This document shows positions 1-29,902 of a stretch of 29,902 nucleotides of DNA, piece by piece (the first letter of the stretch is position 1; the number at the start of each line of letters is the position of its first letter). Position numbers and translations under genes: made by a program. The notes below the pieces were generated by a model, which saw only the letters and a program-made list of their open reading frames with translations, had not been told where the DNA came from and did not search any database. Source of the DNA: Selaginella moellendorffii (Eukaryota; Plantae; Lycopodiophyta). The DNA is taken from NCBI RefSeq assembly GCF_000143415.4, contig NW_003314493.1:1-29902 (forward strand), given 5' to 3'.

Positions 1-575
1 AAGGATAGTGGGATTTATATCTTCCGTTGGTGCAATTTGCTTACAACAATAGCCAACACAGTGGAACCAAGCTAAGTCCTTACTTTGCCATGTTTGGAAG
101 GCATCCTCGAACAGCGGTGGAGTTGGGATTGCATTTGAGTAAGGACGTTCAAGATAAGCTTGATTCCAAGGCAACTGATCTGGCCACAGAACTTGATGAG
201 ATTCTGGTGGTGTGCAAACAGAATTTGCAAGCAGCTCAGGATAGAGCGGAGAAGTTTGCCAATGAGCATCGCCAATTCCGGGAATATAAGGTGGGTGATC
301 TCGTCTTTGTGCGAGTGATCTTTCCGTCAAGTGAGCGGCGGAACACCTTGGTGCCTTTACGGACAGGGAAGAGTGATAAACTTTCCCATCGATATGCTGG
401 TCCATATGAAGTGCTAGAGCGCATTGGTAAAGCGGCTTATCGGGTGCGGCCGCCAGCTGGGGTGAAAATTCATCCGGTATTTTATGTCAGCCAGTTGAAA
501 GGTGTACTATCTCGGAGTGACGGGCCCAATGCCTCCTTGATGTATACGGCTGTGGAAGATGGACCAGGAGCTTGA
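1..575 (+). pseudogene. Ty3/Gypsy integrase C-terminal region (element 1, 5'-truncated by the window)
   Basis: Translation WDLYLPLVQFAYNNSQHS...SPYFAMFGRHP...KVGDLV...RYAGPYEVLERIGKAAYR...IHPVFYVSQLK is the Gypsy integrase/GPY-F signature. There is an in-frame TAG at 6-8 and no intact chromodomain. Confidence 0.92.
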
Positions 576-636
576 GCAGGATTCCCCAGAAAGGGTGATC
601 ACCGGTACAACTTGTCCTTGGGACAAGGACTTTGTT

Positions 637-648
637 GGGGGGGAAGAA
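637..648 (+). other. Polypurine tract of element 1
   Basis: GGGGGGGAAGAA, one base before the TGTTA LTR start. Confidence 0.8.
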
Positions 649-649
649 T

Positions 650-882
650 TGTTAGGCGCCAACTTTGACTACGTGGTCAACGTCGGTCAAAGGGAGGCTC
701 AAGGGTATATTAAGGCATGTTAGGGTAAGGGACTTAACCTACCCTAGGGCTCACAGTGGAGCGGCGGCGCAGTGGAGCTTTTGAGGTAGCTCGGGGGTGG
801 TTGGGTGGTGAGGAACCTCAAGAGGTGGTGTAGCATAGTCTAGGGCAACTAGATCTTTGTCTTTTTGCGCTGGATCATAACA
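650..882 (+). repeat. 3' LTR of element 1 (233 bp)
   Basis: Starts TGTTA after the PPT and ends TAACA (5-bp terminal inverted repeat), with TATATTAA near 706. The partner LTR is outside the window, so the right end is inferred. Confidence 0.7.
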
Positions 883-1239
883 TGGCGTTCCATTTGACGT
901 GTGTAAGGAACTAAAAAAGGAAACGGCTCAACGGCTTCTTAACAGTATGAATGAGTACCATCCAAAGCGAGGGGTGGAAAACTGGAAGCCAATCCGTCTT
1001 GAAGGCATTGTGCTGCAAATTAGTCCGGACTTTGCTAAAGAAATATTCGAATACAATCCATTCGATGATGCCGAAGATATGCTTGACATATGTATGAAGA
1101 AAGAATTGTTGTAGATTAGACTTTATAGAATAAAAGTAATATTATTCTATGAAAAATTTGTTATTAGTATTTGAAAAGAAAAAACCAGTTTGACATAAAA
1201 GGATCAAAATCATCAGGTTCCAACTGTCATGCATGCAAA

Positions 1240-2387
1240 TGTAAGCCACAAATTTTTCCTTTCCACTTTGCCAGCTTACCTCGCCTATCCGCCCAACACT
1301 GCCTTGGCTTTTGCTAAGTTCCCTCGCCAAGGTTCTCGCCTATGGTACCAGCTCCTACTTGGTTTCAGCTACTCACTGCACGAGCAACGGAGTGTTAGCC
1401 ATCCTTCCATGGATTCCCAAATCACTCCCAATCCCCCTCCCCAGGTTAGACTGGACTTAAGGTTCGGCTACACTCCCCGCAAGCACAAGCAGCCAAGCAC
1501 ACCAAGCTTCCAGGTTCCTAACATCCCTTGGTACCACAAGACTTGATCATGGGACCCTCTAAATCCCAAGTCTTGAGTGCATCACTTGCTTCGGGACGCC
1601 GGGGCGAAACACCGTGGCCTAGCGGCCCGGTATGGGTACCTCTCGCCCCCCACTTCCATCCCGAAGGAAGGCCCAAGCCCCTAGGAAGGGCGAGGACCAA
1701 TGAGCCGCATGGTACTCAAGTGGGGCACCACTCCACATGAGCCAGGAGCACCGCAATCGGTTTCCCTTTCGGGAGTGGGAGCTGCTCTTGAGCACTTCCT
1801 TGGATGGCCCCTCCGGCACCAGCCAAGTCCATGCTCACTCCCACCCAAGGCCCCTCGGTCCCAGTCCCAACCTCAAGTCGGTTTGGAAGCCCAACTGGAG
1901 AGTCCCTTCTAAACTGGTTCCTGGACCTCACTATCCCTACTATACTTTTGGAACCCCCTGCAGCCCCCCCCCCCTGGGAGACGCACGCTTTGGGCTTTCA
2001 CCCCTTGACCCGTATTAGTATTTGGACTTAGTCTCTGGCTCGATCTCGGACCCGATTTCGGATCCGACTTCGGATTCGGGTTCGGACTTGATCACGGACT
2101 CGATCTCGGACCCGATCTCGGACCCGACCTCGGACTCGACCTCGGACTCGGTCTTGGACCCGATTTCGGATCTCGGACTCCGTCTCGAACTCGGTCTCGA
2201 ACTCGGACTCGAACTCGGTCCCCGAGTCGGTCTCGGACTCGATTCCGGACTCTATCTCGAACTCGGTCCTAGAGTCGGTCTTGGACTCGATCCTCGACTT
2301 GGTCCCATCCGATGAACTCTTTGTCACTTCGGTCAAGCTTTTGGGGATCCTTTAGCCTACGACATCTCGGGGAGTCGGTTCCTTACA
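1240..2387 (-). repeat. 3' LTR of chromovirus
   Basis: TGTAAG...CTTACA termini. Direct repeat of 7623-8770, with 4 substitutions found by eye. Confidence 0.97.
2036..2300. repeat. Degenerate 6/12-bp CpG-rich tandem repeat (CTCGGA/CTCGAT) within the LTR; second copy 8419-8683
   Basis: Visible periodic tcggac/tcgatc units, giving low-complexity SDPI/RDRV pseudo-ORFs. Confidence 0.9.
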
Positions 2388-2400
2388 ACTCCACCACCCA
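2388..2400 (-). other. Polypurine tract of chromovirus
   Basis: Minus strand TGGGTGGTGGAGT abuts the 3' LTR start. Confidence 0.75.
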
Positions 2401-2790
2401 TAGAAGAAGTTCGATGCCCACATCGAACGTCTCGTTTTATCCTACGACTTGTTGTCCATGTCTCCGGGGGCATCCCCCCACTTAGCGGTGTGCCTAAGTT
2501 AGCCTCCCCGGCCCAGAGCCCATGACAACGGAATATAGGTGTCCCTATACTCCTTACCTCACCACGCCCTAGTATAGGGTCGGGACTTGAACCCAGCCTT
2601 GCTTTACTAGGGGGTTGGGACTCGAACCCAACCTCCGTAGAATACGTCTACGGATTCGACATCCCCGCAGGGAGTCGGGCGTAGTGCCCTACGCCTGGTC
2701 GACCTATCCAACCCATGCTAATTAGCTTACCTTTGGCGCGCCTTCGGGTCCCAACATATGCCATTAGCTCAACTTTGCAAACTGATATTT

Positions 2791-3172
2791 TTAATTGAAT
2801 TTTGCATAAGTACATAGAGTTCTGCCTTGCAGAAATTCCTCCACTAGATCTCGCGCGTTTGCTAGGTTCTCCTCCGGTTCCCATGTTGCTTCGCAGTGTG
2901 GAAATCCTTTCCACTTCACATGGAACTCTCTCACCTCGCATCCTTGTCGCTTGCTCTTGCGCGCATTGAGGATGGCCTCGACTTCGTATTCCTCTTCCCC
3001 TTGGATAACCTCAGGTAAAGGTCTCACTTGGTCCTTGCGAAGCGGATCCTCAAAGTACGGCTTGAGTAAGTTCACGTGGAACACCGGGTGCATCTTCCCC
3101 ATCTCTCGAGGAAGTCGGAGTCGGTAAGCCACTTTACCGATTCGTGCCTAAATCTCGTAAGGCCCCGCGAAC
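2791..3172 (-). CDS. gag-pol exon 3: integrase GPY/F region and chromodomain (in-frame TAG at 3148-3150 in this copy)
   Basis: FAGPYEI*ARIGKVAYRLRLP...MHPVFHVNLLKPY...EYEVEAIL...FHVKWKGFPHCEATWEPEENL, a canonical chromodomain with aromatic cage residues. Confidence 0.9.
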
Positions 3173-3224
3173 CTGCTTAAGGAACTCAAGATCAATTCAT
3201 TTACGGGAATACATGCATCTTTAC
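3173..3224 (-). other. Putative spliceosomal intron 2 (52 nt, phase 2) in integrase
   Basis: AAG|GTAAAG...TTAAGCAG|GTT. Removal gives KLTQR-FAGPY. Confidence 0.85.
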
Positions 3225-3642
3225 CTTTGGGTCAACTTTCGGCTGATCCCACTTGGTAGTCTGAGGTTCTTGGTGTTCAGCCACACCTTCTCCCCAGCTT
3301 GGAACTCTACATCCCGACGCTTCTGGTTCGCGTATTTGGTTTGCCTTTGTTGAGCCCGTTCCAAGGAATCCCTCACTAGATTCCAAATGCTGAGTCTTTC
3401 TGCCGTGAATGCCTCCACTGCGGGCAACTCTCCATGATACTCGGCCACGCCGAGTTCCACAGGACCTTCAATAGCTCGCCCATTGATGACTTCCCATGGA
3501 CTCACCCCGATGCTTGAGTGTGGTGAGTTGTTATAACACATTTCCGCAAGTCCCAAATGACTTACCCAGTCGGTCTGGTCTCCCGAGACATAGCATCGCA
3601 AATAATCCTCCAGCTGCCTATTCACCCTTTCCGTTTGTCCGT
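3225..3642 (-). CDS. gag-pol exon 2: integrase core C-terminal part with catalytic Glu
   Basis: DGQTERVNRQLEDYLRCYV...WVSHLGLAEMCYNNSPHSSIGVSPW...YANQKRRDVEFQAGEKVWL. Confidence 0.92.
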
Positions 3643-3689
3643 CTGTCAAGAAGTGTTAGTGCCATCAATCTTGACTTAATACCCATTAC
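3643..3689 (-). other. Putative spliceosomal intron 1 (47 nt, phase 1) in integrase
   Basis: CAG|GTAATG...CACTAAC (branch site)...TTCTTGACAG|AC. Removal gives YHPQTDGQTER. Confidence 0.88.
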
Positions 3690-6600
3690 CTGTCTGTGGG
3701 TGATAGGCTGTGCTGAATTTCAATTTGGTGCGATACTGTTCTAGGAGTGCCCTCCAGAACCTACTAGTGAAGATCTTATCTCGATCTGAGATAATCTCTT
3801 CCGGCCTTCCCCGCACTCGAACCACTTGTTCAAAGAACAGCTTCGCCACACCTTCCGCATCCACGTCCATTGTGGTGGGTATGAAATGTGCCATCTTTGA
3901 AAATCGGTCCACCACTACGAATATCGCATCGAACCCCTCGCTTGGGGGTAGTCCCGTGATGAAGTCCATCGTAAGACATTTCCACGGGCGATCTGGAATG
4001 GGGATGCTTTGCAACAAGCCCCCACTAGCCTTAGTCACGGCTTTTACCTGCTGACATGTTGGGCATGTCTTTACATAGTCTTGGACGTCCTTAGCCATAT
4101 CTGGCCAATGGTACTTCCTTTTGAGTAAGCCCATTGTCTTGGGCACTCCGCGGTGTCCCGCAAGAGGTCCGTCATGACACTCTTCTAAGGCCACCTTCCT
4201 TAGTTCCCCTTCTGGAACATACACCCTCGTTTGCTTGTAATAGATGAGTCCGTTGCGTTCCGCATAGCCCGTTTTCTCTTCCGTTGGCAGCTCACCTCTC
4301 TGGTGAGCTTCCCGCGCCTCTAGATTCCTCAGCAACACTTCTTGTGCTAGACCATCGTTCTCATATGCTGTCCGCACATCGTCCCAGAAGGTTGCTGTTG
4401 CACTGGATATTGCCAACCTCAAGCTCGCTTTTCGACTTAGCGCATCCGCCACGATGTTGCTCTTCCCAGGCTTGTACAGAATCTCGCAATCAAACTCAGC
4501 CAAGGCATTGGCCCACCGACCTTGTTTCCCTCTTAGGTCGGGCTGTGACAAGAAGTGTTTCGTTGCCACATTGTCCGTGTAAACCTTGAAGTGTCTCCCA
4601 AGGTAGTGTCGCCACTCCTTGAGTGCTTTGACCACCGCAAACAATTCCTTCTCGTGGGCAGGCCACTTCCGTTGAGCCTTGTCCAGCTTCTTCGAGAAGA
4701 ACGCTACCGGATGGTTGTCCTGCTTCAAAACTGCGCCCAACGCAAAGTCCGAAGCATCCGTTTCTACCTCAAAGTCCTTACCAAAGTCTGGTAATGCCAA
4801 TACGGGAGCCTTCCTCAACTTCCCTTTGAGGTGGACGAATGCCGCCTCGCATTCTGCTGTCCATACCATCTTCCCTTTTCCTGTTTGGTTCGTTAAGGGC
4901 AGGGCTACTCTCGAATAGTGTCTGATAAACTTTCGATAGTAGTTGCATAGCCCCAGGAACGCCCTCAACTCATGTACATTCGATGGTCGCTCCCATTCCT
5001 GGATCGCTTGGACCTTCTCCGGGTCCACCTTGAGCCCGTCCTGGCCCACCACATGCCCGAGAAACTTTACCTCTTGTTGAGCAAAGTCACATTTGCTCTC
5101 TTTAGCATACAGTTTGTGTTCCCTTAGTTTCTCAAACACCTTCGCCAAGTGTTCGGCATGCTCTTCTAGCGTCTCGCTATAGATCAGGATGTCGTCGATA
5201 TAGACGACCACGAAGTGATCCAGATAGGGTACAAAGACGTGGTTCATCAACGCCGAAAACGTTGCCGGCGCATTGCACAGCCCAAAGGGCATCACTAGAA
5301 ACTCAAAGCTCCCATACCTTGTTCGACAGGTTGTCTTCTCGACATCTTCCTCAGCTACCCTGATCTGGTAGTATCCTGACCTTAGGTCAATCCTCGAGAA
5401 GTATTTTGCCTTTCCCAACCTATCGAACAGGTCCTCAATCCTTGGCAAAGGGTACTTGTTCTTCTTGGTATACTTGTTGAGCAACCGGTAATCTATGCAC
5501 ATGCGCATAGATCCATCTTTCTTTTTCACAAATAATACTGGCGCCCCATACGGCGACTTGCTCAACCTAACATACCCTTTGTCCACCAACTCCTCTAGTT
5601 GGCACTTGAGCTCCTTGAGTTCCTTTTCGTTCAAACGATAGGGTGGACGAACCACCGCCTCAGCGCCCTCGACCAGCTCAATCTTATGTTCTATCGGTCG
5701 TGCGGGGGGCAACCCCGCCGGTAGCTCCTCCGGCATGGTATCCTGGAATTGGTCTAACACTCGCTGGATCACTAAAGGCACTTTTTCCGTTCTTGTCTTT
5801 TTGTCACTCTTCACCGAGAGTAAGCACAAAAAGGCTGCCTTAGTTCCTTTAGTGAGTTGTCCTCTCGTGGACACCAGGTTTAAGCAGGATTCTTTGGCCT
5901 TGCTTTGCCCTACCTTTAGATCCTGGGCTTCCACCCTAGATCTTCTTCCTTGGGCATTCGCCAGTACCACAAGGTTTCTACCTTGACCATGCAGGGCTAC
6001 CACGAATCGATTGAACCAGTCCATTCCGAAGATCACGTCAAATCCCGCCATGTCCAACACGGTGAAATCCATGTCCACCTTCCAAGTCCCCACTTCGACT
6101 CTCGCTTGTCGAAGTACCTCATCGGTGCTTTGGCTACCTTGAACAAACTCTATAGTCCTTGGTTCGCCTAGCCGCTGCACCGTTAGTCCGGCTTGCCGGA
6201 CTATGTCTGCAGCCACAAAATTATCCGAAGCACCCGTGTCAATAAGGATCTTAACAAAGCTACCTCCGAGCTTCCCTCGGAGGGCTAGTAGATGTCGCGA
6301 ACGACTCTCTACCAAAGTTGCTCGTGTAATGAGTAACTTTGAGTTAGGGACTGGATCACATACCTCATTTTGGACTTCACCCGACTTGATGGCCATATTG
6401 GCTCTGGCCTTCTTCGGGTAGGGACATTCCCTCGAAAAGTGTCCCGCTTCACCGCAGTTGTAGCATACGTTGTTTCCCACGCTGCTATATGACTTGACCT
6501 TCTTATCCGTGGGTTTGTCTCTTTTCGCTTGACTCCCCCACGTACTTGCTCGCTGGCCACCGGATTTGCCTTTCCGGAATCCCGAGGACTCATTCTTAGA

Positions 6601-7563
6601 GAAACTCTTCTTGAATTTCCCCCTGCTATATGTTCCCCTCGGTTTGGCCCCTTTGTGAAACGTGGATCCCGACCCCGTCGTGTTCCCCTTTCGCAGGTTA
6701 TCGTTGAAATGCACCTTGATGGCCGCATCCAACGCTTCCTTGTAGTTGGTCGGGTTCCAGCGCATCACCTCACCGCGAGCCCAGGTTTGCAAACCTGATA
6801 TAAAGGCATGGAACGCATCCATATCCCCCATGTCCGTGACAAGTATCCTCTTTGCCATGAACCCATTCACATATTCCTGGATGGTTCCAGTCTGCTTCAG
6901 CCTACTCAGCTCATCTCTCAGATGCAGAGTGGCATTCGGAGGAACGTATGTCGCGCGGATCCTCGCCTTCATCATTTCCCAAGTGGCCACCGGTCCTTCG
7001 TTGGCCTCCGTTGTTCTCCACCAAGACTTGGCATTATCTGCCAAGTATGGTTTTGCACATGGGACCTTCTCCGAGCTCGGTAATCGCAACGCTCGGAAGT
7101 AGTCCTCCATATCGTAAAACCAATCCTCCACAACCTTATAGTCGTTCACTCCCTTGAACACCGGTGGGGGCTTTGGTTTGTACTTGGGAACTGCCTGAGG
7201 GACTGATTCCACTTCGGTCTGTTCGACCTTGTCTGGTTTTGCCTCAGTCCCTGCCGAAGGGTCCGCACCTTCTGCGCTGCCAGCATCCGCAGTCTTTCGC
7301 CTTTTCTTCCGCTTCTCGTCACGCTTTAGCTTGCGTACGAGAGTCTCCAGCAGGGCATTGGTCTGCGCCAATTGACCTTCTAGAACGTCCAATCGAGCCT
7401 TGGACGACCGAACCTCGCCACCGGACTCCTGTTTGGAAGTTTCCTCACTAGAGTCCTCCTCATGCAAGGATTCCTCATCCATAGCCTCTTGTTCGACCGG
7501 AGGCTCCAGCTCTGGCGGAGGTTCTGTCTCCGCCTGGGTTCGCTTACGCCCTGCCCTTGCCAT
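3690..7563 (-). CDS. gag-pol exon 1: Gag, CCHC knuckle, protease, RT, RNase H, integrase N-terminal part
   Basis: Motifs: [14 protein letters not shown]; [10 protein letters not shown]; [12 protein letters not shown] and YIDD; [13 protein letters not shown]; [12 protein letters not shown]; MDFITGLP; SDRD. The unspliced ORF stops inside intron 1 at 3676. Confidence 0.97.
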
Positions 7564-7607
7564 CTCCCAGCAATCCGCCTCTATCCTTCGCTAGAACTGA
7601 GGAGAAA

Positions 7608-7619
7608 GCTCCGATACCA
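7608..7619 (-). other. Primer binding site, tRNA-iMet type (TGGTATCGGAGC)
   Basis: Lies 3 nt inside the 5' LTR end, with one A>G difference from the canonical TGGTATCAGAGC. Confidence 0.9.
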
Positions 7620-7622
7620 AAT

Positions 7623-8770
7623 TGTAAGCCACAAATTTTTCCTTTCCACTTTGCCAGCTTACCTCGCCTATCCGCCCAACACTGCCTTGGCTTTTGCTAA
7701 GTTCCCTCGCCAAGGTTCTCGCCTATGGTACCAGCTCCTACTTGGTTTCAGCTACTCACTGCACGAGCAACGGAGTGTTAGCCATCCTTCCATGGATTCC
7801 CAAATCACTCCCAATCCCCCTCCCCGGGTTAGACTGGACTTAAGGTTCGGCTACACTCCCCGCAAGCACAAGCAGCCAAGCACACCAAGCTTCCAGGTTC
7901 CTAACATCCCTTGGTACCACAAGACTTGATCATGGGACCCTCTAAATCCCAAGTCTTGAGTGCATCACTTGCTTCGGGACGCCGGGGCGAAACACCGTGG
8001 CCTAGCGGCCCGGTATGGGTACCTCTCGCCCCCCACTTCCATCCCGAAGGAAGGCCCAAGCCCCTAGGAAGGGCGAGGACCAATGAGCCGCATGGTACTC
8101 AAGTGGGGCACCACTCCACATGAGCCGGGAGCACCGCAATCGGTTTCCCTTTCGGGAGTGGGAGCTGCTCTTGAGCACTTCCTTGGATGGCCCCTCCGGC
8201 ACCAGCCAAGTCCATGCTCACTCCCACCCAAGGCCCCTCGGTCCCAGTCCCAACCTCAAGTCGGTTTGGAAGCCCAACTGGAGAGTCCCTTCTAAACTGG
8301 TTCCTGGACCTCACTATCCCTACTATACTTTTGGAACCCCCTGCAGCCCCCCCCCCCTGGGAGACGCACGCTTTGGGCTTTCACCCCTTGACCCGTATTA
8401 GTATTTGGACTTAGTCTCTGGCTCGATCTCGGACCCGATTTCGGATCCGACTTCGGATTCGGGTTCGGACTCGATCACGGACTCGATCTCGGACCCGATC
8501 TCGGACCCGACCTCGGACTCGACCTCGGACTCGGTCTTGGACCCGATTTCGGATCTCGGACTCCGTCTCGAACTCGGTCTCAAACTCGGACTCGAACTCG
8601 GTCCCCGAGTCGGTCTCGGACTCGATTCCGGACTCTATCTCGAACTCGGTCCTAGAGTCGGTCTTGGACTCGATCCTCGACTTGGTCCCATCCGATGAAC
8701 TCTTTGTCACTTCGGTCAAGCTTTTGGGGATCCTTTAGCCTACGACATCTCGGGGAGTCGGTTCCTTACA
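7623..8770 (-). repeat. 5' LTR of chromovirus
   Basis: Direct repeat of 1240-2387, adjacent to the PBS. Confidence 0.97.
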
Positions 8771-10010
8771 GCAAAGTGTTCCATCAAAAGAGCAATAGGC
8801 TGCTGAGGACTACCTTGTCCAACTCTTTGAAGCCATCAATTTATGTGCCCTTCATGGCAAAAAGAGTCACAATAAGTAAGTATTCAAATAACACACACAA
8901 AAAGATTATAGAATTTATCAACCAGCTTGAAAATTATACATTTAGCCTGTCGGCTTAGAGGAACCTTGGAGCATTTCATTTGATACTACATTTCTTTTTC
9001 TTGCAAGTTCACTTAGAGTTTACCATGCAGCTTATACTTATTGATTAGAATCCTCAAATTTTCTTAGAAAATTGCTGCTACTTTCAGGCATAAATCACTG
9101 TTAATTTCAGTCATCCTCAACCACATATTTTTGGAAAATTAAATGTTCAAAATAAAACCACTGAAGCGTGAAAAAAATATGATCTCTGTTGGATCACTGG
9201 TATAACTACCCATTCTCTTGCTGTCAATGTACTTGTGACCGGAAATTTAAAAAAAAATAGGTGTTTGCTACTGATTCTTGGGTATGGGGTCATGATGAAT
9301 GAGAGAGATACAATGAACAGAGGTATTAATCATGGCGTCTAATCCCAGAACATTGATGGACATTGAATGTACATCAGTGTGATAGTTGATATAGTATAGT
9401 ATGTGAGAGTATATGGTATAGTGTGATGGAATGTATGATTATTTCATTTTATTAAGTTGGACCTTGTGTTTATTATACAAAGCTCAACATGGATGTGTAT
9501 GAAGACAAAAAGGAATGTTTGGCTTTTCGTTGCACTCTTTTCTGTTCTTCAAACACAATCTTGTTCAGAGTTGTGAATTGTGGTTATCAAGGTGGCTAAA
9601 AAATAGTCCACTGGCTATGTTACTGCTGCATGCGCAAATTCATTGTAACACAGCCAGTGGAGTATTTTTTGTGTTCAAGCTCAGGTCTGGGTATTCCTCA
9701 TGTAGCTTGAGCTTTCTCACGTGTAGATCCATTTATGATACTAGATTTTGACACAACACATTATAAGAAAGACCAGATACTAAACAACAGCATGGCTGTC
9801 CATTCGTCCAGTGTCAAAAAGGTATGTTTTCATGAAGATCTCATACATGAAATTACATGATAGATATGGAATCATGGTAAATATTTGCAGTATGCTTTTT
9901 CAGTAAAATGAACCACAAAATTATCTTAGGGAAGCTTCCTACATGTCCCATCAATGTCTTCAACCAGTTACCAATGGAATGGATAGATTTTCAAAAAGAG
10001 TCTATCGGTT

Positions 10011-10078
10011 AGCCCCATATTAATTGTAAGAAAAGAAAATAAAAACCCTAACTGATAAGAACACAAACTCTAGGGTTT
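10011..10078 (+). promoter_or_regulatory. Site II (AGCCCA) plus two inverted telo-boxes upstream of the Helitron RepHel ATG
   Basis: AGCCCA at 10011, AAACCCTAA at 10043-10051 and TAGGGTTT at 10071-10078. The ATG is at 10208. Confidence 0.4.
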
Positions 10079-10207
10079 CAAGACAAAAGAACAACCATCC
10101 CTCGATGGTGTCTTCCTAAAATCTATTTTCTCTTCACTACTGCCATACTGCTCTGTGCTCAAACTACTCTATTGCTATTTCACACTTAATCCACTTTCAA
10201 AAGCAAA

Positions 10208-13200
10208 ATGAACACAAGAAAAAGACGAGCAACAACAGAACTGGTTTTGAGCATTTCTGAAAATGTGAATAACACAAATGCACCACACATTAACGTACCA
10301 ATGAATCACTATATACAGAACAAAATGGGGCTCCTAAACACAAATCATGAAGGAAACTGTGAAGAAAACTACATAGGGCCAATGGACAAACAATGTGTCC
10401 ATTGCAGAGCTTTCCATTTTAATGCAGAAACAAAATCACAATGCTGTCATCACGGTCGTGTCCAAATAAAAAATAGAAACCATTTCCCTGAATTGATCCA
10501 GAGGTTGCTAGAAGGTAATTCAAACCAGGGAAATTTCAAAGAACTAATAAGGAACTATAATAGTGCTCTAGCATTTGCTTCCATGGGAGCAAACATCGAA
10601 GAATTTTCGGGTGGTGGACCATACTACTTTAAGATACACGGTCAAGTGTATCACCGAATGGGCAGCTTCAGACCACGAGATGATCAAGAAGCAATGTATT
10701 CACAACTCTATATTCTAGATACGGCACAAGCAACAGAAACAAGAATGAGAAATATGCATAACAAAAAATGCGACCGGGAACTAATGTACAGATTAGATGT
10801 TCTCTTACGAGAAATCAATCCCTATGCAAAAGCATTCAAGATGTTGCATGAGCTTGAGAATGAGATGTCTCTTTCATCACAAGAGATTGTCATGTACATC
10901 AAGGGAGAGAGCACAACAGATCCTCGAAGATACAATGCACCGTGTTCAAATGAAATTGCTGCCATTTTTACAAATCCAAGTGGGAACCCACCATTTGACC
11001 GTAGTATAGCAGTCTATCCAAAGGAAGAATCAATGCAGGAAATATCAATCATTTCATCATGTTGTGACCCTATGATCTACCCAATTCTTTTTCCCAGTGG
11101 AGAGGACGGATGGTCAAATGATATAAAATACACAGATAACGGCAATACACTTAAACGTTGTAATGTCACAATGATGGAATTTTATCAGCACAAATTTGCT
11201 ATACGGGGCATATGTCACAATGGCATAAGAAGCATATATTTCAACCCTGTGTTGACAGCAGGAAAACTCACACAACAATACATGGTCAATACATACACCA
11301 AGATTGAAGGTGGCCGACTAACATGGATAAGAAACCACCAACGTGAGCTACGTGCTGAAGCATACGGTGGCCTCTCAGATTTCGTGAAAAACAGAGCCGA
11401 ACAGGAAGGGGTACGTGCTGGAAAACTAATAATACTTCCATCCTCATTCACTGGAGGCCCACGACAGATGAATCAGAACTACCAGGATGCCATGAGCCTT
11501 GTAAGGAAGTATGGAAAACCTGATTTGTTCATAACATTCACCTGCAATCCTAAATGGAAAGAGATCACTGAAAACCTTCTACCTGGACAAACAACTGCAG
11601 ATAGACCTGACTTGGTTGCACGTGTGTTCCACATCAAGAAACAAGAACTCATAGATGACATTTACAAACGAGAAATATTTGGCCAGGTCAATGCTTATGT
11701 CTATGTGATTGAATTCCAAAAAAGAGGACTGCCACACTGTCATATTTTGGTGATCCTTGGTAAAGATAATAAAATCAGAACTATCGATGACATAGACAAT
11801 ATAGTTACTGCCGAAATACCAGATGCCAGACTAGACCCAGAATTATATGAATTGGTTAAAAAGCACATGATACATGGGCCTGAATTGGCCTGAATTTCCA
11901 AACAGCCCATGCACGAAGGATGGTGAATGTAAGTCACACTATCCAAGAGATTACTGTGAAGAAACACAGAATGTCGGTGGTCAGTTTCCAGAGTATAGAA
12001 GGCGCCAAGAAGGACATACAGTCCTAATAAAGAACAAACCCATTGACAACAGGTTTGTTGTGCCATACAACAAGTACCTCTTACGTAAGTACAGAGCACA
12101 CATAAATGTCGAGGTGTGTTCCACTGTAAAAAGTGTCAAGTATATATTCAAATACATATACAAGGGACATGATTGTGCGGAGGTACGCCTTCGAAGGGAT
12201 GAGAACTCAACACCAGAACAAGTACTAGACTGGGACGAAATAGAGGCTTTCAGAAACTGCCGCTATGTCTCCGCATCAGAAGGAATATGGAGGATCTATG
12301 GATATGACTTACATGGGAGATCACATTCTATTGAGAGACTGGACATCCACCTGGAAAACCTTCAAAATATTTATTTCAATGATGGTGAGGAAGAGGTTGC
12401 ATTACAAAGAGGCCGTAAAACCAAACTGACAGAATGGTTTGAGCTAAACAAGATTGATGAATTTGCAAGGACACTCTTGTACCACGAGATTCCTGAGTGG
12501 TATACATGGAATTCAAGAAACAGAATGTGGACACCACGCCAACGTGCATTCAAGGTGGTTGGTAGAATGTACACTGTATCACCACATGACTCTGAACGTT
12601 TCTACCTACGTATGATCCTGCTCTACAAAAAAGGTGCTACAAGTTTTAGTGATTTAAAGGTATTAAACGGTGTTGCATATGACACATACCGTTCTACTGC
12701 ACAAGAAATGGGACTTCTACAGGATGATTGTGAGTGGGAGAAATGTTTAGAAGAGTCGTTGACATTTCAGATGCCTGCAAAAGTAAGGTATCTATTCAGT
12801 GTCATGTGTTTATTTTGCGAGCTCATTGATCCCAAAAAACTATGGGATAAATTCAAGGAAGGGATGTGTGAAGACTTGGTCCGAAATCACAACAACTATG
12901 AAGCAGCAATGCAACATGGATTGAATGAAATGTCAATATTACTCCAGGAACATGGCAAGAAACTGTCTGACTACGAGTTACCAGATCCAGAGTTTATAGG
13001 AGTTAACGAAACAACAACTGAAACAAGATGTGTGCCATGCACACCTGATGAAGCTGAATTACTAAAAACCAGATTGAACAAGGAACAGCTTCACATATTT
13101 AACAATGTCTTGAATGCAATACAAAACAAAAAAGAAACAAGCAGATTATTCTTTGTTGATGGTGTAGGAGGCACAGGGAAATCATACCTTTTTAACACGT

Positions 13201-14461
13201 TGATAAAATATGTTACTGCTTATGGCATGAAAGTCTTAGCAGTCACGTGGACAGGAATAGCGAGTACTCTTCTTGTAGGAGGCCGAACGGCTCATTCAAC
13301 ATTTAAGCTTCCAGTACCAATCACAGAAACATGCACCTCGGACCTGCGAGAGAATTCAGCACCTGCCGAGGTCATAAGAAGAGCTGACCTGCTCATATGG
13401 GACGAAATAAGCATGGTACCCGTTCACGCTTTTAAAGCTGTCGAGAGGGTCTTGCGTGATATAAAAAACTGTGATACAGAATTCGGTGGCATCACATTAG
13501 TAACAGGAGGAGATTTCAGACAGACATTACCTGTTCTAAAAAGAGCCCGTCGCACACAAATTATCCAAAACAGCATGAAATCCTCACCAATATGGTGGAA
13601 ACTTGTAAAGTTCTCATTACATACAAACATGAGGGTGAACTCTGAAGAAAAGGAATGGTCTAGATGGCTTGTGAAGCTTGGAAATGGTAACCTACCTAGC
13701 CTCCAAGGATTCAACCAAGAAGTTATAAAATTACCTCTAACATCGACATCCAGAGAACAAATGATAGATAATGTGTTTGGAAAGCATATACAACCAAATG
13801 ACCCAAACCTATCACAGAAAGCTATTCTCACGACTTTAAATGATCTCTCTCTACAAATGAACGACAAGTTCTTTCGAGAATGACTGGCAGAACAATAACA
13901 TACAGAAGCATTGACATTGTAGAAACAGATTCGGAAGAAGAGATGTTGGACTATCCTGTAGAATTTTTAAACTCAGTAACACCATCTGGAATGCCTCCAC
14001 ACAAGCTACAGGTAAAAATCGGATGTATTGTAATGTTGTTACGCAACATTGACACTAAAAAAGGCCTCTGTAATGGCACTAAACTAATTATAACCAAGGC
14101 ACTACCAAATGTTATAGAAGCTGAGATTCTACATAATGGTATGCAAGGAAAAAAAGTCCTCCTACCAAGAATCTCTTTAAAACCAACTGAAGGAGACATG
14201 CCATTTATCCTCAAACGATGACAATTCCCAATAAGGCTTGCATTCTCCATAACAATTTGCAAATCTCAGGGACAAACATTACAGAATGTGGGTATTTACT
14301 TGCCAAGACCTGTTTTTGGCCACGGTCAACTTTATGTTGCACTTTCAAGAGGAACATCAAAGAAACAAATTACAATGTCTATTGAACAATGTGAAGGACA
14401 AGGTGTGCTCCAGAGCCATAATGTCTATACGAAAAACATTGTGTACAAAGAAATTCTCTAG
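10208..14461 (+). pseudogene. Helitron Rep (HUH endonuclease)/Pif1-family helicase, intronless, with two frameshifts and one nonsense codon
   Basis: Rep motifs PDLFITFTCNPKW, VIEFQKRGLPHCHIL and KYIFKYIYKG. Helicase motifs GVGGTGKS, DEISM, GGDFRQTLPV, GLCNGT, KSQGQT and [10 protein letters not shown], ending KNIVYKEIL* at 14461. Lesions at ~11880, ~13875 and TGA at 14219-14221. Confidence 0.96.
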
Positions 14462-14496
14462 GATTCATGTCACCAATGTAACAGATGTCCTATATA

Positions 14497-14523
14497 TCCC
14501 AGCAGAGCTGGATTCCCTGCTAG
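14497..14523 (+). terminator. Helitron 3' terminus (GC hairpin + CTAG, followed by T)
   Basis: TCCCAGC-AGA-GCTGGAT-TCCCTG-CTAG|T, ending about 60 bp after the helicase stop. Confidence 0.8.
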
Positions 14524-15423
14524 TTAACTGTATGTGTATGAAGTATGTGTATGAAACTTAAAATTCTCTTTAATGAAAGGAATATAAAACCTTTAGATCT
14601 ATATGATTATCCAATAAATGTTTGTAGGAAATCAATAGATCGACCAGAGTTTGCTCAATGCAGTTTTATTGAATCTTTTCCATTTTTAGAGTGCATTGAA
14701 AAAGAAAAATAGGCTTATAAGTGGAAACTACCATTGCCAGATTCTTGTCCTTATAATGCGTGTATTCAACAGATCCATTCAAGGTCGTTTCATTGGCAAG
14801 GCAGGAGAAGATTTGACAAATAACAATAGAACGGGGTTTATTCACCAGGCCAATCCTTTTTCACAAAGAGCTTATTTTAAATATTTTTAAGTTAATGTCT
14901 GATTTGAATGCTAACATTTTTCCCTCTGAAACTATATATTCCACTAATGTTTCCCATATACTTTTGGCCTAATTCTAGAGGGGTTTTGCACCCACTATTA
15001 AATAAGTAAATTTAATGGTAATTCATTCATACCACCACACTATTACATTAGATTTTGTAAACTCTAATTTAATAGTTGAATTTAATGGTTACTTGTTCAC
15101 ACCAGAAATTAACACTAAAGTAAGCTGATGTTACAGTTAGAATTTTATTTTTTTGCATTTTTCACTAAAATCCTAATGCTACAATTTTGTAATATCGTCA
15201 TTATCATCATCATCATCATCATCATATCATACTCATATATTTAAACAAAAGAGCCCGTATAATAATAGCATATACTGGGGACACTTATTCTGGGCATATG
15301 CCAAAATCTAACGGCTGAGATTAGACAATGTAAAGTCGTGACTTTTGGGATCATAAAAATTTTCAATTGTCTTTTAGGGTGCATGACCACAAGGAGAGAG
15401 CATCGATCATTGCTTGTGGGAAG

Positions 15424-15426
<3 letters not shown>

Positions 15427-15468
<42 letters not shown>

Positions 15469-15496
15469 CTGCCTCTGTGAGTGTGTGTGTGTGTGT
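15427..15496. repeat. (CT)18 and (GT)8 microsatellites; an (ATC)n tract lies at ~15203-15224
   Basis: Directly visible. Confidence 0.95.
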
Positions 15497-16281
15497 TTGA
15501 TGGAACGATTTAGAAGGCTACAGTCAGCTGTACATGATGCCACTGGTTGGTTCATTCTCGAGTTCAAAAGCTCACGCACCAGAAAATGACAATCATTTAA
15601 CCAACGCCGAAGCGTTCTTCAACAGGAGAATTATCCAGTTCGTGAAGAAACGAGTCGCACTTATGGAAAAAGTACTAACGCAGAATATCATCTGGTAAAA
15701 GAGTCTCGACCCCCTATTGTCGTCCCTGCGATTCTAACTTGAGATGTTCCAGGATGACCAAGATATTACGGCCAATCGCAGCAACGGTGGCATCGAGCCT
15801 GGCGAGGGACCAAAAACCTCCTACCAAAAGCCGCAACCCGCATTTGTTCCTTATCCAACACCTTTGAGTGAGTTCCTTCGATTTAGACACTAGAAAAAAC
15901 TCTAATGCGTTCGTTTTTCGACAGCTCCGGAAGAAGTCCTGGGAACAGCACTGGATAACGATCCTAAGCGGCTGAAAGCTCCAGCCTATTACAACGAGGT
16001 TGTGTTTGTTTCTCCATTTGAAAAGGTTTGAGAGGCTCACGGCTTTCTCTGTGTCGCCATAGTTGTGCTCGATGATCAGTGAGAACAGGATCGACGCCTT
16101 CCAGACTTATGCGGGGAACAAATCCACCAGCATCCGCCTGCGCAGGTGCATTTGGCAGATCGACGTGCTCTGCTTGGAAATGCGACGAGGATTGGGAGTG
16201 AAAGGCGAAGAGGCTATGATGGATGGAGCTACGACAGGGACGACGTCTCGGACAATGAGGGGATTCACGTTGTCATCGACA

Positions 16282-16471
16282 ACTAGAATCAAGGTTCTTC
16301 ACTCTCTTGCTTGTCGCTATTCTTCTTTCGGGTCTCTCAAGTCCCTGTTTGTTCCAGGTTCTCAAGGCTGGAACCACGACTAGAATCAAGGTTTTTCACT
16401 CTCTTGCTCTTCGCTATTCTCTTTCGAGGCTTAAAGTTCCTGTTTGTTCCAGGTCCTTGAGGCTGGAACCA
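16282..16471. repeat. Two tandem ~97-bp units, each with a GTTCCAG..CTGGAAC hairpin
   Basis: Units start ACTAGAATCAAGGTT at 16282 and 16379. The 16332-16497 segment recurs at ~24030-24197. Confidence 0.85.
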
Positions 16472-16689
16472 AGAGAAAAAATAGAAATTTTCGTCCACGG
16501 TTTGCTTCCTTGTTCTTCAGTTTTGCGTTTTTAAAGCATTGAGAGGGATTTCTATTTTGCAGCGCTATAAACCCTGTAGTCTCAACATGGATAGTCATAC
16601 GGGACAGCCATACATGGTGCTCTTCAGTTTATGACAAGTTCTCTTGAGGAAATGTTGGCAGTCAAGCACAAAAAAACTGGCTTGAAGGA

Positions 16690-17620
16690 CATGATGGAAT
16701 ACTCTCTTATAACAGTTCATATCTGAGGGTTTCATGTCTAACTCTCTCTCCTGTCACTTTGCAGCATTAGGAACGAAACAAGGAGAGCGAGCTCCTTGAT
16801 TCTTCACTGTTGATAAGTTTCTTTCTCGCATTTTTTGCAGTTGTCACTGTTTCTGAGTCTCCACAATGAATGCTTTGGAAATGGGTATGTATGTGATTTA
16901 CAGTCTTTGCAACGTAAGTTGAATGTGTTTGCAAAAGAACAGGTCATGAGTACTGGGAAGATGAAGGCATTGAAGAAAAAAAGCCAGCATGCAGGCAAAT
17001 GATGAACAAACATATTTCACCCATATGATCCTGTCACTTACAGGTATCAATATACTGCTGTGTTAGCAGTGTTTACATTTATCCTTTCGTCTTGATTACA
17101 GAGTGGAACCTCTGATATCTATTCCTTTTGGAGAAAGTCAGTGAATATCTTGGGATACAGGTAAACATAGTGCTTTGTAAGTTTTGCTATCAAAGCTAGA
17201 GGAAGTTCTTCGGTTGGGGTATGGTTTTGTCACAGCTTTTTACGGCAGTATGGTGACAGAAAGGCTATCTAGAAGTCCCAATGGTAGAGTCGACTTAATG
17301 CTACAGGTAAGTCTTGCTCTTTGCTATCACGTCATTCTCGTGTGGATCCAGGATACAAAATTTAAGCTCCACTACATATCGCTATCTGATCAACGACAGC
17401 AGTGGCTGGAGAGAGAGAGAGGAGATTTGGAGTCTGAATCACAGCAGTAGCAGCAGCAGCATCACCAGTGAGAAGATCTCAAGGCCATGAGAATCCTCCA
17501 CCAGTTTGGGATCAGTCACATGTACGTAGCAGCCAGGTGAGAGGGGCAGTGCGAGGGACAGGGACGAAGATCTCACGAGGGACAGGGATGAAGATCTTAC
17601 AGGGTCCGTCATCACCCGAT
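16690..17620 (+). repeat. Diverged module, copy A (copies B ~20900-21445 and C ~21450-21975)
   Basis: Shared blocks CATATCTGAGGGTTT (A and B), TAAG(T/C)TTCTTTCTCGCA, CTTACAG, ACATGTACGTA and GGGACAGGGATGAAGATCT occur in the same order. Boundaries are approximate. Confidence 0.75.
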
Positions 17621-19570
17621 TGATGAGGTCCTGGTTTGCTCTATCACTTTGGAGCCATCTCTGAATGGCAAGGTGAGCTTCAACGTGGTGGCAGTGATCC
17701 AGAGCAGCAGCTCTAGAAGTGGTAATGATGACCATGCGTTTCTCTACAAGGACATGGTGCTGTACAAATCCAATTACTATTAGCATCACATGTCTGAGGA
17801 CAAATTAAGTGAAGTGGTGCCAGATTGAATTGTATTTGTGTTGTAATACTACATTATATATAAGGTGTCTCCTACCCTTGACTGGCTACAAAAAATAGCA
17901 AATGTCTTTCCCTCTTTGCTCTAAGTGAGCACTCTGACCAACACACATAACAGTAACATATGTGTCGAGAAGGCCAAGTACAAGCCCACTGCTCAGTTCA
18001 AGCTCAAAGTCCTCTACATTTATATCAACAGCTCCTCTACATAATCAGGCTGTGTACTCCACATGAACCATGGAGCCTAGAGTTGGCCTGTCACAAGATG
18101 TCTCTTCTCCTCTGGTTTTCCTGTTGAAGCACTAAGCAACAAGTAAGCAATACAAAGCTTACACCATATCACTCACGGTCACTTTTGCAAAAGCTTACTT
18201 AAATTCCACGCTTGCGCAGACTCAGAATCATGTAAATATGAGCGCACACTCGCAGTTATGCTCGCTGTCCCAATACAGAATTTTCCTCCTCTTTAGTGCT
18301 ACTGATATCAGCACATGGAACTGCACACTCACTAAAGAGAATCCATTCACTGCGAAGAGGAACCCACCAAAAAAAATCCCTCCCATGCTGTTTAGAACTC
18401 TCATAGCAGGCAGGAAGATAGGGCTTCACGCATTCTTCCAGGGCTTGAGCATGGAGTTGGGACGGTAGCATTCTCTGTGGTAGTGCCATTGCTAGGGATT
18501 TCAATATAACATGTTCTTGGGGCCTAGATCGAGAAGCTTTATGGAACCACTCCACTGGAATCATCTCCACATGGTGGGGTAGCCTCGAGATTGTTATGAT
18601 GATCCCTATTTGTCTCTGTCTTTCCTTCACATGATGTGGTGGAGAACACAAGGACAACAACAACATTGGCTTCGCATAATGAGCCTCTGGGAAAGTCCTA
18701 CAAACAGTTCCATACGGTTCTCAACTATTTGTGGCGTATGGATCACAGATTTGGTGACTCTTGTACTCAGTGTGCTGCCTAACTCTTCACTTATTTCCTC
18801 TGGGAATGATCAGAAAGTAATAACTTGAACAATGTTTTCTCTGCTTCTAAATTTCCAGGCACTTCCACTCTTGTATGACCCTGATGATAATGAGAATGTG
18901 GATAATGTGGACTTATCACACGAGCACGTACTGTGGGAGACTTTCTCAAGAGAACTAAACTAATACAAGATGCAGATAGGTTCATCAAGAGAATGTCATT
19001 CACTTCTTAGTGACTGCTTAGTGCCTGTAAAGTTCACGAGGACTTGGAGAGATGATCAAAAGGTGGCGATGGATATGCTTAAGTGTGTGAAGCGTGAGCA
19101 TATGAGTTCTGTGCTTTGTAGGAGCTTCATTGTTGCCGAGACTTGAATTCAAACTATCTCTTTATTTTCTATCTAAGTCATGTGTATATGCACTGTTAGC
19201 ACAACTATTATATAGAAACTGAATAAGAGTTTTGATGGATGGCTCAAAAGAAGTTAGGTTGATTCAAAAAATACCTCTCCAAATTTTTTAAGAGATGGAG
19301 AATGATAACTCCACAATGGTGAGATGTGATGGTAAGAATTAAGGACTAATGCTTAACATAAACATGAAGTTTACCTATGTATGTATTAAGTTTCTAAGCA
19401 TAAAAAGTGGCAAGAGGAAGATGGATAAAGACAATAAATTCTACACAACCAACCATGCAAACAAACCGTCAAGTAGGCAACAATCAAAAGTAAAAGCAAA
19501 ATAAGTGTTAGATAAAATGCAAAACATCATGGATGAGTTGACAAGAACTTGTCAAGTGAAATGCTGATGA

Positions 19571-19790
19571 NNNNNNNNNNNNNNNNNNNNNNNNNNNNNN
19601 NNNNNNNNNNNNNNNNNNNNNNNNNNNNNNNNNNNNNNNNNNNNNNNNNNNNNNNNNNNNNNNNNNNNNNNNNNNNNNNNNNNNNNNNNNNNNNNNNNNN
19701 NNNNNNNNNNNNNNNNNNNNNNNNNNNNNNNNNNNNNNNNNNNNNNNNNNNNNNNNNNNNNNNNNNNNNNNNNNNNNNNNNNNNNNNNNN
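19571..19790. other. Assembly gap (220 N)
   Basis: Run of N. Confidence 1.
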
Positions 19791-20804
19791 CTATTATAAT
19801 TTAGTATTAATACACATATAACTTTTTTGACTGCAGGTATTATATTAGAAAATAAATTTTAGTTACTTATAAAAATGTATAAATGCGAAGTATGAAAGTG
19901 TGGATGTACTCTGAACACTTCAACATCATAAATTATACAATCTGCTATTCTTTTTGTGAGAAACCTTTTTTACCTGAACTCTGAAACAAACAGTGAATCT
20001 AACTGAAAGAAACACAAGGTTGTTTCTTGTATTTTTTCTCTCAACGCATTATCATGTTCTTCTCCTTTGCATTTTTTTTCAATGGAAAGCAGACATTGTG
20101 ATGACAAATATCTTTGGAAAATTGTTTCCAATGCAGAAGCTCTACATGCGGGACTGGCCATTTGAACTCTACATTGATATGTGGGCTAAGATATATCTTC
20201 TTTATCTAGCCAGGCATTAGGGTAATTCAGGCCAGGGTAGTGAGCTGATTAGCTTTTTTGAAGCTTGATAGTGATGAGGATCTGACAGAGATTCAAGATG
20301 TAATGCTGCCACAATGTGCCAACTTGCCACAGAGAAAAAAAGTGATGTATGCTCATATCCAAGTTATTAGGGTGACACCATCCAGCCAGCACTATTGGAA
20401 GCTAGCATTAGACAATAAGAGTGAGTCACATCTATTTCTTGTTGATCATGTAGATGGAATAGGAAATCTATTTGTATTCCACACTTTATGACAATGCATG
20501 GGCTTCTGGTTACACAAATTATACTATAAATTATGATTTAAGATATTATTAACTTATTCTATAATATTTTAATATCATAAAAATCATGATACTAAAAAAA
20601 CAAAAAATTATATATACATTATAATATAGCATGTTATAATATAACAATAATTTATATATTAAGCATAAATTATGTAAAAGGGACTTTCAATATAAATATT
20701 ATATTATGTTTAATTATGTATGCTATAATAATGATTATGTTAAAAATTACAATTACAATTACAACTCTTTGAAATTACTAAAACATCAGGAATAAACACG
20801 ATGC

Positions 20805-20831
20805 TCCCAGCGTAGCTGGGACTTTTGCTAG
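20805..20831 (+). terminator. Second Helitron 3' terminus
   Basis: Perfect TCCCAGC-GTA-GCTGGGA hairpin, 6 nt, then CTAG|T. Preceded by a very AT-rich tract. Confidence 0.88.
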
Positions 20832-23239
20832 TACTTCTTTATTTAAAAGTGCTATTGGCATCGGAGGACAGATATTCTCTTACCCTTAGATTTTTAGGAT
20901 AGATGTAACACTCTCTTAAAACGGTTATGGCTTTTCATATATCTGAGGGTTTTATGTTTGACTCTCATATATCACTGTGCAGCATTGGGAATGAGATTGT
21001 GAGCCCCTTGAAAATACCATTTTCCTCAATTTGGTACACAAATTTTTTGTTTCAGATACACTGTAGTGGCTTGATTATTCACTTATGATAAGTTTCTTTC
21101 TCGCAGGTGGACACATTCGTATGATCCTGGCGCTTACAGGACAAAATACTTCTGTGTTGGCAGCTTTTACAGCCATCCTTTTTCATTTCCCATTTCATGT
21201 TACAGGTAATTCGTAATCACAGCAGAAGCAGCAGTATCACCAGCAAGATGCACTCAAGGCTGTGCAAAAATTCTCCACCAGTATTTTGGGAATGTTTACA
21301 TGTACGTAGTGGCAATGTCTGGGTCAGTGAGCAGGTTGGTGCGAGGTACAGGGATGAAGATCTCACAAGGGACAGGGAAAAAAGAGCTTGTGGGGTCGGC
21401 CATCGCCCACAAGCAGTGGAATACGTTTTTAAGATATATTATGGTGGCTTGATTCTTCACTTATGGTAAGCTTCTTTCTCGCAGGTGGACACATTCGTAC
21501 AATTCTGGCACTTACAGATACCAAAATGCTTCTGTGTTTGCAGCGTTTACAGCCATCCTTTCTTTGTGATTACAGAGTGGGATATTTTTTTCAGACAAAG
21601 TCAGTTATGATTTTGGGATACAGGAAATCATCGTGCTTTTTATGTTTTGCTATCAGAGCTGAAGTAAGTTCTTTGGTTGGGGTATGTTTTTGTGTCACAG
21701 ATTTTAATTGTAGTATATTAATGGCAAGTATAGAACTGATTTTATGCTACAGGTAAGTCAGAAGAATCATGGCAACAGTAGCAACATCGCCAGTGAGATG
21801 CACTCAAGGCTGCACAAGAATTCTCCACCAGTATGAACGGCCACATGTACGTACGTCAGTGAGCAGGTTGGTACAAGGGACAGGTATGAAAATCTCACAA
21901 GGGACAGGGAAAAAGATCTTGTGGTGTCGGTCACCGCCCATGAGCAATGGAATACGTTTTTCAAGCTTCATGAAGGAAGACTCAAGTCTGGAGAAAGAAG
22001 GTAAAAAACAATTTCTTTCAGAGGTGGAAGGATTGAAGAGGAAGCTCATGAGCAAGGTTGCTAGCTTCAATCCAGCCCGATTGACAGTTATGATGAAAAT
22101 ACACAAAGATATAAAAGGAAGAAGTTTGGTTTTGTTTGTTTCCATTTCTTCCAGTTTGAGCAGTTTGTGGTGGTTTAGTAGAGGAGGCTGAAGTATCCTT
22201 ACTGCCCTCCTCACATCACCAGACCAAAGGTATCGATTTTTGTTATTCATAACTCTTTAGTATGATCTTTTTTCTAAAATTATTTCTTGTGTCAGGAGTG
22301 TAAGAAGTTCTGTGTGGTTCTCCTCCCCGAAAGACAATACTTTGTTGCCAGAGAATTTCAAACTACTGGCAGTTCCATTGTTTGTTTGGCAGTTCCATTC
22401 TTTCTTTTTATTTTTTCTTATTTTCCTCTATTAACTTACTATGAGTGGCTCTTTATTTTTTCAAACGTTTTGTCATTGATATGTAGATACACTCTCTCCG
22501 CTGTATACAAGTGAAAGAAAAAGAGAGAAAAACAAACCTGCCAATGTACACTTATCAAAAGATCGATAGAACAGCCTCAGTATGTACCAAGAAGAGTTGA
22601 GTATCAATGAACATCTGATAATTACCACCAGGAGAAAAAGCATATAGTTTTCTTTTAATTTTCGTAAGTTGTGACTCTTGTGCTCATTTTCAGATTGAAC
22701 TTTTGTGACTATTTGAGTGCCTACAACTGCACATAGCGATTCTAAATAGCTTCTACGAGTCTTCAAAAAAACCGTCTGCTTCCTGTGCCTGCAATGTAAA
22801 AAAAAAACTCTCATCCAGTCTGTTGCTCTCTCCCCAATGTTCACTGAGAAATGTGTACTCTTTCTTTTCCTTTCATGATCACTTGAATCCTTATAGTTTA
22901 GTTTATAGAGCTTTTTGATACTGCTGGGTTTTCACTTAGCAATCTTCTGTGAAGAAAAAAGTGCTGAAGTACCTTCAATCATACATGAATGTGCATGATG
23001 ACTGTGATTTCGTGTCTCAAATTGGTCATGAGAAAAAAAAAATCAGTGCGGGAGAGAAATGATTAAAATGAAATGTAGAATAAGGTAAAGCAGTAGAATG
23101 CATAGATTGCAATCAAAGCTGCAAGTTTTAGAAACAAACTATAGAATAAACATGCTGAGACTGGAGTAAAAGGCTGTCTCTGGTGACCAAAAACCAAAGA
23201 CAATAATCCAGAGGAGAAAATGGATAAAATGGAAGGCCA

Positions 23240-23320
23240 TGATGAACCAGAGCATTGGCAACATAAGTGGTCATTTCGGGCATGTAATCAAACACTTGCC
23301 TGGCTCTCCTCACAGAAAGC
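23240..23320 (-). pseudogene. Pentatricopeptide repeat (PLS-type) gene fragment
   Basis: SVRRARQVFDYMPEMTTYVANALV resembles the ARxVFDxMPx...NALI motif. Confidence 0.55.
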
Positions 23321-24232
23321 AATAAAAAAGAAACAGATTGAACAATGCCAACGCCAAAGCCAATGCCACACTCTGCTTCTCCTAGCGTAGCTGGATCCTT
23401 GCAATTCTTTCTATGGAGTAAATGACATCCGAAATGACTCCTTTTATAAGAACCTACAGAGTTCTAAGATTTAGTATTTAAAAAAGTCTGATACCTCAGA
23501 CTTAACAGCCCTTACCACCGAATTGAAACTTGAAGTCCCTCTAATCAACAGCTTATTCCCGTTTAGAAAGTTTTGTTAGAAAAAAAACAGTGTTTTTGTT
23601 TATACAAAACCGCTGTTTACAGTGTTTAGTGTTTGGTCTTTGAGAAGCTGTTGTTGGTCCCACAACTAAAGTGAGCATATGCCAATGCATCTCTGGAACT
23701 TGCCTGGGAGCTTGGTTGCAGATCCACTCCACTAGGAACTCCTTGTCCTTCACAATCAAACCAGCAGATGCGACTGTGTAGCATGCAGCGATCTAACAAG
23801 TTGTTTCTTTTTTTTTTTTTTTCCTGTTTCAGTGCTCATTGAGAAGCATATAGCAAGCTTTACATCTTGCAAACTATTTCTTGTTCTTGGCTCCCTCCAA
23901 GCTCCAACTTCCAGGAATCCACCGAATCCTGTCTGCCATTACTGCTCCTCATTCCTGTGCTTGTAGCTCTCCTTTCTCCTCGGGACAGCCACAGCTCCAC
24001 GGCCGTCGGGTCTAAGCTCTATTTTTTTTGAGTCTCTCAAGCCCCTGTTTGTTCCAGGTTCTCGAGGCTGGAACCACGACTAGAATCAAGGTTTTTCACT
24101 CTCTTGCTTTTTGCTATTCTCTTTCGAGGCTTAAAGTTCCTGTTTGTGCCAGGTGCTCGAGGCTGGAACCAAGAGAAAAAACAGAAATTTTCGTCCCTGT
24201 ACTTCTCCTCGGGACAGCCACAGCTCCACGGC

Positions 24233-25125
24233 TCCATGGCTATTGGCCCCATGCATTTCACAGTCATCTCTACAGAACATGACTGGAGCTCGACCAGCGA
24301 ACAAGTATGCATTCTTATTCTTTTCATCTTTCCTTCAACGAAACCTTCTTCTACAGTACGCTTGGATGAAATCTGACCTTGAATCTGTCGGCAGATTCAG
24401 TACACCATGGATAGTTTTCACAGGGTAACTGTTTTTATTCACATTTTCATTCTGTAAACTCATGTGTGCTATTTTTCTTTCAGTCATCGACCTATGTACT
24501 CCACTCAACTGCGGGGGATTTATTTCTAAACTTTACCAGGTGTGGATCCGAAATTTGTAGCAGCTGTGGAACCATTGCTCTTGAGAAACAAGGTAAAACA
24601 CGAGCTCTTCAAAGGGAAAACTAGAATGAAACTGTCTTTTTTCTTTTTTCTTTTTTTTTTTTGCACAGGTTGATTTAGCAGTGTGGGGGCATGTTCACAA
24701 TTACCTGCGAACTTGTGCTGTGTTTCAGGGCGCTGCCTGCAGCACCCGATCAAGGATTTAGCAGGCGTCGATTTCTTTGACACTACAATTTACTCAGCTC
24801 CAGTTCACACCGTGGTTGGCATGGCTGAATTCACCTTGGATGACTTCCCTCATAATGTAAGCTTGCAGCTTTGTTTCCTATATTCAAGCTCTTTATATGG
24901 TATTGATATTCTACCTTTTCTATTTTTTTTGTCGACAGTTTAGTTCATGGAGCTTGATTCGAAGGTCGGCATTTGGATATGCAAGAGTGACAGCTGATAA
25001 GACAAAGCTACTGTTTGAGGTAGATGAATTGCGTTCTTGGTTCTTGCATGTTATTTATTTATTTTTCATTCCAGTACATTACAACGGACGGACAGTAGCT
25101 GACCGATTTAAAATTGCCAGGCTAG
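24233..25125 (+). pseudogene. Purple acid phosphatase / nucleotide pyrophosphatase-phosphodiesterase, 3' half with introns
   Basis: Exons HFTVISTEHDW / YAWMKSDL..TPWIVFTG / HRPMYS..VEPLLLRNK / VDLAVWGHVHNYLRTC..APVHTVVGMA / WSLIRRSAFGYARV. GT-AG introns of 52, 59, 76, 82 and 55 nt. Frameshifted and 5'-truncated. Confidence 0.9.
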
Positions 25126-25198
25126 ATTGGGGATTTTCCAGGCCATGAACGATTTCAAGCTTTACAAGTTCAATAGTTGGCTTGTAGAGCTTGCTGAT

Positions 25199-25985
25199 TT
25201 ACTTGACACTGCCAAGAGCTCTTGCTTTGCTGCACAGCACCTGTTTTTGGATCTTGCCAGTCGCAGTTTTGTCCAAGGCTGTGAGAATGACGATGCTCTT
25301 TGGCACCATGAACTTTGGTAAATGCTGTCGATACAACAAGAGTATCTCCTCCTTGTTGCTTCTCACGCCGTGCTTGAGGGACACAAACGCACATGGAGAC
25401 TCACGCTGTGCTTGAGGGACACAAACGCACATGGACCACTGCTCATCTGGCTGCGCCACCACAGCAGCTTCCAACACTGCTGGATGCCTGGATGAAAAAG
25501 AAGCAAACTTTAACAAGAAACAAAGAAGGAAAAACTCTCCTTTTACCTGTACAAGATGCTCTCCACTTCCAGGCTGCTAATGTTCTCCCCTCCAGAAATG
25601 ATAATATCCTTGGCTCGATCCTTGATCTTGATGTATCCATTGGGATGCCAAACTGCCAAGTCCCCAGAGTCTGGATTGTTCAAGTATCCCTTGAACACCA
25701 TGTTCCCACGTACGCAAACTTCGCCAATGGTGACACCGTCCTTGGCAACCGGTTCTAGAGTTTCATCTCTGATAATGTATTTGTCTTATTTGTTTGGTTC
25801 TTCGTCACTCCTTACTCGCTCGCTGCTTCTGCTAAATTTTTTTGCTTGCTAGCTCGGAGTTGAGCACCTGTAAGCCATCGAGGCAAACGTATTTCACGCC
25901 CTGCCGAGCCTTGAGCCTGGCCTGCTCATCGGGCAAAAGGCTGTCCCATTCGGGATTCCACTCGCACACAGTGCATGGACCACAG
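25199..25985 (-). pseudogene. Acyl-activating enzyme (AMP-binding, plant AAE clade) 3' fragment
   Basis: GPCTVCEWNPEWDSL..LKARQGV; [19 protein letters not shown]; [35 protein letters not shown]; HPAVLEAAVVA; KTATGKIQK. 59-nt intron at 25488-25546, plus an internal deletion and insertions. Confidence 0.92.
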
Positions 25986-26724
25986 TGCATGAAAGAGTGG
26001 GAAGAGGCTAGCTGCCTATTTTTCTTTCTATGCACTTCCTTTATGGTTATCTCCAGTTTATTTTTGAGTAGGTGGTATCTGTGGCTATATATATTTGAAT
26101 GTGGAGTCATGCTAGAGAAATGCGAAACAACATGATGACTTGAGTTCCAACCCAGTGCATCTCCTCTTTTTATTGACCCACCACAATGATGAGCATCTAT
26201 TATGCTAGGAAGAAAACGTAAGCTTTTAGGTAATAGCTTATAGTGCCACAATTTCGTCTGTCTGTACCAACTATCAGCATTGCAAACTTTGTGGAGTCAT
26301 GTAGAGGCCGAGACTCTGTAGGTTCTGTTGAAGGTGTTGTAGTGAGTATCAATGATATAGGCTACAACAGTGGTCAACTCACAATAACAGATAACATCAA
26401 CGAGTCTGATATGATATAGTAAGTTCAATATAGCATGTGGATCCCTGACAATAATCTATATGATGGCAGCTCAAATTCCATGGCAACATAATGGAATTAT
26501 TCAAAGAGTTGATGAATGAATGTTTTTCTGGAACTCCACCAACAAGATGTTTCATTAATTTACAAGGAGACGGTTATTTCAAGAGAGCAAATGTCACAGG
26601 CATGAGCATTGTTTCATGTATAATAGATGATGCCAAAATAATTCCTTGACTCTGTTTTTCGGAATATTGCAAGGGAATGCAATATTCTATGTATACAATG
26701 TACAATGTATACAATGCACTATGC

Positions 26725-26746
26725 TCCCAGCGTAGCTGGGACTTTT
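26725..26746 (+). terminator. Helitron 3' hairpin lacking the terminal CTAG
   Basis: ATGCTCCCAGCGTAGCTGGGACTTTT (26721-26746) is identical to 20801-20826, but is followed by TCGG rather than GCTAG. Confidence 0.75.
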
Positions 26747-26828
26747 TCGGAATATTGCAAGGGAATGCACAGGGGTAAGTGCGAAAGGAAATGAAACAAG
26801 CCCATATTAAATACACGTTGTTTTGCAG

Positions 26829-27060
26829 ATACCTGGATACTTTGAAGTAGATAAGCTCTGTCCAGTTTTTATACACACAGTTTGTTCATTATGCTGCGGA
26901 TCAAGATTGCAACAAACTTCTAAAGATGAAGCAATATGTAAAATATGTAAATATGCAGGACCTATAAAGGAACACATCACGCTAAAGGGCCAGCTTCACC
27001 TTGGACAAGACACGTTCCAAGTAGCTATACCTTCGCATTTTGTTGATCAACTATATGGAA
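26829..27060 (+). pseudogene. Exon encoding a CxxC..CxxC zinc-ribbon, possibly OB-fold protein fragment
   Basis: Follows a GTAAGT..TTGCAG intron and reads VCSLC(x)nICKIC..ITLKGQLHLG. The layout is reminiscent of RPA70 DBD-C. Confidence 0.35.
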
Positions 27061-27429
27061 CAAAGGAACTTTGACATTCCTTAAAAAAAATAAACCTTTG
27101 CCTTTACATCTGTGCCTTTACTCTTTGATTTCTGATGTTGAAGCATCTGAAGCTTTTATGCAGAAATTGTTAGAGTCTAGAACAATGGACTGGATCTTTG
27201 CAGGGGAACATTTGAAAGAACCCAGCACTTGAGGTGATATGCTCATTAAAGTTTGTGATTTGTTTATCTTTTTTTAGGCACTTCAAGCATTGACTTACAT
27301 GGGAACTTTCATTGATGGGGGCAACGATTCCATTGAATATATTCCTAACCTTTCAACATCAGAAGGTTTGTAAATCAGCTGTTTACAAACATTCCTAATT
27401 CTCCCACTAATGTATTACATACCTGGAAA

Positions 27430-28892
27430 GAGATGTGTATAATTGCATTGCATGGATCACACTGCTTCATATACTCCAATCAAATATACAGGCCTGCTGT
27501 GTGTGGATTGTTGAGGCACGTTCGTGAAAAAAACTCATGGATTATGACATACTCTACTTGCGCAGATAACTACAACTTAATGTTCTGCTCAGCAAGCAGC
27601 CAGAAGAATATCTGGTCTGTCTCTAGAGATTGCAAAGTTGTGTAATGGTCCAAGATGACAGAACTGAAGCCAAAGTGATAGATGTTTACAATATCAATGT
27701 GCCTTTCATTGGTGATCCAATGAACACTAGAGTGCATATCCTTCAAGGTTAATGTAATTACAGAATATGTATTTAAAAATCATGATATAGAAAAGGCTGA
27801 ACTTCTTCTTACAATCAAGTAAGCTTTCCCACACTTTCATATTCAAAACCTTTAACATAACCACCTATGAAATCTCATGCTTGAATATTTCTTTGTTAAT
27901 ATAAAAGAAACAATATAAACGAAAAGCCAAGAACTGAAATATATATGACACTCCCAGATTTTTCTTCTGATATTTCTTTTATAAAAAAATAAACACAAAT
28001 GTAAAGCACTACGACTACTAATATTAGTTTTGTCTAAATACATTACAAATTAGTTATTTAGTTACAAATTGTTTGTAACTAATTACATTATGTATGTATG
28101 TATATAACATTTTTAATTTTTTTTCTCTGTTTCATGTTAAGGGACAGAGTTCTAAGACGCTGAGATGCCATATAAGAACATCAGGGGCCACTGCTACCGA
28201 TGGTCTTTTCATGCCAAGGTGAGACACAAAGGGAAACTTGTATTCTTTGAAACAGGCACAGCTTGGTGTGTTATGTCAGTTGCTGTTGCCGATGCATAAA
28301 GTTCCAAAATACATATTGTTGGGTTTGGCATGAATGCAAAGCATCTTTCATGATATTGAGCAAGGCAGTGTCTATATATTTTCAGGGAACAGTGGTATAC
28401 AACACTCTAAACCAGCATATACACCATATAAATCAAATTGGGAGATAAAAGCAAGCAAGACTATGGAGATCAAGTGTGTAGAGGACGATCTACGTATTCC
28501 AAATGTTGTTCTTAATAGAATGAGTGTTTTAGATGCTTCTAAGCTCGGCCAAGAGACATTTATAGACGTGATTGGTGGTGTAATGTGGAATAGACAAACA
28601 TTTCTCCTAAGGATTCTGGAGCATTCATGAGAAGGAGGATGCTTTCTTTGAGTGATGAATCAGGCCACAGTATAGACATGTGTCTGTGGGATTCAAAGGC
28701 CGAAGATGAAGGTTCAGAAATCGAGGAGAAACCTGGACGAGGGCAGAAGCCTACTGTATGCCTGAAGGGCAGCCGGATTTCAGATTACAATGGCAAGTCT
28801 ATTTCAGTCACAGGTGGCTCTACCCTTTTAGTTGATCCTGAATTAGAAGATGTCTCATGGCTGTGTGAATGGATGGTTGCTAGCTACAACCA
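27430..28892 (+). pseudogene. RPA70 (RPA1)-like gene, N-terminal/DBD-A/DBD-B part
   Basis: RWSFHAKV.., IEQGSVYIFS, IDVIG, RRMLSLSDESGHSIDMCLW and LKGSRISDYNGKSISVTGGSTLLVDPE match RPA70 OB folds. Contains stops and frameshifts; the 5' boundary is uncertain. Confidence 0.85.
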
Positions 28893-29059
28893 ATACTTAG
28901 TTAATTTAAACAGTTTTTAACTAATTACATTATTACAAATTGTTTTAATCATTCATCAACTTCTACACAACATTAGTTTTGAAAGCTCCAGCTTGGCTTA
29001 TACTTAGAAACTTGATACCACACACAACAAATTATAAAACAATAGTAGAAAGAAATAAA

Positions 29060-29606
29060 ACATACTTTTTGTTTTCTCACACATTTTTTCTTTTAAGTGT
29101 CAAGACCAACTATAATTTTTTGGTATCTCTGTAGCTCTCGAGCTTGCAACGAATCTTCAGATTGTACATCTTTGATCAAATAGAGTCCATTACGGTTGAA
29201 AAAACAGTATAATCATCATCTTGTAGCGCAGCCAGCTTACATGCAGGCATATCTACAATTTCATTAGCATCATCAAATGCAACCGCCTATATATGTCCAG
29301 TGCTGTCCAGAATACACAAGTGTAGTGCATATTTGAAGTGAATATCTCCAGAATCAGTGTCACAAGAGTTGCATTGCCACATACTTTCCAAAACCTGAGT
29401 AACCTTCTAGCCACATTGGCTTCCATTGACAACCTTCACGCATGCTGGGTAATAGAAGTCACCAGTCTGGAATTCTTTCACTGACACAATAACATGAAAA
29501 ATAGCAGAGGACTTGGAAACCTTCAGGTTGATAGACAACATCTCAGATACTGTCTTTGTACCAGAAATCACTGCTTTAGAAGAAGAGTTGGTCACATGGA
29601 CAAATA
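29060..29606 (-). pseudogene. RPA70-like DBD-C with C4 zinc ribbon, inverted relative to the rest of the gene
   Basis: FYYPAC..NGSQCG*KV..WQCNSC..KYALHLCILDSTGHI*AVAFDDANEIV..YNLKIRCKLESY. Confidence 0.88.
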
Positions 29607-29902
29607 TGGTTGTGCAAACATTGCTACAGAATAGATTTAATAAATAAAATTTTTGTTACATATAAATATGTGAATTAATAAATAATTTTAAATATTAAAA
29701 TATAATATTATCACTAATGTATAATTTTAATACAGTATTATATTATTATCACTAAAATTATCAATAATTTAATATAAATATTATAATATGCATCTAGCTT
29801 AATAATATAATTTCAATTTTAGTACATAGACTAATTTTTTATTTCTAAAACTGAGTCTATGATATAGATCATACGAAATATGGTAGGTCATATAGAGTAG
29901 AA

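Follow-up and report, generated by a model that had tools for sequence, protein, structure and literature searches.

Two short spliceosomal introns interrupt the integrase gene of a Ty3/gypsy chromovirus from Selaginella moellendorffii

A full-length chromovirus and its family

Here, we analyzed a 29,902-nt stretch of the Selaginella moellendorffii genome (contig NW_003314493.1; hereafter, the window), the minus strand of which carries a full-length Ty3/gypsy element of 7531 bp. The Gag-PR-RT-RH-INT order inside LTRs, together with a target duplication, is that of Ty3/gypsy chromoviruses. A chromodomain (PF00385, E 1e-16) lies at the integrase C-terminus, in exon 3, where it is joined to the remainder of the polyprotein only via splicing and, in the window copy, is severed by a private stop. 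The features, all on the minus strand, are as follows.

8771..8775, minus strand: target site duplication, upstream copy, 5 bp
7623..8770, minus strand: 5' LTR, 1148 bp, TG...CA, with a 12-bp tandem array and an 11-nt poly-G tract
7608..7619, minus strand: primer-binding site, presumably of the tRNA-Met type
3690..7563, minus strand: exon 1, encoding Gag with a CCHC knuckle, protease, RT, RNase H, the integrase zinc finger and the first two catalytic Asp residues
3643..3689, minus strand: intron 1, 47 nt, phase 1, splitting the Asp codon of HPQTDGQTE four codons 5' of the catalytic Glu, with a 5-nt direct repeat at its ends
3225..3642, minus strand: exon 2, encoding the catalytic Glu, the remaining integrase core and the linker
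3173..3224, minus strand: intron 2, 52 nt, phase 2, immediately 5' of the GPY/F motif, with a 4-nt end repeat
2791..3172, minus strand: exon 3, encoding the GPY/F-SH3 module and the chromodomain
3148..3150, minus strand: in-frame stop private to the window copy, a mutation or an assembly error
2790..2795, minus strand: ATTAAA, candidate internal poly(A) signal, in an AT-rich island where the chromodomain frame ends
2388..2400, minus strand: polypurine tract, short and imperfect
1240..2387, minus strand: 3' LTR, 1148 bp, with 4 differences from the 5' LTR (0.35%)
1235..1239, minus strand: target site duplication, downstream copy, 5 bp

The primer-binding site departs at a single position from the form common in plants, and its assignment to tRNA-Met follows the description of the family (PMC3350952). 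The LTR divergence of about 0.35% claimed in an earlier note on this DNA was recovered as such and, along with the flanking 5-bp target duplication, points to recent retrotransposition with the introns already in place. The 12-bp arrays span 8355-8692 and 2008-2309. The 3' non-coding region of the element contains two putative motifs (2628-2618 and 2593-2583, minus strand) that resemble a tRNA T-loop or a Pol III B-box, and a search of this region for tRNAs and Rfam families returned no match. A potential 124-nt intron (2730-2607, minus strand) in the 3' untranslated region has the best donor of the element (8/9) and a top-five acceptor.

By its anatomy, rather than by sequence alignment, the element matches SM1-Galahad of S. 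moellendorffii. In the description by Novikov et al. (2012, PMC3350952), SM1-Galahad is about 7.5 kb long, with an ORF1 of 3885 bp (1295 aa) lacking a chromodomain, a Met primer site, LTRs of 1076/1146 bp with poly-G, and two short downstream ORFs, one of which contains the chromodomain; the family comprises hundreds of copies, none given as intact, and was published as three ORFs, with the same 1295-aa break in the multi-copy reconstruction. The window element shares the element size, the LTR length, the run of 11 G and the Met primer site with this family, and its exon 1, read without splicing from 7563 to a stop at 3676-3678, yields an ORF of the identical 1295 aa. Unlike the published three-ORF organization without an intact copy, however, the three frames here are exons of one gene. 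The sister family SM2-Galahad, likewise present in hundreds of copies, has the same domain order and a single ORF of 4731 bp (1577 aa) with a group I chromodomain (PMC3350952), and thus, unlike the window element, no frame-breaking introns.

The earlier note had allowed that such introns might already be described; the family indeed was, whereas the introns are not mentioned in that work, the main text of which contains neither "intron" nor "splic" (0 occurrences in PMC3350952). Our literature search returned no description of introns in either Galahad or the integrase of a chromovirus; Repbase, the primary Ogre splicing paper, the Selaginella genome paper and probably the supplementary element tables were outside its scope and may contain an earlier mention. 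Such introns are also absent from the available portions of PMC2864245 and bioRxiv 10.1101/2022.12.06.519325.

Elsewhere in the window, a Helitron Rep/helicase (PF14214, PF05970) is encoded in three successive frames at 10190-14221 (plus strand), the breaks between which could be introns or frameshifts. An AAE7-like acyl-activating enzyme gene at 25187-25981 (minus strand) is piecewise 58-93% identical to S. moellendorffii proteins and looks degenerate; the best three matches of this host gene are all from S. moellendorffii (71-78%), with one exon at 93%; on their own, these matches support the genus. An assembly gap of 220 N is located at about 19570-19790.

Integrase introns in DNA and transcripts

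Both segments interrupting the gag-pol frame are true GT-AG spliceosomal introns. Intron 1 (GTAATG...CACTAAC...TTGACAG) and intron 2 (GTAAAG...AAGCAG, with a weak branch motif) are 38% and 37% GC, respectively, compared with 51-52% in the exons, and merely 1.8% and 0.6% of the 50-nt windows of the coding region are as AT-rich. The marks of U2-type introns, namely, GT-AG ends, a branch-like motif and an AT-rich interior, are thus present, the branch motif of intron 2 being the weak one. Both lengths shift the frame: translation through a retained intron 1 stops 4 codons past YHPQT, and through a retained intron 2 directly after KLTQR. The borders, lengths, signals, frame shifts and in-frame stops reported in the earlier note were all re-derived from the sequence, as was the spacing of 35 residues between the catalytic Asp and Glu upon removal of intron 1. 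The same spacing is found in all 164 measurable homologues, and the motif is uninterrupted in 177 of the 207 proteins retrieved. In the alignment to the Ty3 integrase (PDB 7Q5B), the last residue covered by exon 1 is 1267 and the first covered by exon 2 is 1269, the gap being exactly the one split codon. The exon lengths sum to the single frame of 1558 codons that had been proposed, which, in the window copy, is nevertheless closed by the stop at 3148-3150. At intron 2, two acceptors lie in tandem at a distance of 3 nt (3173-3177), and use of the alternative one would preserve the frame. The earlier note put the host introns of the window at 52-82 nt; one candidate host intron (17044-17101) is 58 nt long.

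Among the 24 matching sequencing runs, we compared the assembled contigs of eight (X1, X2, X4, X8 and X16-X19). X1 and X2 are DNA from a single shared sample; X4 is a small run of unrecorded type from a different sample; X8 and X16-X19 are RNA by guess, with no matching run on record as RNA, and come from three studies (X8 and X16 from the first, X18 and X19 from the second, X17 from the third). In X1, the depth is 0.99 million over intron 1, against 0.95-1.14 million in the adjacent sequence, and 0.79 million over intron 2, against 1.0 million, that is, about a fifth lower. Given this high DNA depth across both, the introns are carried family-wide in DNA. They are not private to the window copy; inserts private to it, together with a lack of spliced reads, were what the earlier note had named as evidence against its own reading. 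The complete joint table of X2 (11,401 contigs) contains no intron-free junction at either intron and includes four unrelated deletions (depth 8-12) that we read as single copies. X4 retained both introns at a depth of about 41, with zero joints, and no intron joint occurs among the 15 of 23 joints listed for X1. As in BARE1, no DNA copies of the spliced form were recovered, with 0 exact joints in X2 and X4, of which one sample is deep. The used AG of intron 2 is altered in about 15% of the X2 depth, and loose contig ends at 3690 and 3220 mark sublineages with an identical donor and a diverged intron interior.

The predicted junctions, 3690^3642 and 3225^3172, were sought in transcripts and recovered as exact skips in contigs of runs guessed to be RNA from two studies; these contigs are not molecules and are blind to ends, strand and levels. 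In X8, one 2500-nt contig runs unbroken through 4300-3690, 3642-3223 and 3170-2844, with both introns absent. In X16, the joints 3642^3690 (skipping 47) and 3170^3223 (skipping 52), both with CT..AC ends, occur at depth 9.36, with a short side of 101 nt, and the same two joints, again with CT..AC ends, are found in X19 at depths 2.71 and 2.02, the short side at intron 2 being merely 28 nt. The 2-base offset of the intron 2 joint is a slide permitted by the end repeat. X18 yielded a 180-nt intron-retaining contig (depth 6.3) and a 134-nt contig (depth 10.1) the length of which equals the same span less 47, the junction being deduced from this length. In X17, there are no joints, and all contigs retain the introns. 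Altogether, 4 of the 5 runs that are RNA by guess skip intron 1 and 3 skip intron 2; X8 and X16 assembled into the spliced form alone, and X18 and X19 into both forms. The intron-retaining contigs of X17, X18 and X19 may represent pre-mRNA, genome RNA or DNA carry-over. Exact removal in likely RNA combined with presence in DNA is the behavior of introns, as judged from contigs and a guessed run type.

In the window copy, the exon 3 stop lies seven codons into the exon, so that the chromodomain would not be translated from it. At position 3150, a letter other than that of the window accounts for 890,666 of 893,055 depth units in X1 (99.7%) and 41,034 of 41,135 in X2 (99.8%), and all six other runs compared have another letter as well. 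The X8 contig differs from the window copy at 29 of 1358 positions (97.9% identity), which argues that the transcripts come from sister copies rather than from the window copy. At positions 3260, 3515, 3518, 3724, 3832, 3988 and 4192, X8 and X17 match the window letter where more than 90% of the X1 depth does not. By these sequence comparisons, the expressed copies seem to represent a minor sublineage near the window copy.

The spliced frame of exons 2 and 3 is under constraint as strong as that of exon 1. Among the variants listed (those at 3-97% of the DNA depth, from 40 of 203 and 40 of 56 listed, with site 3150 left out beforehand), those synonymous in the spliced frame number 11 of 15 for exon 2 and 7 of 9 for exon 3 (18/24 combined), compared with 8 of 10 for exon 1, whereas the share expected for random transitions is 0.34 (combined p 5e-5). 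In the alternative frames, only 2/15 and 4/15 of the variants listed for exon 2 and 0/9 and 3/9 of those for exon 3 are synonymous.

Among 83 related genomic loci (42-53% identity), the insert is absent from site 1 in all 76 testable cases and from site 2 in all 35, and in a neighboring element of another gypsy family (end at 9-575, plus strand; LTR from about 667), the integrase tail crosses the intron 2 site uninterrupted. Given that the inserts are lacking both in these relatives and in the neighbor, the introns are gains relative to intron-free relatives. The 5-nt and 4-nt end repeats would fit insertion with a short duplication, and a search of the window for a source of the intron sequences found none. 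The protein searches recovered no close spliced relative; the two closest Gag-region matches (76% and 66%), which we considered as splicing evidence and rejected, look decayed, retain the Gag-PR linker and are silent on splicing. That the introns outlived retrotransposition, as had been suggested before, is supported, more directly than through LTR dating, by their family-wide presence in DNA, splicing in the contigs and the intron-free relatives.

Two proposed RNA pools and candidate gates between them

Intron loss upon reverse transcription is how retrotransposition was classically proven. New copies of this element carry both introns; therefore, the template is likely to be intron-retaining RNA. 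We consider it likely that the genome RNA retains the introns, whereas a separate spliced mRNA supplies the sole active integrase. Judging from integrase chemistry, unspliced RNA would encode Gag-PR-RT-RH along with an integrase stump devoid of the catalytic Glu; retention of intron 2 alone would cost the GPY/F module and the chromodomain; and only the doubly spliced RNA would encode an integrase with both the catalytic Glu and the chromodomain. By analogy with BARE1, there would be two RNA pools. Of the split system put forward in the earlier note, the splicing at both junctions, the family-wide presence in DNA and the gain of the introns stood, whereas the two-pool split itself fits the data and is still something that we infer. 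Splicing would also hold integrase below Gag, the frame having no frameshift. For selection to act on the exons of a non-genomic mRNA, a locus-level linkage is required, which a small number of active copies per cell would provide.

With an unspliced template and with spliced RNA common in at least some libraries, a gate against the copying of spliced RNA would be needed; such a gate would also account for the new introns not being purged. Two further introns are predicted on the minus strand, the first of which bears on how the gate might work.

7597..7662, minus strand: predicted leader intron, 66 nt, spanning the end of the LTR and the primer-binding site, with donor AG|GTAAGC and a pyrimidine-rich CAG acceptor; alternative acceptor at 7591
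6309..6363, minus strand: weak candidate optional intron between Gag and protease, with the donor after codon 400 and a CCCTAAC branch-like motif

The lead candidate, which we advance tentatively, is the predicted 7662-7597 intron, which would cut the primer-binding site from the spliced mRNA and block priming. Its donor at 7662, 40 nt before the LTR end, scores 7/9, equal to both confirmed introns, a score reached by 26 of 369 GT sites, and its acceptor at 7597, directly past the primer site, is among the top 5 of 568 AG sites by pyrimidine richness; the pair has a p of about 0.007 (a 22% chance of such a donor in 60 nt multiplied by a 3% chance of such an acceptor in 40 nt), for a pattern noticed post hoc. 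None of the nine LTR/PBS junctions of distant relatives inspected by eye has a donor equally clean, these relatives being too distant to judge. A second candidate gate would be internal polyadenylation at the ATTAAA that starts at 2795, 5' of the polypurine tract; this is the sole ATTAAA of the element, which contains no AATAAA anywhere. We discarded contig ends as support for internal poly(A): the spliced contigs stop at 2844 (X8) and 2948 (X18) and intron-retaining X17 passes 2700, but the places differ and contigs are blind to ends. An intron-borne packaging signal found no support either: the pairing of each intron with the LTR-leader or the 3' region does not stand out from that of shuffled sequences (best 5 of 60), folding is weak and purine tracts are absent from both introns.

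The candidate intron at 6363 would yield a Gag-only mRNA; with either acceptor (6321 or 6309), the frame shifts and a stop follows within 3-7 codons, and both acceptors are unremarkable, 104 and 208 of the 568 AG sites scoring as well. It is conceivable, although doubtful, that the partition is achieved wholly by splicing, with the predicted LTR-end intron stripping the primer site from every spliced mRNA so that none could be turned into DNA, the integrase introns, of the ordinary host type, gained behind this shield and, perhaps, an optional post-Gag intron, such that the splice state would pick among genome RNA, Gag-Pol mRNA and Gag-only mRNA.

Alternatively, there could be no dedicated gate, if spliced RNA were copyable but splicing rare where the family transposes, in which case intron-free copies would be rare or absent in the sample. 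This explanation accommodates the intron-retaining contigs of X17 and the two forms in X18 and X19, but it is unlikely given that only the spliced form was assembled in X8 and X16, that the spliced branch is the deeper one in X18 (10.1 vs 6.3), and that X2 lacks any intron-free junction although the family numbers hundreds of copies; moreover, a transposing cell still needs integrase from spliced RNA. The family could also be non-autonomous for integrase and borrow the enzyme from SM2-Galahad, the inserts being tolerated lesions that the spliceosome happens to excise. This sister family, free of introns and present in hundreds of copies, does share the genome, and the window copy was recently inserted and has a stop in exon 3. 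That stop is private, however, and exons 2 and 3 are constrained in the spliced frame like exon 1 (11/15, 7/9 and 8/10 synonymous, respectively, among the variants listed), which makes such borrowing quite improbable.

The joint-bearing contigs could also stem from an intron-free genomic master copy of other accessions, or from DNA, with splicing unneeded today, considering that the run types are guessed and that the joint-bearing samples are not the DNA sample. Yet the joint-bearing runs contribute 1-9 contigs compared with 11,401-18,859 from the DNA runs, both skips are GT-AG bounded in two studies, and the two forms coexist in X18 and X19. Furthermore, an exact intron-free copy requires prior splicing or an origin before both gains, although X8 is 97.9% identical to the window copy, so that a master copy of this kind is very improbable. 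A single gain of the introns followed by spread via DNA-level duplication, without an RNA intermediate, has nothing specific in its favor, and the intact LTR ends, the 5-bp target duplication, the LTRs that are 99.65% alike and the sublineages with diverged intron interiors render it extremely improbable. We thus favor the scenario of an intron-retaining genome RNA and a separate spliced integrase mRNA.

Known systems and implications

Intron-gated pol expression is known, and what is added here are integrase-core introns in a family published as broken. According to a 2025 review, plant LTR elements generally lack introns, the named exceptions being Ogre and EVADE (PMC12786077). In Ogre, which belongs to the non-chromovirus Tat lineage, a single genomic intron of about 274 bp, located between the Gag-PR and RT-RH-INT ORFs, is spliced from a subset of transcripts to give the full polyprotein (PMC6317226, PMC4408406, PMC12786077). 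As in Ogre, a splice is required to make an enzyme, but the Ogre intron gates all Pol enzymes and splits no catalytic motif, whereas protease and RT of the window element share one open frame. With no intron between protease and RT, the window element is not an Ogre. The likeness to BARE1 of barley is of a different kind. BARE1 has a short retained intron, the R region is missing from its translated RNA, packaging is restricted to unspliced RNA, and DNA copies of spliced RNA were not found (PMC3735527); a retained short intron is common to both elements, as would be the separate translated and packaged pools that, in the window element, we infer. In polarity, however, BARE1 and the EVD/Ty1-copia element of Arabidopsis, where splicing is coupled with early termination (PMC5580714), are the opposite: in these members of the Copia superfamily, splicing destroys Pol and yields a Gag-only mRNA. 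Foamy viruses, too, make Pol, including integrase, from a spliced mRNA distinct from their genome (PMC7828637), but, unlike here, their splicing removes gag for a subgenomic RNA and involves no short introns within an enzyme. Ogre and BARE1 are therefore precedents for the logic and not for integrase-core introns.

Two gained introns are thus present in the integrase gene of a family that was recently mobile and numbers hundreds of copies; one of them splits the catalytic motif, even though spliced RNA would encode the complete element. The family provides natural data for testing how a retroelement keeps its genome RNA and its mRNA apart and, with the short direct repeats at the ends of both introns and an intron-free sister family, by what route new spliceosomal introns emerge and are maintained. 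Our findings further suggest that other "broken" elements in genomes with short introns might have been misread, and SM1-Galahad itself, published without an intact copy, is likely to be functional.
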